A stretch of 64,000 nt of DNA from assembly GCA_963815115.1 (NCBI GenBank), contig CAWFFN010000008.1, positions 256,001 to 320,000 on the forward strand, written 5' to 3'. The position numbers and the translations under genes were made by a program. This stretch comes from an uncultured delta proteobacterium (GTDB lineage: Bacteria; Desulfobacterota; Binatia; DP-6). The notes beneath the pieces were generated by a model that saw only the letters and a list, made by a program, of their open reading frames with translations, was not told the DNA's origin and searched no databases. Below, piece after piece: positions 1 through 64,000 of the stretch (positions are counted from its first letter, which is position 1; every line of letters starts with the position of its first letter).

Positions 1-603
1 GACGTGCCCAACTATCCCGGCTTCCTCCTCCTCGGCATCGTGCTGTGGAACTTCTTCTCCGAGGGCTCCTCGAACGGGGTGGCTGCCCTGCTCGCGCGCG
101 GCGCGATCCTCACCAAGGTGGCGATGCCGCGCCACGTGGTGGTGTTCGCGGCCATCCTGAACGCGCTGCTCACGTTCGCCATCAGCCTCGCCATCCTCGG
201 CGTCCTGCTCTGGGTCACGGGCACGCCGCTGACTCCCGCCGCCATCGCCTTTCCGGTGCTGCTCGTCGACCTCGTCCTGGTCACGCTCGGGATCGCGCTC
301 TTCCTCGCCCCGCTCCACGTGCGCTATCACGACGTGGGCTATCTCTGGGGAGTCGCGGTGCAGGTGGGATTCTGGCTCACGCCGATCATCTATCAGGAGG
401 TGATGATCCCGGAGCGCTGGCGCTGGCTCATGACCTACAATCCGCTGGCGCGCATCATCCTCTACAGCCGCCAGGCCGTCATCTACGGCGTCTGGCCCGA
501 CCGCGTCGGGGTGCTGAAGACGTCGCTCGTCGCCGTCCTCATCCTGGTGGGCGGCTGGGCGATGTTCCAGCGCCAGCAGGCGCGGCTCGTCGAGCACTTC
601 TGA
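1..603 (+). CDS. wzm: ABC-2 type polysaccharide export permease (Wzm-like), 5' end outside window
   Basis: Multi-TM ORF with 'FWLTPIIY...YNPLARII' ABC-2 motif, directly upstream of a Wzt ATPase. Confidence 0.85.
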   Translation, partial: DVPNYPGFLLLGIVLWNFFSEGSSNGVAALLARGAILTKVAMPRHVVVFAAILNALLTFAISLAILGVLLWVTGTPLTPAAIAFPVLLVDLVLVTLGIALFLAPLHVRYHDVGYLWGVAVQVGFWLTPIIYQEVMIPERWRWLMTYNPLARIILYSRQAVIYGVWPDRVGVLKTSLVAVLILVGGWAMFQRQQARLVEHF

Positions 604-605
604 CC

Positions 606-1838
606 GTGAACGCCATCGAGGTCTGCAACGTCTCCAAGACGTTCCGCATCCCGCACGAGCGCCACACGACGCTCGCGGAGCGGCTGCTGGGGCTCTTCCG
701 TCCGAACGACGTCGAGGTGCTGCACGCCCTGCAGGACGTGAGCCTCGAGGTGCCGTCGGGCTCGTTCGTCGGCGTCATCGGCTCCAACGGCTCCGGCAAG
801 TCGACGCTCCTCAAGATCATCGCCGGCCTGCTCGTCCCCGACGACGGGCAGGTGCGCGTGAACGGCACCCTGGTCCCCCTCCTCGAGCTCGGGCTCGGCT
901 TCCATCAGGAGCTCACCGTCCGCGAGAACGTGGCGCTCTACGGCGCCGTGCTCGGGTATTCGCCGCGCTCGATGGCCCGGCGCATCGAGGAGGTGGTGGC
1001 CTTCGCCGGCCTCGAGCGCTTCCAGGACGCGAAGCTGAAGAGCCTGTCCTCGGGGATGACGGTGCGCCTCGCCTTCGCCACGGCGCTGAGGGCGGACGCC
1101 GACATGCTGCTGCTCGACGAGGTGATGGCGGTCGGCGACGCGCAGTTCCAGCGCAAGTGCATCGAGGTCTTCGAGGGCCTCAAGCGCCAGCGCAAGACGA
1201 TCGTGCTCGTCAGCCACGACCTGGCGTCGGTGCAGCGCTTCTGCGACCGCGTCTTCTGGCTGGACAGGGGCCGGCTGGTGATGGCGGGCGAGAGCGCGGA
1301 GGTGATCCAGACCTACCTCGCCGTGTCGCAGAGCTCCCCGACGGACGTGCCCGCGCTCGACAGCAGCGAGGCGTCCGAGCACCGCTGGGGCGACGGGCGC
1401 CTGCGCTTCGTGCACATCACGCTGACCGACGACGAGGGCCGGTCCGTCACCCAGATACGTCCCTGGACGCGCCTGGCGGTCGGCGTTCGCCTCAGCGCCC
1501 GCGCCGCCATCGACCCGCCGGTCCTCGGCTTCATCGTCTGGCTCGGCGGGCAGCTCGTGTACTCGACCAACTCGCGCCAGCTGGAGTTCGACCCGGGCGC
1601 CTTCGCTGCCGGCGAGGAGCGCGAGGTCGTGATGCACTTCACGGCAGCCCTGGGCGTCGGCCGCTACACGATCACCCTCGCCGCCGCCAACGAACGCGAG
1701 GGCGTGGTCTACGACTGGGTGAACCACGCCAGCGGCTTCCTCGTCGTCGGCGCCACCAGCGACGGGATCGTCGACCTGGGCGCCGAGTTCAGCGTCGGCG
1801 CGAGCCGCATCCGGTCGCACGGCGAGGGCAAGGCATGA
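606..1838 (+). CDS. wzt: Polysaccharide ABC transporter ATP-binding protein with C-terminal Wzt_C-like domain
   Basis: GTG start at 606; Walker A GSNGSGKST, LSSGM signature, LLLDE Walker B; ~150-aa C-terminal extension starting 'RWGDG'. Confidence 0.9.
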   Translation: MNAIEVCNVSKTFRIPHERHTTLAERLLGLFRPNDVEVLHALQDVSLEVPSGSFVGVIGSNGSGKSTLLKIIAGLLVPDDGQVRVNGTLVPLLELGLGFHQELTVRENVALYGAVLGYSPRSMARRIEEVVAFAGLERFQDAKLKSLSSGMTVRLAFATALRADADMLLLDEVMAVGDAQFQRKCIEVFEGLKRQRKTIVLVSHDLASVQRFCDRVFWLDRGRLVMAGESAEVIQTYLAVSQSSPTDVPALDSSEASEHRWGDGRLRFVHITLTDDEGRSVTQIRPWTRLAVGVRLSARAAIDPPVLGFIVWLGGQLVYSTNSRQLEFDPGAFAAGEEREVVMHFTAALGVGRYTITLAAANEREGVVYDWVNHASGFLVVGATSDGIVDLGAEFSVGASRIRSHGEGKA

Positions 1839-2848
1839 GCCAGACCCCGACGCCCGCCCTGCCCCGCGTCGTCGTGCTCGTCCTCACCTGGAACCGGGTC
1901 GACGAGCTCGTCCCGTGCCTCGAGAGCTTCGCCTGCAACGACTATCCCAGCACCGAGGTCGTGGTCATCGACAACGGATCCGAGGACGAGAGCGCGGCGA
2001 CCGTGAAGCGCGACTTCCCGTGGGTGACGCTGATCGAGAACGGCGAGAACCTCGGCTTCTGCCGCGGCAACAACGTCGGCATGCGCTACGCCATGGGGCG
2101 GGACTACGACTACGTGATGCTGCTCAACAGCGATACCAAGATGCTGCCCACGCTCATCCGCGAGCTGGTGAGCGTCATGGAGGGCGACCCCGCGATCGGC
2201 ATCACCGGCGCGAAGAACCTCCTCATGGAGAACCCGGACTACACCTGGGGCAAGTACGGCGTGGTCACCTGGGGGCCGATGCTGGTGCGCACGATCGGTC
2301 GCTTCGTGCCCGACGACAAGCGCGGCGATCCCCCGCAGGACGTGGACTGGGTGATCGGCAACGCGTGCATGATGCGGCGCGCGGCGCTCGAGCGCGTCGG
2401 CCTGTTCGACGAGGAGTTCTGGCAGTGCAACGAGGACGTCGACTGGTGCTACCGGGCACGTGCGGCGGGCTACCGCGTGGTGTACGTCGATCGCGCCGCG
2501 ATCCTGCACAAGGGCGGGTCGAGCGCCGACCTGAGCCAGAAGAAGGTCTTCTCCTACGGCTACTTCATCGGGCGGAACGCCTTCACCTTCGCCCGCAAGC
2601 ACGGCAACTTCTTCCAGCGGGTGAAGCTCTTCCTCACCATGACCACCGGCGTCCTCGGCCGCATCACCTTCTTCACCCTCGACAACGCCAAGCACGCCAT
2701 CCTCGGGCAGCGCGCGTTCGTCCGCGGCATGCTCGACGGCATGCGCGGCCGGCTGAGCCCCGAGGAGATCACGGTCCAGATGCCGGCGCGCACCGGGCAC
2801 CTGCGCCAGGGGTACCGGGCGCGGGTCAAGCGCTGGCTGGGGGTGTGA
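1835..2848 (+). CDS. GT2 family glycosyltransferase (rhamnosyltransferase-like)
   Basis: ATG overlaps wzt stop (ATGA); VVIDNGS, NLGFCRGNN, LLNSD, EDVDWC motifs. Confidence 0.9.
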   Translation: MSQTPTPALPRVVVLVLTWNRVDELVPCLESFACNDYPSTEVVVIDNGSEDESAATVKRDFPWVTLIENGENLGFCRGNNVGMRYAMGRDYDYVMLLNSDTKMLPTLIRELVSVMEGDPAIGITGAKNLLMENPDYTWGKYGVVTWGPMLVRTIGRFVPDDKRGDPPQDVDWVIGNACMMRRAALERVGLFDEEFWQCNEDVDWCYRARAAGYRVVYVDRAAILHKGGSSADLSQKKVFSYGYFIGRNAFTFARKHGNFFQRVKLFLTMTTGVLGRITFFTLDNAKHAILGQRAFVRGMLDGMRGRLSPEEITVQMPARTGHLRQGYRARVKRWLGV

Positions 2849-2861
2849 GGGGCGTCGTGCC

Positions 2862-2990
2862 CGGGGCCGGGGACCGTCGCTCGCTCGCGGTCCTCGGTGC
2901 ACGCGCGCCGGCGTAGGTCGGGGCGTCCCCCCGATGGCCGCGGGCGCGCGCGGCACCTGCGGGCTCGCTCGTCGACGGCCCCCGGCCCCG
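2862..2990. repeat. Long imperfect inverted repeat (hairpin) between convergent genes
   Basis: cggggccggggaccgtcg (2862-2879) pairs with cgacggcccccggccccg (2973-2990); inner ggtgcacgcgcgcc / ggcgcgcgcggcacc; central tcgggg...ccccga. Confidence 0.7.
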
Positions 2991-3009
2991 CGGGCCCCGC
3001 CGTACCGTA

Positions 3010-4440
3010 CTAGTCGGCGTAGCCGAGCGCGCGCAGGCGCGCGCGCTGGGCGTCGTCGAGCGGCACGGTCTCCGCCGTCGTGCTGGCGCTCGCAGCAAAC
3101 ACGCCGAGTCGCTCCGCGAGCCGGGCGCGCAACACCGGCGTCTCCGCGGCGAGGGCCGGAGGGTCCTGGCGTGTCTCCCGGGGATCGTGGCGTAGATCGT
3201 AGGCCTCGGGGCGGCCGCCGAGCGGCCCCATGAGGACTTTGAGGCCGTCGTGGAGCAGCCCCGCCGCATGGCGCCTGGTGTCGACGCCGCGCCCGGTGGG
3301 CAGCAGCTCGAGGACGACGTCGTGCGACGAGCCTGGGGTGGGGGCGAGGTCGCCGAGGAGCGACCGCCCCTCGAACCGCGGCTCCGGGGGCAGCCCGACC
3401 ACGTCCAGGACCGTCGGGGCGATGTCCACGATCGAGACCGGGTCGGTGACGACGCGACCTGCGGGCACACCGGTCCCCACCAGGAGGAGGGGGATGCGAA
3501 CGCTCTCCTCGTAGAGCGTCGTGCCGTGCATCAACCCGCCATGCTCGCGGAACTCCTCGCCGTGATCCCCGACCACGACGATGGTCGCGTGATCGAGCAC
3601 GCCCCGCGCGCGCAGGCGCCGGAACAGGCGGGCGAGTCGCGCGTCGAGACCGGCCACCTCGGCGTCGTAGAGCGAGGCCAGGTATGCCACCTCGTCCTCG
3701 GAGAGCTCACTCGTGCGGCCGCCCTCGACGAGCGTCGCGCTGATCGCCGCTTCGCTCGACCCGGGGGGCGGTGGGCCGACCCGGCCACGACGCGCCGTTG
3801 CGGGCGGGTCGTAGGGTGCGTGGGGTTCCATGAAATGGAGGTAGAGGAAGAGCGGCCGCCTCGTCCACCGACTCCAGGCTCCTGGCACCATCCTCCGGTC
3901 GTAGAAGCGGATGGTGTCCTGCGCGATCCGGTGCGCACGCACCTTCCGAGCCGACACGTGCGGGAACCAGGCGTCGAATCCCTGGCCGAACCCGAGCGCC
4001 CCGAGCAGGCGGAAGTTGCCGACCATCCCGACGCAACGGTAGCCCGACGCGTGCAGCCGCTCGGCGAGCGTGACCTCCTCGTCCGCCAGCCGGGAATCGA
4101 AGCGCGCCACACGGTGCTGGGAGGGATAGCGCGACGTGAAGAGGCTCGCCACGGCGGGGTTCGTCCACGACGAGGTCGAGTAGGCGTTCGTGAAGAGCGT
4201 GCCGGATGCCGCCAGCGAGTCGAGAAACGGCGTGAGGCCGGGCGTGCCGCCGGCGGCGCTCAGGCGGTCGGCGCGCAGCGTGTCGACGAGCACGACGACG
4301 ATGTCGGGGGAGCGACGTCGGCAGCCGCCGAGAATGAGCACCGCCACGATGGCGAGCCCCAGTGCCCTGCGACGCGAGCAGCGAGGGGACCGGGCCGGTG
4401 CACCGGAGTGCCCGCCACCGTTCTCGGGAGGGCGCGCCAT
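3010..4440 (-). CDS. Sulfatase-like (alkaline phosphatase superfamily) lipoprotein, Thr-type nucleophile
   Basis: DTLRAD, SSWTNPAVASLFTSRYP, HFMEPHAPY, GDHGEEF, C-terminal LRALGY; lipobox-like ILGGC. Confidence 0.85.
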   Translation of the reverse strand: MARPPENGGGHSGAPARSPRCSRRRALGLAIVAVLILGGCRRRSPDIVVVLVDTLRADRLSAAGGTPGLTPFLDSLAASGTLFTNAYSTSSWTNPAVASLFTSRYPSQHRVARFDSRLADEEVTLAERLHASGYRCVGMVGNFRLLGALGFGQGFDAWFPHVSARKVRAHRIAQDTIRFYDRRMVPGAWSRWTRRPLFLYLHFMEPHAPYDPPATARRGRVGPPPPGSSEAAISATLVEGGRTSELSEDEVAYLASLYDAEVAGLDARLARLFRRLRARGVLDHATIVVVGDHGEEFREHGGLMHGTTLYEESVRIPLLLVGTGVPAGRVVTDPVSIVDIAPTVLDVVGLPPEPRFEGRSLLGDLAPTPGSSHDVVLELLPTGRGVDTRRHAAGLLHDGLKVLMGPLGGRPEAYDLRHDPRETRQDPPALAAETPVLRARLAERLGVFAASASTTAETVPLDDAQRARLRALGYAD

Positions 4441-5840
4441 CAGTCGGCGTAGCCGAGCGCGCGGAGGCGTGCCCGCTCGGCCTCGTCGAGCGACCCCCGC
4501 TCGGCGACACCGGTCTGCGCCGCGAGGGCGTCCTGGCGTGCGGCCAGCCGGGCCTCGAGCGCGGCCGCCTGTGCCGCGATCGCGGGTGGAGGATCGGAGC
4601 GTGCCTCGTGCGGATCGTCGCGCAGGTCGTAGAGCTCGGGCGACCGGCCCGAGCCCGCGGGCGGCACCAGCAGCTTCACGCCCTCGTGCACCAGGCCCGC
4701 GGCGTGGGTGCGAAGGTCGAAGCGCTGCCCGGTCGGCAGGAGCTGGAGCAAGACGTCGGCGGGTTCGCCGCCGCCGAGGTGGGACATGAGCGACCGTCCC
4801 TCGAAGCGCGGCTCGGGGGGCAGGCCGAGCAGCTCGAGCACGGTGGGCGCCACGTCGAGTAGCGAGACCTGATCGGTGACGACCCGGCCGGCCGGCAATC
4901 CGGGGCCGGTGATGAAGAGCGGGATGCGCACGCTCTCCTGGTAGAGCGTGTTGCCGTGCTGCAGGCCGCCGTGCTCGCGAAACTCCTCCCCGTGATCGGC
5001 GGTGACGACGACGATCGCGCGATCGAGGAGACCCCGCGCCCTGAGGCCGTCGAAGAGGCGCGCGAGCCGCGAATCGAGCGCCGCCACCTCGGCGTCGTAG
5101 AGCGCGCGCAGTCGTTCCACCTCCGCCGGCGAGAGCTCGAACCAGCGCTTGATGTCGACCAGCTTCGCGTTGGCCTCCGCGTCGTCGACGCCCGGCGGCG
5201 GCGGCCCGGCCACCCGCCGCCGCACGTGCAGCGGCGGGTCGTAGGGCGCGTGCGGCTCCATGAAGTGGAGATAGATCAGCATCGGCCGGCGCCGCCGGGT
5301 CCACCTGGTGTGCCGGTACGGGGCGAAGAACTGGTCGTAGTAGGCGAAGGTGTCCTGGGTCACGCGCTTCGCCGACACCTTGCCCACGAGGAGGCCCTCG
5401 CCGAGATGGGAGTTCCAGACCTCGAATCCCTGCGCGAAGCCGAAGCGCTCGAAGAGGCGGAAGTTCCCGACCACGCCCAGGCTGCGGTAGCCCGCGCCGT
5501 GCAGCCGGTCGGCGAGCGTCACCTCGTCGTCGGCGAGGACCGAGTCGTACTGCACGACGTGATGCTGGGAGGGGTAGCGCGAGGTGAAGAGGCTGGCGAC
5601 CGCCGGGTTGGTCCAGGACGTCGGCGAGTAGGCGTTCGAGAAGACCACTCCGGTGGCGGCCAGGGAGTCGAGGAAGGGCGTCAGCCCCTTCCGCTCGCCG
5701 CCCGCCGCGAGGCGATCCGCACGCAGCGTGTCGACCAGGATGACGATGACGTCGGGCGGCGAGCGGGTGCAACCCGCGGCGCCGGCGAGCACGAGCGCCG
5801 CGGCGATCCACCCGACCTGCCGCCGAGCACGGCCCAGCAT
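4440..5840 (-). CDS. Sulfatase-like (alkaline phosphatase superfamily) lipoprotein, tandem paralog
   Basis: DTLRAD, TSWTNPAVASLFTSRYP, HFMEPHAPY, ADHGEEF, LRALGY; lipobox-like AAGC. Confidence 0.85.
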   Translation of the reverse strand: MLGRARRQVGWIAAALVLAGAAGCTRSPPDVIVILVDTLRADRLAAGGERKGLTPFLDSLAATGVVFSNAYSPTSWTNPAVASLFTSRYPSQHHVVQYDSVLADDEVTLADRLHGAGYRSLGVVGNFRLFERFGFAQGFEVWNSHLGEGLLVGKVSAKRVTQDTFAYYDQFFAPYRHTRWTRRRRPMLIYLHFMEPHAPYDPPLHVRRRVAGPPPPGVDDAEANAKLVDIKRWFELSPAEVERLRALYDAEVAALDSRLARLFDGLRARGLLDRAIVVVTADHGEEFREHGGLQHGNTLYQESVRIPLFITGPGLPAGRVVTDQVSLLDVAPTVLELLGLPPEPRFEGRSLMSHLGGGEPADVLLQLLPTGQRFDLRTHAAGLVHEGVKLLVPPAGSGRSPELYDLRDDPHEARSDPPPAIAAQAAALEARLAARQDALAAQTGVAERGSLDEAERARLRALGYAD

Positions 5841-5851
5841 CGTTCCGGTGC

Positions 5852-6739
5852 TCAACGTCCGGGCGATGCCACGGACGCGGCCGAGCGGCGGCCCATGTAG
5901 TCCTCCAGCGCATCGCGCCAGGGGCGCATCCGATCCAGGCCCGCGTGGGCGAGGGCGGCGTTCTCGAGCACGGAGTAGAAGGGGCGCCGCACCGGCGCCG
6001 CGTGCTCCTTGACCGAGGTGGCGGTGAGGGGCGTCGCAAGGCGACCCAGGTCGAAGATGGCGCGCGCGAACTCGTACCACGAGCAGCTCCCCTGGTTGGT
6101 GGCGTGGTAGAGTCCCGGCTCGCCTTCGAGCGCCAGCACGCGGATCTGCGCCGCCAGATCGGCGGTGAAGGTCGGCGTCAGGATCTCGTCGTCGACCACC
6201 CGGACCTCGGGCTGCTGCGCCGCCACGCGGTACATCGTGTCGATGAAGTTGCCGCCCTTCGCCCGGCAGGGACGGATGCCGTAGAGCCCCGAGGAGCGCA
6301 CGACCTGGTGCTCCCCGCCGCAGCCGAGCACCTCGTGCTCGCCCGCCAGCTTCGACACGCCGTAGACGTTGAGCGGCATCGGACGGTCGGTCTCCACGTA
6401 GGGCGCCCGCTTCGCGCCGTCGAAGACGTAGTCCGTGCTCACGTGGACCAGGCGCGCGCCGAGCTCCGTGCACGTCCGGGCCAGACGCCGTACGGCCACG
6501 GCGTTGAGCGCGTAGGCCCGCTCGGGCTCGGTCTCGCATCGCGGCACGTTGTGGAATGCGGCCGTGTTGACGACCACGTCGGGGCGCAGCGCGCCCAGCA
6601 CGCGGCCGACCGCGACCTCGTCGCCGATGTCCATGTCCTCGTGCGCGAGGCCGTGGACGCGCGCGCCGCCCGCGGTGAAGGCTTCCACGAGGTCGCTGCC
6701 GAGCTGGCCCGTGCTGCCGACGACGGCGACGGCGGTCAG
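5852..6739 (-). CDS. rmlD: dTDP-4-dehydrorhamnose reductase (start probably CTG overlapping the upstream stop)
   Basis: GSTGQLG, HVSTDYVFDG, YGVSK, RRPFYSVL motifs. Confidence 0.88.
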   Translation of the reverse strand: MTAVAVVGSTGQLGSDLVEAFTAGGARVHGLAHEDMDIGDEVAVGRVLGALRPDVVVNTAAFHNVPRCETEPERAYALNAVAVRRLARTCTELGARLVHVSTDYVFDGAKRAPYVETDRPMPLNVYGVSKLAGEHEVLGCGGEHQVVRSSGLYGIRPCRAKGGNFIDTMYRVAAQQPEVRVVDDEILTPTFTADLAAQIRVLALEGEPGLYHATNQGSCSWYEFARAIFDLGRLATPLTATSVKEHAAPVRRPFYSVLENAALAHAGLDRMRPWRDALEDYMGRRSAASVASPGR

Positions 6740-7758
6740 AACACGCCCCCGATGCGCTTGAGCGTCTGCTCCATGTCGCTGAGCAGCGTCATCCACTCGA
6801 TGTTGTAGTAGCGCGGGCTGTAGAGATCCATCTGGTGGTGCTCGTCGATCTGACGGACCATGTGCTCGACCGCTTCCTTCACCCCGACCAGCGGCTTGAC
6901 GCCGAGCACCGTCTGGATGCGCTCGCCGCTCACCCGGTACGAGCGCGTCTTGTAGGTCGTGTAGTCGACCTCGATCTCGACCTTCTTCGAGGGCCTGAGG
7001 GCCTCGCGCACCCAGTGCGCGAGCTCGAGGATGCGGTAGTTCTTCCCCACCACGTTGAAGATCTTGCCGTGCACCCGGTCCTCGGCTGCCTCGACGCACG
7101 CGATGTAGACCCGTGCCAGGTCGGTGACGTCGACCAGCGGCCGCCACATCTCGCCGCCGCAGTGCACGGTGAGGGTTCCCTTGGCGAGGGCGTCGCGCAC
7201 GAAGGTGTTGACCACCAGGTCGTAGCGCATGCGCGGGCTCCAGCCGTACACCGTCCCCTGGCGCAGGATCACCGGACAGAAGCGATCGTCCGCCAGCCCG
7301 AGCAGGATCTGCTCGGCCTCGTGGTTCGACACCGCGTAGGCGGCGCGCGGCTTCACCTCCGAGTCCTCGTCGCGGAGAAAGTCGGGGGCGTAGAACCCGA
7401 GGTCGTAGATCGAGCAGGTGGAGGCGTTGATGAAGCGCTTGATGCCCTTCGCCTTGCACGCCCGCGCGACCACCTCGGTGCCCGCGGTGTTGATCTCCTC
7501 GTTGGCCTTCGGGTTGAACTCCGCCGTCGGGTCGTTCGACAGCCCCGCCAGGTGAAGCACCGCGTCGCAGCCCTCGAGCACGGCGGGATCGAAGGTGCGG
7601 ATGTCGCCCTGCACCAGCTCGATCTTGTCGCGCACCTCGGCGAGCCCGTCCTCGCCGAAATACAGCTTGTCGAACACGCGCACCGCCTCGCCCTTGTCGA
7701 GGAGCTGCCGCACCGCGACGCAACCGATGTAACCTGCTCCGCCTGTGACGAGAATCAT
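6736..7758 (-). CDS. NAD-dependent nucleotide-sugar epimerase/dehydratase (extended SDR)
   Basis: TGGAGYIG, HLAGLSNDP, GWSPRMRYDLVVN; SD gaggag; YxxxK motif reads YAVSN. Confidence 0.85.
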   Translation of the reverse strand: MILVTGGAGYIGCVAVRQLLDKGEAVRVFDKLYFGEDGLAEVRDKIELVQGDIRTFDPAVLEGCDAVLHLAGLSNDPTAEFNPKANEEINTAGTEVVARACKAKGIKRFINASTCSIYDLGFYAPDFLRDEDSEVKPRAAYAVSNHEAEQILLGLADDRFCPVILRQGTVYGWSPRMRYDLVVNTFVRDALAKGTLTVHCGGEMWRPLVDVTDLARVYIACVEAAEDRVHGKIFNVVGKNYRILELAHWVREALRPSKKVEIEVDYTTYKTRSYRVSGERIQTVLGVKPLVGVKEAVEHMVRQIDEHHQMDLYSPRYYNIEWMTLLSDMEQTLKRIGGVF

Positions 7759-7834
7759 GTGTGCTCCTCAGTGGCGCGTCGGGGGCGTGCGGGAAATTCG
7801 CAGCGGGGTTCGCGAGGCACGGTGCGCGCGTGGT

Positions 7835-7864
7835 TTGACTCCGCGCGGTGCGGACTAATACCAT
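7835..7864 (+). promoter_or_regulatory. Putative sigma70 promoter for rmlC
   Basis: TTGACT-N18-TACCAT upstream of SD ggagg and ATG 7884. Confidence 0.45.
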
Positions 7865-7883
7865 CGCGTGCTCGGAGGTTGCA

Positions 7884-8450
7884 ATGTTGGTGGAGCCCGA
7901 GCAGATGCCTGGCGTGCAGGTGCTGGCCGCGAAGCACTTCCCCGACGAGCGGGGGTTTCTCGTGCAGTCGTGGGTGCGCCAGGACCTCGAGGCGCTCGGC
8001 ATCCCGTCGGATTTCAAGCAGGCCATCCAGACGGTCTCGCATCGCGGCGTCGTGCGCGGGCTGCACTTCCAGTGGGATCCCCCGATGGGCAAGTTCGTGC
8101 GCTGCCTGCGCGGCGCCATCCTCGACGTCGTGGTGGACGTCCGGCACGGCTCGCCGCGCCTGGGCGACCACGTGGCCGTCGAGCTGACCGGTCGCAACCA
8201 CCGCATCATCTGGGTCCCTCCCGGCTTCGCGCACGGGACGTTCGCGCTCGAGGACGAGACCATCGTCCTCTACGAGTGCACCGGCGAGCACGGACCGGGG
8301 CGCGAGGGCGGCATCCTGTGGGACGATCCCGCGCTCGGCATCGCGTGGCCGGACCTGCAGCCGATCGTCTCGGACAAGGATCGGGTGGCCCCGACGCTGC
8401 GGGCCTGGCTCGAGGACCCGCGGTCGCGGCACTTCCGCTTCGAGGGGTAG
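7884..8450 (+). CDS. rmlC: dTDP-4-dehydrorhamnose 3,5-epimerase
   Basis: FPDERGF, RGLHFQ, DVVVDVRHGSP, VPPGFAHG, GILWDDP motifs; SD ggagg. Confidence 0.92.
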   Translation: MLVEPEQMPGVQVLAAKHFPDERGFLVQSWVRQDLEALGIPSDFKQAIQTVSHRGVVRGLHFQWDPPMGKFVRCLRGAILDVVVDVRHGSPRLGDHVAVELTGRNHRIIWVPPGFAHGTFALEDETIVLYECTGEHGPGREGGILWDDPALGIAWPDLQPIVSDKDRVAPTLRAWLEDPRSRHFRFEG

Positions 8451-8478
8451 CGGAACGCCGGTCTCGGCCGACGCGCGC

Positions 8479-9381
8479 GTGGCCGTGTCCGTGCTCCACT
8501 GGGGCGCGAAGGCGGATACGCTGCGCTGCCTGGCGAGCGTCGCGGCGTCGCGCCTGCCGCCGGCGTGGCTCTTCGTCCTCGACAACGGCACCGGCAGCCT
8601 GGCGGAGGCCGAGGTCGAGCATGCGGCTCTGGGCGCCGTGCTTCTGCGCGCGCCGGAGAACCTCGGCTTCGCCGCCGGCCACAACCTGGTCATGCGCCGC
8701 GCGCTCGACGCCGGCGCCACGCACGTCCTGCTGCTCAACAACGACGCCACCGTCGAGCCGGGCTGCCTGGGCGCGCTCGTGCGCGTCGCCGCGCCGGCGC
8801 GGGTGGCGGCGGTCGGCGCCAAGGTGCTGGCGGCCGACGATCCGGCGACGCTCTGGCTCGCCTGGGGCCGCATCACCTGGCGGGCCGCCCTGGTCGAGCG
8901 CGTGGGGCGGGGAGCGCGCGACGGGCCGCCGTACGACCAGGTGCGCGAGGTCGAGTGGGTTCCGGGCTGTGCGATGCTCCTCGCCCGCGAGGCCCTCGAA
9001 GGCATCGGCCTCCTCGACGAGCGCTTCTTCGCCTACCACGAGGACGTCGACTGGTGCGCTTCGGCCCGCGCGGCCGGATTTCGCGTTCTCTTCGCGCCCG
9101 ATGCCCGCGTGGTGCACCGGGGGGAGGGAAGCCTCGCGGGGCGCGGACCCGCGAATCCGGCGCGCTACCTCTCCGCCCGCAACACGGTGCTCTTCGCACG
9201 CAAGCACGGGCGGCCGGGACAGTGGGCGAGCCTCGCGGCGACCATCGCCGCGAGCCTGCCGCTCGAGGCGTTGCGGGGCTGGCACGGAGGGCACGCGGCG
9301 GTCGCGGGGCTGCTCTGGCGCGGCTACCGCGACGGCCTCCTCGGACGGCCCCTGCCGCTGCGCGATCTCGGACTTCGGTAG
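8479..9381 (+). CDS. GT2 family glycosyltransferase
   Basis: LDNG, NLGFAAGHN, LLNND, EDVDWC motifs. Confidence 0.88.
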   Translation: MAVSVLHWGAKADTLRCLASVAASRLPPAWLFVLDNGTGSLAEAEVEHAALGAVLLRAPENLGFAAGHNLVMRRALDAGATHVLLLNNDATVEPGCLGALVRVAAPARVAAVGAKVLAADDPATLWLAWGRITWRAALVERVGRGARDGPPYDQVREVEWVPGCAMLLAREALEGIGLLDERFFAYHEDVDWCASARAAGFRVLFAPDARVVHRGEGSLAGRGPANPARYLSARNTVLFARKHGRPGQWASLAATIAASLPLEALRGWHGGHAAVAGLLWRGYRDGLLGRPLPLRDLGLR

Positions 9382-9525
9382 GAGTCCCGGTCCGGAGGCC
9401 CGCGCCGCACACGACTTTTCACCCGTTTTGTTCTTCACATCGGCGGGGGGGTGTGTTACCGGCAGACGTTCGCAGTGGAGCATGGAGCCCCCCGGGGGGG
9501 CCGCTGTCGAAGGGGAGAGAGGGAC

Positions 9526-12123
9526 ATGGAAAGACACCGCACGTATCGCGACTGTATTCGGCTCGCCGCCGCCCTGGGCGCGGCGCTGCTCCTTCCGGCT
9601 GCCCGCGCGCAGGCGCAGATCCAGGTGCCGAACTGCGAGATCCGGGTGGCCGAGGGTGGCCGCCTCGACAACGCGTCGAGCTCCGACGCGAACCTCAGCT
9701 CGCTGGAGGACGGCAGCCGCCTCCAGCTCGGACGCAAGGTCCTCTTCGCCGATGACACCGCGGTGTCGGGAGCCCTGGTCGGCCTCGGCAACGGCGCCAG
9801 CATCTTCAACCTGAACGTCGACCTGCTGCACCAGGGCAAGGGCGCGATCGTGCGCGGCGTCCAGGGGCCGTTCGCGCCCGGCGTCACCTGCACCCTGCCG
9901 GCCATCCAGTGCGGCGGCGCGGACGTGTTCGTGGCGAAGAACCAGTCGTTGAACCTGGCGCAGGGCACCTACGGCAAGGTCACGCTGGAGAACGGCGCGA
10001 GCCTGACGCTGTCGGCCGGCGTCTACAACGTCTGCCAGATCCGCACGGGCAGGCACGCCGCCATCAGCGTGACGGGAAGCGACCAGTCGACGATCAACGT
10101 GCGCGACACCGTGCGGCTCGAGAACACCACCACGTTCGGTCCCGCCAGTGACACCCCGACGCCGCTCCTCAACGTCGGCGGCACCACCGTCCACCTGAGC
10201 GCCAACAGCGACGTGCGCGCCTTCATCACGGCGCCGAACGCTCGCCTCGGCCTCGGCCGTTCCATGAAGTTCACCGGCGCGGCATGCGCCCAGACGCTCG
10301 CCGGCAGCAAGCACGTCGAGATCGAGTGCGCCCCCGACGTGGCCAGCACGACGACGACCACCACCAGCACGTCGTCGACCAGCACGACGTCCTCCACGAC
10401 CTCGACGACGACCACCACGACGCAGGGCGCGGTGTGCGGCAACGGCACCATCGATCCGGGCGAGCAGTGCGATTCCGGTTCGCCGGGCGGCGGCTTCGTC
10501 GGCGGCGATTGCGGCTTCTGCACCGCCGAGTGCGTCTGCCAGGGCGGTAGCACGACGACGACGACCGTCGAGAGCACGACCACCACCACCGAGACCACGA
10601 CCACGACGGTCGAGAGCACCACCACGACGACCGAGAGGCGAGCACGACCACCACGACGACGAGACGGCGAGACGACCACCACGACGACCGAGACGGCGAG
10701 CACGACCACCACGACGACCGCCGAGAGCACGACCACCACGACCTCGACCACGACCACCACCACGACGCAGGGCGCGGTGTGCGGCAACGGCACCATCGAG
10801 CCGGGCGAGCAGTGTGACTCGGGTTCGCCGGGCGGCGGCTTCGTCGGCGGTGATTGCGGCTTCTGCACCGCCGAGTGCGTGTGTCAGGGGGCGAGCACGA
10901 CCACCACCACGGCGGCCCCCACGACCACCACGACCGAGACGATCCCGACCACGACGACCACCGAGACGATCCCGACCACCACGACCACCGAGACCATCCC
11001 CACCACGACCACGACCGAGACCATCCCGACGACCACGACGACGGAGGCGATCCCGACCACCACCACGTCGACCACCGAGGAGACCACCACCTCGACGACC
11101 GAGGAGTCCACGACCTCGACCACGTCGACGACCGAGACGACCACGACCACGCTGCCGCTGCCCACGAGCCTCGAGTTCACCAACGGCGCGCCCGGCGGAC
11201 CGTGCGGCACCGCGACGGACGGGAGCAACGCCCTCGTCAAGACCCTCACCTGTGGAGGTCTCAACCTCGGCGGCGGCGGATCGACCGTCGGAGAGGGCCC
11301 CACGCCGGACGGGTCGCGGAGCCGCTTCACGCTGGATTGCACGGTCTCCCCCTGCAACATCGGGGCGTTCACCACCCCGCCCGCCACCAGCAGCACCGAG
11401 CCCGACTGCAGCACCACCGGCTGCAACTTCGGCACGCCCCTGCCGATCCCGAATACGACCCTCACCAACCTGACCACCTGCGTGCTGAACACCTTCGCCG
11501 CCCCGGCGACCGGGACGATCAACCTCTCCGACGGCACGTCGGTCACGAACGTCTCGCTCACGTCGGACACCTACCTCACCGGCAACGTGGGGCAGCCCTG
11601 CCCGGCGTGCCGCTCCGGCGGCGTCCCCGTGAATGGCAGCACGGCCAGTCCGGCGACGGGCACCTGCGACCGCGGCGCACGGAAGGATATGGCCTGCACC
11701 AGCAGCAACTCGCACGGCCTGACGCGTGACTGCCCGACGGGCGGCGCCGACGCCACCCACCCGTGCATGGCCGGCGTGCCGGGTCAGGATAGCTGCATCG
11801 ACGGCACCCACGTCGGCCCGATCGCGGTCGATCTGTCGCCGCTCACCACGGCGCCCGCGTCCAAGACCGCCGATGCCAATGGGAACTTCTGTCCCGGCCA
11901 GGGTGGAAACCCAGGCACGCCCGGCTGCTTCAACCAGCCGACGTGCCGCACCATCACCGAGAACGGCACCGCTGCGGGGCCGGTGACCACCGGTGTCCCG
12001 GCAACGGGAACGCTGGCGTCGGTGTTCTGCATCGGCGCAACTCCGAACGGGCTGGTGAACTTCGCCGCCGACCTTCCGGGGCCGGGCGCCGTGTCCCTGC
12101 CCGGCCAGTTCGTCGTCAACTAG
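9526..12123 (+). CDS. Large secreted Thr-rich (mucin-like), Cys-rich surface protein
   Basis: Signal peptide (LAAALGAALLLPAARA-QA); beta-rich N domain; poly-Thr linkers; two CGNG...GEQCD repeats; Cys-rich C domain. Confidence 0.85.
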   Translation: MERHRTYRDCIRLAAALGAALLLPAARAQAQIQVPNCEIRVAEGGRLDNASSSDANLSSLEDGSRLQLGRKVLFADDTAVSGALVGLGNGASIFNLNVDLLHQGKGAIVRGVQGPFAPGVTCTLPAIQCGGADVFVAKNQSLNLAQGTYGKVTLENGASLTLSAGVYNVCQIRTGRHAAISVTGSDQSTINVRDTVRLENTTTFGPASDTPTPLLNVGGTTVHLSANSDVRAFITAPNARLGLGRSMKFTGAACAQTLAGSKHVEIECAPDVASTTTTTTSTSSTSTTSSTTSTTTTTTQGAVCGNGTIDPGEQCDSGSPGGGFVGGDCGFCTAECVCQGGSTTTTTVESTTTTTETTTTTVESTTTTTERRARPPRRRDGETTTTTTETASTTTTTTAESTTTTTSTTTTTTTQGAVCGNGTIEPGEQCDSGSPGGGFVGGDCGFCTAECVCQGASTTTTTAAPTTTTTETIPTTTTTETIPTTTTTETIPTTTTTETIPTTTTTEAIPTTTTSTTEETTTSTTEESTTSTTSTTETTTTTLPLPTSLEFTNGAPGGPCGTATDGSNALVKTLTCGGLNLGGGGSTVGEGPTPDGSRSRFTLDCTVSPCNIGAFTTPPATSSTEPDCSTTGCNFGTPLPIPNTTLTNLTTCVLNTFAAPATGTINLSDGTSVTNVSLTSDTYLTGNVGQPCPACRSGGVPVNGSTASPATGTCDRGARKDMACTSSNSHGLTRDCPTGGADATHPCMAGVPGQDSCIDGTHVGPIAVDLSPLTTAPASKTADANGNFCPGQGGNPGTPGCFNQPTCRTITENGTAAGPVTTGVPATGTLASVFCIGATPNGLVNFAADLPGPGAVSLPGQFVVN
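10423..10890 (+). repeat. Two 123-bp intragenic direct repeats (10423-10545, 10768-10890) encoding a myxobacterial-type disulfide repeat
   Basis: QGAVCGNGTI(D/E)PGEQCDSGSPGGGFVGGDCGFCTAECVCQG twice, with mostly synonymous differences. Confidence 0.9.
10918..11060 (+). repeat. ~5 tandem 27-bp repeats encoding PTTTTTETI
   Basis: Direct inspection of DNA and translation. Confidence 0.85.
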
Positions 12124-12135
12124 CGACCGGAACAT

Positions 12136-12170
12136 GGCGGGCCCGAGCCTCGCGCAGGCTCGGGCCCGCC
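12136..12170. terminator. Perfect 15-bp stem hairpin between convergent genes (terminator-like, no U-tract)
   Basis: ggcgggcccgagcct-cgcgc-aggctcgggcccgcc. Confidence 0.6.
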
Positions 12171-12171
12171 G

Positions 12172-13083
12172 TCATCGCAGGCCCAGCTCGTCGAGCGGCA
12201 GCGGCCGGTGCGTGACGGCGTCGCGGACCCCGCGCACCTTGAGCCACACCCGGCCTGCATCGCCCTGCGGCAGGTGCCAGAGGAGCTGGAGCGGCAGCGA
12301 GACGCCGAGGAAGCTCGCGAGCTTTACCCACTGCGCGGGCCCGGCGTGCTTGCGCGCGAAGAGGATGGTGTTGCGGGCGGCGAAGTAGGTGCGGATGCGC
12401 ACCGAGCGCTCGCCGCCGGCCGTCCCCCGCCCGGTGTGGGTGACGACCGCCTCGGGGCAGTAGACGACACGCAGTCCGGCGCGGCGCGCGCGCGTGCACC
12501 AGTCGACCTCCTCGTGGTAGGCGAAGAACGACTCGTCGAGGAGGCCGACGCGGGCGAGCGCCGTCGCGCGCAGCCACATGGCGCAGCCCGCGATCCACTC
12601 GACGTCGCGCTGCGCGCCCCACGCCGGCCCGTCGAGCGCGTCCGCGCCGCACAGGCCGACCAGGCTCTGCCGCCAGGTGATGCGACCCCAGGCGAGCCAC
12701 AGGCGCCGCGGATCCTCTCGCGCCAGCACCTTCGGACCTGCCGCGGCCACGCGGGGATCGGCGTCGAGCACCGCGCGGGCCGCCGCCGTCGCGCCGGGTC
12801 GCACGCGGACGTCGTTGTTGAGGAGCAGCACGACCTCCGCATCGCGCGCGAGGGCGTGCCGGATGCCGAGGTTGGCCCCACCGGGGTAACCGAGATTCTC
12901 CGCGCTTCGCAGGCACTCGACGTGGGGCGCGTGCCGCGCCAGCAGGTCGCCGATGGGCTCGTGGGAGCCGTTGTCGACCACCACGATCGAGACGCCGGGC
13001 TCGCCCGCGAGGCTCTCGACGCAGCCGAGCGTGTCCTCCGGGTCCTGCCAGTGCACCACGACGGCGACGACCGGATCGCTCAC
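12172..13083 (-). CDS. GT2 family glycosyltransferase (close paralog of 8479-9381)
   Basis: VDNGS, NLGYPGGAN, LLNND, EEVDWC; shares LWLAWGRITWR and the C-terminal PLPL..LGLR. Confidence 0.88.
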   Translation of the reverse strand: MSDPVVAVVVHWQDPEDTLGCVESLAGEPGVSIVVVDNGSHEPIGDLLARHAPHVECLRSAENLGYPGGANLGIRHALARDAEVVLLLNNDVRVRPGATAAARAVLDADPRVAAAGPKVLAREDPRRLWLAWGRITWRQSLVGLCGADALDGPAWGAQRDVEWIAGCAMWLRATALARVGLLDESFFAYHEEVDWCTRARRAGLRVVYCPEAVVTHTGRGTAGGERSVRIRTYFAARNTILFARKHAGPAQWVKLASFLGVSLPLQLLWHLPQGDAGRVWLKVRGVRDAVTHRPLPLDELGLR

Positions 13084-14165
13084 CCGAGCACCTCCTCGTA
13101 GACCCGGCGGGTGCGCCGTGCCGTCTCCTCCCAGCTGAAGGTCGCGGCGCGCTGCCGCGCCTGCTCGCCGAGGGCCGCTCGCGCGGCCGGGTCGTCCAGC
13201 AGGCGGGTCAGCGCGACGCCCAGCAGCGTCGGGTCGGAACGCGCTACGAGCACCGCGGCGTCGCCGGCGACCTCCGGGATGGAGGTGACGGCCACCGCCA
13301 CCACGGCGCAGCCTCCGGCCATGGCCTCAAGCACGGTGAGGCCGAAGCCCTCGTACTCGGACGCGCTCATCGCGATCTCGGCGGCGGCGTAGAGGGCGCG
13401 CAGCTCGCCGTCGTCGAGCGCGCCCAGCCAGTGCACACCTGCCGGCAGATCGACCAGCCAGTGCGGCGCATATCCGGGTCGCAGCCGCCCGGCGATGACC
13501 AGCTCCCAGCCGCGCGCCGCGCCTCGCGCGCGCTCGAACGCCTCGATGACGTACTCGACCCGCTTGCGGGGCTGGATGGTCCCGACGCAGGCGACGAGGC
13601 GCTCACCGAGGCCGTACCTCGATCGGAGCGCTTCCACGGCGCTCGCCGACGGCGGAGTGGCGAGCGCCGCGGGCACCGCCAGCGGGACCACGGGCACGCG
13701 CTCGGGAGGCAGCCCGAAGCGCCTCACGAGATCGCCGCGGGCATGCTCCGAGTCGGCGATCACCCGGGCAGCGCGGGCAACGCTCGATGGTACGCAGAGC
13801 CGGAAGTGGAGCCGCTGGGGCCACGCAAAGGTCTCGGGACAGGCATAGACCGCGAGGTCGTGCACCGTGACGACCCCCGGCACCGGCAGCCGCCAGGGCA
13901 GGATGTTCTTGGTGCCGTGGTAGAGCGCGATCCGCCGGGCACCGACCAGGCCGGGAAGGCGCACGTGGTCCCAGGTCACCTGGTGGTAGGTCGTCGCCAG
14001 CGGCACGTGGACGCGCTCGACGTCGAAGGCGGCGAAGTCGTCGGGTCGATCGGTGAACACGACGTAGTGGTGGCCGCCCAGGCGAGCCAGGGACGCGACC
14101 AGCTCGCGAGCATAGGTGGCCGGCCCGCCGCGGATGCCCACCAGCGCCCCGATCCCTATGCGCAT
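13080..14165 (-). CDS. GT4 family glycosyltransferase
   Basis: TVHDL, VGTIQPRK, EGFGLTVLEAMAGG motifs. Confidence 0.9.
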   Translation of the reverse strand: MRIGIGALVGIRGGPATYARELVASLARLGGHHYVVFTDRPDDFAAFDVERVHVPLATTYHQVTWDHVRLPGLVGARRIALYHGTKNILPWRLPVPGVVTVHDLAVYACPETFAWPQRLHFRLCVPSSVARAARVIADSEHARGDLVRRFGLPPERVPVVPLAVPAALATPPSASAVEALRSRYGLGERLVACVGTIQPRKRVEYVIEAFERARGAARGWELVIAGRLRPGYAPHWLVDLPAGVHWLGALDDGELRALYAAAEIAMSASEYEGFGLTVLEAMAGGCAVVAVAVTSIPEVAGDAAVLVARSDPTLLGVALTRLLDDPAARAALGEQARQRAATFSWEETARRTRRVYEEVLG

Positions 14166-14176
14166 GGCTAGGAGCG

Positions 14177-14458
14177 CGACCCGAGACTCCGCCTCGGATC
14201 GAAAGCGGAGGCGAGCGTGTGGCGTTCGGCGGATCGAGCGGAGGCCATGCCGCGGCCGGCAAAGCCGGCGCGGCAACACGTGGCGCGCCGGGGCTCTGGC
14301 CCAATCCGTCCTGACCCGCCCACAGGCATGCCGTTCTCAGCTCCCGAGTCCTCCGGAACGTTTGCCGCGCCGGCTAGGCCGGCCGCGGCACGACGTCCGC
14401 ACTGTTCATGAGGTTTCATTCTCCCCTCCGTCTCGGCCCGAGACGAAGTCTCGGGCCG
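14177..14458. repeat. Palindromic repeat element, copy 1 (REPIN/MITE-like, four hairpins)
   Basis: Terminal hairpins cgacccgagac-tcc-gcctcggatcg and cggcccgagac-gaa-gtctcgggccg; inner hairpins 14248-14275 and 14363-14390; homologous to 43365-43650. Confidence 0.8.
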
Positions 14459-15383
14459 ACCCACCCGGGGCCCGCACCGGCTCGGGAGCGGCGCCGGTGG
14501 CGACCCGCAGCCCGGCGAGGGCGCCCCGGCCGAGCTGGCGAACGACCTCCCCGCGACCGCGCAACGCATATAGCGCGGCGCTGGCACCCACCATGGCAGC
14601 ATACGCCGGGACGAAGGCGAGAAGCGCCGGCCACCCCCCGCGCCGGCGCACCACGAGCCACGGGTTGCGTGCCTTCAGATACGCCGCCCACGGCGTGAGG
14701 CCGCTCGCGAATCCGCGCAGCCCGTCGTGCTGGACGACCGCACGCGGCTCGATGACGGCGCCGTAGCCGCGCTCGTGCGCCGCCAGGCAGAAGTCCACAT
14801 CCTCGTAGTAGACGGCGATTTCCTCCGAGAACCCGGCCACGGCCTCGAAGCACGCCCGGGTGACGAGGAGGGCGCAGCCCATGACCCCGCTCACGGCGTA
14901 CGGCACGCCGGATGACCGCCGATAGCGCACCAGTGTCCGGGGTACGCAGAGAAGCGGGAGCGAGTGACGTTCGCCCGCCGACAGGACATTGGCGGGGTCG
15001 CGGAGGTCGACGACGCGCGGACCGGCGATGCCCGCCCCGGGCGCGGCATCGAGCGCAGCGAGCAGCAGGCGAAGCGCGTCGGGCGCGAGCACGGTGTCGT
15101 TGTTGAGCAGCAGCAGGCGCTCCGCCCCCGCATCGATCGCCGCGCGAGCCCCGGCGTTGAGGCCCCCGGCGAACTGGCGGTTGTGGTCGAGGAGCAGGAG
15201 GCGGACGGGCGTCAGAGCCCCGAGTGCGCCGCGCAGCCGGGTGCGCTCGGCCTCGCTCGATGCGTTGTCGACCACGATCACCTCGTCGGGAGGACGATCC
15301 TGGGCGAGCAGCGAGGCCACGCACCGCTCGGTCGCCGTCCCTCCTTCCCACGTGACCACCACGGCAGCGGTGCGCACGCTCAT
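14406..15383 (-). CDS. GT2 family glycosyltransferase (3' end reads into the repeat element)
   Basis: VVDNAS, FAGGLN, LLNND, YEDVDFC motifs. Confidence 0.88.
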   Translation of the reverse strand: MSVRTAAVVVTWEGGTATERCVASLLAQDRPPDEVIVVDNASSEAERTRLRGALGALTPVRLLLLDHNRQFAGGLNAGARAAIDAGAERLLLLNNDTVLAPDALRLLLAALDAAPGAGIAGPRVVDLRDPANVLSAGERHSLPLLCVPRTLVRYRRSSGVPYAVSGVMGCALLVTRACFEAVAGFSEEIAVYYEDVDFCLAAHERGYGAVIEPRAVVQHDGLRGFASGLTPWAAYLKARNPWLVVRRRGGWPALLAFVPAYAAMVGASAALYALRGRGEVVRQLGRGALAGLRVATGAAPEPVRAPGGSARDFVSGRDGGENETS

Positions 15384-16531
15384 CCTCCCGTGGCCATTCC
15401 CGGGGCGCGGGCATCGGGGCGCACGCCGAGCCGCGCCGCCAGGACGTCGGCGAGCCGGGCCGCGACCTGCTCCGCGCCGAAGCGCGCGAGGACGTGTGCG
15501 CGCGCCGCGGCGCCGAGCCGCTCGGCGAGCGCCGGCATCGCGAGCAGCTCGCCGACGGCGGCGGCGAGGGCGACAGGGTCCCCGGGCGGGCAGACGACGC
15601 AGTGCTCGCCGGGCTCCAGCACCTCGCGCAGCGCCGGCCCGTCGCGCGTCACCAGCGGGCGCCCGGCAGCGGCCGCCTGGTAGACCTTGTTCGGCACCAC
15701 CATGGCCGCCTTGCGACCGGTGCCGAAGACGCCGAGTGCCACCGAGGCCTCGGCGAGCTCGTCGCGCAACCCGGCCAGCGGCAGCTCGTCACGCCAGGTG
15801 ATCCGCGCCCCGAGGCGATCGGCCCGGAACTTCACGCGTGGCCGCTCCGGGCCGCCGCCGATCAGGACGACGTCGGCGCGCGCGCCGAGGATGGCGGCAG
15901 CGCGCACGATGGTGTCGATCCCATGGAGCGGCAGGTAGCGGCCGTAGAAGAGCACCCGTCCCGGCACGGGCGCGCGATCGGGCGGGGGGGTCAGGAACTC
16001 GGGCTCGACCCCGAAATGCCAGACTGCCAGGCGTTCTCGCTCGACGCCCAGTCCCTGCATGTAGTCGGCATGCGCCGCGGTGTCGGCCAGGACCAGATCG
16101 GCGGCGCGCAGGCTGGCACGGTCGAGGGCGGCCGCCAGCCGCGCTCTCGAGCCGCCCGCCGGAAACACCTGCCGATCCTCGACCAGCGTCTCGCTGAGGG
16201 TGACGAGGGGTGCGAAGACGAGCCCGGCGCGCGGCCGGCAGAAGCGCGCCGCCAGGAGCACGTCGAGCTGGCCGCCGAAGCCGACCACGACCAGCGGCGG
16301 CGGCCGGTCCCGCCGCCAGGCGCGCACCAGTCGGCGCGCGGCGACAGCCCAGCGGACGGCGAGCCGGGCGAGCGACGGGGCGCCGAAGTAGGGCGCCGCC
16401 TTCTCTCGCGCGGTCTCCCACACCGGCTCGTGCAGCTCCTCGACCTCGAAGCCCGCGCCGGCGAGTGCGCGGCGCAGGAGCCGGTTCGCGCTGTGGCCGC
16501 GATCGTACGTGCCGAAGAGGCACGCCGTCAT
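15380..16531 (-). CDS. GT4 family glycosyltransferase
   Basis: FYGRYLPLHG, LGVFG...VVPNKVYQAAAAGRP motifs. Confidence 0.85.
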   Translation of the reverse strand: MTACLFGTYDRGHSANRLLRRALAGAGFEVEELHEPVWETAREKAAPYFGAPSLARLAVRWAVAARRLVRAWRRDRPPPLVVVGFGGQLDVLLAARFCRPRAGLVFAPLVTLSETLVEDRQVFPAGGSRARLAAALDRASLRAADLVLADTAAHADYMQGLGVERERLAVWHFGVEPEFLTPPPDRAPVPGRVLFYGRYLPLHGIDTIVRAAAILGARADVVLIGGGPERPRVKFRADRLGARITWRDELPLAGLRDELAEASVALGVFGTGRKAAMVVPNKVYQAAAAGRPLVTRDGPALREVLEPGEHCVVCPPGDPVALAAAVGELLAMPALAERLGAAARAHVLARFGAEQVAARLADVLAARLGVRPDARAPGMATGG

Positions 16532-17553
16532 CGGGCCTGGCGACCGCTCTCGGCGTGCGCCGGTGGGGCGGGTCCGTCGGCCTGCAGCCGCTCGACGTCG
16601 GCCTCCCGGCCGAAGCGCAGCTCCAGCTCCCGCACCCGCAGGAGCATGTCCTCGACCAGCGTCCGGCTGCTGCCGATCAGGTCGGCGACCAGGCCGATCA
16701 GCATGGTCTGGAAGCCGACGATGACGAGCACCGCAGCCAGGATGAGGCTCTGGATGTGTCCCATGCCGCCCTCGAACATCCAGTCGAACGCGAAGCGAAG
16801 CGCGATGGCGACCCCGAGCAGCACCGCCACGCCGCCGAGCCCGACGAAGACGGTGAGCGGCTCGTAGAGCGCGTAGATGCGCACCATGGTGGCGAGCGAG
16901 CGCCGGACGTAGAGCGCCATCGAGCCGAACAGGCGCGACGGCCGGCGCACGGGGTTGGTCGAGATCGGGAAGTGTCCGATCGGGATGTGCTTCTTGCCCG
17001 CCTGGATGATGGTCTCGAGGGTGTAGGTGAACTTGGTCACCACGTTCATCCGGAGCGCGGCCCGGCGCGAGAAGGCCCGGAAGCCACTGGTGGCGTCGGG
17101 CACCGTGGTGCCGGAGAGGCGCCGGACGACCCAGCTCCCCATGCCCTGGAGGAAGCGTTTGGGGACCCCGAAGTCCCGCGACCAGCTGGGCGTTCGATCG
17201 CCGATCACGATGTCGACCTGCCCCGCGACGATGGGGGCGACCAGCCGCCGGATCTCCGAGCCGGGGTACTGATGGTCGGCGTCCGTGTTGACGATCACGT
17301 CGGCCCCGAGCTTCAGGGCGGCATCGAGCCCGGCCGAGAAGGCGCGCGCGAGCCCGGCATGCACGGGAAGACGGAGCAGGTAGGTGGCGCCGGCGCGGCG
17401 AGCCACCTCCCCGGTTGCGTCGCTCGAGCCGTCGTCGATGACGAGCGTCTCGATGACCTCGATGCCCGGAAGGCTCCGCGGCAGGCCGGCGAGCGTCTCG
17501 GCGAGCGTCGCCTCCTCGTTGTAGCAGGGAATCTGGATGATGAGCTTCCGCAT
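16528..17553 (-). CDS. GT2 polyprenol-phosphate glycosyltransferase-like protein with two C-terminal TM helices
   Basis: IPCYNEE, IDDGSSD, TDADHQY, DATSGFRAF motifs. Confidence 0.88.
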   Translation of the reverse strand: MRKLIIQIPCYNEEATLAETLAGLPRSLPGIEVIETLVIDDGSSDATGEVARRAGATYLLRLPVHAGLARAFSAGLDAALKLGADVIVNTDADHQYPGSEIRRLVAPIVAGQVDIVIGDRTPSWSRDFGVPKRFLQGMGSWVVRRLSGTTVPDATSGFRAFSRRAALRMNVVTKFTYTLETIIQAGKKHIPIGHFPISTNPVRRPSRLFGSMALYVRRSLATMVRIYALYEPLTVFVGLGGVAVLLGVAIALRFAFDWMFEGGMGHIQSLILAAVLVIVGFQTMLIGLVADLIGSSRTLVEDMLLRVRELELRFGREADVERLQADGPAPPAHAESGRQAR

Positions 17554-17616
17554 CGCGCCGCCTTCACCTTAGCCGCCGGGGCCCCCGGGGCACCAGCGGC
17601 GGCTCGCGGGGCACGC

Positions 17617-18927
17617 TCACGGCGCCGCGTCCGGTGGCGCCACGAGGACGTCGAACCGCATCTCGGGCCCGGCGGGGGACAGGTTGCGGATCACAACCCG
17701 CGATGGGCCGCCGGCGTACGGCGCCATGCCCGGCGTCTCGGTCCCGCAGACCGGTGCGCGACGCAGGGCTGCGCCCGCCGCGAGCAGCGCCGCGCCCCCG
17801 GCGGCCAGTGCCAGCACCGCAACCAGGGCGCGAGGCCGCCCGAGGCGCAGGATCGCCGCCGCCAGGACCAGCGCGCCCAGGATCGCGAGCGCGGCGCCGG
17901 CGCGGCGGCGCCATGCCGGCGGACCGCTCCACGGGTCGCCGGCATCGCCCCGGTTGCCCTCCGCCGCGTGGCCGCGGTCGAGGTCGCCACGGCCGTCCGC
18001 CTCGACGAGATGCAGCATCTTGTGCGCGGGGTTCTGCTGCGCGGTGCGGAAGCCATTCACGCGCTCGTCGACGTGCCAGACCAGCAGGCCCTCGCCTGGA
18101 AGCCGTGCGTCGGCGCCCTCGCGCCGCCGGTTCTCGAGCAGGTAGTACTCCTGCGGGTTGCCGGGCGCGGCGGGAATCTTCAGCACGCGGGGAGTTCGAT
18201 CGATCGCCGGCAGCGTGACGCCGAGCGTGCTGCGATCGATGGTCTCCACGTCCACCCAGCCGAGATGCATCTTGGACCACGCCTCGGGCTGCGGCGGCTG
18301 ATCGCCGTGGCCGAGCCAGGTGCCCTGGCCCATGAGGCCCCACACGCCGATGCCCTCGTGCTTCGCCGCCCCCGTCGCATACAGCTCGGGCAGGCCGAGG
18401 AGATGGCCGAACTCGTGGCACAGGACGCCGAAGGGGCTGAAGGGCGGGACCTCCTCCTCCGCGATCACGCAGGCGTCGTTGAACCTGTCCACGGGAGGAG
18501 CGAGCGCGGTGTAGTTCGACCACGGATCACCCGCATCGCCGCCCTCGACGTGGGATTCGCGACCCGGTCCGGCGAAGAACACGACCAGGGCGCCCGCCCG
18601 TTCGAGCAACCTCCGATCCTCCTCCGACGCCGCCGCGACGAAGGCGCGCGCCGCGTCGCCGGCGAGCAGGCTCGGCCGCTGCACGTAGCGGGCGCGCGCT
18701 TGGGGCAACGTCACCACCGTCTCCGCCAGGAGCGGGACGATGCGCAGCCGTCCCGACGACGCCTCGGCGTAGTAGTGCGTGAGACGGTCCATGAGCGACG
18801 TGAAATAGGCGGCGTCGTGCCCCAGCGGTCGATCGGGAAACGAGGCGCGCACCACCAGCACCGGCAGGTCGCCGGCGCTCGGCGGCGCCGCGCCGCACAC
18901 CCCGGAGCCCACGAGGAGGAGCAGCAC
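17617..18927 (-). CDS. M6 family (immune inhibitor A-like) metalloprotease; start uncertain
   Basis: HEFGHLLGLPELY zinc motif, GIGVWGLM Met-turn, YYLLENR, GLLVWHVD, GNRGDAGDPW. Confidence 0.82.
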   Translation of the reverse strand: MLLLLVGSGVCGAAPPSAGDLPVLVVRASFPDRPLGHDAAYFTSLMDRLTHYYAEASSGRLRIVPLLAETVVTLPQARARYVQRPSLLAGDAARAFVAAASEEDRRLLERAGALVVFFAGPGRESHVEGGDAGDPWSNYTALAPPVDRFNDACVIAEEEVPPFSPFGVLCHEFGHLLGLPELYATGAAKHEGIGVWGLMGQGTWLGHGDQPPQPEAWSKMHLGWVDVETIDRSTLGVTLPAIDRTPRVLKIPAAPGNPQEYYLLENRRREGADARLPGEGLLVWHVDERVNGFRTAQQNPAHKMLHLVEADGRGDLDRGHAAEGNRGDAGDPWSGPPAWRRRAGAALAILGALVLAAAILRLGRPRALVAVLALAAGGAALLAAGAALRRAPVCGTETPGMAPYAGGPSRVVIRNLSPAGPEMRFDVLVAPPDAAP

Positions 18928-18967
18928 CGCCAGCGCCGCCCGTCGGATCGCGTGGTGCCCGCGACAA

Positions 18968-18996
18968 TTGACAGCCGGATGGGGGTCTGTGACAAT
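18968..18996 (+). promoter_or_regulatory. sigma70 promoter for the PKD lipoprotein
   Basis: TTGACA-N17-GACAAT with extended TG; SD aggagg before ATG 19037. Confidence 0.65.
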
Positions 18997-19036
18997 CCGC
19001 GACCGTTTGCCTACACCCGGACCAGGAGGACACACG

Positions 19037-19516
19037 ATGCGGATACTCGCCTGCTCAGTCACGGTCGGTGTGCTCGCCAGCCTCGCCCTCACGGGTTGCG
19101 GCGGTGGGGGGACGCCGACGGGCGAGACGCCCAAGCCCACGACGGTGACGACCGCTCCGGCAGCCGCCGTCCCGACTCTGCCTCCGGCCGCGGCCCCGAC
19201 TCCACCGACCCCGCCCTCGACCGCCGCCGGCGCGAAGGAGGGAGAGGACGACGATCTCGCCGCTCCGTTGCTGGCGTGGGCAGACTCCGACACCGACGAA
19301 GGCAAGGCGCCGCTCACGGTGCAGTTCAAGGCCGATGTCGAAGGAGGCACCGCACCTCTCTCCTACGTGTGGAAGTTCGGGGACGGTTCGCCCGACTCCA
19401 CCGAGGCAAACCCGAAGCACGTCTACCAGAAGGCGGGCAAGTATCGCGCCGACCTGGAGGTGAAGGACTCCGCGGGCGACTCGGACTCGGACTACCTGGA
19501 GATCGACGCCCAGTAG
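19037..19516 (+). CDS. PKD-domain lipoprotein with Pro/Thr/Ala linker
   Basis: Lipobox LTGC; GKAPLTVQF, YVWKFGDGS, NPKHVY..AGKY PKD signature. Confidence 0.85.
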   Translation: MRILACSVTVGVLASLALTGCGGGGTPTGETPKPTTVTTAPAAAVPTLPPAAAPTPPTPPSTAAGAKEGEDDDLAAPLLAWADSDTDEGKAPLTVQFKADVEGGTAPLSYVWKFGDGSPDSTEANPKHVYQKAGKYRADLEVKDSAGDSDSDYLEIDAQ

Positions 19517-19533
19517 GATCGCGCACGACCGGC

Positions 19534-20457
19534 TCACGGGGTGAGCGTCCCCACCACGTCGGTGACGGCCCGGAGGCCGCGCCCCGCGCACCAGCGCGCC
19601 ATCTCCTCGGCGACGTGCAGCGGGGCGCGCGGATCGTAGAAGGTCGCCGTTCCCACCTGCACGGCGCGCGCGCCGCAGCAGAGGAACTCGAGCGCATCCT
19701 CGCCCGTCCGGATGCCGCCGATCCCCACGACGGGGATGCGCACGCCGCGCGCGAGGGCGTACACCATCGCCAGCGCCACGGGCTTGATCGCCGGCCCCGA
19801 GAGACCCCCGGTCACGCTGCGCAAGCGCGGGCGGCGGCTCTCGAGATCGACGGCCATCCCGCGCAGCGTGTTGATCGCGCACAGGGCGTCGGCGCCCTCA
19901 CCTTCCACCGCGCGCCCTACCGCCGTGACGTCGCTCACGTTCGGCGACAGCTTCACCCACAGCGGCAGCCGCGCACGGCGTCGCACCGCACGCACCACGG
20001 CGGCCAGCGCCGCAGGGTCCGAGGCGATGATCCCACCCCACTCGGGCCGATTCGGACTCGCCGCGTTCAGCTCGAGAGCGACGAGCCCGGGCGCTCCATC
20101 GAGCCGGGCGGCGCACTCGGCGAACTCCTCCGGGGCGTCGCCCCAGAAGTTCGCCACCACGCGCGCGCCGGCCCGGACGAGCGCGGGGAGCCGATCGCGC
20201 AGGAACGCCTCCACGCCGACGTTCTGCAGCCCGATGGCGTTCAGCATGCCGCCGGGACACTCGACGAGCCGCGGAGCGGGCTTACCCGGGTACGGCTCGA
20301 GCGACAGGCCCTTCACGCAGATCGCGCCGATCGCGGCGAGATCGACCAGCCCGGCGAACTCGAGGCCGTAGCCGAACGTGCCCGAGGCGGCGATCACGGG
20401 GTTCGGCAGAGTCACCGTCCCGACCGTCACCCGGGTATCGACCGCCAGCGGACTCAT
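19534..20457 (-). CDS. pyrD: Dihydroorotate dehydrogenase, class 1 type catalytic subunit
   Basis: NPVIAASGTFGYG, MLNAIGLQN, VKLSPNV, INTLRGMAVD, GGLSGPAIKP motifs. Confidence 0.92.
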   Translation of the reverse strand: MSPLAVDTRVTVGTVTLPNPVIAASGTFGYGLEFAGLVDLAAIGAICVKGLSLEPYPGKPAPRLVECPGGMLNAIGLQNVGVEAFLRDRLPALVRAGARVVANFWGDAPEEFAECAARLDGAPGLVALELNAASPNRPEWGGIIASDPAALAAVVRAVRRRARLPLWVKLSPNVSDVTAVGRAVEGEGADALCAINTLRGMAVDLESRRPRLRSVTGGLSGPAIKPVALAMVYALARGVRIPVVGIGGIRTGEDALEFLCCGARAVQVGTATFYDPRAPLHVAEEMARWCAGRGLRAVTDVVGTLTP

Positions 20458-20918
20458 CGCCCGTCCAGCTTGAGCTCCATCACGATCGCGTCCTGACCGG
20501 GTCCGTAGTAGCCGCGCCGGACCCCGAGGTCGCGGAAGCCGAGCTGGCGGTAGAGACGTCGCGCCACGAGGTTGCCGGCCCGCACCTCCAGGAACATGGT
20601 GCGCGCGCGCGTCGTGCGGCCTTCCTCGATCACCGCTTCCACCAGCACGCGGCCGACGCCGCTGCCACGCCGCGACTGGTGCACCGCGACGTTGAGCAGG
20701 TGCACCTCGTCAGTGACCCGCCAGCGGCAGCTGTACCCGACCAGCAAGGCACGCGCGTGCTGCTCGTCGATGGCCACGGTGAGCTGGGCGAAGGGTGTGG
20801 ACAGCTCCTTCTCGAAGAAGGCGCGCGACCAGGGCTGCGCGAAGGCACGCCGCTCGATCTCGAGCACTGCCGGCAGGTCGTCGCGGCGCATGGGCCGCAG
20901 GACGAGCGCCGCGCTCAG
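20454..20918 (-). CDS. rimI: Ribosomal-protein-alanine N-acetyltransferase (GNAT); CTG or downstream ATG (20891) start
   Basis: PWS, HLLNVAV, RGSGVG, FLEVRAGN..A..LY...GF, RRGYY motifs. Confidence 0.88.
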   Translation of the reverse strand: MSAALVLRPMRRDDLPAVLEIERRAFAQPWSRAFFEKELSTPFAQLTVAIDEQHARALLVGYSCRWRVTDEVHLLNVAVHQSRRGSGVGRVLVEAVIEEGRTTRARTMFLEVRAGNLVARRLYRQLGFRDLGVRRGYYGPGQDAIVMELKLDGR

Positions 20919-22318
20919 GTCGCGCCGCCCACCTTCGGGAGCACGACATCCAGCGTCTTGTCCCGGTAGCGGTGCCGGAAGCCCGTGACGGCCGCGGGCA
21001 AGGGCACCCGGGTCGTGAACTCCGAGGGAAACGCCGGCGCTGCGCCGGTGATGCGGCGCACGCTCGGATCGATCACGCGCGCATGCACCACGAAGCTCCC
21101 GTTCTCGAGCGCGAGGTCGTAGTCGTAGTCCGGCATCTGGGAGGGCAGCCCCAGCTCGAGCCCGAGGGACGAGGGCGGCACCAGGCGGGGGAACTCGAGC
21201 CGGAAGAGATAGGCGTCGTCGCGGTCCTCCAGCTTGAAGACCTCGCCGTAGCGGCGCGCGCGCTCGATCTTCTCGTCGAAGTGGACCTGGCCGGCGTGAA
21301 AGCCGTCGAAGCTCACCCCGCTGCTGGCCCCGCGCCGGCCGACGAGCGCCGTCACCAGCCCGGCGAACGGCAGGAGCAGCGGTCCGTACACGGCGCCGCG
21401 CAGCGGCGTGTCGGCGATGCTCTCCCCCCGGAACACGCTCTCGCGCAGCCGCCACGCCGCCTCGAGGAAGGCCAGCACGACACCCAGCGTGATCCAGCCT
21501 TGCACGTCCGAGCTGAACAGCACCGCTCGTCCCGCCAGCACCGCGAGCGCGACGCACAGCACCGGGTAGAGAACGAGATTCAGGAAGACGTTCCCTGCCG
21601 TGGCGAGCTGGGCACTGAAGAAGCGCCGGTCGCCCACCGCTTCCTCGAGGCGCCGCTTGGTGCCGGCCGGCAAGGCGCCGAGAACGCCCTGGCCGACGGC
21701 CAGCAGACAGAGCGGTAGGAGCGCCAGCCACGAGCCGGGGCGGCGACGCGGGGCGCCGAGGGTGGTCACGATCTGGTCGAAGTCGCCGGGCAGCTCGCGG
21801 GTGAACGTCTTCGGCGGCCGAGGCGGAGGGGGGGCAATCGCCTTCTCCACCTTGCCCCGGCCCACCGCCGGCGCGGCCCGAACGGGCGCCGGCGCGGCCG
21901 GTGCGGCGGCCGCCGCCGGGACCGGGCCCGGCGCCGCCGCCGGGGCGCTCGCGGGTGCTCCGGCCGGAGCGGCCTCGGCGCCGTCCTTCTTGAAACGTGA
22001 CGGGGCGTCGTCGGGAATCGGCTCCTCCGGATGCAGCTCCCGCGCCCGCGCCAGCAGCACGTCGTGCGTCTCCGGGATCTCCGGGTTGGGCACGCAGCAG
22101 TCGACCGGACACACCGCCGCGCACGCCTCGTGGTCGTGGAACCCGACGCATTCCGTGCACTTCTCGGGGACGATGAAGAAGATCTCGTTCGACAGCGCCG
22201 GATGCATCGCCCCGTCGGGCGCCTGCCACTCCACCGCGCCCTGGTAGATCGCCGTATTCGGGCACTCGGGCTCGCAGGCCCCGCAGTTGATGCACTCGGA
22301 GGTGATCATGGTCGCCAT
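20915..22318 (-). CDS. YfhL-like 2[4Fe-4S] ferredoxin fused to a membrane segment and an Hsp20-like C-terminal domain
   Basis: CINCGACEPECP and CTECVGFH...CAAVCPVDCC; Ala/Pro linker; 3-4 hydrophobic helices; C-terminal ...DDAYLFRLEFP...YRDKTLDVVLPK. Confidence 0.8.
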   Translation of the reverse strand: MATMITSECINCGACEPECPNTAIYQGAVEWQAPDGAMHPALSNEIFFIVPEKCTECVGFHDHEACAAVCPVDCCVPNPEIPETHDVLLARARELHPEEPIPDDAPSRFKKDGAEAAPAGAPASAPAAAPGPVPAAAAAPAAPAPVRAAPAVGRGKVEKAIAPPPPRPPKTFTRELPGDFDQIVTTLGAPRRRPGSWLALLPLCLLAVGQGVLGALPAGTKRRLEEAVGDRRFFSAQLATAGNVFLNLVLYPVLCVALAVLAGRAVLFSSDVQGWITLGVVLAFLEAAWRLRESVFRGESIADTPLRGAVYGPLLLPFAGLVTALVGRRGASSGVSFDGFHAGQVHFDEKIERARRYGEVFKLEDRDDAYLFRLEFPRLVPPSSLGLELGLPSQMPDYDYDLALENGSFVVHARVIDPSVRRITGAAPAFPSEFTTRVPLPAAVTGFRHRYRDKTLDVVLPKVGGAT

Positions 22319-22419
22319 CGATGGGAACCCCCTGGATAACCCCGCGAAAAGGGGTAGCCAACTTCATCCGAACCGTCAAACGGAACGGTGTCGAAGCGCT
22401 TCTTGCAACCGACCCGGGG

Positions 22420-24918
22420 CTACCGATCGCCTGCCGGGGGCGCCTCCTGGAGCATGTTGTTCGAGTCCGGCCGCAGGATGCGTGCCGCGCTCTTGCCCCG
22501 AGTCCGCCTGTTCTCCATGGCGCGGCGCAGCTCGGCGAGGCCTTCGATCCGCGAGCTGAAGTCGTCGGTGACGTCGCGCGCCTCCTCGCGGTTGTGGATC
22601 ACGTAGGGCGTGATCGTGATCAGCAGCTCGGTGCGCGTGGTCGCGTCGTCGTCCGTGCGGAAGAAACGTCCCAGCACCGGGACGTCCATCAGGTACGGAA
22701 CGCCGGTACGGTTCCCCGAGATCTCGTCGTCGATGATGCCCCCGATGAGGACCGTGGCACCGTCCTGCACGACCATCGTCGTCTCGGCCTCGCGGGTAGT
22801 GAACGACGGCGAGTTCGTCGTACCGAAGCTCTGCTGGAGCACGTTGCTCACCTCCTGCCGCACCTGGAGGTTCACCAGGCCCTTCGAGTTCACCTGCGGC
22901 AGGACGGTGAGGATCTTCCCGGTGTCGCGGTACTGGATGGAGTTCGCGACCGTCCCCGCGGTGCCCGTCAGCACCGCGGTGGAGGTCGAGGTGAGGATCG
23001 GGACGGACTCGCCGACCAGGATGTGGGCCTCGCGGTTGTCGGCGGCGATGATGTGCGGTGCCGACAGCATCTTGACGCGGGTGACCTTGTTCAGCGCGTT
23101 GATGAAGATGTTGAAGTTCTGCTGGTCCGAGATGACCGCGAAGGCGCCCTGCGACGGCACGCGCGCCGCGGTTCCGACCAGGCCGCCGAGGAAGTTCGTT
23201 CCGGTGCCGCCCTGGCGGTTGTTGAAGATCGACGCGCCCTGATCGCCTCCGGGGACGGCGGCCTTGAGTGGGCCCTCCGAGAAGGCATAGGCGATGCCGA
23301 ACTGGAGGTCCTTGTTGAGCGTCACCTCGGCGATCATCACCTCGAGCACCACCTGGCGCGGGACCACGTCGATCTTCCGCACCACGTCGAGGATGAGCTG
23401 GTAGTCGCGCTTGGTCGCGAGCACGACCAGCGAGTTGGTGACGTCGTCGGCGACGATCCGCACCTCCTGGCGAAACACCGGCAGCGGTCCCTGGATGGTC
23501 CCCGCCGGGCCGGGTGCAGGCGCCGGGCCACCCGGCAGCGACACGCCGGCGACTCCTCCGGGTTGTCCCGGGGCGTTCGCCTGTCCGGCGCGGCCGCCTC
23601 GCGCACCCGCGCCGGTGCCTCCGCGAGCGCCGAGTCCGGTACCGGTCCCGGTGCCGCCGCCGACACCACCGCCGAGCTGCGAGCCGCCGCCGCCGAGGCC
23701 GCCGCCCCCGCCTCCGAATCCGCCTGCGCCTCCGCCTCCACCTCCCTGGAACTGACCCGTCGTCCCTCCACCGCCGAAGCCGCCGCCGCCCAGGCCGCCA
23801 GCGCGACCTGCGCCGCCGCCGAAGCCGCCCGCGCCGCCACGTCCCGCGCCGCCGACACCGCCGCGCTGGCCAGCACCGCCCGCCGCGCCGCCGGCCCCGA
23901 ACAGGCCCACGCCGCCCGGCGCAGCGCCGGGGTTGCGGCCGAGCCCGCCTGCTCCGCCTCCCTCGCCGCCGCCGAAGAGCTCGTTCAGCACGGCGGCGAG
24001 ATCGGCCGCCTTGGCGTTCTCGACGCTGTAGACGAAGGTCTGGCGCCCGGCGCCCTTGTCGGGCGGGATGTCGAGCATCGCGAGCCAGCGGTCGATCTCG
24101 CCGAAGGCCGCCTGGTCGACGGCGAACACCACGATCGCGTTCAGGCGCTGGAGCGGCACCATGAAGACGCCGCCCTCGCCCTCGCCGGTCGCGGTGACGC
24201 CGTAGGGTGCGAGCAGGGTGAGCAGCTCGTTGGCGAGCTCCTCGGGATCGCCTTCCTTCATCTTGTAGACGCGCGCATGCAGGTTCTTGAAGCCGTCGAT
24301 GTCGAAGGTGGCTGCCAGCTGGCGCAGCCGCTGCACGTTGGAGTCGAGGTCGGTCACCACCACGGCGTTGGCGCGCGGGTAGGAGAAGACGTCGCCGCCG
24401 GGGGTCACGAACGGCTGGAGGATGTTCGCCATCTCCTCCGCCAGCACGTGGCGGATCTGGAAGATCTCGATGACGAAGCTGTCCTCGGCGCGAGCCGTGC
24501 TCTGCGCCGCGGAGGTGCGCGGGATGATGGCCCGGGTCTTGGCCTCGGCAACGGGCAGTATCTGCCAGACGTCGCCGCTGCGCACGGCGGCGATCCCGTT
24601 CTGGCGGAGGATCTGGTTGAAGAGCGGGAAGAGCTCGCGGCGGGAGATCTTGCCCGTGGTGCGGATGGTCACCTGCCCTTCGATGCGCGGATCGAGCGTG
24701 TAGCTGAGGCCGAGCGCGGTCGCGAGGCTGTGGATCACCTCGCGGATGTCCGCCCGCTCGAAGTTGAGCACCATCGCCTCCTCGTCGCCGAGGGGTCGTT
24801 CGGGCTCGGGAGCAGCCTCCGTCGACATGTCGGGCGGTGGCGCGGGCTGTGCCCAGGCGACGGCACCGACGAGCCCGATGGCGACGCTCACGATCACCAG
24901 CATCCGTGGCCCCTTCAC
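22420..24918 (-). CDS. gspD: Type II secretion secretin with a long Gly-rich insertion
   Basis: LNFERADIREV N0 domain, QVVLEVMIAEV, LSAPHI, GVPYLMDVPVLGRFF, ELLITITPYVI; SD gaggagg. Confidence 0.92.
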   Translation of the reverse strand: MKGPRMLVIVSVAIGLVGAVAWAQPAPPPDMSTEAAPEPERPLGDEEAMVLNFERADIREVIHSLATALGLSYTLDPRIEGQVTIRTTGKISRRELFPLFNQILRQNGIAAVRSGDVWQILPVAEAKTRAIIPRTSAAQSTARAEDSFVIEIFQIRHVLAEEMANILQPFVTPGGDVFSYPRANAVVVTDLDSNVQRLRQLAATFDIDGFKNLHARVYKMKEGDPEELANELLTLLAPYGVTATGEGEGGVFMVPLQRLNAIVVFAVDQAAFGEIDRWLAMLDIPPDKGAGRQTFVYSVENAKAADLAAVLNELFGGGEGGGAGGLGRNPGAAPGGVGLFGAGGAAGGAGQRGGVGGAGRGGAGGFGGGAGRAGGLGGGGFGGGGTTGQFQGGGGGGAGGFGGGGGGLGGGGSQLGGGVGGGTGTGTGLGARGGTGAGARGGRAGQANAPGQPGGVAGVSLPGGPAPAPGPAGTIQGPLPVFRQEVRIVADDVTNSLVVLATKRDYQLILDVVRKIDVVPRQVVLEVMIAEVTLNKDLQFGIAYAFSEGPLKAAVPGGDQGASIFNNRQGGTGTNFLGGLVGTAARVPSQGAFAVISDQQNFNIFINALNKVTRVKMLSAPHIIAADNREAHILVGESVPILTSTSTAVLTGTAGTVANSIQYRDTGKILTVLPQVNSKGLVNLQVRQEVSNVLQQSFGTTNSPSFTTREAETTMVVQDGATVLIGGIIDDEISGNRTGVPYLMDVPVLGRFFRTDDDATTRTELLITITPYVIHNREEARDVTDDFSSRIEGLAELRRAMENRRTRGKSAARILRPDSNNMLQEAPPAGDR

Positions 24919-24995
24919 TGCAACCTCCTCCCGACGGTGAGCGTGTCTCCGGCCGGTCCGTGCGGTCCGACCACCTGCGTCTCCGACGGCGTGTA

Positions 24996-25883
24996 TCAGT
25001 TACCTTTGAGCTGTTCGAGTTTCTGCCGCACGGCGGCGGGAATGTTCGGGATCGGCGGCGCCGTGACAGGCGGCACCCCCGCTCCCATCTGTGGTTGACC
25101 GAAGTTCTGACCCGCGGCGGGCGACGGCGGTATCCCGGGCACGGCCCCCGGCAGGCCGGGCGCGGGGGGCATTACCGGCGCCCCCGGTCGGCCCGGCACT
25201 CCCCCGCGCGGGATTCGCGGCTGGCCGCCCGGCACGGGAGGCGCCTGAGGCTGGATGCCGGCTGCCGGCGACCCGGCGTTGGCCGTCGCGGGCTGGCCCG
25301 GGCGCGGCGGGCCCCCGGGCCTGGGCGCTGCGGCTCCCGACTTCTCCACCGCCAGCGAGAGGGTGATCGTGTCGCCCGTGGCCGAGGCCAGGGTCACCCG
25401 GCTCGGCAGGATCGTCTTCAGGGTATAGCCGCCCACCTGGTCCCCCACCCGCACGCGGCGCTGCTGGTTTGCCTGGCTGGCGTCCGTGATGAACGCCTCG
25501 CTGTCGCGGTTGCCGAGCATGCGGATGCCGACCACCGTGAGACCCGGCGGAGGGGCGGCCTCCTTGGGCGGCGGGGGCTTCACCTCCTCGCTCGCCCTCT
25601 GCCGGCTCGGGTCGAAGAGATCGCGGTCGACGATGGTCGCGACCAGCGTGGCAGGCTGGACCACGGCCTTCTCGTTCGTTCCCCGCTTGCCACGATCGTG
25701 CCGCCCGGCCTTGGTGTCGCCACCCTTGCCGTTCTCCGCGCCGTCTCCCTTCGGCGCCGGGTCGGCACCGCGCGCCCCGGTCTCGACGGGCGGCAGCGAG
25801 CGGCCCCACGTGCGCGCGATCTCGAGGGTCAGCAGGAGGGCGATCAGGAGCAGGAACCCGTTCAGGATGGCCCAGCGTCCCAT
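24996..25883 (-). CDS. GspC-like (XpsN/XpsC position) bitopic protein with Pro/Gly-rich tail
   Basis: N-terminal TM, RDLFDPSR, 'LTVVGI...RVRVGDQVGGYTLKTI' HR-like domain; located between gspM and gspD. Confidence 0.65.
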   Translation of the reverse strand: MGRWAILNGFLLLIALLLTLEIARTWGRSLPPVETGARGADPAPKGDGAENGKGGDTKAGRHDRGKRGTNEKAVVQPATLVATIVDRDLFDPSRQRASEEVKPPPPKEAAPPPGLTVVGIRMLGNRDSEAFITDASQANQQRRVRVGDQVGGYTLKTILPSRVTLASATGDTITLSLAVEKSGAAAPRPGGPPRPGQPATANAGSPAAGIQPQAPPVPGGQPRIPRGGVPGRPGAPVMPPAPGLPGAVPGIPPSPAAGQNFGQPQMGAGVPPVTAPPIPNIPAAVRQKLEQLKGN

Positions 25884-26806
25884 CAACGCCTCCCGGGGAC
25901 GCGCGCCGGCCGCCGATTCAGCAGCGGCGCCACCAGCGGGGAGACGGTGGTGGTCGGGTGCGTCGCGCTCGGTGTCGTCGTCGTGGACGCCGCACGGGTC
26001 GTCGGGACACCGCCCGCCGCGGTGGTGCTGGTGGTGGCACCGGGCGCGGCGGCGGTGGTCCTCGTCGTGACGCCCGGCGCGCCCGCGATGGTCGTGGTGG
26101 GGGCGCCGCTCTTCGCGGCGGCGGCCTCGTCCCCGTTGGCCTCGCTCCCCGCCTCGGTCTCCGCGGGTGCGGCTTCCTCGGCCTTGGCCTGCTCGCCGAG
26201 CACGAAGCCCGTCACCTCGAGGGTTGCCGACAGCGTCCGCGGGCCCTTGGCACCCGGCACGGCCCCGCGCCGGTTCACCTCGACGAACGGGATGGCGAGC
26301 TGCTGCCCGTACTCGAGACCGGAGACGAGCTCGGCGAACGGCTTGAGCTCTCCGGAGAGGGTGAGACGAACCGCCACCTTGCGATACGGATCCACCGCCT
26401 CCTCCTTCATCACCTGCGTGCTCTGCACCGTGATGCCCTTCTCGGCGGCGAGCGAGTTGGCGCGCTCCTGCAACGCGGCCGCCCCGAGTGTCCCACCCCG
26501 GCCGGGAAGCAGGCGTCCCCGCGCCTGCACGAGGCGTTTCTTGAGGCTCTCGCGCTCCGCGCGCAGGGAGTCGGCCGCGCCGAGCGAGCGCGAGGCGCGC
26601 GCGAGCTGCTCCTGTCCGTCGGCGATCTCCTCCGCGACGCGCTGGCGATACTCGCGCAGCGGGACCCACCCGAACAGGTAGAGCAGGCATGCGCCGGCGA
26701 ACACGAGCACGCCCAGGATGATGCTCTGGTCGCGCCGCGAGTGGCCGGCGTACCAGCGCCGGAACCCGCCGAACAGTGCCTGCAGCCGGGCGCGCAGCGC
26801 GCTCAC
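25883..26806 (-). CDS. gspM: Type II secretion GspM/PilO-like protein with Thr/Ala-rich tail
   Basis: Single TM, coiled coil, ferredoxin-like C domain; position in operon. Confidence 0.7.
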   Translation of the reverse strand: MSALRARLQALFGGFRRWYAGHSRRDQSIILGVLVFAGACLLYLFGWVPLREYRQRVAEEIADGQEQLARASRSLGAADSLRAERESLKKRLVQARGRLLPGRGGTLGAAALQERANSLAAEKGITVQSTQVMKEEAVDPYRKVAVRLTLSGELKPFAELVSGLEYGQQLAIPFVEVNRRGAVPGAKGPRTLSATLEVTGFVLGEQAKAEEAAPAETEAGSEANGDEAAAAKSGAPTTTIAGAPGVTTRTTAAAPGATTSTTAAGGVPTTRAASTTTTPSATHPTTTVSPLVAPLLNRRPARVPGRR

Positions 26807-28212
26807 TGCTGCGCTGCCTCGGCGACGATCGAGAAGCGCTCCTTATCGCCCTGCTTCGTCGTGGGTGAGCTGAAGGTCACGTTCTTGAAGCGCTTCGACT
26901 TCTCGAGCGCCGTGATGAGGTCGGACGCCGAGCGTGCCTGGCCATCGAGGGAGAGCTTGCCCCCGCGCACGTTGAGTCCGGTGAGAAAGGCGTCGTTCGG
27001 CACCAGCTCGGTCAGATCCTTGAGCAGCGGGGTGAGGCGAGGCTCCTGACCTTCGCTCAGCGTGTCGATCTCACGCTGGAGACCCTCGATCTCCGCCTGC
27101 AGCGCCTTCACCTCGCGCACCTCCGGCCCGATCGCCTCGATCTGGGCCTGGAGCTGGCGCTGCAGCAGCACGTCCTTGACGAGCGCGCTTCCTCCCCACA
27201 CCAGCAGGAGCAACGCGGAGCAGGCGACCAGCACGACGGTGGTGAGCGAGAGCCCCTCGTCGGCGCCGCGACGTCCCTCCGCGGGCAGCAGGTTCAGCGG
27301 GACGGTGCCCTCGCGCACCGCGTCGAGCGCGGCACCCAGGGCGGGCAGCATGGCGGGCTCGGCGGACGCGAAGAACTCCTCCGTCGCCCCGAGGCGGCCG
27401 CGCGCCAGCGCGAGCAGATCGCCCTCCCCCGGCATCGGGATGGCCGGCGCGGCGCCGTTCGCCAGCTCCCAGCGGTAGAGCGGCACGTTCTCCACCAGGA
27501 GCGCCTGATCGGTCAGCTGGCGGGCCACGGAGCGCTCGAGCGCGGCCGCGTCCGCGAGCCGCTTCGCCGGCACCAGCTGGCTCGACAGCAGCTGGCCTCC
27601 GGAGAGGAGCGCGACCTCCATGGCACCCGGCGCGCTCACCAGCAGGCCGAGCGGACCGGCCTCGCCGCGACAGAAGGTGATGAAGTCGGCGATCGCCGTC
27701 GACGCCAGCACGATGCCGCGCGGCCGCACCAGCGCGTCCTCCAGCGCCTCGAGGTAGCCGCGCACGACCACGCGCGGAATGCACATGAGCAGCACCTCGA
27801 GCCGCTCCTCGCCGTAGTCGCGCGCGGAGTAGTCGTAGTAGATCTCGTCGCGCGACAGGGGGATGAGGTTCTCGATCTCGTATTCGAGAACCTGGGCGAG
27901 GTTCTCCCGTGCGGCCGCGGGCAGGAGCACGCGATTGAAAGCCGCCTCCGTGCGCGGCACGCAGAGCACGGTGCGGCGCGTGTCGACCCCGCCCTCGCGC
28001 GTGAACGCGACGACCGCATTGGTGAGCGCCTGCCGGCGCTCCGCGGGCAGCTCGAGCCCCGGCAGCGGGACCGTGGCCGTCCGCCGCACCGTGACCCGGA
28101 ACAGCCGCTTGCTGAGATGCGCGAAGGCCACCTCGTGGCTGCCGACGTAGATGCCGAGGCCGTCGACGAAGTCCGCCCGCCGGAGCCGCTGCGACAGCTC
28201 GCCGAGGGTCAC
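26803..28212 (-). CDS. gspL: Type II secretion GspL (PilM/PilN-like)
   Basis: Actin-like cytoplasmic part (ENLAQVLEYEIENLIP), LNLLP motif, TM, PilN-like C domain. Confidence 0.78.
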   Translation of the reverse strand: MTLGELSQRLRRADFVDGLGIYVGSHEVAFAHLSKRLFRVTVRRTATVPLPGLELPAERRQALTNAVVAFTREGGVDTRRTVLCVPRTEAAFNRVLLPAAARENLAQVLEYEIENLIPLSRDEIYYDYSARDYGEERLEVLLMCIPRVVVRGYLEALEDALVRPRGIVLASTAIADFITFCRGEAGPLGLLVSAPGAMEVALLSGGQLLSSQLVPAKRLADAAALERSVARQLTDQALLVENVPLYRWELANGAAPAIPMPGEGDLLALARGRLGATEEFFASAEPAMLPALGAALDAVREGTVPLNLLPAEGRRGADEGLSLTTVVLVACSALLLLVWGGSALVKDVLLQRQLQAQIEAIGPEVREVKALQAEIEGLQREIDTLSEGQEPRLTPLLKDLTELVPNDAFLTGLNVRGGKLSLDGQARSASDLITALEKSKRFKNVTFSSPTTKQGDKERFSIVAEAAQQ

Positions 28213-29312
28213 GACGGCTTCTCCGGGATGGCGCCGGTCGGCAGCGCGCCGGTCCAGGGCGCGCGATCGAGCCACAGCTCCGGCTGCGGCTCGTCGAGAT
28301 TTCCCTCCTCGAGCTCCCACACGGCGGCGATCGTCGCCCGGTTGCGCGGCTGCGAGGAGTCGGCGCGGGCCTCGATCATGACGGTGTGCGCCGGCTCGTC
28401 CACCAGCTTGTCCTGCAGCGTGGGATCGATGGCGGCCACCTTGGTCTGCAGCGCGGTCACGAAGTCGGCGGGGTTCTCGTCGCGCTGCGCGATGAGATCG
28501 GCGGCCTCGGCGGCCTCGAGCCCGAGCAGCGCCTGGAGCACCGGAGCGGCGACGGTGCGGGCGTTGATGGTATCGGTCTTCTTGTTGAAGACCGTGATGA
28601 CGTCCTTCAGCCCGGGCCGGTCCTCGCTGCCGTAGAACAGGTCCGCCGTGACGCCGCGCACCTGGAGCAGCTCCTGCGGATAGTCGAAAAAGCCGTTCTT
28701 GGCCGGGTAGCCCCGGTTCGAGCGATACCACTTGCTCTCCGCCCCGTGCGTGCGCTCGAGCGAATCGGTGTCGCGCCAGTCGAGGATGGAGTCCACGATC
28801 TCGGCGATCTCCTGCTCCGTCCGGTTGTTGACGCCCTTGGTGGCGTTCCCGCCCCGCACCAGGTTGGTGATCACCCGCGTCAGCATCGCCTCGTTGGCGC
28901 GATTGATCGGGATGCGGCCGCCCTCGTCGCTCACCCGCACCTCGTACTGCACGCCGTGGAAGGTGTCCGCGTGCCACTGGCCGTCCGCCTTGAGGGTGTC
29001 GTCCTCGTCGTCCTGTTCGTCGAATCCCGCGTTGTTGTGCGCGGACTTCGGGTCGGTCGCGCTCCCCGTGCGCATGCCGGTGGCGGGGTTCTGCTCGCGC
29101 GCGACCTTCGCCTGCCAGAGCGCCTTGTGCATGCCGGCAAGCGCCACGTAGTAGCCCTGGGTCTCGTCGGCGAAGTTCACTGCCGCCATGGCGTCGTCGC
29201 GCATGTAGCGCGAGAAATCGAGCGCCAGGACCCCCAGGATCATGAACGCCCAGAGCACGAGCAGGAGGGCGATGCCGCGCTGGCGATCGCGAGGGAGGCG
29301 TTGCCCCGTCAC
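28209..29312 (-). CDS. gspK: Type II secretion minor pseudopilin GspK
   Basis: QRG|IALLLVLW, DEGGRIPIN, DSILDWRD, ELLQVRGV motifs. Confidence 0.9.
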   Translation of the reverse strand: MTGQRLPRDRQRGIALLLVLWAFMILGVLALDFSRYMRDDAMAAVNFADETQGYYVALAGMHKALWQAKVAREQNPATGMRTGSATDPKSAHNNAGFDEQDDEDDTLKADGQWHADTFHGVQYEVRVSDEGGRIPINRANEAMLTRVITNLVRGGNATKGVNNRTEQEIAEIVDSILDWRDTDSLERTHGAESKWYRSNRGYPAKNGFFDYPQELLQVRGVTADLFYGSEDRPGLKDVITVFNKKTDTINARTVAAPVLQALLGLEAAEAADLIAQRDENPADFVTALQTKVAAIDPTLQDKLVDEPAHTVMIEARADSSQPRNRATIAAVWELEEGNLDEPQPELWLDRAPWTGALPTGAIPEKPS

Positions 29313-30103
29313 TCCTCGTCCCCCTCGTCGCTTTCGCTCTCCGTATCCGACGATTCGCCGCTCTCGCTGGACTGCTGCTCGTTGCCCATCTGCTGCTCGT
29401 TACCCTTCTCGGGAAGACCCTCCTCGTTGGCCTCCGCGCCGCCCTCGGTGAGGGTGGAGACCATGATGGGAATCTCCTGGCCCCAGGTGTCGACCTCGAG
29501 CCCGGGCAGGCCGTCGACCATGATGCGAATGGCGTTGGGCAGGATCTCCTCCTCGCGTGCGTCCCACGAGGAGCGCCACTCGGTATCGCTGCCGTCGTCC
29601 AGCAGGTACTGGAAGCGCAGCGTGCGGAAGCCGTCCAGCACCGCGGTGGTACGCTCACCGGCGCGCTCCATCCTGTCGCGACCGAGGCCGTCGGAGGAGA
29701 AGGATGGGCTCTCCGTGAGCATCAGACAGGGAGGGTTAGGGCAGGACTGATCCCTGTCCTCCTTCAGCTTGTAGGTCACGCGCGCGAGCGTTCCGCCCCC
29801 TTGCAGCGCGGCCGCGGTGATGAAGCTCATCGAGTTGCCCGTGCCGACGAAGTAGGGATAGACCTCGTCGTCCTCGGTCCGCACCGGGTACGGGACGGCG
29901 GACTTCACCTGGCGAATCAGAACGTCGCTCGCCACCCGCAGGCGCTGCGCAGTGACCACCGCCACTTCCCCCCGCTCCACGGCCCGCATGCCGAGATGGA
30001 AGGCCGCATAGCAGATCGCGGTCACCATCACGAGCGAGGTCATCGCGAGCAGGACCTCCAGGAGGGTGAAGCCCGCGCGCCGATCGGCCGGGCGGCTACT
30101 CAT
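29309..30103 (-). CDS. gspJ: Type II secretion minor pseudopilin GspJ
   Basis: AG|FTLLEVLLAM prepilin motif; position in operon. Confidence 0.8.
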   Translation of the reverse strand: MSSRPADRRAGFTLLEVLLAMTSLVMVTAICYAAFHLGMRAVERGEVAVVTAQRLRVASDVLIRQVKSAVPYPVRTEDDEVYPYFVGTGNSMSFITAAALQGGGTLARVTYKLKEDRDQSCPNPPCLMLTESPSFSSDGLGRDRMERAGERTTAVLDGFRTLRFQYLLDDGSDTEWRSSWDAREEEILPNAIRIMVDGLPGLEVDTWGQEIPIMVSTLTEGGAEANEEGLPEKGNEQQMGNEQQSSESGESSDTESESDEGDEE

Positions 30104-30509
30104 CCTCGCGCGCCATCCGCATGCTGCGGAGCGTGTACTTCTTCGCGCCCGTGCCGTCCTGCCACGCCACCTCCACTTCCAGGTAGCGCAGGGTGTCGTC
30201 CGGCGCGGCGTCGGGATCGGTCTCCGCGAGGCCGTCGCCGGCGTCGGCGTGACGCACCGTGACCTTGGTGCGAAATCCCTCGGCGGTGGTGAACTCCTGC
30301 GTGTGATCCTTCAGCTCGCGCTGGAAGATGAGCGCGTCCATCGCGGCGCGCGCGTGCAGCACGGCGCGGCTCTGCCGCGACGCCCGGTCTTCCAGGCGGA
30401 GACCCCCGCTGAAGACCTGCATGCACGCCACCATGCCGATGCCGCAGATGGCGAGCGCGACGGCGATCTCGAGCAGCGTGAAGCCGCCGGCGCGGGGAGG
30501 TCGCGTCAT
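30096..30509 (-). CDS. gspI: Type II secretion minor pseudopilin GspI
   Basis: GG|FTLLEIAVALAI prepilin motif; position in operon. Confidence 0.8.
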   Translation of the reverse strand: MTRPPRAGGFTLLEIAVALAICGIGMVACMQVFSGGLRLEDRASRQSRAVLHARAAMDALIFQRELKDHTQEFTTAEGFRTKVTVRHADAGDGLAETDPDAAPDDTLRYLEVEVAWQDGTGAKKYTLRSMRMAREDE

Positions 30510-30970
30510 GATTCGGCGTCTCGCACCCGCACGGTTCCCACCAGCGGATCGAGCGTGATCCGGAGGCGGTTGCGGGTGCGATCGCGGCGGCTGGCGACGA
30601 CGACGTCGGCGCCGCTGGTGCTGCCGTTGGGGTAGAACAGAACCTGGACCGCGCCGTCGCCGAGCGCGGCTCCGCCGTCGACGCGCTCGATGATCGCCCG
30701 ATCCGTGAGCACGGCCCAGCGACCCCGGTCCGAGGTGGCGATGAGGTTGCGCTCGGGGTTGATGACGAGCTCCTGCGGCTCGGCCTTCGACACCGCTTCC
30801 ACCCGACAGTGGACCATCGTCGCGGCGATCTGCCGCGCCGCGCGCCGCACCTCGCGCGAATCGAACCCTCCTTCGATGAGGGGCACGGCCAGCGTCATCC
30901 CGATGGCGATGACGACGAGGACCACCGTCATCTCGATGAGCGTGAACCCGCGACGGCACTGCCGGCTCAC
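30506..30970 (-). CDS. gspH: Type II secretion minor pseudopilin GspH
   Basis: RG|FTLIEMTVV, FYPNGSTSGA motifs. Confidence 0.85.
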   Translation of the reverse strand: MSRQCRRGFTLIEMTVVLVVIAIGMTLAVPLIEGGFDSREVRRAARQIAATMVHCRVEAVSKAEPQELVINPERNLIATSDRGRWAVLTDRAIIERVDGGAALGDGAVQVLFYPNGSTSGADVVVASRRDRTRNRLRITLDPLVGTVRVRDAES

Positions 30971-31398
30971 CCGCTGTCGCCTCCCCAGCTGGTGACGTCG
31001 CGGTTGTTGTCCGTGCCGCCGGGCGCACCGTCGGCGCCGAGCGAGTACAGGTCGTAGGGCCGGCCAGCCTCACCCGGGCTGCGGTACAGATACGGCCGGT
31101 CCCAGGGATCCTTGGGGACGCCCTTGTTCAGGTACGGACCGTCCCACCGGTCCACCCCCATGGGGCGCTGGACCAGCACCGCCAGGCCCTCCTGGCTGGT
31201 CGGATAGCGTCCGACGTCGAGTCGGAACGTGTCCAGCACGGTTCCCAGGCGCTCGATCTGCATCGCGGCCGCCTGCACCTTCGCCTTCTCGGAGCGGCCG
31301 ATCAGGTTCGGCCCCACGAGCGCCATCAAGAGCCCGATGATCACCATGACCACCATGATCTCGATGAGGGTGAAGCCCGCCTGTCGTCGTCGTGCCAT
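30967..31398 (-). CDS. gspG: Type II secretion major pseudopilin GspG
   Basis: G|FTLIEIMVV, RLDVGRYP, WDGPYL, KDPW, SLGADG motifs. Confidence 0.95.
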   Translation of the reverse strand: MARRRQAGFTLIEIMVVMVIIGLLMALVGPNLIGRSEKAKVQAAAMQIERLGTVLDTFRLDVGRYPTSQEGLAVLVQRPMGVDRWDGPYLNKGVPKDPWDRPYLYRSPGEAGRPYDLYSLGADGAPGGTDNNRDVTSWGGDSG

Positions 31399-31413
31399 GT
31401 TTCCGTCCTCTCT

Positions 31414-32646
31414 TCACATGGGAAGATCGTTGACGCTGAAGATCGCCGACAGCATCGACACGACGATGAAGCCGACGATGAGCCCCATGACCAGGATCAG
31501 CACGGGCTCGAGCAGCCGCGTGAACTGCTGGATGCGCGTGCTCGTCTCGCGGTCGAAGTAGTCGGCCACCTTGAGCAGCATGTCGTCGAGGCGGCCGGTC
31601 TCCTGGCCCACCGAGATCATCTGGATGGCGAGGGGCGGGAAGACCCCCGAGCGTGCCAGCGGCTCCGCCACGCCCTCGCCTTCGCGAACGCCGACCTCGA
31701 CCTCCGCCAGCGAGCGAGCGACGACCTGGTTGCCAGCGATCTCCTTGACGATGCCGAGGGCCTGTACCATCGGCACGCCGCTCTTGAGGAGCGTCCCGAG
31801 GGTGCGGGCGATCTTCGCGACCTCGAGCTTCCGCATGACGTCGCCGAGGAGGACGACGCGGAGCTTCCACTGGTCGAAGGCGAGGCTCCCGTGCGGCGTG
31901 CGCACGTACCATCGGACGACGAAGACCACGAGCGCGATGATCCCGATCCCGAGCCACCAGTAGCCGCGCACGGCGTCCGACACGCCCAGCACGAGGCGCG
32001 CCGAGAGCGGCAGGGTCTTGCCGAGGTCGGTGAAGAGCGAGGAGAACTTGGGCAGCACGTAGGTAAGGAGGACCAGGATGGAAGCGCCCATGGCGCCGGT
32101 GAGCACCACCGGATAGGCCAGCGCGGCGCGCGCCTCGTCGCGCACCGCCTGGGAGCGCTCGAGGTACTCGAGGAGCCGGAGCAGGACGGCGTCGAGGAAG
32201 CCGCCCACCTCGCCGGCGCGCACCATGTTCACGTAGATCGACGGGAAGAAGCGGTGCTTCGCGAGGGCCTCGGCGAACGACTTGCCGCCGCGCACCGCCT
32301 GCAGCACGTCGCCGAGGATGGCCTTCAGCTCCGGCTTGTCGGCCAGCTCGACGAGCGTCGCCAGGCTGCGGTCGAGCGGCAGACCCGCGGTGAGGAGAGC
32401 CGACAGCTCCTGGGTGATGACCAGCAGATCCCGGTTGTTGGGCTTGCGGCGAATCACCGGCATGCTCGGGAGCGCGAGCCGCGATTCCTTCGCCTTGGCC
32501 TTTCCCTCGCCGGCAGCGCCCACGCGAAGCGGGATGAGCCCGCGATCCTGCAGGCGCGCCACGACCGCTGCGGCCTCGGCCGCCTCGATCGTCCCCTCGA
32601 CGACCTTCCCTTCGGGATCAGCCGCGCGGTACTGGAATTGGGCCAA
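31414..32646 (-). CDS. gspF: Type II secretion inner membrane platform protein GspF
   Basis: TTG start; AGLPL, YVNMVRAGEVGG, AALAYP, LLEP motifs. Confidence 0.93.
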   Translation of the reverse strand: MAQFQYRAADPEGKVVEGTIEAAEAAAVVARLQDRGLIPLRVGAAGEGKAKAKESRLALPSMPVIRRKPNNRDLLVITQELSALLTAGLPLDRSLATLVELADKPELKAILGDVLQAVRGGKSFAEALAKHRFFPSIYVNMVRAGEVGGFLDAVLLRLLEYLERSQAVRDEARAALAYPVVLTGAMGASILVLLTYVLPKFSSLFTDLGKTLPLSARLVLGVSDAVRGYWWLGIGIIALVVFVVRWYVRTPHGSLAFDQWKLRVVLLGDVMRKLEVAKIARTLGTLLKSGVPMVQALGIVKEIAGNQVVARSLAEVEVGVREGEGVAEPLARSGVFPPLAIQMISVGQETGRLDDMLLKVADYFDRETSTRIQQFTRLLEPVLILVMGLIVGFIVVSMLSAIFSVNDLPM

Positions 32647-32804
32647 CGGCAGTCTCCAGGTCCCGCCCCCGCAACACTGCAACCCGGAGCGTAACTGGCG
32701 GGAAAACCTTCGCAAATCTATACGCGAACGCAGGCCGGCCTGCAATCGCGCGGGGCCCGGCATGGATGCGCACGACCGGTTAGACTGCGCGCCGCGGGCC
32801 TTCT

Positions 32805-34190
32805 TCAACCGGCGATGCGCACCCGTCCATCCATGTCCGCAGCCGGCGCGACGCCGAGGAGGGTGAGGATCGTCGGCGCGAGATCGACGATGTCGAGACC
32901 GTCCGTCGGGACGCCGGGACGGTTCACGTAGAACAGCGAATCGGCGTAGGTGTGCATGCCGGTGAGCGCGCTGCGCCCGAACACCTCGCGGCGCGCCATG
33001 GCCCCCTTCGGGTCGTAGCCATCGTTGAAGTGCACCACCAGGTCGGGCGCCGAATCGAGGCAGGGGCCGTGGTAGAGCTCGTCGCGCGCGAACACGCGCG
33101 GCACGGGGCAGCCGTCCGACGGCGCGCCGGGGGTCGGGTCGCGCAGCGCGAGCAGCCCGGCGCGCACGCGGGCGATGAGTTCCTCCGCCTCCGCTTCACC
33201 CACCGTGCCGAGCGGATAGCGGCCCTGGCGATGCAGGTAGACGCGCCCGGGATCGAGGATGAAGACCTTCGTCGACGGATCCATGTCGGCGGGGCCCTTC
33301 GGCGTGTCGCTGGTGAAGCGCAGGAGCCCCTGCTCGCGGAGCCACGCGTTGGGATAGAACTCGCTGTGAATCAGCGTGTGGCCGTGGTCGGCCACCACGA
33401 AGAGCGGGATCTCCGCCGGCAGGGCCGCGACCAGCTCGCCGACCACGTCGTCCAGCCGACGGTAGAAGTCCAGGAAGCGCTCGTGATGGGGCGCCGCCGG
33501 ATCGGTGTACTGGCTCCAGAAGTAGTGGTGCAGGCGATCGCATTCCGTGACGACCCCGATGAAGAGATCCCAGGGCTCCTCCCGCACCAGCCGCAGGTAG
33601 ACGCGGCGCCGGGCCTCCAGCGTGGCAGCGAGATCGGTGAAGAAGTGGTCCGGCCGCTGATCGGCGTTGACGTAGTCGACGTCGATCCGGTAGCCGTCCG
33701 CCTTGAGCCGCGGCAGCAGCGCGGCGGGCCACACGGCGCGCTCGAGATTGACGGCGACGAAGCCCGACACCAGCAGTCCGTTGAGCTCGCGCGCCGGATA
33801 GGTGTTCGGGATGTTGAGCACGATGCAGCGCTTGCCCGCGCGGCCCGCGACGTCCCACAGCGTGTCGCCGCGCACGTTGCCGAAGTTGGGGAAGAACATG
33901 CTCAGCGTGCCGGGCTTCAGGTCGGTGAAGCCGTAGACGCCGTGCTTGCCCGGGTTCTTCCCGGTCATGAAGCCGGTCCAGGAGACGCTCGAGATGGTCG
34001 GGATCGACGACCGCATGGGGGCGGCCGTGCCGGACGCGAGCAGCCGGCCGAGGTTCGGGGTGATGCCGCGAGCGATCAGGTCCACCACCAGGGGCAGCCC
34101 GACCCCGTCGAGCCCCAGCACCGCCACCTTCCCCGGGCGCTCCTCCGCCCGGGCGCCACCGCCGCGGCGCAGCCGGTCGAGCCATCCCAC
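32805..34190 (-). CDS. Alkaline phosphatase superfamily / nucleotide pyrophosphatase-like protein (COG3379-like), no signal peptide
   Basis: LGLDG, SSIPTISSVSWTGFMTGKNPGKHG, DRLHH, ADHG, GMH, DLAPTIL motifs. Confidence 0.85.
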   Translation of the reverse strand: MGWLDRLRRGGGARAEERPGKVAVLGLDGVGLPLVVDLIARGITPNLGRLLASGTAAPMRSSIPTISSVSWTGFMTGKNPGKHGVYGFTDLKPGTLSMFFPNFGNVRGDTLWDVAGRAGKRCIVLNIPNTYPARELNGLLVSGFVAVNLERAVWPAALLPRLKADGYRIDVDYVNADQRPDHFFTDLAATLEARRRVYLRLVREEPWDLFIGVVTECDRLHHYFWSQYTDPAAPHHERFLDFYRRLDDVVGELVAALPAEIPLFVVADHGHTLIHSEFYPNAWLREQGLLRFTSDTPKGPADMDPSTKVFILDPGRVYLHRQGRYPLGTVGEAEAEELIARVRAGLLALRDPTPGAPSDGCPVPRVFARDELYHGPCLDSAPDLVVHFNDGYDPKGAMARREVFGRSALTGMHTYADSLFYVNRPGVPTDGLDIVDLAPTILTLLGVAPAADMDGRVRIAG

Positions 34191-34193
34191 CCG

Positions 34194-35891
34194 CTACATC
34201 TCTTCCTGCGAGACGCGAACGACCTCGGCGACCGTCGTGACGCCGTTGCGCACGTTGCGCCAGCCGTCCTCGCGCAGCGGGCGCATCCCCTGCTTCACCG
34301 CCGCCTCCTTGATCAGGCCCGACGAGGCGCGCTCGAGGATCAGCCCCTTGACGGCGTCGGTCACGGGCAGCAACTCGTACAGGCCCGAGCGGCCGCGGTA
34401 GCCCGTCTGCGCGCACTCCTCGCAGCCGCGACCCTCGACGGCGTTGACCTGCTCGTACCCGCCCCCGCCGATCTCCCGCAGCACCTCGACGCCGAGCTCG
34501 ACGGGCTGCGCGCAGCGGCGGCACACGCGGCGCACGAGCCGCTGCGCGAGGACGCCCAGCAGCGCCGAGGCGAGCAGGTAGTTCTCGACCCCCATCTCGA
34601 GGAGGCGCGACACGGCTCCGGCGGCGTCGTTCGTGTGCAGGGTCGAGAACACCAGGTGGCCGGTGAGCGCCGCCTGGATGGCGATCTCGGCCGTCTCCGC
34701 GTCGCGGATCTCACCGACCATGATGACGTCGGGGTCCTGGCGGACGATGGAGCGCAACCCGCTCGCGAAGGTCAGGCCGATCGACGGCTTCACGTGGATC
34801 TGGTTCACGCCGAAGAGCTGGTACTCGACCGGATCCTCGATGGTGATGATCTTCTTGTCGGGCGAGTTGATCTTGTCGAGCGCGCCGTAGAGGGTCGTCG
34901 TCTTGCCGCTGCCGGTGGGCCCGGTCACCAGGATCATGCCGTAGGGCCGCTGGATGAGCTGGCTGAAGTCGGCGAGGGTGTCCTCGGGGAAGCCCAGCGA
35001 TTCGAGATTCACCACGATGCTCGAGCGGTCGAGGATGCGGAGCACGACGCTCTCGCCGTGCAGGGTCGGCAGGGTGGAGACGCGGAGGTCGATCTCCTTG
35101 CCCATCATGCGCAGCTTGATGCGACCGTCCTGGGGCAGGCGGCGCTCGGCGATGTCGAGCTTCGCCATGATCTTGATGCGCGACACGATCGCCGCCATCA
35201 GGCGGCGCGGGGGCGTCTCGACGTCGTGCAGCACGCCGTCGATGCGGTAGCGAACCTTCATCTCGCTCTCGAACGGCTCGACGTGGATGTCGGAGGCGCG
35301 CTGCTCGACCGCCCGGTTGATGATGAGGTTGACCATGCGGATGACCGGCGCCTCGCTGGCCAGATCGCGCAGGTGGTCGACGTCCTCCTCGTCATCGGAG
35401 AGGAACTCGAGGTCGCTTTCTCCTCCCTCCCCGCTCCCGTTCTTGCCCTCTCCGGCCCCGTTGCCGTACGCCGTCTCGAGCGCTTCCAGCACGTCGCGCT
35501 CGCGCGCCAGGCACGGCTCGATCTCGAGTCCCGTCGCGACCTGGAGGCCCTGGAGGGCGTAGTAGTCTCCCGGGTCGGCCATGGCGACCGTGAGGGTGCC
35601 GTTCTGCTGGCTCAACGGGAGCACCTTGGCTCGCCGCAGGTACTTCAGGTTGAGGTTGCCGAGCGGAACCGGCTCGGTCGGGAAGTCGCGCCGCGCCATC
35701 ACCGGAACGCCGAGGTACGCCGCCAGGAGCGGCTGCAGATCCTCCTCGGAGATGAACCCGAGGTCGAGCAGCAGGCGCTCGAGCCGCTCCCCGCGCTCCT
35801 GCTGCAGGCGCCGCACCTTGCGCAGATCATCGGGGCTGATGCGCCCCTGGTCGAGCAAGAGCTGTTCGAGGGTGCGATTGCCAAGCTCCAT
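34194..35891 (-). CDS. gspE: Type II secretion ATPase GspE
   Basis: ASDIH, RLPQDGR, GPTGSGKTTT, TIEDPVE, RQDPD, TGHLVFSTLH, CxxC/CxxC. Confidence 0.95.
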   Translation of the reverse strand: MELGNRTLEQLLLDQGRISPDDLRKVRRLQQERGERLERLLLDLGFISEEDLQPLLAAYLGVPVMARRDFPTEPVPLGNLNLKYLRRAKVLPLSQQNGTLTVAMADPGDYYALQGLQVATGLEIEPCLARERDVLEALETAYGNGAGEGKNGSGEGGESDLEFLSDDEEDVDHLRDLASEAPVIRMVNLIINRAVEQRASDIHVEPFESEMKVRYRIDGVLHDVETPPRRLMAAIVSRIKIMAKLDIAERRLPQDGRIKLRMMGKEIDLRVSTLPTLHGESVVLRILDRSSIVVNLESLGFPEDTLADFSQLIQRPYGMILVTGPTGSGKTTTLYGALDKINSPDKKIITIEDPVEYQLFGVNQIHVKPSIGLTFASGLRSIVRQDPDVIMVGEIRDAETAEIAIQAALTGHLVFSTLHTNDAAGAVSRLLEMGVENYLLASALLGVLAQRLVRRVCRRCAQPVELGVEVLREIGGGGYEQVNAVEGRGCEECAQTGYRGRSGLYELLPVTDAVKGLILERASSGLIKEAAVKQGMRPLREDGWRNVRNGVTTVAEVVRVSQEEM

Positions 35892-35903
35892 GGACGACAG
35901 GAA

Positions 35904-35932
35904 AGGATACCTGCGGGCCCTCCGACCGGCAA
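35904..35932 (-). promoter_or_regulatory. sigma70 promoter for gspE (very short leader)
   Basis: TTGCCG-N17-TATCCT, 12 nt before ATG, no SD. Confidence 0.55.
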
Positions 35933-35945
35933 GCGAGCGGGCCTG

Positions 35946-36893
35946 TCAAGCCTGCCGCCGACGCCAGTCGTCGAGCACGCTCGCCAGGGTGTCGAGGAGC
36001 GCGATGCGGGGCTTCCAGCCGGTGTCACTCGACGCGCGCGCGTGGTCCCCGACCAGACGCTCGACGTCCTGCGCCCGGCGCCTGGCCGGATCGCTCCGGG
36101 CGCGTAGCGCTACCCGTGCCAGCGAGCGCAGCAGCGCGATCAACTCGGCCACGCTCACGCCCTCGCCGGTGCACAGGTTGTAGACCGTGCCACCGCGGCC
36201 CCGCTCGAGCAGCGCCACGTAGCCGGCCGCGACGTCGCGCACGTCCGAGAGGTCGCGAACCGGGTCCACGTTGCCCACGGTGAGGACGGGAGGCTGTCGG
36301 CCGGCCTCGATCGCCGCCACCTGGCTGGCGAGGGCGGCGCAGACGTAGGCCGGCGACTGCCCGGGACCGGTGTGGTTGAACGGCCGGGCGACGACGATCT
36401 CCAGGGCGTGCGCCCTGCCCCACTGGAGGGCGGCGATCTCTGCCGCCGCCTTGCTGGCGCCATACACCGTGAGCGGGCGAAGCGGGTTCTCCTCGGTCAC
36501 GGGCAGCTCGCGCGCCTCGACCGCACCATAGACGCTGCTGGAGCTGACGACGAGCACGCGCGCCCGCTTGGACGCCGCCCGCACGGCGGCGAGCAGGGCG
36601 AGCGTGCCGCCGAGGTTCGTGCGATAGGTCGCCTCGGGATCGCGCTCCGCCGCCGCCGGCTCCGCCACCGCCGCCAGGTGGACGATGCCCTCGGGGGCCA
36701 CGTCGGCAACCAGGCGGGCGAGGCCGGCGGCGTCCCGGACGTCGCCAGCGTGGAACTCGAGCGGTGCCCCGGCGAGCCGCGCGGGCTCGGGCGGGTGCCG
36801 CGCGAGGCCGTGGACCTCGTGACCGTGCTGGGCGAGCACGCGCGCGACGACGGGCCCGGCGAACCCCGACACCCCCGTCACCAGGACTCGCAT
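35946..36893 (-). CDS. rmd: GDP-4-keto-6-deoxy-D-mannose reductase-like SDR (Rmd)
   Basis: TGVSGFAG, YGASK, RPFNHTGPGQ, RDLSDVRDV; immediately downstream of gmd. Confidence 0.75.
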   Translation of the reverse strand: MRVLVTGVSGFAGPVVARVLAQHGHEVHGLARHPPEPARLAGAPLEFHAGDVRDAAGLARLVADVAPEGIVHLAAVAEPAAAERDPEATYRTNLGGTLALLAAVRAASKRARVLVVSSSSVYGAVEARELPVTEENPLRPLTVYGASKAAAEIAALQWGRAHALEIVVARPFNHTGPGQSPAYVCAALASQVAAIEAGRQPPVLTVGNVDPVRDLSDVRDVAAGYVALLERGRGGTVYNLCTGEGVSVAELIALLRSLARVALRARSDPARRRAQDVERLVGDHARASSDTGWKPRIALLDTLASVLDDWRRRQA

Positions 36894-36897
36894 CGGC

Positions 36898-38932
<2,035 letters not shown>

Positions 38933-38944
38933 CCCGCTATGCTA
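38933..38944 (-). promoter_or_regulatory. -10 box consistent with a leaderless rmlB transcript
   Basis: TAGCAT-N6-ATG, no SD. Confidence 0.4.
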
Positions 38945-38985
38945 GCCCACCGACACGCCCGGAGCCCAGCACCCGGCAGCCGCCG

Positions 38986-41900
38986 TCAGAAGTAGCTTCC
39001 CCCGAGGGCCGGCGGGCGCCGCAGCCCGAGCGCCTGGAGCGGAGCGAAGCCGACGTAGTTCCCCACCGGCCCCTCGCCGAACGAGCCGAGCCCGAGGAGG
39101 GTGATCTGGAAGCGGTAGAGCGTCTCGCCGGTGTCGAAGCGGTCGCTCACCCCGAACTCGGCCGCCCAGCAGTTGCAGCGCGAGATCAGCCGCAGGAGGT
39201 AGTCGCGCTCGATGAAATGCGGGCCGACGTTCTCGAAGCGGCCGTTCTGCTTCACCAGCTGGCCGCCGTTCAGGTCGTAGCGCGACACGAAGGTGAAGCC
39301 GGCGTAGTCGCCGAACCGGATGTAGACGTAGGCGTCGGTCTCCTCGAGGCCTCCGTTGGCGAACAGTCGGGACTGGGGCGTGCCCGCCGGGATGCCGAGC
39401 TCGTTCACGTTCTCGTCCACCTTCCGGTAGGAGACGCCGATCGTGGTCGGTGACTGGAACGGGTTCCCCTTGGGCGGGACGTAGTTCGGCTCGCGCAGCA
39501 CCATGGCGTAGCTCTGCGCGGCCAGCCTGCCCTGGATCGGGTCGATCGAGCTGGCGTACGACAACGCGAGGTAGTCGATCGGCGTCAGGCGCAGCCCGAG
39601 GTCGAGGTTGGCGAAGTGGCTCGGCGGGCTGATCTCGCGCGACACGTCCCAGCCGCTGGTGACGCTCCCTCGCAGCAGCTCGCGCGACGGCGTGGCGGCA
39701 GGAAGCGACAGCGGCGCCGGAGGCCCCACGAAGCTCGGGATCTGGTGGCGGCGGCGGGGTGTCGCTCGCCACCTTGCCACGCCCCAGCAGCCGCGTCGTG
39801 ATGCCGTAGGAGAAGAAGTTGCGGTGCTCGATGGCGTCGAGGCCGTCGAAGAGATAGCCGCGGCTGAACAGCGTACCCTTGCAGTAGACGCCGTAGTTCG
39901 GGTTGGAGCTTGATGCAATTGCCGTGCTTGTCGAACGCGAGGCAGGCCGGACACCCCGGATCGTCGGGCAGCGTGTCGGGCAGGGCTCTGCTGGCCCAGC
40001 TGCTCGTTGGTCGCGGGCACGTAGAGGTAGCGCAGCTCGGGCTCGAGGGAGTGGCGAAGCTTCTCGAGCCCGAAGTGCTCGAAGGTGAAGACGCGCGACA
40101 GCTCGGTGCCCAGCACGCCGCGGACCTCCGCCACGCCGCGCGTGTGCGAGGCATCCAGGGCCGGCAGGCCGCGCGTGGCGCGGAAGGTCGTCGCGACGTT
40201 CGGATCGTTGGGAACCACCAGCGCGATCTGGCGCTGGTCGGCGAGCTGGTAGAGGGTGCCGTGGAGCTGCCCGGTGAGGGAGCCGTGCACGAAGCGCCCG
40301 GCGTTGAACGGCACGAACAGCTCCGGCGCGACGTCGCCCCGGAAGCCGTCGAAGCCCTCGTTGCGCTGGAAGTCGATGGCCTCGCCGCCGAGACGGCCGA
40401 CGGCCAGCCCGCCGAGGAGCGGGATCGACTGCTCGGCGCGCAGCCGCGGCGCGCGCTGCGGCGTGAGCTCCTGGGGGTCTTCCAGGTCCTGGTAGTAGTT
40501 GGCCTCGCCCTGCACCAGGCCGCCGTTCCAGGTCTTGATGACACCTGTCGCCGAGCTCGTGTACGTGGTGCTCCGGATCAGCCGCAGGTCGTTGCCGAGG
40601 TTGCTCGAGAAGTTGGTGATCTCCTTCAGCAGGGTCGTGTCGCTCACCGCGAACACGTCGAGGTAGAACTGGCTGTCGGCGACGAACGGCGAGCGGTGCT
40701 GCCCGAGCGCCAGCCAGCGGTTCTCGGGCGGGGTCTGCAAGATGCCCTGGGACGACAGCACCTGGTCCGCCTTCGCGGAGCGGATCGCCTCGTTCCAGTA
40801 GCCGCCACCGAAGGTGCCACGGAAGTCGTGCGAGAGCGCGTAGCGGTACTCGCCGATCAACCCGAGTCGCGCCGCGGTCTCGATGTCGAGCGCGACCGTC
40901 GCGTCCATGCTCTTGTTGATCGACCAGAAGAACGGCTGCTCGTACTGGAATCCGCGCCGGTTCGAGTAGCCGAAGCGCGGCAAGAGGAACCCGGTCTGAC
41001 GATCCCGGTTGGCGGGGAACGCGAAGATGGGCAGCCAGAGCACCGGGACGTCCTTGATCCGCAGGGTGGCGCCGCGCGAGACGCCAAGGCCGTTCAGCGC
41101 GACGTCGGTGCGGTTGCTCCCGATGCTCCAGGAGGGACGCTCGAGCCCGCCGCAGTGGCAGGTCGTGAAGACCCCGTTCTCGATGTGGTAGCTCGGACCG
41201 ACCCCCTTGGTCATCTTGGTCGCGTCCAGGCTGTAGTTGCTGCTCGAGAACGTGCCGTCGACGCGCTCCATCCAGCCCGACTCGTCGTTCATGTCGATTG
41301 ACGCCGCGTCGCCCTTCACGTCCGCATCGGGATCGGAGATCACGACGTGCCCGTTGGCTTCCGCCATGCCGGTGAGGCGATGGTAGCGCACCTCGTCGGC
41401 CTGGAGGGTGACGAAGCCGCGCGTCACGGTGACGCTGCCGCGCGCGATCGTGGTGTCGGTCTCCTGGTCGTAGGTGAGCTCCTCGGCATCGATCTGGATC
41501 TGCTGGACGTCCCCTTCGCCACGCTCGCCCACCTGGATCTTCGGCGCCCGCATCCTGCCGGTCGGCCCGATGGTCGCCGTCGCCGTCGGTGCGGGCTGGC
41601 GCCCGCGGAGCGTGACCAGGACGTCGCCGAGGGCCGAGGGGCGCGCCACGGCGTAGGTGACGGGCTGGCGTACGAAGATGACGACGCTGGTTCCCGTCGC
41701 CTCCGGGAGCACGCGCACGGTGCTGACGAGGGGGTCGGCGATCTCGATCGCCGCCGGCTTGGAGGTGTCGAGACCGCGCAGGAAGAGCGTGATCTCGTCC
41801 TGGAACGTCTCGCCGGTGCTGGCCGGACCCTGGCCGGCCGCCGTCGGCTTCGCGCCGACCGTGCGGTCCTCCACCACCGTGTCGGGTCGGGCGCGCACCG

Positions 41901-42048
41901 AGACCGACGTCGTGGGCTGTGGCGGCGGGGTCGACACCACGCGCACCTCCGCCGGCATCGCCTCGGCGGCGCACGCGAGCCGGCACCCGAACACCACGGC
42001 GCCAAGGACGGCGACCACCCCACCTCGTGCCCCCGGCCGGGCCGTCAT
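38986..42048 (-). CDS. lptD: LPS-assembly protein LptD with extra N-terminal domain; three compensating +1 indels at ~39737-39985
   Basis: IDAEELTYD, FTTCHC...PSWSI, RQTGFLLP, HSLEPELRYLYVP, SRCNCWA; conserved 'FDGLDAI..RNFFSYGITTRLL' lies in an alternate frame. Confidence 0.88.
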   Translation of the reverse strand: MTARPGARGGVVAVLGAVVFGCRLACAAEAMPAEVRVVSTPPPQPTTSVSVRARPDTVVEDRTVGAKPTAAGQGPASTGETFQDEITLFLRGLDTSKPAAIEIADPLVSTVRVLPEATGTSVVIFVRQPVTYAVARPSALGDVLVTLRGRQPAPTATATIGPTGRMRAPKIQVGERGEGDVQQIQIDAEELTYDQETDTTIARGSVTVTRGFVTLQADEVRYHRLTGMAEANGHVVISDPDADVKGDAASIDMNDESGWMERVDGTFSSSNYSLDATKMTKGVGPSYHIENGVFTTCHCGGLERPSWSIGSNRTDVALNGLGVSRGATLRIKDVPVLWLPIFAFPANRDRQTGFLLPRFGYSNRRGFQYEQPFFWSINKSMDATVALDIETAARLGLIGEYRYALSHDFRGTFGGGYWNEAIRSAKADQVLSSQGILQTPPENRWLALGQHRSPFVADSQFYLDVFAVSDTTLLKEITNFSSNLGNDLRLIRSTTYTSSATGVIKTWNGGLVQGEANYYQDLEDPQELTPQRAPRLRAEQSIPLLGGLAVGRLGGEAIDFQRNEGFDGFRGDVAPELFVPFNAGRFVHGSLTGQLHGTLYQLADQRQIALVVPNDPNVATTFRATRGLPALDASHTRGVAEVRGVLGTELSRVFTFEHFGLEKLRHSLEPELRYLYVPATNEQLGQQSPARHAARRSGVSGLPRVRQARQLHQAPTRTTASTARVRCSAAAISSTASTPSSTATSSPTASRRGCWGVARWRATPRRRHQIPSFVGPPAPLSLPAATPSRELLRGSVTSGWDVSREISPPSHFANLDLGLRLTPIDYLALSYASSIDPIQGRLAAQSYAMVLREPNYVPPKGNPFQSPTTIGVSYRKVDENVNELGIPAGTPQSRLFANGGLEETDAYVYIRFGDYAGFTFVSRYDLNGGQLVKQNGRFENVGPHFIERDYLLRLISRCNCWAAEFGVSDRFDTGETLYRFQITLLGLGSFGEGPVGNYVGFAPLQALGLRRPPALGGSYF

Positions 42049-42060
42049 CGCGGCGGTTCT

Positions 42061-43362
42061 CTAGCATTCCATGCCCCATCCCTGCCAGGCCTCGAAGAGC
42101 GCCGGCGGTCCGAGCTCGGCGTACGCCTCGCCGGCGAGAAAGAGCGACCCGGCCACCAGGACCGCGTCGCGCGCCGAGGCGCCCTCGAGTCCTGCCCGGA
42201 CCGCGGCGCGGGGATCGCCGACGACGCGGGTCGGCCGGCGGCCGCCGATGGCGTCCGCGAGCACCGCGGGATCGAGTCCACGCCGCCCCACTCGCGTCAC
42301 GATGATCTCGGCGGCCGGCTCCATGAGGCGGTCGAGCATCGCCGTCCAGGCCTTGTCGGCCATGACCGCGAAGACGAGGACCAGCCGCCGATCCCCGAGC
42401 AGGCGCGGCAGCTCGGCCGCCAGCGCCTCCACGCCGGCGGGATTGTGGGCGCCGTCCACCACCACCAGCGGCCGCTCGCGGACCACCGCGAGCCGCCCTG
42501 GCCAGCGCACCCCGGCAAGCCCCGCACGCACCGCCCCCTCGGGCGCGGGGAAGCGGTCCCGGATCGAGGTCAGGAGGAGCAGGGCAACCTCCGCGTTGCC
42601 GCGCTGGAAGGCCCCCTCGAGCCCGAGCCTGAGGCCGTCCCAGCGCACCCCCCCGGGACCGTGGAAGGCGAGGCCGCCGCCTGCCGGCTCGAGAGCGCCG
42701 TCGCGCCCGGCGTGCGTCAGCGGGGAACCCAGCTCCGCCGCGCGTGCCGTCACCGCGGCGTCCGCCTCCGGGGCCAGGCGCCCGAGGACCATCGGCACTG
42801 CCGGCTTGGCGATCCCCGCCTTCTCGAGCGCGATCTCGCGGAGCTGGCGTCCGAGCCACTCCTCGTGGTCGAGGGCGATCGAGGTGATCGCCGTGGCGAT
42901 CGGCCGCACCGTGTTGGTCGCATCGAGCCGGCCGCCGAGCCCCACCTCGACGACGCCCACCTCGATCCCGATGCGGGCGAACCACTCGAGGGCGATCAAC
43001 GTGGAGAACTCGAAGTGGGTGAGCGCGATGCCGGCGCCGGCGAGCGCCTCCTGCTGCTCGGCGACCAGGGCCACGACGTCGTCGTGGGGAATGGTCCCGC
43101 CGCCCGCCCGGATGCGTTCCGCGAAGTCGACCAGGTGGGGCGAGGTGTAGAGTCCCGTGCGATGGCCCGCCGCGCGCAGCACCGCCTCCAGCATGGCGGC
43201 GGTGGAGCCCTTGCCGTTCGTCCCGGCGACGTGCACCGCGGGATAGGCCTCCTCGGGATGCCCGCGGAGCGCGAGCGCGGCCCGCATGCGCTCGAGCTTC
43301 AGGTCCCAGCCCGCGGTGATCTCGAGCGCCTGCAGCCAGGCGATGGTTTCGTCGTACGTCAA
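42061..43362 (-). CDS. folC: Bifunctional folylpolyglutamate synthase/dihydrofolate synthase
   Basis: TTG start; HVAGTNGKGS, YTSPHL, EVGLGGRLDATN, WPGRL, DGAHNP, AGSLFL. Confidence 0.95.
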   Translation of the reverse strand: MTYDETIAWLQALEITAGWDLKLERMRAALALRGHPEEAYPAVHVAGTNGKGSTAAMLEAVLRAAGHRTGLYTSPHLVDFAERIRAGGGTIPHDDVVALVAEQQEALAGAGIALTHFEFSTLIALEWFARIGIEVGVVEVGLGGRLDATNTVRPIATAITSIALDHEEWLGRQLREIALEKAGIAKPAVPMVLGRLAPEADAAVTARAAELGSPLTHAGRDGALEPAGGGLAFHGPGGVRWDGLRLGLEGAFQRGNAEVALLLLTSIRDRFPAPEGAVRAGLAGVRWPGRLAVVRERPLVVVDGAHNPAGVEALAAELPRLLGDRRLVLVFAVMADKAWTAMLDRLMEPAAEIIVTRVGRRGLDPAVLADAIGGRRPTRVVGDPRAAVRAGLEGASARDAVLVAGSLFLAGEAYAELGPPALFEAWQGWGMEC

Positions 43363-43364
43363 AG

Positions 43365-43650
43365 CGACCCGAGACTCCGTCTCGGGTCGAGAACGGAGGC
43401 GAGCGTGCGGCGTTCCGTGGATCGGGCGAGCGCGGTGCCGCGGCCGGCAAAGCCAGCGCGGCAAAACGTGGCACGCCCGAGTTCCGGGTGCAATCCGTGG
43501 TGCGCCACCCCCAAACATGCCATCTCAGCTACGGGGTCGCGCTCCGGCACGCCTGCCGCGCCGGCTTCGCTGGCCGCGGCACGCCACTCGCAGTGTTCAT
43601 CGCGTCTCATTCTCGCATTCCGTCCCGACCCGAGACGGAGTCTCGGGTCG
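43365..43650. repeat. Palindromic repeat element, copy 2 (REPIN/MITE-like, four hairpins)
   Basis: Perfect 25-bp terminal inverted repeats, each itself a hairpin (cgacccgagac-tcc-gtctcgggtcg ... cgacccgagac-gga-gtctcgggtcg); inner hairpins 43436-43463 and 43554-43581. Confidence 0.82.
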
Positions 43651-43655
43651 GAATG

Positions 43656-44459
43656 CTACCGGCCCGCGGCGCGCATGGCGGCAGCGAGACCGCCGACGAA
43701 CCCGGCCACGCGGGCCGGCGCCTCCTCCGCCGTCGAGCTCTCGATGACCCGGGCGAGGGCGCTCCCGACGATGACTGCGTCCGCGAAGCCCGCCACCCAG
43801 GCGGCCTGTTCCGGGCTCTGCACGCCGAAGCCGACGCCCACCGGCAGGTCGGTGATCTCGCGCACGGCGGCGACCAGTCCGGGCAGCTCGGGCGGCAGCG
43901 TCGCTCGAGCGCCGGTCACCCCGAGCACCGAGACCAGGTAGAGGAAGCCGCTGGCCGACGCCGCGATCCGACGGATGCGGCTCGCGGGCGTGGTGGGGGC
44001 GAGGAGCGCGATCAGATCGAGGCCGGCACCCTGCGCGGCGGCTCGGAGCTCGCCGGCCTCCTCGGGCGGGAGGTCGACGCAGAGCAGGCCGTCGACGCCC
44101 GCGGCGGCGGCGTCGCGGGCGATCGCCTCCACGCCGTAGCGAAAGAAGGGATTGTAGTAGCCGAACAGCACGATGGGCGCGTCGAGGTCGCGGCGCAGCT
44201 CGACCACCGTCTCCAGGATGCGAGGAAGCGTCGTACCCGCCGCGACGGCGCGCGCCGCCGAGCGCTGGAGGACGGGACCGTCCGCCATGGGGTCGGAGAA
44301 GGGCACCCCGAGCTCGACGAGGTCGGCGCCCGCATCCACCGCCGCACGCACCAGCTCGGCGGTGAGGTCGAGCGACGGATCACCGGCCGTCAGGTACGCG
44401 ACGAGGGCAGCGCGGCCCCGGGCGCGGCGGGTGGCGAGCACCTCGGCGATGCGGTTCAC
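43656..44459 (-). CDS. trpA: Tryptophan synthase alpha chain
   Basis: [35 protein letters not shown]. Confidence 0.96.
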
Positions 44460-45691
44460 GTGAGCTGCACCCCCAGATAGGCCGCAACCGTTCCCATGTC
44501 CTTGTCGCCGCGGCCCGAAAGATTGACGAGCAGCGTGCGGCGACGGTCGAGCCTGGGGGCCAGCCGCACGGCGTGTGCGATGGCGTGGGCGCTCTCGAGC
44601 GCCGGGATGATGCCCTCCGTGGCCGTCAGGAGCCGCAGCGCCTCGACCGCCTCGTCGTCGGTGACGGTGACGTAGGTCGCGCGCCCGCTGTCGCGCAGCC
44701 AGGCGTGCTCGGGGCCGACCCCCGGGTAGTCCAGGCCGGCGGAGATCGAGTGGGCGTTGCGGATCTGCCCCGTCTCGTCCTGCAGGAGGTAGGTCTTGTT
44801 GCCGTGCAGGACGCCCACCTGTCCGGCGGTGAGAGACGCCGCGTGCTCGCCGGTGTCCATCCCGCGGCCGGCCGCCTCGACACCGATCAGCTGCACCTTG
44901 CGGTCGTCACGGAAGGCGTGGAAGAGGCCGATGGCGTTGCTCCCACCCCCCACGCAGGCGATGCACGCGTCCGGCAGCCGGCCCGTGGCCCGGCGGATCT
45001 GCTGCCGCGCCTCCCGGCCGATGACGGCCTGGAACTCGCGCACCATGAGCGGATAGGGATGCGGACCGGCGACCGTGCCGATGACGTAGAAGGTGTCGCG
45101 CACGGTGGCGATCCAGTCGCGCAACGCCTCGTTCATGGCGTCCTTCAGGGTGCGCGATCCCGACTCGACGACGCGCACGTCGGCGCCGAGCAGCTTCATG
45201 CGGAAGACGTTCAGGCTCTGACGCTGCACGTCCTCCGCGCCCATGAACACCTCGCAACGCAGGCCGAACAGCGCGGCCACCGTCGCCGTGGCCACGCCGT
45301 GCTGGCCGGCGCCCGTCTCGGCGATGAGCCGGGTCTTGCCGAGTCGTCGCGCCACCAGCACCTGGCCGATGGTGTTGTTCACCTTGTGCGCTCCGGTGTG
45401 CAGCAGGTCCTCGCGCTTGAGGTAGATGCGCGCGCCTCCGAGCCGCTCGGAGAGACGGCGGGCGAAGTAGAGCCGGGTGGGCCGGCCCGCGTAGTCCCGC
45501 AGCCAGCTCCCCAGCTCGCGCCGGAAGCGCGCCTCCCGGCGCAGCTTCGCCCACGCCTGCTCGAGCTCGAGCAGCGCGGGCATCAGGGTCTCGGCGACAT
45601 AGCGGCCGCCGTACACCCCGAAGTGTCCCTCCGCGTCGGGTTGGTCCCTACGCGGCCTTGGCGCGACGGATGAAGTCCTCGATCTTGTCAT
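44456..45691 (-). CDS. trpB: Tryptophan synthase beta chain
   Basis: [53 protein letters not shown]. Confidence 0.97.
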
Positions 45692-46259
45692 GGTCCTTGA
45701 TCCCCGGTGCGCTCTCGACACCCGACGCCACGTCGACCGCAAAGGGACGCAGCAGGCGCACCGCCGCTGCGACCGTCTCGGGGCGGAGGCCGCCGGCGAC
45801 GAACAGCCTCTCGGTCGCCAGCCCCCGCGCGCGCTCCGGGTCGAGCGCGACGCCCGTGCCGCCGGGCCGGCCGGCGACGAAGCTGTCGAGCAGCAGGTAG
45901 TCCGTGTCATACGCCGCAGCGAGCGCGGCGGGGTCGTCTCCCGAGCGCACGCGCAGCGCCTTGATCGTCCGTACGCCGAAGCCGCGGCACGCGGCCGGCT
46001 GCTCGTCGCCGTGGAGCTGGAGCGCCCACAGCCCGAGCCGCCGCACCAGGCGCTCCATCTCCGCCCGCGGCGCATCGACGAACACGCCGACGAGGCGCAC
46101 GTCCGGGATCGCCGCGGCGATGGCGGCCGCGGTCTCCTCGTCGACGTGACGCGGGCTGGGCGGATGGAAGTTGAGGCCCACGAAGTCGGCGCCGCTGTCG
46201 ACCGCGGCGCGCGCGTCGTCGACCGTGCGCACGCCGCAGATCTTCACCATCACGGTCAC
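45648..46259 (-). CDS. trpF: Phosphoribosylanthranilate isomerase
   Basis: VKICG, QLHGDE, GGTG, AGGL, DVASGVE. Confidence 0.95.
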
Positions 46260-47029
46260 GCGAACAGCTCCCGGAGCGCCGCGCCCGGGTCGGGGGCCGC
46301 CATGAACGCCTCGCCCACGAGCACCGCCCGCGCGCCCGCGTTGCGCATGCGGCGGACGTCGGCCGGACGATGGATGCCGCTCTCGGCGACGAGGATCACT
46401 CCCTCGGGAACCAGCCCGGCGAGCTGCTCGGTGGTCTCGAGCCTGGTCTCGAACGTCCGCAGGTCGCGGTTGTTGACCCCCACGAGCGTCGCGCCGAGCC
46501 CCAGCGCCGCGTCGAGCTCGCGCCGGTCGTGCACCTCGACCAGGGCATCCAGGCCGTGGGCCCGCGCCGCCGCCAGCAGCTCGGCGCCCAGGGCCGCGCC
46601 GACGGCGGCGACGATGACGAGGATGGCGTCCGCTCCCCAGGCGCGTGCCTCCTCCACCTGGTAGGAATCGACCAGGAAGTCCTTGCGCAGGAGCGGCAGG
46701 CGTACGGCATCCCTGGCGGCGGCGAGGTGCGCGAGCGCACCCTGGAACCAGCGCGGCTCGGTGAGGACGGAGATCGCCGTGGCGCCGGCCTCTGCATAGC
46801 TCCGCGCGTGCGCCGCCGGATCGAAGGCCGTCCGGATGACGCCGCGGGACGGCGAGGCGCGCTTGATCTCGGCGATGACGGCCGTCGCCGTCGCGGCGGC
46901 CAGCGCGGCCCGGAAGCCCCGTCGCGGCTCGTGCCAGTGCGGCAGATCGCGCAGCGCCGCGGGTGCAGCCGCCCGGCGCGCTGCCGCCACGGCCTCACGC
47001 GTGTGGGCCAGGATGTCGTCGAGGATCAT
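46256..47029 (-). CDS. trpC: Indole-3-glycerol phosphate synthase
   Basis: IAEIKRASPS, SVLTE, LRKDF, GVNNRDL, AESGI. Confidence 0.95.
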   Translation of the reverse strand: MILDDILAHTREAVAAARRAAAPAALRDLPHWHEPRRGFRAALAAATATAVIAEIKRASPSRGVIRTAFDPAAHARSYAEAGATAISVLTEPRWFQGALAHLAAARDAVRLPLLRKDFLVDSYQVEEARAWGADAILVIVAAVGAALGAELLAAARAHGLDALVEVHDRRELDAALGLGATLVGVNNRDLRTFETRLETTEQLAGLVPEGVILVAESGIHRPADVRRMRNAGARAVLVGEAFMAAPDPGAALRELFA

Positions 47030-47036
47030 GACGGGA

Positions 47037-48074
47037 TCAGCCCGCGGCCTCCGCCGCTCGCCCTCGCCGCGTGAAGCGGGCGAGGCGCTCGAGTGTCGCC
47101 GCGGCGCCACCCGAGTCGATCGCGGCCTGCGCGCGCCCCACCCCGTCGGCCAGGCCCGCGGCCGCGCCTGCCACGACGAGCGCCGCCGCCGCGTTCAGGC
47201 AGACGACGTCGCGCGCCGGACCGGGCTCGCCGGCCAGAACGCCTCGCACGCGAGCCGCCGACTCGGCCACCGAGCCGACCCGCAGGACCGCGTTCGGCGC
47301 CGGCCGCAGCCCGGCGCCGGCCGCGTCGATCGTGAAGGTGCGTACCCCCCCCGCGCCGACCTCCGCCACGGCCGACGGCCCCTCGAGGGCGAGCTCGTCC
47401 AGACCGCCGGCTCCGTGCACGACCCAGGCCCGCTCGCTGCCGAGGGCTGCGAGCGCCCGGGCGACGGGCTCCACCAGGCGGCGCTCGCCGACGCCGACCA
47501 CCTGTCGACGGATGCCGGCGGGGTTCACCAGCGGACCGAGCAGGTTGAAGATCGTGCGCACGCCGAGCTCGCGGCGCACCGCGCTCACGCGCGCGAGGAG
47601 CGGATGGAGCGCGGGCGCATACAGGAAGGCGATTCCGACCTCGCGCAGACAGGCACCGAGGAGGTCCGGCGACTGCTCCACCGCGACGCCCATCTCCTCG
47701 AGGAGATCCGCGCTCCCGGCGCTTCCCGAGACGGCGCGATTGCCGTGCTTCGCCACCGGGATGCCCGCTGCCGCGACGACCAGCGCGGCGGCGGTGGACA
47801 CGTTGAACGTGCGGGCTCCGTCACCACCCGTGCCGCAGGTGTCGACGGCCTCGGCGGGAACGCCGGGGATCCCGATGGCGTGCGCGCGCAGCACGCGCGC
47901 GGCCCCGACCAGCTCGTCGACGTGCTCGCCCTTCTGGCGGAGCCCGACCAGGAGTGCCGCGACCTGCGCCGGCGTGGCATCGCCGCGCAGCACGGCCTCC
48001 ATGACCGCCGCCATCTCGGATTCGCCGAGATGGCCGCCGCCGAGCACGCGCTGGATGGCCGCCTGCGGCGTCAT
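47037..48074 (-). CDS. trpD: Anthranilate phosphoribosyltransferase
   Basis: [36 protein letters not shown]. Confidence 0.95.
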
Positions 48075-48670
48075 CGCGGCGTGGCGGCGCGGGCCGGGAG
48101 GCGGCCGAGGAAGTTGCCGAGGAGTCGCTTCCCCTCCAGCGTCAGGATCGATTCGGGGTGGAACTGCACGCCCTCCACGAAGGCGCTCCGGTGCCGCACG
48201 CCCATGATCTCGCCCTCGGCCGTCCACGCGGTCCGCCGCAGCACCGCGGGCAGCGTGCCGGGGTCGATCACCAGGGAATGATAGCGGGTCGCGTCGAAGG
48301 GATCGGGCAGGCCGGCGAAGACGCCCGTGTCGTCGTGATGGATGGGCGAGGTCTTGCCGTGCATGATGCGCGGCGCGCGTACCACGTCGCCGCCGAAGGC
48401 GGCGCCGATCGCCTGGTGGCCCAGGCAGACCCCGAGGATCGGGACCTCGCCGGCGAACCGCTGGATCAGCGGCACCGAGATGCCGGCCTCGCGCGGAGTG
48501 CAGGGCCCCGGCGAGATGACGATGCCGTCCGGCGCCAGCTCCACCACGTCGTCGAGGCCGACGGCGTCGTTGCGCCGTACCTCGACCTCCGCTCCGAGCT
48601 CGGCGAGATACTGCACCAGGTTGTAGGTGAAGGAGTCGTAGTTGTCGATCATGAGCAGCCGCGGCGGCAT
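48071..48670 (-). CDS. trpG: Anthranilate synthase glutamine amidotransferase component II
   Basis: [33 protein letters not shown]. Confidence 0.93.
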
Positions 48671-50197
48671 CACAGGCCTTCCGCCAGCCGCACCGCATTC
48701 ACCACCGCCCGCGCCTTGTTCACGCACTCGCGATGCTCGGCCTCGGGATCGGAGTCGGCGACGATCCCGGCACCCGCCTGGATGAAGGCGCGGCCGTCGC
48801 GCATGAGCACGGAGCGGATGGCGATCGCCGTGTCCATCGCGCCGCCGTAGCCGAAGTAGCCCACCGCCCCGCCGTAGATGCCCCGGCGCACCGGCTCGAG
48901 CTCCTCGATGATCTCCATGGCGCGGATCTTGGGCGCGCCGCTCAGCGTACCGGCCGGGAACGTCGCGCGGAAGGCGTCGAAGCAGTCCCGTCCCGGCTCG
49001 AGCCGCCCGCGCACGTTCGACACCAGGTGCATCACGTGCGAGTAGCGCTCGATCACGAAGCGCTCGGTGACCTCCACCGTCCCGACCTCGGCCACGCGTC
49101 CCACGTCGTTGCGCCCGAGATCGAGCAGCATGACGTGCTCGGCGAGCTCCTTCGGATCGGAGGCGCAGCTCGTCGGCGAGCGCGGCGTCGTCGCGCTCGC
49201 CGGTGCCGCGCGGCCGCGTGCCGGCGATCGGCCGGACCACCAGCTCGCCGCCCTCCACCCGCGCCATCACCTCGGGCGACGCGCCTGCCAGGGCGTGCGC
49301 GCCGAGCGCGAGGTAGAACATGTACGGCGACGGGTTCACGGTGCGCAGGCAGCGGTAGACGTTGAAGGGCGCGGCGGCCAGCGGCATCTCGAAGCGCTGC
49401 GCCAGCACCACCTGGATGACGTCGCCGGCACGGATGTACTCCTTGGCGCGCGCCACCATGCCCTGGTACGCCTCCGGGGTGAGATTGGCGCGCACCTCTT
49501 CGGGCGCGCCACCGCGCGCGACGGGTGCGACCGGTCCGACCGCTGGCGTTCCCAGCCGGTCGACCAGCTCGTCGATGCGGGCGACCGCGGCGTCGTAGGC
49601 GTCGTCCGGCGAGACGCCGTCTCCCACGTGCGCGTGCGACACCACGCGGATGGTCTGCGCCACGTTGTCGAACACCAGCACGCTCTGGACCAGGAGCATG
49701 CAGAGATCCGGCAGAAGCAGGTCGTCCTCTGCCAGGGCCGGCAGCCGTTCCAGGCTGCGCACCACGTCGTACCCGACGTAGCCGACCGCCCCGCCCACGA
49801 AGCGCGGCAGCCCCGACACGGGCACCGCACGATAGGCGGCGAGGAGCCGCTTCAGCTCGCCGAGCGGGTCGTCGGTCGCCCAGCGCTCGACGCCTCCACC
49901 GGGCGTCTCGAGCTCGACCTCGCGCCCGCGCACGCGGAGCACCCGTGCGGGCTCCGTCCCGAGAAAGGTGAAGCGGCCCCAGCGCTCGCCGCCCTGCACG
50001 CTTTCGAGCAGGAACCCGTAGGGCCCGCGGCGGATCTTCAGGAAGGCCGAGACCGGGGTTTCCAGATCGGCGAGGATGTCCCGGCTGAGGGGGATCAGGT
50101 TCCCTGCCTCGACGAGCCCCCGGAAGTCCTCGCGTGGCGGCCACACGGCCCCGGCGCGCCGTCCCCAGGCGGGCGCTCTCGGGAGCGCTGCGCTCAT
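48670..50197 (-). CDS. trpE: Anthranilate synthase component I, split by a +1 frameshift at ~49162 (probable sequence error)
   Basis: LETPVS, LLES, NPSPYM, GASPE, PIAGT in one frame; [38 protein letters not shown] in the next. Confidence 0.9.
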
Positions 50198-51036
50198 TGG
50201 GACGCCACGTAGGCCCGGGAGACGCCCTCCCGATCGCGCAACCGCCGCATCACCTGCTCGGCCTGCTCCGCGCTGGCGTAGCGTCCCACGCGCAGGCGGT
50301 ACCACGTGCCGCCGTCGCGCGGGACCGCTTGCACGGTGGCGTCGAAGCCCCGCCGGGCGAGGTTGGCGCGCATCGCCTCGGCCTCGGAGCGGTCGCGGGT
50401 CGAGGTGGCCTCGACGGTGAAGGCTCCACTCCTGGGTGGCGACGTCGTCGCGCGGGCCGCCGTCGTTCGGTCCTTCGCCGTCGGCACCGTCCCGGTCTTC
50501 GCGCCGCTCGCGGCGGGAGACCTGGCGGGGGCCGCGGCCCCCGGCTTCGACGGCCGCGCCGTCGCGGATCTCGCCCGCGGCGCCGTCGCGGGCCCGGCCG
50601 CAGTCGGCTTCGTCGGGACCGCCGCTCCCGGCTTCGCCGGCGGGGCCGTCCTGGACGCCACCTGCACCTTTCCGGTCGCGGCGCCCTGCGGCGCACCGCT
50701 GGCCTTCGGCGAGGCCGCCGGCAGCGCCGGCTTCTGCTCGGCCGGCCGGATCGGACCGGCCTTGGACCGCGCGGGGGTTGCGTCCGTGTGCCCCGTCGGC
50801 ACCAGCGTGTCGTAGAAGGTGAACTCGTCGCCGCTCTTCGGCCGCTGCCCCTCCGGCGGCGGCTGCGTGGTCACCGGCAGCCGGACGCCGCGGTCCTCCC
50901 CCGCGGGGACGCGCTCCTGGATCCGATTGCCGGTATAGAAGCCGATGCCGTAGACCACCGCGCAGCTCACCATCCAGACCCCGACGAGGATGGCGCGCTC
51001 GACCAGCCGCAACCCCGGACGCGGATTCTCTCCCAT
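50194..51036 (-). CDS. SPOR-domain cell division protein (FtsN/DedD-like)
   Basis: N-terminal TM, FTFYDTL, Pro/Ala/Lys linker, C-terminal [13 protein letters not shown] motif. Confidence 0.85.
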
Positions 51037-51046
51037 CTTCCCCTCC

Positions 51047-52228
51047 TCACATCCGCCCGGCCGCTGCGACGCCGCACAACCGGAGGGCATCGGACAGCAC
51101 GTGCTGCGCGCATGCCCCCAGCGCGAGCCGCGCCTGGGTCAGGACACCGTCCGCCGTGAGCATGCGGTGGCGGTTATAGTAGCGATGGACCGCCGCGGCG
51201 AGCGTCAGAGCGTGGCCGGCGACGGCGTGCGGCTCGAGCGCGTGCGCCGCCCGCTCGACCACGTCGGGCCACACGACCACCTGGCGCAGCACCTCGGCCT
51301 CCGCCTCGCCGAGTGGTGCGAGATCGGGACGGGGCTCGCGGGCGACGCCGGCGATTGCGGCCTCGCGCAGCACGCCGGCGAGGCGGGCATGCGCAAGCTG
51401 GACACGGCCGAGCGGGTTGTCCGCATCGCGGCGCTTCGCCTGCTCCAGATCCACGTCGAGCGCCCTGCCTGATCGCCCCAGCAGGAGAAAGAACCGCCCC
51501 GCATCGTCGCCGATCTCTCGCACGACGTCCGGCCAGCCGACGTCGGATGAGCGCACGATCTCCCCGCCCCTCGCGAGCCCGACCGGAGCCGCCGGGACGA
51601 GCCGGAGCACTGCGGGATCGACGGCGGCGCGCAGCCGATCTGCAGAAGCGCCGTCATCCACCTCGACGACCGCGGCGAGAAGGTCGACGCCCTCCGTGGC
51701 GGCCGAATCCGCGGCGTCCTCGGCGGGCGCGGTCGAGCGCTCGCGCGGGTCGACGGCCCAGCCGCTGGCCTCGAGAAGGCGCGCCACGCTTCCGGCGAGC
51801 ACCGCGCAGCGCGCCTGCGCCAGGCTCGGCCCCTCCTCCCGTGCTGCGACCTGCAGGACACGGGCCCGGCGGCCGCGCCCGACAGAGCTGCGCCCGTAGG
51901 CGCGGCCGGCCGTCACCGCCTCGTCGAGCAGCATGTGCCAAAAGGCCGCGCCGAACCGGAAGTTCACGAATCCCGGCCCTGCCACCTCGACGCCGCTCAG
52001 CCATCGGCAAGGGTCGCGTAGGCGGTCGAGGAGGACCTCCGCGATGTCCTGCGGCGGTCGCCCCATCTCGCGGGCGAGCATCATCGCCACGTCGCAGGTC
52101 AGGTCCCCGAAGGCCGGGTCGGCGGGCTCGTGCACCGCGTAGGCGGGCACGCTGCGGACCCGGAGCAGTCCCCCCTCGATGGCGTCGGTCAGCGCTTCCC
52201 GGACGAGCGCGTCAACGTGCGATCGCAC
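51047..52228 (-). CDS. Arginyl-tRNA synthetase-like protein lacking catalytic motifs (N-terminal Add-1 and DALR domains retained); start GTG 52228 or ATG 52276
   Basis: FGDL...A, EVAGPGFVNF (Add-1); EIGDDAGRFFLL, LDVDLEQAK, NP...VQLAHAR, EPH, HRYYN, QARLAL, L.LCGV (anticodon domain); HIGH and KMSK absent; ~390 aa versus ~550-580 typical. Confidence 0.75.
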   Translation of the reverse strand: MRSHVDALVREALTDAIEGGLLRVRSVPAYAVHEPADPAFGDLTCDVAMMLAREMGRPPQDIAEVLLDRLRDPCRWLSGVEVAGPGFVNFRFGAAFWHMLLDEAVTAGRAYGRSSVGRGRRARVLQVAAREEGPSLAQARCAVLAGSVARLLEASGWAVDPRERSTAPAEDAADSAATEGVDLLAAVVEVDDGASADRLRAAVDPAVLRLVPAAPVGLARGGEIVRSSDVGWPDVVREIGDDAGRFFLLLGRSGRALDVDLEQAKRRDADNPLGRVQLAHARLAGVLREAAIAGVAREPRPDLAPLGEAEAEVLRQVVVWPDVVERAAHALEPHAVAGHALTLAAAVHRYYNRHRMLTADGVLTQARLALGACAQHVLSDALRLCGVAAAGRM

Positions 52229-52280
52229 GCCAAAGCCAGTTCCCGGCGGCGCGCGTGTCGGAGACCCCGGGGGCATCCAT
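52212..52280 (-). CDS. Putative leaderless Trp-containing leader peptide MDAPGVSDTRAAGNWLWRAIAR
   Basis: ATG 7 nt after the -10 box; mostly GC3 codons; W-L-W-R near the C-terminus; upstream of the trp-containing run. Confidence 0.35.
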   Translation of the reverse strand: MDAPGVSDTRAAGNWLWRAIAR

Positions 52281-52287
52281 GGGGCGC

Positions 52288-52316
52288 GTTGTACCGGCGC
52301 CCCCGGGCGCCGTCAA
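52288..52316 (-). promoter_or_regulatory. sigma70 promoter for the argS-like/SPOR/trp run
   Basis: TTGACG-N17-TACAAC on the minus strand in the rplQ-argS-like gap. Confidence 0.55.
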
Positions 52317-52343
52317 CCGGCGCACGCGCGCGCGCGCCGCGCC

Positions 52344-52811
52344 TCACCCCGCGGCGGCGCGCCGGCGCGGCGTCTCGGTCTTTCGGGTGTCCTTGCCCGT
52401 GTCCTTGCGGCGCGCCGGCTTCTTCTTCTTGCCGGTCCCGTCCGTGCCCTGACCCGGGCGGTCCACCAGCTCGACCAGCGAGAGCGCCGCCGCGTCCCCG
52501 GGGCGCACCCCGAGCTTGACCACCCGGACATAGCCTCCCGCACGTCCCGCATAACGCGGAGCGAGCTCGGCAAAGAGCTTCCGTACCACGCTCGCCTGTT
52601 GCACCAGCGCGGCGGCCCGGCGGCGCGCGTGCAGCGTGCCGTCCTTGCCGAGCGTGATCATGCGATCACCCCAGCGCTTGAGCTCCTTGGCCTTCCCATC
52701 CGTCGTCCGCACCGCCTCGTGCTCGAGGAGCGCCGTCACCAGGTTGCGCAGCAGGGCGCGACGGTGTGCCGGTGAGCGGCCGAGCTTCTTCCCTGCGACC
52801 CGATGGCGCAT
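52344..52811 (-). CDS. rplQ: 50S ribosomal protein L17
   Basis: [29 protein letters not shown]. Confidence 0.97.
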
Positions 52812-52814
52812 GGC

Positions 52815-53879
<1,065 letters not shown>

Positions 53880-53904
53880 GGGCGCCTTCCTCTGTTCCCG
53901 TCGG

Positions 53905-54531
53905 CTACTTGGAATAGAGCTCGACGACCAGCTTCTCGTTGATGGGCATCGTCAGATCCGACCGCGCAGGAAGCGACTTCACGCGGCCGGCGAACGCCTC
54001 TGGGGTGATCTCGAGCCAGTCCGGCACTCCGCGCCGCTGCGCCAGCTCGAGGGACTCCTGGATGCGGGCCACCTTCTGGCTGCGGTCGCGCACGCTCACC
54101 GTGTCTCCCGCCCGGACCAGGAACGACGGCACGTTGACCTTGCGGCCGTTCACCCGGAAGTGGCCGTGGCGCACGAGCTGCCGCGCCTCGGCGCGCGAGG
54201 TGGCGAACCCGATGCGGTAGACGGTGTTGTCGAGCCGGCGCTCGAGCAGCTGGAGCAGCGTCTCGCCGGTCACGCCCTTGGCGCGGTCCGCCATCGAGAA
54301 ATACCGCCGGAACTGCCCCTCGAGGATGCCGTACATGCGGCGCAGCTTCTGCTTCTCGCGCAACTGGACCGAGTACTCCGAGAACTTCGGGCGCGCCTGG
54401 CCATGCTCCCCGGGTGGGTAGTTGCGGCGCTCGATGGCGCACTTGTCGGTGTAGCAGCGCTCGCCCTTGAGGAACAGCTTGAGTCCCTCACGACGGCACA
54501 GACGGCAAACCGCTCCGGTGTATCGTGCCAC
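53905..54531 (-). CDS. rpsD: 30S ribosomal protein S4
   Basis: [28 protein letters not shown]. Confidence 0.98.
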
Positions 54532-54541
54532 GTGCGACTCC

Positions 54542-54970
54542 TCAGACCCGGCGCCGCTTCGGCGGCCGGCAGCCGTTGTGCGGGATCGGGGTGACGTCCT
54601 TGATGATGCTCACGGTGAAGCCCGCCGCCTGCAGGCTGCGCAGCGCGGATTCACGGCCCGAGCCCGGGCCCTTCACGAACACCTGCACGTGGCGCATGCC
54701 GAGATCGGCCGCCTTGCGTGCAGCCGCCTCCGCCGCCACCTGCGCCGCGAAGGGCGTCCCCTTGCGCGAGCCCTTGAAGCCGCACGACCCCGCGCTCGAC
54801 CAGACGAGCACGTTGCCCTGCGGGTCACTGACGGTGATGATCGTGTTGTTGAACGTCGAGTGAATGTGGAGCACGCCCTCCGCCACGAGCCGCTTCGACT
54901 TCTTGCGGCGAGCCGGTGCGGCCTCGGGCGCGGCGGGTCTCCCGCCGCTCGACTCCTGCTGCTTTGCCAC
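54542..54970 (-). CDS. rpsK: 30S ribosomal protein S11
   Basis: [39 protein letters not shown]. Confidence 0.98.
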
Positions 54971-54997
54971 GAGTCCTCCTTGTGTTTCCCGTATGGA

Positions 54998-55381
54998 CTA
55001 GCCCTTGGAGGGCGCGGCTTTCTTCCCCGCGACGGTGCGTCGCGGGCCCTTCCGCGTCCGGGCGTTGGTGTGCGAGCGCTGGCCGCGCACCGGCAGATTC
55101 CGCCGATGCCGCAGGCCGCGGTAGCAGCCGAGGTCGACCAGGCGCTTGATGTTCGTCGTCGTGTCACGGCGGAGATCGCCCTCGACCTTGTACGAGGCAT
55201 CGATCTCGCGCCGGATCCGCGTGACGTCGTCGTCGGTCAGCTCGTCGCTCTTGCGTCCCGGATCGACCTGCGCCGCGGCACAGATGCGGAGCGCCGCAGA
55301 CCGGCCGATGCCGTAGATGTAGGTGAGTGCGATCTCCATGCGCTTGTTGCGCGGCAGATCGACCCCTGCGATGCGTGCCAT
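54998..55381 (-). CDS. rpsM: 30S ribosomal protein S13
   Basis: [32 protein letters not shown]. Confidence 0.98.
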
Positions 55382-55447
55382 TTCGTTCCTGCCCTTCCTG
55401 TCTCTGCCTGTTCTTCGGGCCTATTCCTGGGGGACTCTTCCTGGGGC

Positions 55448-55561
55448 CTATCCCTGGCGCTGCTTGTGCCGCGGGTTCGAGCACAGGACGCGCACGACGC
55501 CCTGGCGCCTGATCACCTTGCATTTCCGGCAGATCGGCCGGACCGATGCTCGTACCTTCAT
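55448..55561 (-). CDS. rpmJ: 50S ribosomal protein L36 (Zn-ribbon type), not in the ORF track
   Basis: Manual translation [37 protein letters not shown]. Confidence 0.97.
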
Positions 55562-55590
55562 GTGGTCACTTCCTCACGTCGTGGTCCCGC

Positions 55591-56352
55591 TCAGGGCCGG
55601 CTCAAGATATAGGGTCCGTCCGCCATGACGGCAACGGAGTGCTCGAAGTGCGCCGACAGGCGCCCATCCCGGGTCGCCGCGGTCCACCCGTCGTCCTTGA
55701 CGTATACCTCGGGACCCCCGGCGTTCACCATCGGCTCGATCGCGAGCACCAGCCCCTCCGAGAGCTTCACCCCCCGCGTCCCGGTCCGGTAGTTCGGTAC
55801 CTGGGGATCCTCGTGCAGGCTGCGCCCGATGCCGTGGCCGACGAACTCGCGCACCAGCGAGAAGCCGGCGCCCTCGGCGACGTCCTGGATGGCTCCGGAG
55901 ATGTCGGCGATGTGCGCCCCGGGCCGGATGGCCTCGATCCCGGCGGCCAGCGCCGCCGCGGTCACGTCCATCAGGCGCTGCGCCTCGGGGGACGTCCGGC
56001 CCACGGAGACGGTGCGGGCCGCGTCGCCGAAGTACCCCTCGCAGCACACGCCGAAGTCGAGGCCGACGAGGTCGCCGTCGCGCAGCACGCGCTCGCGGGA
56101 CGGGATGCCGTGCACTACCTCGTCGTTCACCGAGATGCAGATCGAGGCCGGGAACGTGCGGCCGCCCACGACGTAGCCCTTGAAGGCCGGCCGTGCGCCC
56201 CGCTTGTGGGTGAGCTCCTCGGCGAGCGCGTCGAGCTCCGCGGTGCTGACTCCCGGCCGCACCCGGGACGCGACCGCGGCCAGGATCTCGGCCACGATAC
56301 CGCTCGATCGCCGCATGCGCTCGATCTCGTCGGGGGACTTGAGCAGGATCAT
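55591..56352 (-). CDS. map: Methionine aminopeptidase type I
   Basis: CISVNDEVVHGIP, GHGIG..LHEDP, AIEPM, SAHFEH. Confidence 0.96.
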   Translation of the reverse strand: MILLKSPDEIERMRRSSGIVAEILAAVASRVRPGVSTAELDALAEELTHKRGARPAFKGYVVGGRTFPASICISVNDEVVHGIPSRERVLRDGDLVGLDFGVCCEGYFGDAARTVSVGRTSPEAQRLMDVTAAALAAGIEAIRPGAHIADISGAIQDVAEGAGFSLVREFVGHGIGRSLHEDPQVPNYRTGTRGVKLSEGLVLAIEPMVNAGGPEVYVKDDGWTAATRDGRLSAHFEHSVAVMADGPYILSRP

Positions 56353-56990
56353 GGCAGGTTCGCCCGGATGCGTCCGAAGACGTCGTCCTGGGTCCCGGTT
56401 CCCTGCACCGGGCGCAGGAGTCCCGAGGCGCGATAGTAGTCCGCCACGGCCATCACCTCGCGCGCGTGCAGATCGAGGCGGATCGCGATCTGATCGGGCC
56501 GGTCGTCCTCGCGCTGGTAGAGCTCCCCGCCGCAGCGGTCGCAGCGTGCCGGGTGCTCGGGCGGATTCGACGACGCATGGTACATCGCCCCGCAACCGCG
56601 GCACACCAGACGGCCCGACAGCCGGCGGATCAGCTCCTCGCGCGGCACCTCGACGGCAACGACGGCGTCGAGGCAGGCGCCGCGCTTGCTCAGCAGCCGC
56701 TCGAGCTCGTGCGCCTGCGGCACCGTGCGCGGGAAGCCGTCGAGGATGAAGCCGCGCGTGCAGTCGGCGGCTTCCAGGCGTTGCTCCACCAGGCCGATGA
56801 CCACCTCGTCCGGGACCAGCTGTCCCGCATCCATGTACCGCCGCGCGGCGGCACCGAGCGAGCTGCCATCATGCTCGGCCGCGCGGAGCATGTCACCCGT
56901 CGAGATCTGCGGGACGCCGACGGCCTGTTGCAGGAGGCGGGCCTGTGTCCCCTTGCCGGCGCCGGGAGGTCCCAGCATCACCACGCGCAC
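56349..56990 (-). CDS. adk: Adenylate kinase (Zn lid)
   Basis: GPPGAGKGTQ, ISTGDMLR, LDGFPRT, CxxC...CxxC lid. Confidence 0.97.
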   Translation of the reverse strand: MRVVMLGPPGAGKGTQARLLQQAVGVPQISTGDMLRAAEHDGSSLGAAARRYMDAGQLVPDEVVIGLVEQRLEAADCTRGFILDGFPRTVPQAHELERLLSKRGACLDAVVAVEVPREELIRRLSGRLVCRGCGAMYHASSNPPEHPARCDRCGGELYQREDDRPDQIAIRLDLHAREVMAVADYYRASGLLRPVQGTGTQDDVFGRIRANLP

Positions 56991-57000
56991 GTCACCTCCC

Positions 57001-58311
57001 TCACCGCCTGCCCCGGATCCGTCCGCGCTTCATGAACCCCTCGTAGCTCCGGGAGATCATGTGCGTCTCCATGGCCGCGATGGTGTCGAGGGCGACGCCG
57101 ACCACGATGAGGAGCGCGGTGCCCCCGAAGTAGAAGGGGACACGCAGCTGGGAGATGAGGATCGTCGGGAGCACGCAGATCGCCGCGACGTAGAGGGCGC
57201 CCGCCAGCGTGATGCGCACCAGGATCCGATCGATGAAGTCCGCCGTGCGCGGTCCCGGTCGGATGCCGGGGATGTAACCGCCGAACTTCTTCAAATTGTC
57301 GGACACGTCACTCGGGTTGAAGGTGACGGCGGTGTAGAAGTAGCAGAAGAAGATGATCAGCCCGACGTCGACCAGGCTGTAGACAATCGAGCCCGGGGTC
57401 AGGGCATGCGAGACCCTCTGGGCGATCGGGTTGTCGCCGAACATGCTCGCGATGCTGGCCGGGAAGAGCAGCACGGACGAGGCGAAGATGGGCGGGATGA
57501 CGCCCGCCGTGTTGACCTTGAGCGGCAGGTGCGAGCTCTGCCCGCTGTAGACCCTGCGCCCCACCACGCGCTTCGCGTACTGCACCGGGATGCGGCGCTG
57601 GCCGCGCTCCATGAAGATGATCACGGCGACGACGATCACGGCGACGACCGCCATGAAGAGCGCCGCGAAGATCGACAGCTCTCGCTGGCGGACGAACTCC
57701 AGGGTGGTGAGGACGGCGTTCGGCAGCTGCGCCACGATGCCGGCGAAGATGATCAGGGAGATGCCGTTGCCGATGCCGCGCTCCGTCATCTGCTCGCCGA
57801 GCCACATGATGAATGCCGTCCCGGTCGTGAGCGTGATCATGGTCATGATGCGGAATCCCCACCCCGGCGCGAACACCACGCCGGCGCCGCCCGGCGCCTG
57901 GATGCTCTCGAGACCGGCCGAGATGAAGAAGCTCTGCACCAGGGACAGCGCGACCGTGCCGTAGCGCGTGTACTGCGTGATCTTGCGCCGGCCGATCTCG
58001 CCTTCCTTCGACAGCTTCTCGAGGTAGGGGATGACGACGGTGAGGAGCTGGAGGATGATGCTCGCGCTGATGTACGGCATGATGCCGAGCGCGAAGATCG
58101 AGAAGCGCTCGAGCGCGCCGCCCGAGAACAGGTTGACCAGGCCGAGGATGTTGCTGCGGGCGTTGGCGAAGAACTGCGCCAGCGCCTGGCCGTCGATCCC
58201 GGGCGTGGGCACGTGGCAACCCAGGCGAAAGACGGCGAGGGCTCCTGCCGTGAAGGCCACCCGCTTGCGCAGCTCGGGCATCCGGGACGCGCTGGAGAAT
58301 CCCTCAAGCAC
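57001..58311 (-). CDS. secY: Preprotein translocase SecY
   Basis: [47 protein letters not shown]. Confidence 0.98.
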
Positions 58312-58747
58312 CGAGCACCTCCACGGTGCCGCCCGCGGCGGAGATCGCCTCCCGTGCGCCCGCGCTGAAGGCGTGGGCGCGCACGGTGAGGGCGTGCGCC
58401 AGCGACCCCTTGCCCAGGCACTTCACGAGGCCGCGCTTGTGGATCAGGCCGTGCGCCCGGAGGTCGTCCGGCCCGACCGTCGTGCCGGCGGGGAACCCCG
58501 CAAGCTGCCCGATGTTGACGACGGCGTAGGTGGTGCGTGCCAGGGGACGGAAGCCGCGCTTGGGGAGACGGCGCTGGAGCGGCATCTGGCCGCCCTCGTA
58601 CCCGGGCGGGCTGTTGCCGCCCGACCGCGACAGGCGTCCCTTGTGGCCCCGCCCGGCCGTCTTGCCGTTGCCCGAGCCGGGACCGCGCCCGATGCGTCGC
58701 CGGCGGCGCGTCGCCCCCGGGGCGGGGTGAAGATGGCCGAGGTCCAT
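58304..58747 (-). CDS. rplO: 50S ribosomal protein L15
   Basis: [36 protein letters not shown]. Confidence 0.97.
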
Positions 58748-58751
58748 GCCG

Positions 58752-58934
58752 CTAGCCCTCCGTCTCCACCAGGTGCGCCACCGCGCGCAGCATGCCACGG
58801 ACGGGGGGCGAGTCCTTCAGGATGACGGAGCGGCCGAGCCGGGTGAGCCCGAGGCCGCGCAGCGTGGCGCGCTGACGCGGGCTCGTCCCGATGGCGCTCC
58901 GCCGGAGAGTGGCCTTGACGATGCGCTCGCTCAT
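58752..58934 (-). CDS. rpmD: 50S ribosomal protein L30
   Basis: RSAIG...[10 protein letters not shown]...RGM..VAHLV. Confidence 0.95.
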
Positions 58935-59458
58935 CCGTGCAGCTCGGCGACCGTCTTGCCGCGCAGCGCCGCCACCTGGTCCGGCTTCCGCAGCGTGCGC
59001 AGCGCCTCCATCGTGGCGCGTACCATGTTGTTGGGGTTGTTCGATCCGATGCACTTCGTGAGCACGTTGGCCAGTCCAGCCAGCTCGACCACCGCCCGCA
59101 CGCCGCCGCCCGCGATGACGCCGGTGCCGTCCGACGCGGGCTTGAGCAGCACCTCACCGGCGCCGAACCGCCCGGTCACCTCGAAGGGGATGGTGCCCTC
59201 GATCAGCGGTACGTCCACCATGTCCTTCTTGGCTTTCTCGATACCCTTGCGGATGGCCTCGGGAACTTCCTTCGCCTTGCCGAGCCCGAAGCCGACGCGC
59301 CCGGCGCTGTCGCCGACCACGACGAGCGCGCTGAAGCTGAACCGCCGCCCGCCCTTCACGACTTTCGCCACGCGGTTGATGTGGACGACCTTCTCCTTCA
59401 GCTCGGCGCCTCGATCGTCGACGATGCGTCTGGGGCTGCTGGGACCCGACTGTGCCAT
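58931..59458 (-). CDS. rpsE: 30S ribosomal protein S5
   Basis: [32 protein letters not shown]. Confidence 0.97.
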
Positions 59459-59471
59459 GTCTCGCCTTCTT

Positions 59472-59834
59472 TCAGAACTGGAGGCCGCCCTCGCGCGCAC
59501 CATCCGCCACTGCGCGCACGCGGCCGTGATACAGGAAGCCATTGCGGTCGAACACCACGCGCTTGATGCCCTTCTCCTGGCAGCGGCGCGCGGTGAGCAA
59601 GCCGACCTGCTTGGCGGCGCCGACGTCGGCGGTCTTCGCCAGCTGCGGCCGCAGCTCGGCGGTGAGCGTCGACACTGCGAGGATCGTGCGGCGGGACTCG
59701 TCCGTGATCACCTGCACGTAGATGTGGCGGTCGCTGCGATATACCGACAGGCGCGGGCGCTCGTCGGTGCCACGCACCCGACGGCGTACACGGTCCCGGC
59801 GGCGGCCTCGCGCTTCGACTCGCGTAACCGACAT
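59472..59834 (-). CDS. rplR: 50S ribosomal protein L18
   Basis: [30 protein letters not shown]. Confidence 0.97.
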
Positions 59835-60379
59835 CAGCGTGCTCCCGCCGCGGCCTTGCCGGCCTTGCGGCGAATGGTTTCCGTCGCGTACTTGATGCCC
59901 TTGCCCTTGTACGGCTCCGGCGGACGCAGCCGCCGGACGGCCGCTGCCGTCTGGCCGAGCATCTCGCGATCGCCCCCCTCGAGCGTCACCACCACCTGGC
60001 GCTCGACCTTGGCGGTGATGCCGGGCGGCAGCTGGTAGGCGATCGGGTGAGAATAGCCGAGGGTCAAGAAGAGGACATTGCCGCGCGCCTCGGCACGGTA
60101 GCCCACGCCGCTGATCTCGAGCACCTTGGTGAAGCCCACCCCGGCGCCCTGGACCATGTTGGCGAGAAGCTTGCGCGTCAGGCCATGAACGCTGCGCGCG
60201 CGGCGGGAGTCGTCGCGGCGATGCACGAGCGCGGTCTTGCCCTCGATCGTGACGGAGACCTCGGGCTCGAGCGTGCGCGTGAGGGTGCCCTTCGGTCCCT
60301 CGACGCGAATCGTTCCGTCGCTCACGTGCAGCTTCACCGTGTCCGGAATGGAGACGGGCATGCGTCCGATGCGTGACAT
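59834..60379 (-). CDS. rplF: 50S ribosomal protein L6
   Basis: MSRIGRMP, GVGYRA, LGYSHP, PEPYKGKGI. Confidence 0.97.
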   Translation of the reverse strand: MSRIGRMPVSIPDTVKLHVSDGTIRVEGPKGTLTRTLEPEVSVTIEGKTALVHRRDDSRRARSVHGLTRKLLANMVQGAGVGFTKVLEISGVGYRAEARGNVLFLTLGYSHPIAYQLPPGITAKVERQVVVTLEGGDREMLGQTAAAVRRLRPPEPYKGKGIKYATETIRRKAGKAAAGAR

Positions 60380-60426
60380 GGCGTCCTCAGGGGTCCTTCG
60401 TGGTCGGTATCGTCGTCACCGTCCGG

Positions 60427-60822
60427 TCACCAGATCTGGCAGATCACCTCGCCGCCCACGCCCTGGCGGCGTGCCTCGCGGTCGGGGAGGATGCCCTTGG
60501 GCGTCGAGAGGATGCTGACGCCGAGCCCCCGGCGCACCGAGGGGATCTCGCCGCTTCCGACGTAGACGCGCAGGCTCGGACGGCTCACCCGGCGGATACC
60601 GGTGATCACCGGGTGGCGGGTCTGGTCGTAGCGCAGTCCGAGCCGCAGGGTGGGGAACTGCCCCTCCTGGACCATCGCGGCCTCGCCGAGGTAGCCCTCG
60701 TCGACGAGCACGCGCGCGATGGCCTCCTTGTGCCGGGACCACGGCACGTCGACGCTGGCCTTGCGCGCACCGGCGCCGTTGCGGATGCGCGTCAGCATGT
60801 CCGCGATGGGATCGGTCATCAT
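60427..60822 (-). CDS. rpsH: 30S ribosomal protein S8
   Basis: TDPIADMLTRIRN, SRPSLRVY, STPKG, VGGEV. Confidence 0.97.
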   Translation of the reverse strand: MMTDPIADMLTRIRNGAGARKASVDVPWSRHKEAIARVLVDEGYLGEAAMVQEGQFPTLRLGLRYDQTRHPVITGIRRVSRPSLRVYVGSGEIPSVRRGLGVSILSTPKGILPDREARRQGVGGEVICQIW

Positions 60823-60829
60823 GGGCGGA

Positions 60830-61015
60830 TCACCAGCTCGCCTTCACGAGACCCGGAATCTGCCCCTTGCGGGCGAGGCCGCGCAGGCAGAGGCGGCACA
60901 TCCGGAAGCGCCGGTAGAAGGCCCGCGGACGCCCGCAGAGCGGACAGCGGTTGTAGGCCCGGACCCGGAACTTCGGGGGCCGGGATGCTTTCACCATGAG
61001 ACAGGTCTTGGCCAT
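60830..61015 (-). CDS. rpsN: 30S ribosomal protein S14 type Z
   Basis: MAKT...[13 protein letters not shown]...MCRLCLR...IPGLVKASW. Confidence 0.96.
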
Positions 61016-61026
61016 GGATCGATCCT

Positions 61027-61569
61027 TCAGGCCCGGAAGGGCATGCCGAGGCCGCGCAGCAGCGCCTTGCCCTCGGCGTCGGTGCGAGCGGTGGTGCAAA
61101 TCACGATGGTCAGTCCTTTGATCTTGTCGACCTTGTCGAGGTTGATCTCCGGGAAGATCACCTGCTCCCGGAGTCCCAGCGAGTAGTTGCCGCGACCGTC
61201 GAAAGACCGGTCGGGCACTCCCTTGAAGTCGCGCACCCGTGGCAGCGCGGCAGCCACGAGCCGGTCGAGGAACTCGTACATGCGGTCGCCCCGCAACGTC
61301 ACCATGGTACCGATGGGCATCCCCTCGCGCAGCTTGAAGTTCGAGATCGCCTTCTTCGCCTTGGTGATCACCGGCTTCTGCCCGGCGATGGCGGTCAGCT
61401 CCTCCACCGCCGAGTCGATGATCTTCGGGTTCTGGACCGCCTCTCCCAGGCCCATGTTGAGGATGATCTTCTCGAGGCGCGGAACGGCCATGATGTTGCC
61501 GTAGCCGAGCTCGCGCATGAGCGCGGGGGCGACCTCGGAGCGGTATCGTTCGCGCAGGCGGGACGCCAT
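61027..61569 (-). CDS. rplE: 50S ribosomal protein L5
   Basis: [36 protein letters not shown]. Confidence 0.97.
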
Positions 61570-61571
61570 GA

Positions 61572-61898
61572 TCACCCCTGCTCCAGCGTGTCGCCGCAGC
61601 GCCTGCACACGCGCACGCCGCGCCCGTCCTCGAGACGGCGGTGACCGATCCGCGCCGGCTTGTTGCACCGGGCGCAGAGCAGCACGACGTTCGAGGCGTG
61701 GACCGAGGCTTCCTTCTCGACGATGCCGCCCTGCTGCTGGACCCCGCGCGGCTTCACGTGCCGCTTGACCAGATTGAGGCGCTCGATCAGGACGCGGTCG
61801 CGCTCGCTCAGCACACGGAGAATCTTGCCCGTCTTGCCACGCTCGCGCCCGGCGATGACGATCACGGTGTCGTTCCTGCGCAGCCGCTGTACCGCCAT
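61572..61898 (-). CDS. rplX: 50S ribosomal protein L24
   Basis: [30 protein letters not shown]. Confidence 0.96.
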
Positions 61899-61900
61899 GC

Positions 61901-62269
61901 TCACAGCACCTCGGGCGCGAGCGAGATGATCTTCATGAACCGCTTCGCACGCAGCTCGCGAGCGACCGGGCCGAAGATACGCGTGCCCACCGGCTCGCGA
62001 GCGTTGTCGATGAGCACCGCCGAGTTGGTGTCGAACCGGATGTAGGAACCGTCGGTCCGCCCGATCTCCTTCGCGGTACGCACCACCACCGCCTTCATCA
62101 CGTCGCCCTTCTTCACCTTCGCGTTCGGGATGGCCTCCTTGACGGAGACCACGATGATGTCGCCGACCGAGGCGTACTTGCGGCGGCTGCCCCCGAGGAC
62201 CTTGATGCAGAGGACCTTCCGGGCACCGCTGTTGTCGGCCACGTCGAGCACGCTCTCGACCTGGATCAT
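61901..62269 (-). CDS. rplN: 50S ribosomal protein L14
   Basis: [29 protein letters not shown]. Confidence 0.98.
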
Positions 62270-62562
62270 CCCGGGATCCCCGGATCGGCGAGCGATTCGT
62301 TGCGCCCGAGCACTGCCTGCACCGTCCAGCGTTTCTGCGCCGACAGGGGCCGCGATTCGACGATGCGCACGCGGTCACCGACGCGACAGCGGTTGGTCTC
62401 GTCGTGCGCCTTGTAGCGAGCACGGCGGCGACGGAACTTGTGGTAGCGCTGGTGGCGCACGAGGCGCTCCACGACGACGACCACGGTCTTGTCCATCTTG
62501 TCGGACACCACCAGGCCGTCGCGCACCTTGCGCCGGGTCGTCGTCGTCGTCGGGGATGTCAT
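62266..62562 (-). CDS. rpsQ: 30S ribosomal protein S17
   Basis: [36 protein letters not shown]. Confidence 0.96.
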
Positions 62563-62765
62563 CGCACGCCTCCGGGCTCTGCCGTGCGCTCGCGCAGCAG
62601 CGTCTTCACGCGCGCCAGCGCCCGCCGTGCCTCGCGCATCTTCATGGGATCGGGCAGCTGCGCCGTGGCGCGCTTGAGCCGGAGATGAAAGACCTCGCCG
62701 ACCAGCTCGCGCTCGCGGGCGCGCAGCTCGTCGACGCTCAGCTCCTTCAGCTCCCGCAGCTTCAC
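62559..62765 (-). CDS. rpmC: 50S ribosomal protein L29
   Basis: [31 protein letters not shown]. Confidence 0.94.
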
Positions 62766-63184
62766 AGTGCGCCTCCCGCGTGGCGCTCGCGCACCTGCGT
62801 CGGCAGCGACAGCTTGGCGGCGGCCAGCTTGAGCGCCTGGCGAGCGGCGTCGCGCTCCACTCCCTCCATCTCGAAGAGCATGCGGCCGGGCTTGACCACC
62901 GCCACCCACATCTCGGGCGATCCCTTACCCTTGCCCATGCGCGTCTCCGCCGGCTTCTTGGTGAGCGGCTTGTCCGGGAACACCCGCACCCAGACGCGAC
63001 CGCCACGCTTGATCGCGCGCGTCAACGCGACGCGGGCCGCCTCGATCTCGCGAGCGCTCAGCCACCCGCGCTCGAGCGTCTGCAGCCCGTAGTCGCCGAA
63101 GGCGAGCGACGAGCCGCGCCACGCCGTGCCGCCGCGCCGGCCCTTCTGCATCTTGCGCCACTTGACCTTCTTGGGTGCGAGCAT
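62762..63184 (-). CDS. rplP: 50S ribosomal protein L16
   Basis: [30 protein letters not shown]. Confidence 0.98.
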
Positions 63185-63196
63185 GACGGCGTCGAC

Positions 63197-63860
63197 TCAG
63201 GCGCCGGTGGCGGCGCGCTGCTCCTCCTCCTGGCGTGTCAGCACCTCGCCGCGGAAGATCCACACCCGGACGCCGATGATGCCGTGCGTGGTCTTGGCCT
63301 CGGCGAAGCCGTAGTTCACGTCGGCGCGCAGCGTGTGCAGCGGCACACGGCCCTCGCGATACCACTCCGTGCGGGCGATCTCCGATCCGCCGAGGCGGCC
63401 GGCCGACTGGATGCGGACTCCCTGTGCGCCCATCCGCATGGCGCGTGCGAGCGCTTCCTTCATCGCGCGGCGAAAGGCCACGCGCCGCTCGAGCTGGAGG
63501 GCGACGTTCTCCGCGACGAGCTGGGCGTCGACGTCCGGTCGGCGCACCTCGTGGATGTTGATGAAGGTCTCCTTCTTGGTGAGCCGCGACAGCTCCTGCT
63601 TGAGCTTCTCGATCTCGGCGCCCTTCTTGCCGATCACGATGCCGGGGCGCGCGGTGTGGATGTTGATCTTCGCCTTGTTCGCCGCGCGCTCGATGTCGAT
63701 CTTCGAGACGCCTGCGTGATAGAGCCGCTTCTTCAAGAAGTTCCGGGATCTTGATGTCCTCGTGCAGCAGGTCGGAATACTCGCGCCGCGCGAACCAGCG
63801 CGAATCCCAGTTCTCGGTGATGTTCAGCCGGAATCCCTTCGGATGGACCTTTTGTCCCAC
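63197..63860 (-). CDS. rpsC: 30S ribosomal protein S3, +1 frameshift at ~63746 (probable sequence error)
   Basis: [11 protein letters not shown]...LLHEDIKI in one frame; RNFLKKRL...[11 protein letters not shown]...[11 protein letters not shown] in the next. Confidence 0.95.
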
Positions 63861-63862
63861 GC

Positions 63863-64000
63863 TCAGGCCTCCGCGCCGCTGCGGCGCTCGTCGACGATCA
63901 CGGTGATGTGGCTGCTGCGCTTGAAGACGGGAGTGGCCCGACCATGTGCCCGCGGGGTGAAACGCTTCGCGGTGGGCCCCTCGTCCACCCATACCCGCTT
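63863..64000 (-). CDS. rplV: 50S ribosomal protein L22, C-terminal part (5' end outside window)
   Basis: Manual translation [45 protein letters not shown]. Confidence 0.95.

Follow-up and report, generated by a model that had tools for sequence, protein, structure and literature searches.

In this study, we have analysed a 64,000-nt stretch of DNA (the window) in which an uninterrupted open frame at 51047..52276, on the minus strand, encodes a core-deleted descendant of arginyl-tRNA synthetase (ArgRS). The explanation that we favour, with slightly better than even confidence, is that a displaced native ArgRS persists here without catalytic function while continuing to dock tRNA-Arg. As the remnant has been preserved by selection in several soil-bacterial genera that possess a second, working ArgRS, its role is probably non-enzymatic.

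Read from ATG 52276 to the TGA stop at 51047-51049, the frame encodes 409 aa, in keeping with the uninterrupted ORF of about 390-410 aa reported in an earlier, sequence-only reading of this DNA. The position at which relatives begin (M/V-R/K-x-H-V-DALV) suggests that the true start is GTG 52228 rather than this ATG, which would give the 393-aa protein also predicted by the gene caller (P0002). Since the local DNA is 73-78% G+C and many spurious long ORFs occur in the window, an open frame alone proves little, and the case rests instead on homology, on tests of selection and on the conservation of the gene across further assemblies. The N-terminal Add-1 domain (Arg_tRNA_synt_N) occupies residues 25-108 (51953..52204, minus strand; Pfam E 1.2e-17) and contains FGDL (residues 56-59) and GPGFVNF (residues 100-106; 51959-51979, minus strand), the latter with the Phe-x-Asn motif. 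The DALR anticodon-binding domain (residues 292-409; 51050..51403, minus strand; Pfam E 2.2e-21) is matched over the whole 117-position Pfam model and aligns with residues 470-629 of the P. horikoshii ArgRS 2zue_A. Residues 286-299 are DNPLGRVQLAHARL, and further on the translation reads LEPH (347-350), HRYYNR (364-369) and ARLAL (382-386); all the motif strings quoted in the earlier reading are found in it. Between the two ends, alignments place what is left of the Rossmann catalytic core at residues 136-250 (51527..51871, minus strand). A promoter and terminator scan of positions 50000-53000 returned no sites, and an Rfam scan of the window no matches.

Several lines of evidence indicate that the catalytic centre has been lost. 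Against the arginine-tRNA ligase model TIGR00456 (EC 6.1.1.19) the remnant scores 131.7 bits, below the cut-off of 261.65, with matches at the two ends only, and the Pfam scan that detected Arg_tRNA_synt_N and DALR_1 found tRNA-synt_1d (PF00750) absent from the protein. By alignment, it is about 157 residues shorter than the nearest full-length ArgRS (393 versus 550 aa). Most of the missing residues were contiguous, lying between 'GWAVD' and 'DLLAAVV' and leaving a deletion scar at roughly 51677-51748 (minus strand). Residues 139-154 read RVLQV...SLAQ where ArgRS has VEFVSANPTGPLHIGH, so that SLAQ (51815-51826, minus strand) stands in the place of HIGH; residues 237-245 read GGEIVRSSD (51542-51568, minus strand) where ArgRS has GGEPVRMGKRAG, leaving VRSSD in a KMSK-type loop that is shortened by about five residues. 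The sequence-only reading had described just such a protein, without HIGH and KMSKS and lacking some 150-200 aa of the core while Add-1, DALR and the frame remain, and both the domain scan and the alignments bear this out. The arginine-binding residues of ArgRS, namely an acidic residue before HIGH and a Tyr and an Asp of the insertion region, appear to be missing as well: the acidic ArgRS position 11 before HIGH is a Leu in the remnant and is unconserved among short forms, and the segment with the Tyr/Asp residues, its positions matched by alignment, falls within the deleted block. In E. coli ArgRS, the substitutions D118A and D317A abolish arginine binding, according to excerpts of a published study (PMC3956977). 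In the core stub as a whole, six ArgRS-conserved columns are kept and 33 are lost. Taken together, these comparisons show that the protein cannot be an ArgRS, and it is predicted to be catalytically dead.

The remnant (minus strand) lies between rplQ, which encodes ribosomal protein L17 (52344..52811, minus strand) and together with rpoA (52815-53879) anchors the conserved position, and a downstream gene assigned by domain scan to a SPOR-domain membrane protein (50194..51036, minus strand), an argS-SPOR arrangement that had already been recognized from the sequence. This position, rpoA-rplQ-[argS]-SPOR, is the site of the full native argS in sister genera. The order rplQ, argS (full or short) and SPOR was found in the f1-family loci and in the metagenome loci of sufficient length that were examined; rpoA was seen beside rplQ wherever the retrieved DNA extends that far, and a few short loci have no rplQ match. 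In phylogenetic analysis, all of the true short forms (50/50) fall in one clade nested in the full-length ArgRS of the family (SH-aLRT 96; columns corresponding to about residues 6-124 and 240-398), and the same clade was recovered from 23 rows (SH-aLRT 99; residues 17-135 and 251-409). The gene had been taken for a paralog, a view contradicted by its position at the native argS locus and its nesting among the family's full-length enzymes; locus and trees identify it not as a duplicate but as the native argS of the lineage, a positional ortholog that has degenerated where it stood.

The short form is shared by relatives, as had been expected. Its architecture was found in 38 of the 120 database clusters listed as matches, which derive from several sources, in 8/41 genomes searched (seven besides the present one) and in five full or near-full metagenome contigs; public soil runs contain exact pieces of the remnant of 151-256 nt, none of which covers the entire gene, and no RNA run was among those listed for it. 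The sequence comparisons show the short forms to be one old clade, which spans at least four genera. Many of these short proteins have been named 'arginyl-tRNA synthetase' by JGI, a name that calls for caution in annotation, as the short forms so labelled are predicted to be unable to charge tRNA.

The functional argS that would have to exist elsewhere is indeed present: the same genome carries a complete gene at G000:C9:1517106-1518848 for a 581-aa ArgRS, whose TIGR00456 score of 478.2 bits lies above the cut-off of 261.65. A genome search revealed no separately encoded ArgRS core fragment, and with the genome lacking any other match to the ArgRS core, the idea of a split enzyme was rejected. 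Among the 41 genomes searched, a second, distant, full argS of the E. coli type is found in all eight that carry the short form and in none of the 28 with an intact native argS; because the short-form genomes are kin, this co-occurrence amounts to one or two evolutionary events. Two further genomes carry the second ArgRS. In one of them (G031, family f8) it is the only one, the native gene being wholly missing from the rplQ locus, so that complete loss is viable there; in the other (G017) the short form was not seen in an assembly that also lacks the rplQ locus. The second-type enzymes of the short-form genomes share 57-59% identity between genera. From this distribution, the native argS is best understood as having degenerated once a distant argS of the E. 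coli type was available.

The remnant is under purifying selection, which is strongest in Add-1. Its nearest DNA relative, L028, has 77% amino acid identity, and for this pair the dN/dS calculated by NG86 is 0.32 (bootstrap interval 0.24-0.43), as compared with 0.065 for rpoA, 0.13 for rplQ and 0.42 for the SPOR gene; maximum likelihood (ML) gives 0.16 overall, with 0.076 for Add-1, 0.23 for the core stub and 0.15 for the C-terminal part. Depending on pair and method, the overall dN/dS of the remnant ranges from 0.16 to 0.56, clearly below 1 as the sequence-only reading had anticipated for orthologs. Add-1 shows the lowest values of all domains (ML 0.05-0.16 among short forms) and the core stub the highest (NG86 0.37-0.95, ML 0.23-0.53, unsaturated pairs). 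Third codon positions of the short forms change two to three times more than first and second positions. All 11 genomic or metagenomic short copies (11/11) have a single frame with no stops, and the 31 distinct gap blocks that separate them, in about 11 regions, consist entirely of in-frame indels. The marks of a pseudogene, or decaying relic, are lacking: no stops or frameshifts are present, and dN/dS comes near 1 for the core stub only, in some pairs. The earlier view that the gene does not reflect random decay is thus upheld by a short form common to relatives and by these ratios, which speak against a misassembly as well.

As regards the tRNA-reading residues, the two ends of the protein have fared differently. 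In Add-1, 14 ArgRS-conserved columns are kept and two lost in the short forms; N105 is invariant in 77/77 aligned short and full forms, and F103 in 38/38 short forms. The Phe-x-Asn motif to which these residues belong reads A20 of tRNA-Arg in ArgRS, according to portions of two published studies (PMC3956977, PMC8318970), and all five standard tRNA-Arg genes of the genome have GGA at D-loop positions 18-20. In the stem-contact/DALR part, 20 conserved columns are kept and 19 lost, the latter including Y291, Q293 and Y294 (Y.QY in the motif 'YVQYAHAR'), and about half of the short forms no longer have the C-terminal Met; with so many columns lost, canonical anticodon reading may be impaired. The claim that both tRNA clamps are retained therefore stands for Add-1 and fails in part for the stem-contact/DALR end. 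Eight columns are specific to the short-form clade, being at least 90% conserved in it and unlike full ArgRS (A23, C61, D62, V104, A161, L299, W336 and C389). AlphaFold predicts the fold with confidence from a mixed alignment (pLDDT 92.5, pTM 0.90) and from short forms only (pLDDT 89.4, pTM 0.86), with the core stub modelled as a small beta-alpha-beta domain and pLDDT falling to 55-72 only at the deletion scar. Foldseek TM-scores (query-normalised) are 0.77-0.79 against the ArgRS-tRNA complexes 2zue_A and 5b63_A. The fold of the remnant is thus confidently predicted to be ArgRS-like; as AlphaFold was trained on ArgRS structures, such a confident fold is no proof of function. From the conserved residues and the model, we infer that the remnant binds tRNA-Arg.

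All together, these observations allow us to propose a model in which the native argS, at its ancestral place between rplQ and the SPOR gene, would have ceased to activate its amino acid when the genome already held a second ArgRS, distantly related and of the E. coli type. A single ancestral deletion would have shortened the catalytic and insertion region by about 150 residues, after which HIGH and the KMSK-type loop may have decayed. What is left would be Add-1 and, spaced from it by a stripped Rossmann stub, the stem-contact fold and DALR, with Add-1 reading the A20 present in all five tRNA-Arg genes of the genome and the DALR end holding the anticodon arm more loosely or in a changed way. 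In this form, the remnant might hold, present or sense tRNA-Arg for some other process.

A different explanation, which we consider unlikely, is that the remnant has no job of its own and is slowly decaying, its frame being kept open because the SPOR gene needs read-through transcription and translation. An open frame would avoid polarity and allow coupled initiation, and translation of a product that misfolds would carry a cost. The likely SPOR start, ATG 51036, lies 10 nt past the remnant stop, and the TGA is immediately followed by GGAGG (ATG 51090, further upstream, is an alternative start that would overlap the remnant); this arrangement gives a reason to retain a translated frame upstream whatever the protein does. 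Throughout the family argS and SPOR stay together, the native argS has been completely lost in family f8, and evolution is fast: between species of one genus the short form is 41-47% identical, as against 75-77% for the working ArgRS and 84-93% for RpoA over aligned stretches, and its dN/dS is about three to five times higher than that of working ArgRS genes (0.03-0.10), approaching neutrality in the core stub of some pairs (up to 0.95). Polarity avoidance, however, selects only against stops and frameshifts, and would account neither for the low ML ratios of Add-1 nor for its 14 conserved columns and its A20-reading Asn, unchanged in every sequence aligned. Coupling needs no 1.2-kb spacer, and the remnant has persisted while the second ArgRS diverged between genera to the extent given above. 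Bacterial pseudogenes are usually subject to a deletion bias, so that persistence of this length is unusual.

A further alternative is that the ArgRS scaffold was repurposed beyond tRNA, as a protein-protein or regulatory subunit (as HisZ on HisG) or as a binder of another RNA, for instance an mRNA leader. The eight clade-specific columns and the relaxation of the canonical anticodon-side positions would fit such a change. We nevertheless regard it as rather improbable, as the best-conserved part of the protein is exactly the A20-reading loop of Add-1, the window contains no Rfam element, and no partner gene is indicated, the neighbourhood being merely that of the ancestral argS. It is very improbable that misassembly or a collapsed deletion produced the gene from a normal argS, or that it encodes a synthetase, split or otherwise unusual, which still charges tRNA: although single-base indels probably do occur in the same assembly (at least one, in trpE), the architecture recurs in the listed clusters, other genomes and metagenome contigs and exact pieces occur in soil runs, while none of the catalytic motifs remains, the arginine-binding segment is missing and a complementary core fragment was not found in the genome.

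The remnant offers a clear natural example of the fate of an essential synthetase gene once a foreign copy takes over, with the active site excised and the two tRNA-recognition ends long under selection, whereas a neighbouring family lost the gene instead.

The direct ancestor of the remnant is the canonical ArgRS of about 550 aa found in sister genera (TIGR00456; PF03485 + PF00750 + PF05746), with which it shares the rplQ-argS-SPOR position, the Add-1 and DALR domains, the overall fold and 50-55% identity over both end domains. In contrast to that enzyme, it lacks PF00750, HIGH, the KMSK-type loop and the arginine-binding segment and falls below the TIGR00456 cut-off. The closest named analogue is the actinobacterial NrtL, an 'ArgS-related anticodon-binding protein' (NCBIfam NF045898), which likewise consists of Add-1 and DALR with no catalytic domain and has a similar length (about 330-390 aa). 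ESM Atlas clusters named NrtL (338-392 aa, mostly Actinomycetota) are the nearest neighbours of the remnant (score 0.96), which aligns to positions 10-324 of the 327-position NrtL model at 127.2 bits (126.1 in the genome search), under the cut-off of 340. Among ten other short ArgRS-like proteins, all likewise under this cut-off, the highest score was 224.5 bits. P0383, the short protein that scored best against NrtL, was rejected as an NrtL, being a single core-deleted relative of Saccharopolyspora-type ArgRS. A full-text search of a limited literature collection found no paper on bacterial NrtL or on truncated ArgRS. In trees of short forms and full-length ArgRS, the remnant clade arose among the enzymes of its own family, at the ancestral locus, and may therefore have an origin separate from that of NrtL.

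DALRD3, a non-catalytic protein derived from the ArgRS anticodon domain, shows how such a remnant could work: it partners METTL2 and targets arginine tRNAs for m3C, as stated in part of a published report (PMC7237682). It is also an ESM Atlas neighbour of the remnant (score 0.90); in contrast to the latter, it is eukaryotic and its Atlas clusters are listed without Add-1, while the remnant has no indicated partner enzyme, and there is no sign of common descent between the two beyond an ArgRS origin. A broader idea, which we put forward as a doubtful possibility, is that displaced ArgRS enzymes of bacteria have repeatedly become stand-alone 'tRNA-Arg readers' composed of Add-1, a spacer and DALR, the present clade (probably Binatia-like soil bacteria) being an origin apart from NrtL and DALRD3. 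If so, the recognition scaffold of ArgRS would have a general, selectable non-catalytic use, for example in handing tRNA-Arg to a further enzyme or in detecting its uncharged form. Should the remnant bind tRNA-Arg, it would be a bacterial equivalent of adaptors such as DALRD3 and could help to explain the NrtL family. Retention of an aminoacyl-tRNA synthetase scaffold after the loss of aminoacylation is known from HisZ, a HisRS paralog that regulates HisG; HisZ, however, arose by duplication and has a known partner and function, whereas the remnant would be the original gene, displaced by a xenolog.

The gene is an uninterrupted open reading frame of 409 codons on the minus strand (window 51047-52276), whose protein is probably 393 residues long, since the starts of its relatives align with a GTG at 52228. 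Profile searches bore out the core-deleted arginyl-tRNA synthetase (ArgRS) frame that a sequence-only reading had described, and every sequence string quoted there was found in the translation. Pfam recognizes the ArgRS N-terminal Add-1 domain (residues 25-108, E 1.2e-17) and a complete DALR anticodon-binding domain (residues 292-409, E 2.2e-21), with no match to the class I catalytic domain. The NCBIfam argS model, TIGR00456, scores 131.7 bits, below its cut-off of 261.65, and matches the ends only, and the model of NrtL, the 'ArgS-related anticodon-binding protein' (NF045898), scores 127.2 bits, below its cut-off of 340, with positions 10-324 of 327 covered. One flank is occupied by rplQ (window 52344-52811) and the other by a SPOR-domain gene, whose likely ATG (51036) lies 10 nt past the remnant stop, with GGAGG immediately behind the TGA and ahead of this ATG. 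The layout of stop and start at window 51034-51052, ATG-TGA-GGAGGGGAAG-ATG, looks like translational coupling.

Aligned to the nearest full-length ArgRS (550 residues, with about 50% identity across the ends), the remnant retains Rossmann strand 1 and the first helix, with SLAQ at the HIGH position of the enzymes. Past 'GWAVD' about 150 residues are gone, and the sequence picks up again at 'DLLAAVV'; the deleted block takes in the insertion domains and the YVND motif, along with the Tyr/Asp segment that binds arginine and the opening of the second Rossmann half. GADHHG survives in degenerate form, and the loop 'GGEPVRMGKRAGEF' of full-length ArgRS is shortened to 'GGEIVRSSD'. In E. coli ArgRS, arginine binding is described as abolished by D118A and by D317A (PMC3956977); the D118 position would be Leu in the remnant and that of D317 would fall within the deleted block. 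A search of the window's genome (6.89 Mb, 12 contigs, 100% complete, 2.98% contamination) found no second piece of ArgRS core, the sole other weak core match being 32 positions inside an 827-codon frame elsewhere. Given these losses, and no other core piece in the genome, the predicted product cannot activate arginine. The functional argS anticipated elsewhere is indeed present: a complete gene on contig 9 (1517106-1518848) encodes 581 residues (478 bits) with HVGH and an ADYQ (GDYQ-like) motif, which fits the E. coli-type enzyme as described in PMC8318970; over the DALR domain it shares just 35% identity with the remnant.

The short form occupies the place of the native enzyme. The order rplQ, argS (full or short), SPOR holds at loci of the window's family and at metagenome loci that reach far enough; rpoA precedes rplQ wherever the fetched DNA extends to it, and a few short loci have no rplQ match. 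Among 41 related genomes, 28 carry a full native-type argS in a frame of 559-732 codons (one cut by a contig end), eight the short form (all five species of the window's genus, its own genome included, and a single species from each of three other genera), three the second, E. coli type only, and two gave no match. A maximum-likelihood tree of the two end domains was built from 118 rows (53 of 78 full-length database proteins, 14 full-length locus genes and 51 rows labelled short by length), leaving out one partial locus gene (L032) and all second-type genes. In it 50 short forms make one clade (SH-aLRT 96) nested within the full-length ArgRS of the family, and a second tree with 13 further short proteins recovered the same clade (23 rows, SH-aLRT 99). 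The 51st short row, P0113, was rejected because it is a piece of a full-length enzyme. A single deletion event, in an ancestor shared by at least four genera, therefore accounts for the short forms. One full-length relative within the family clade bears the NCBI label Candidatus Binatia, which suggests the lineage. Outside this family, in G031 (family f8; two contigs, 100% complete; second type only), the locus at C1 3582359-3585721 runs from rplQ through a 94-residue membrane protein, resembling the N-terminus of the SPOR protein, directly to trpD. Between rplQ and trpD there is no argS remnant, SPOR domain or trpE/G, and the native gene has therefore been lost outright in f8.

An open frame is cheap in such G+C-rich DNA, so selection was tested directly. 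Each of 11 genomic or metagenomic copies matches the remnant in a single frame with no stops, and the 31 distinct gap blocks of their alignment, in about 11 regions, are all in frame. Against L028, the closest relative with DNA (77% amino-acid identity), dN/dS is 0.32 by NG86 (bootstrap 0.24-0.43) and 0.16 by maximum likelihood, below one as had been foreseen; the respective values are 0.20 and 0.076 for Add-1, 0.46 and 0.23 for the core stub, and 0.28 and 0.15 for the C-terminal part, with NG86 controls of 0.065 (rpoA), 0.13 (rplQ) and 0.42 (SPOR). Differences per site are 0.26 at third codon positions and 0.12 at first and second. Across the other pairs dN/dS runs from 0.26 to 0.56 (NG86) and from 0.10 to 0.30 (ML), the stub reaching 0.86-0.95 in some (NG86), with synonymous sites saturated in the most diverged. 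Working ArgRS of the same lineage show ML values of 0.03-0.10 (five native and four second-type pairs); thus constraint at the protein level acts on the remnant, about 3-5 times weaker than on a working synthetase and strongest in Add-1. Its evolution, as compared here, is fast in absolute terms: identity between species of one genus is 41-47%, against 75-77% for working ArgRS and 84-93% for RpoA over aligned stretches. The main rival explanation is that the remnant is a relic, its frame kept open and foldable since the tightly coupled SPOR gene needs translation through it; this accounts for the open frame but leaves the amino-acid-level constraint on Add-1 unexplained, and we regard it as unlikely.

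The constraint is unevenly spread. Comparing 41 short with 36 full sequences, we counted a column as kept if the same residue is at least 90% conserved in both sets, and as lost if the full enzymes conserve it to at least 90% while the short forms fall below 60% or have another residue. Add-1 and its linker have 14 kept and 2 lost columns, the core stub 6 and 33, and the stem-contact fold with DALR 20 and 19; eight columns are conserved among the short forms and different from the enzymes. Every one of the 77 sequences has the Asn of GPGF-x-N, and every one of 38 short forms the Phe two residues ahead of it; in the HMMER alignment the remnant's GFVNF lies opposite GYLNF of T. thermophilus ArgRS (1iq0). 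This Phe-x-Asn motif is described as the reader of tRNA-Arg A20 in ArgRS (PMC3956977, PMC8318970). GGA stands at D-loop positions 18-20 in each of the genome's five standard tRNA-Arg genes (ACG, CCG, UCG, CCU, UCU). The genome's ARAGORN list holds 60 tRNAs, including tRNA-SeC, tRNA-Pyl and several 'tRNAs' of 90-97 nt in DNA that looks coding; in so G+C-rich a genome, these last and the Pyl entry are probably false positives. On the anticodon side of the short forms, conservation is gone for Y.QY of 'YVQYAHAR' and several other ArgRS-conserved residues, and that of the C-terminal Met in about half of the clade.

AlphaFold2 models the remnant with a pLDDT of 92.5 and a pTM of 0.90 from a mixed alignment, and with 89.4 and 0.86, and unchanged secondary structure, from short forms only, confidence being low solely at the deletion scar. 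Foldseek matches the model to ArgRS structures along its whole length (query-normalised TM-score 0.77 for the tRNA complex of P. horikoshii ArgRS, 2zue_A, and 0.79 for that of E. coli ArgRS, 5b63_A); thus the prediction places the two end domains as in the enzyme, with a small beta-alpha-beta stub between them. Because ArgRS structures are among those that AlphaFold has seen, the model speaks for foldability, not function.

On balance we lean, by a modest degree, towards a protein without catalysis that holds, presents or senses tRNA-Arg, in which Add-1 would dock the tRNA at A20 and the DALR end would make a less canonical contact. Repurposing for a role unrelated to tRNA appears less probable still than the relic. 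An artefact or a residual enzyme is highly improbable: against the misassembly that had been raised, the same architecture occurs in 38 of 120 database clusters among the matches listed (JGI, ENA, Logan; one being the window's own), in seven further genomes and in five full or near-full metagenome contigs, and short exact pieces of the gene occur in public soil runs. Nearby, trpE, the gene for anthranilate synthase component I (about 48670-50305), has one frame change near 'GAGCTGCGCCTCCGATCC' (window 49050-49260, minus strand), its N-terminal part lying in one frame and the rest in another, which reflects a genuine frameshift or else a one-base error in a long-contig assembly. In a same-genus genome (L006, G001 C19), rpoA (locus 3298-4213) forms two adjoining pieces in different frames that meet at RpoA residue 195, which suggests that its assembly contains a frameshift or an erroneous indel.

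Searching the same 41 genomes with the 581-residue enzyme (E <= 1e-20) found the second type in 11, at 44-100% identity; another four matches, weak at 29-31%, are cross-hits to native-type genes. It is present in 8 of 8 short-form genomes and in 0 of 28 with a full native argS, an association that amounts to one or two events rather than 36 independent observations because the genomes are kin. One genome, G017, has the second type and no short form found, the rplQ region being likewise absent from its assembly. In the window's genus the second-type enzyme clusters with proteins labelled Polyangia (68-71% identity) and not with its second-type counterparts in the sister genera (57-59%), a long branch lying between; repeated transfer or a later replacement is therefore likely, and the pattern hints at movement between phyla and at acquisition more than once. 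Two second-type genes, one with an in-frame TGA (G004 C201, 13137-14888) and one in three pieces (G010 C10, 1730408-1732104; genome 58% complete), are perhaps broken genes or products of assembly error; should the G010 gene truly be broken, the assembled part of that genome would have no intact ArgRS. At the level of sequence, these comparisons establish the remnant as a dead, conserved and selected descendant of the native ArgRS, with a foreign ArgRS doing the charging in a genome that bears it. The earlier view of a repurposed paralog was thus largely right in denying random decay, given the selection and conservation, and wrong as to origin: locus order and nesting in the family's ArgRS mark a displaced native gene.

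Six more short ArgRS-like proteins (P0348, P0368, P0379, P0383, P0386 and P0247; 337-453 residues) came from a profile search over 1.84 billion representatives; they are internally deleted and lie elsewhere in the ArgRS tree, P0383 being closest to Saccharopolyspora-type ArgRS. Each is a single-member cluster and could be an independent remnant or a broken gene; as their deletions differ, core loss recurs, and its persistence is seen here, judging by sequence, only for the remnant's clade. The nearest named protein is NrtL, with which the remnant has its two-domain make-up in common; clusters so named are its nearest neighbours in the ESM Atlas, Actinomycetota being the commonest phylum among them. 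Unlike NrtL, the remnant falls under the NF045898 cut-off and arose inside its own family's ArgRS, and is therefore not to be filed as NrtL, compared here through its model and cluster names; the likeness looks like parallel invention. A eukaryotic precedent for adaptor use is DALRD3, described as an ArgRS-derived anticodon domain that serves as a tRNA-Arg adaptor (PMC7237682).
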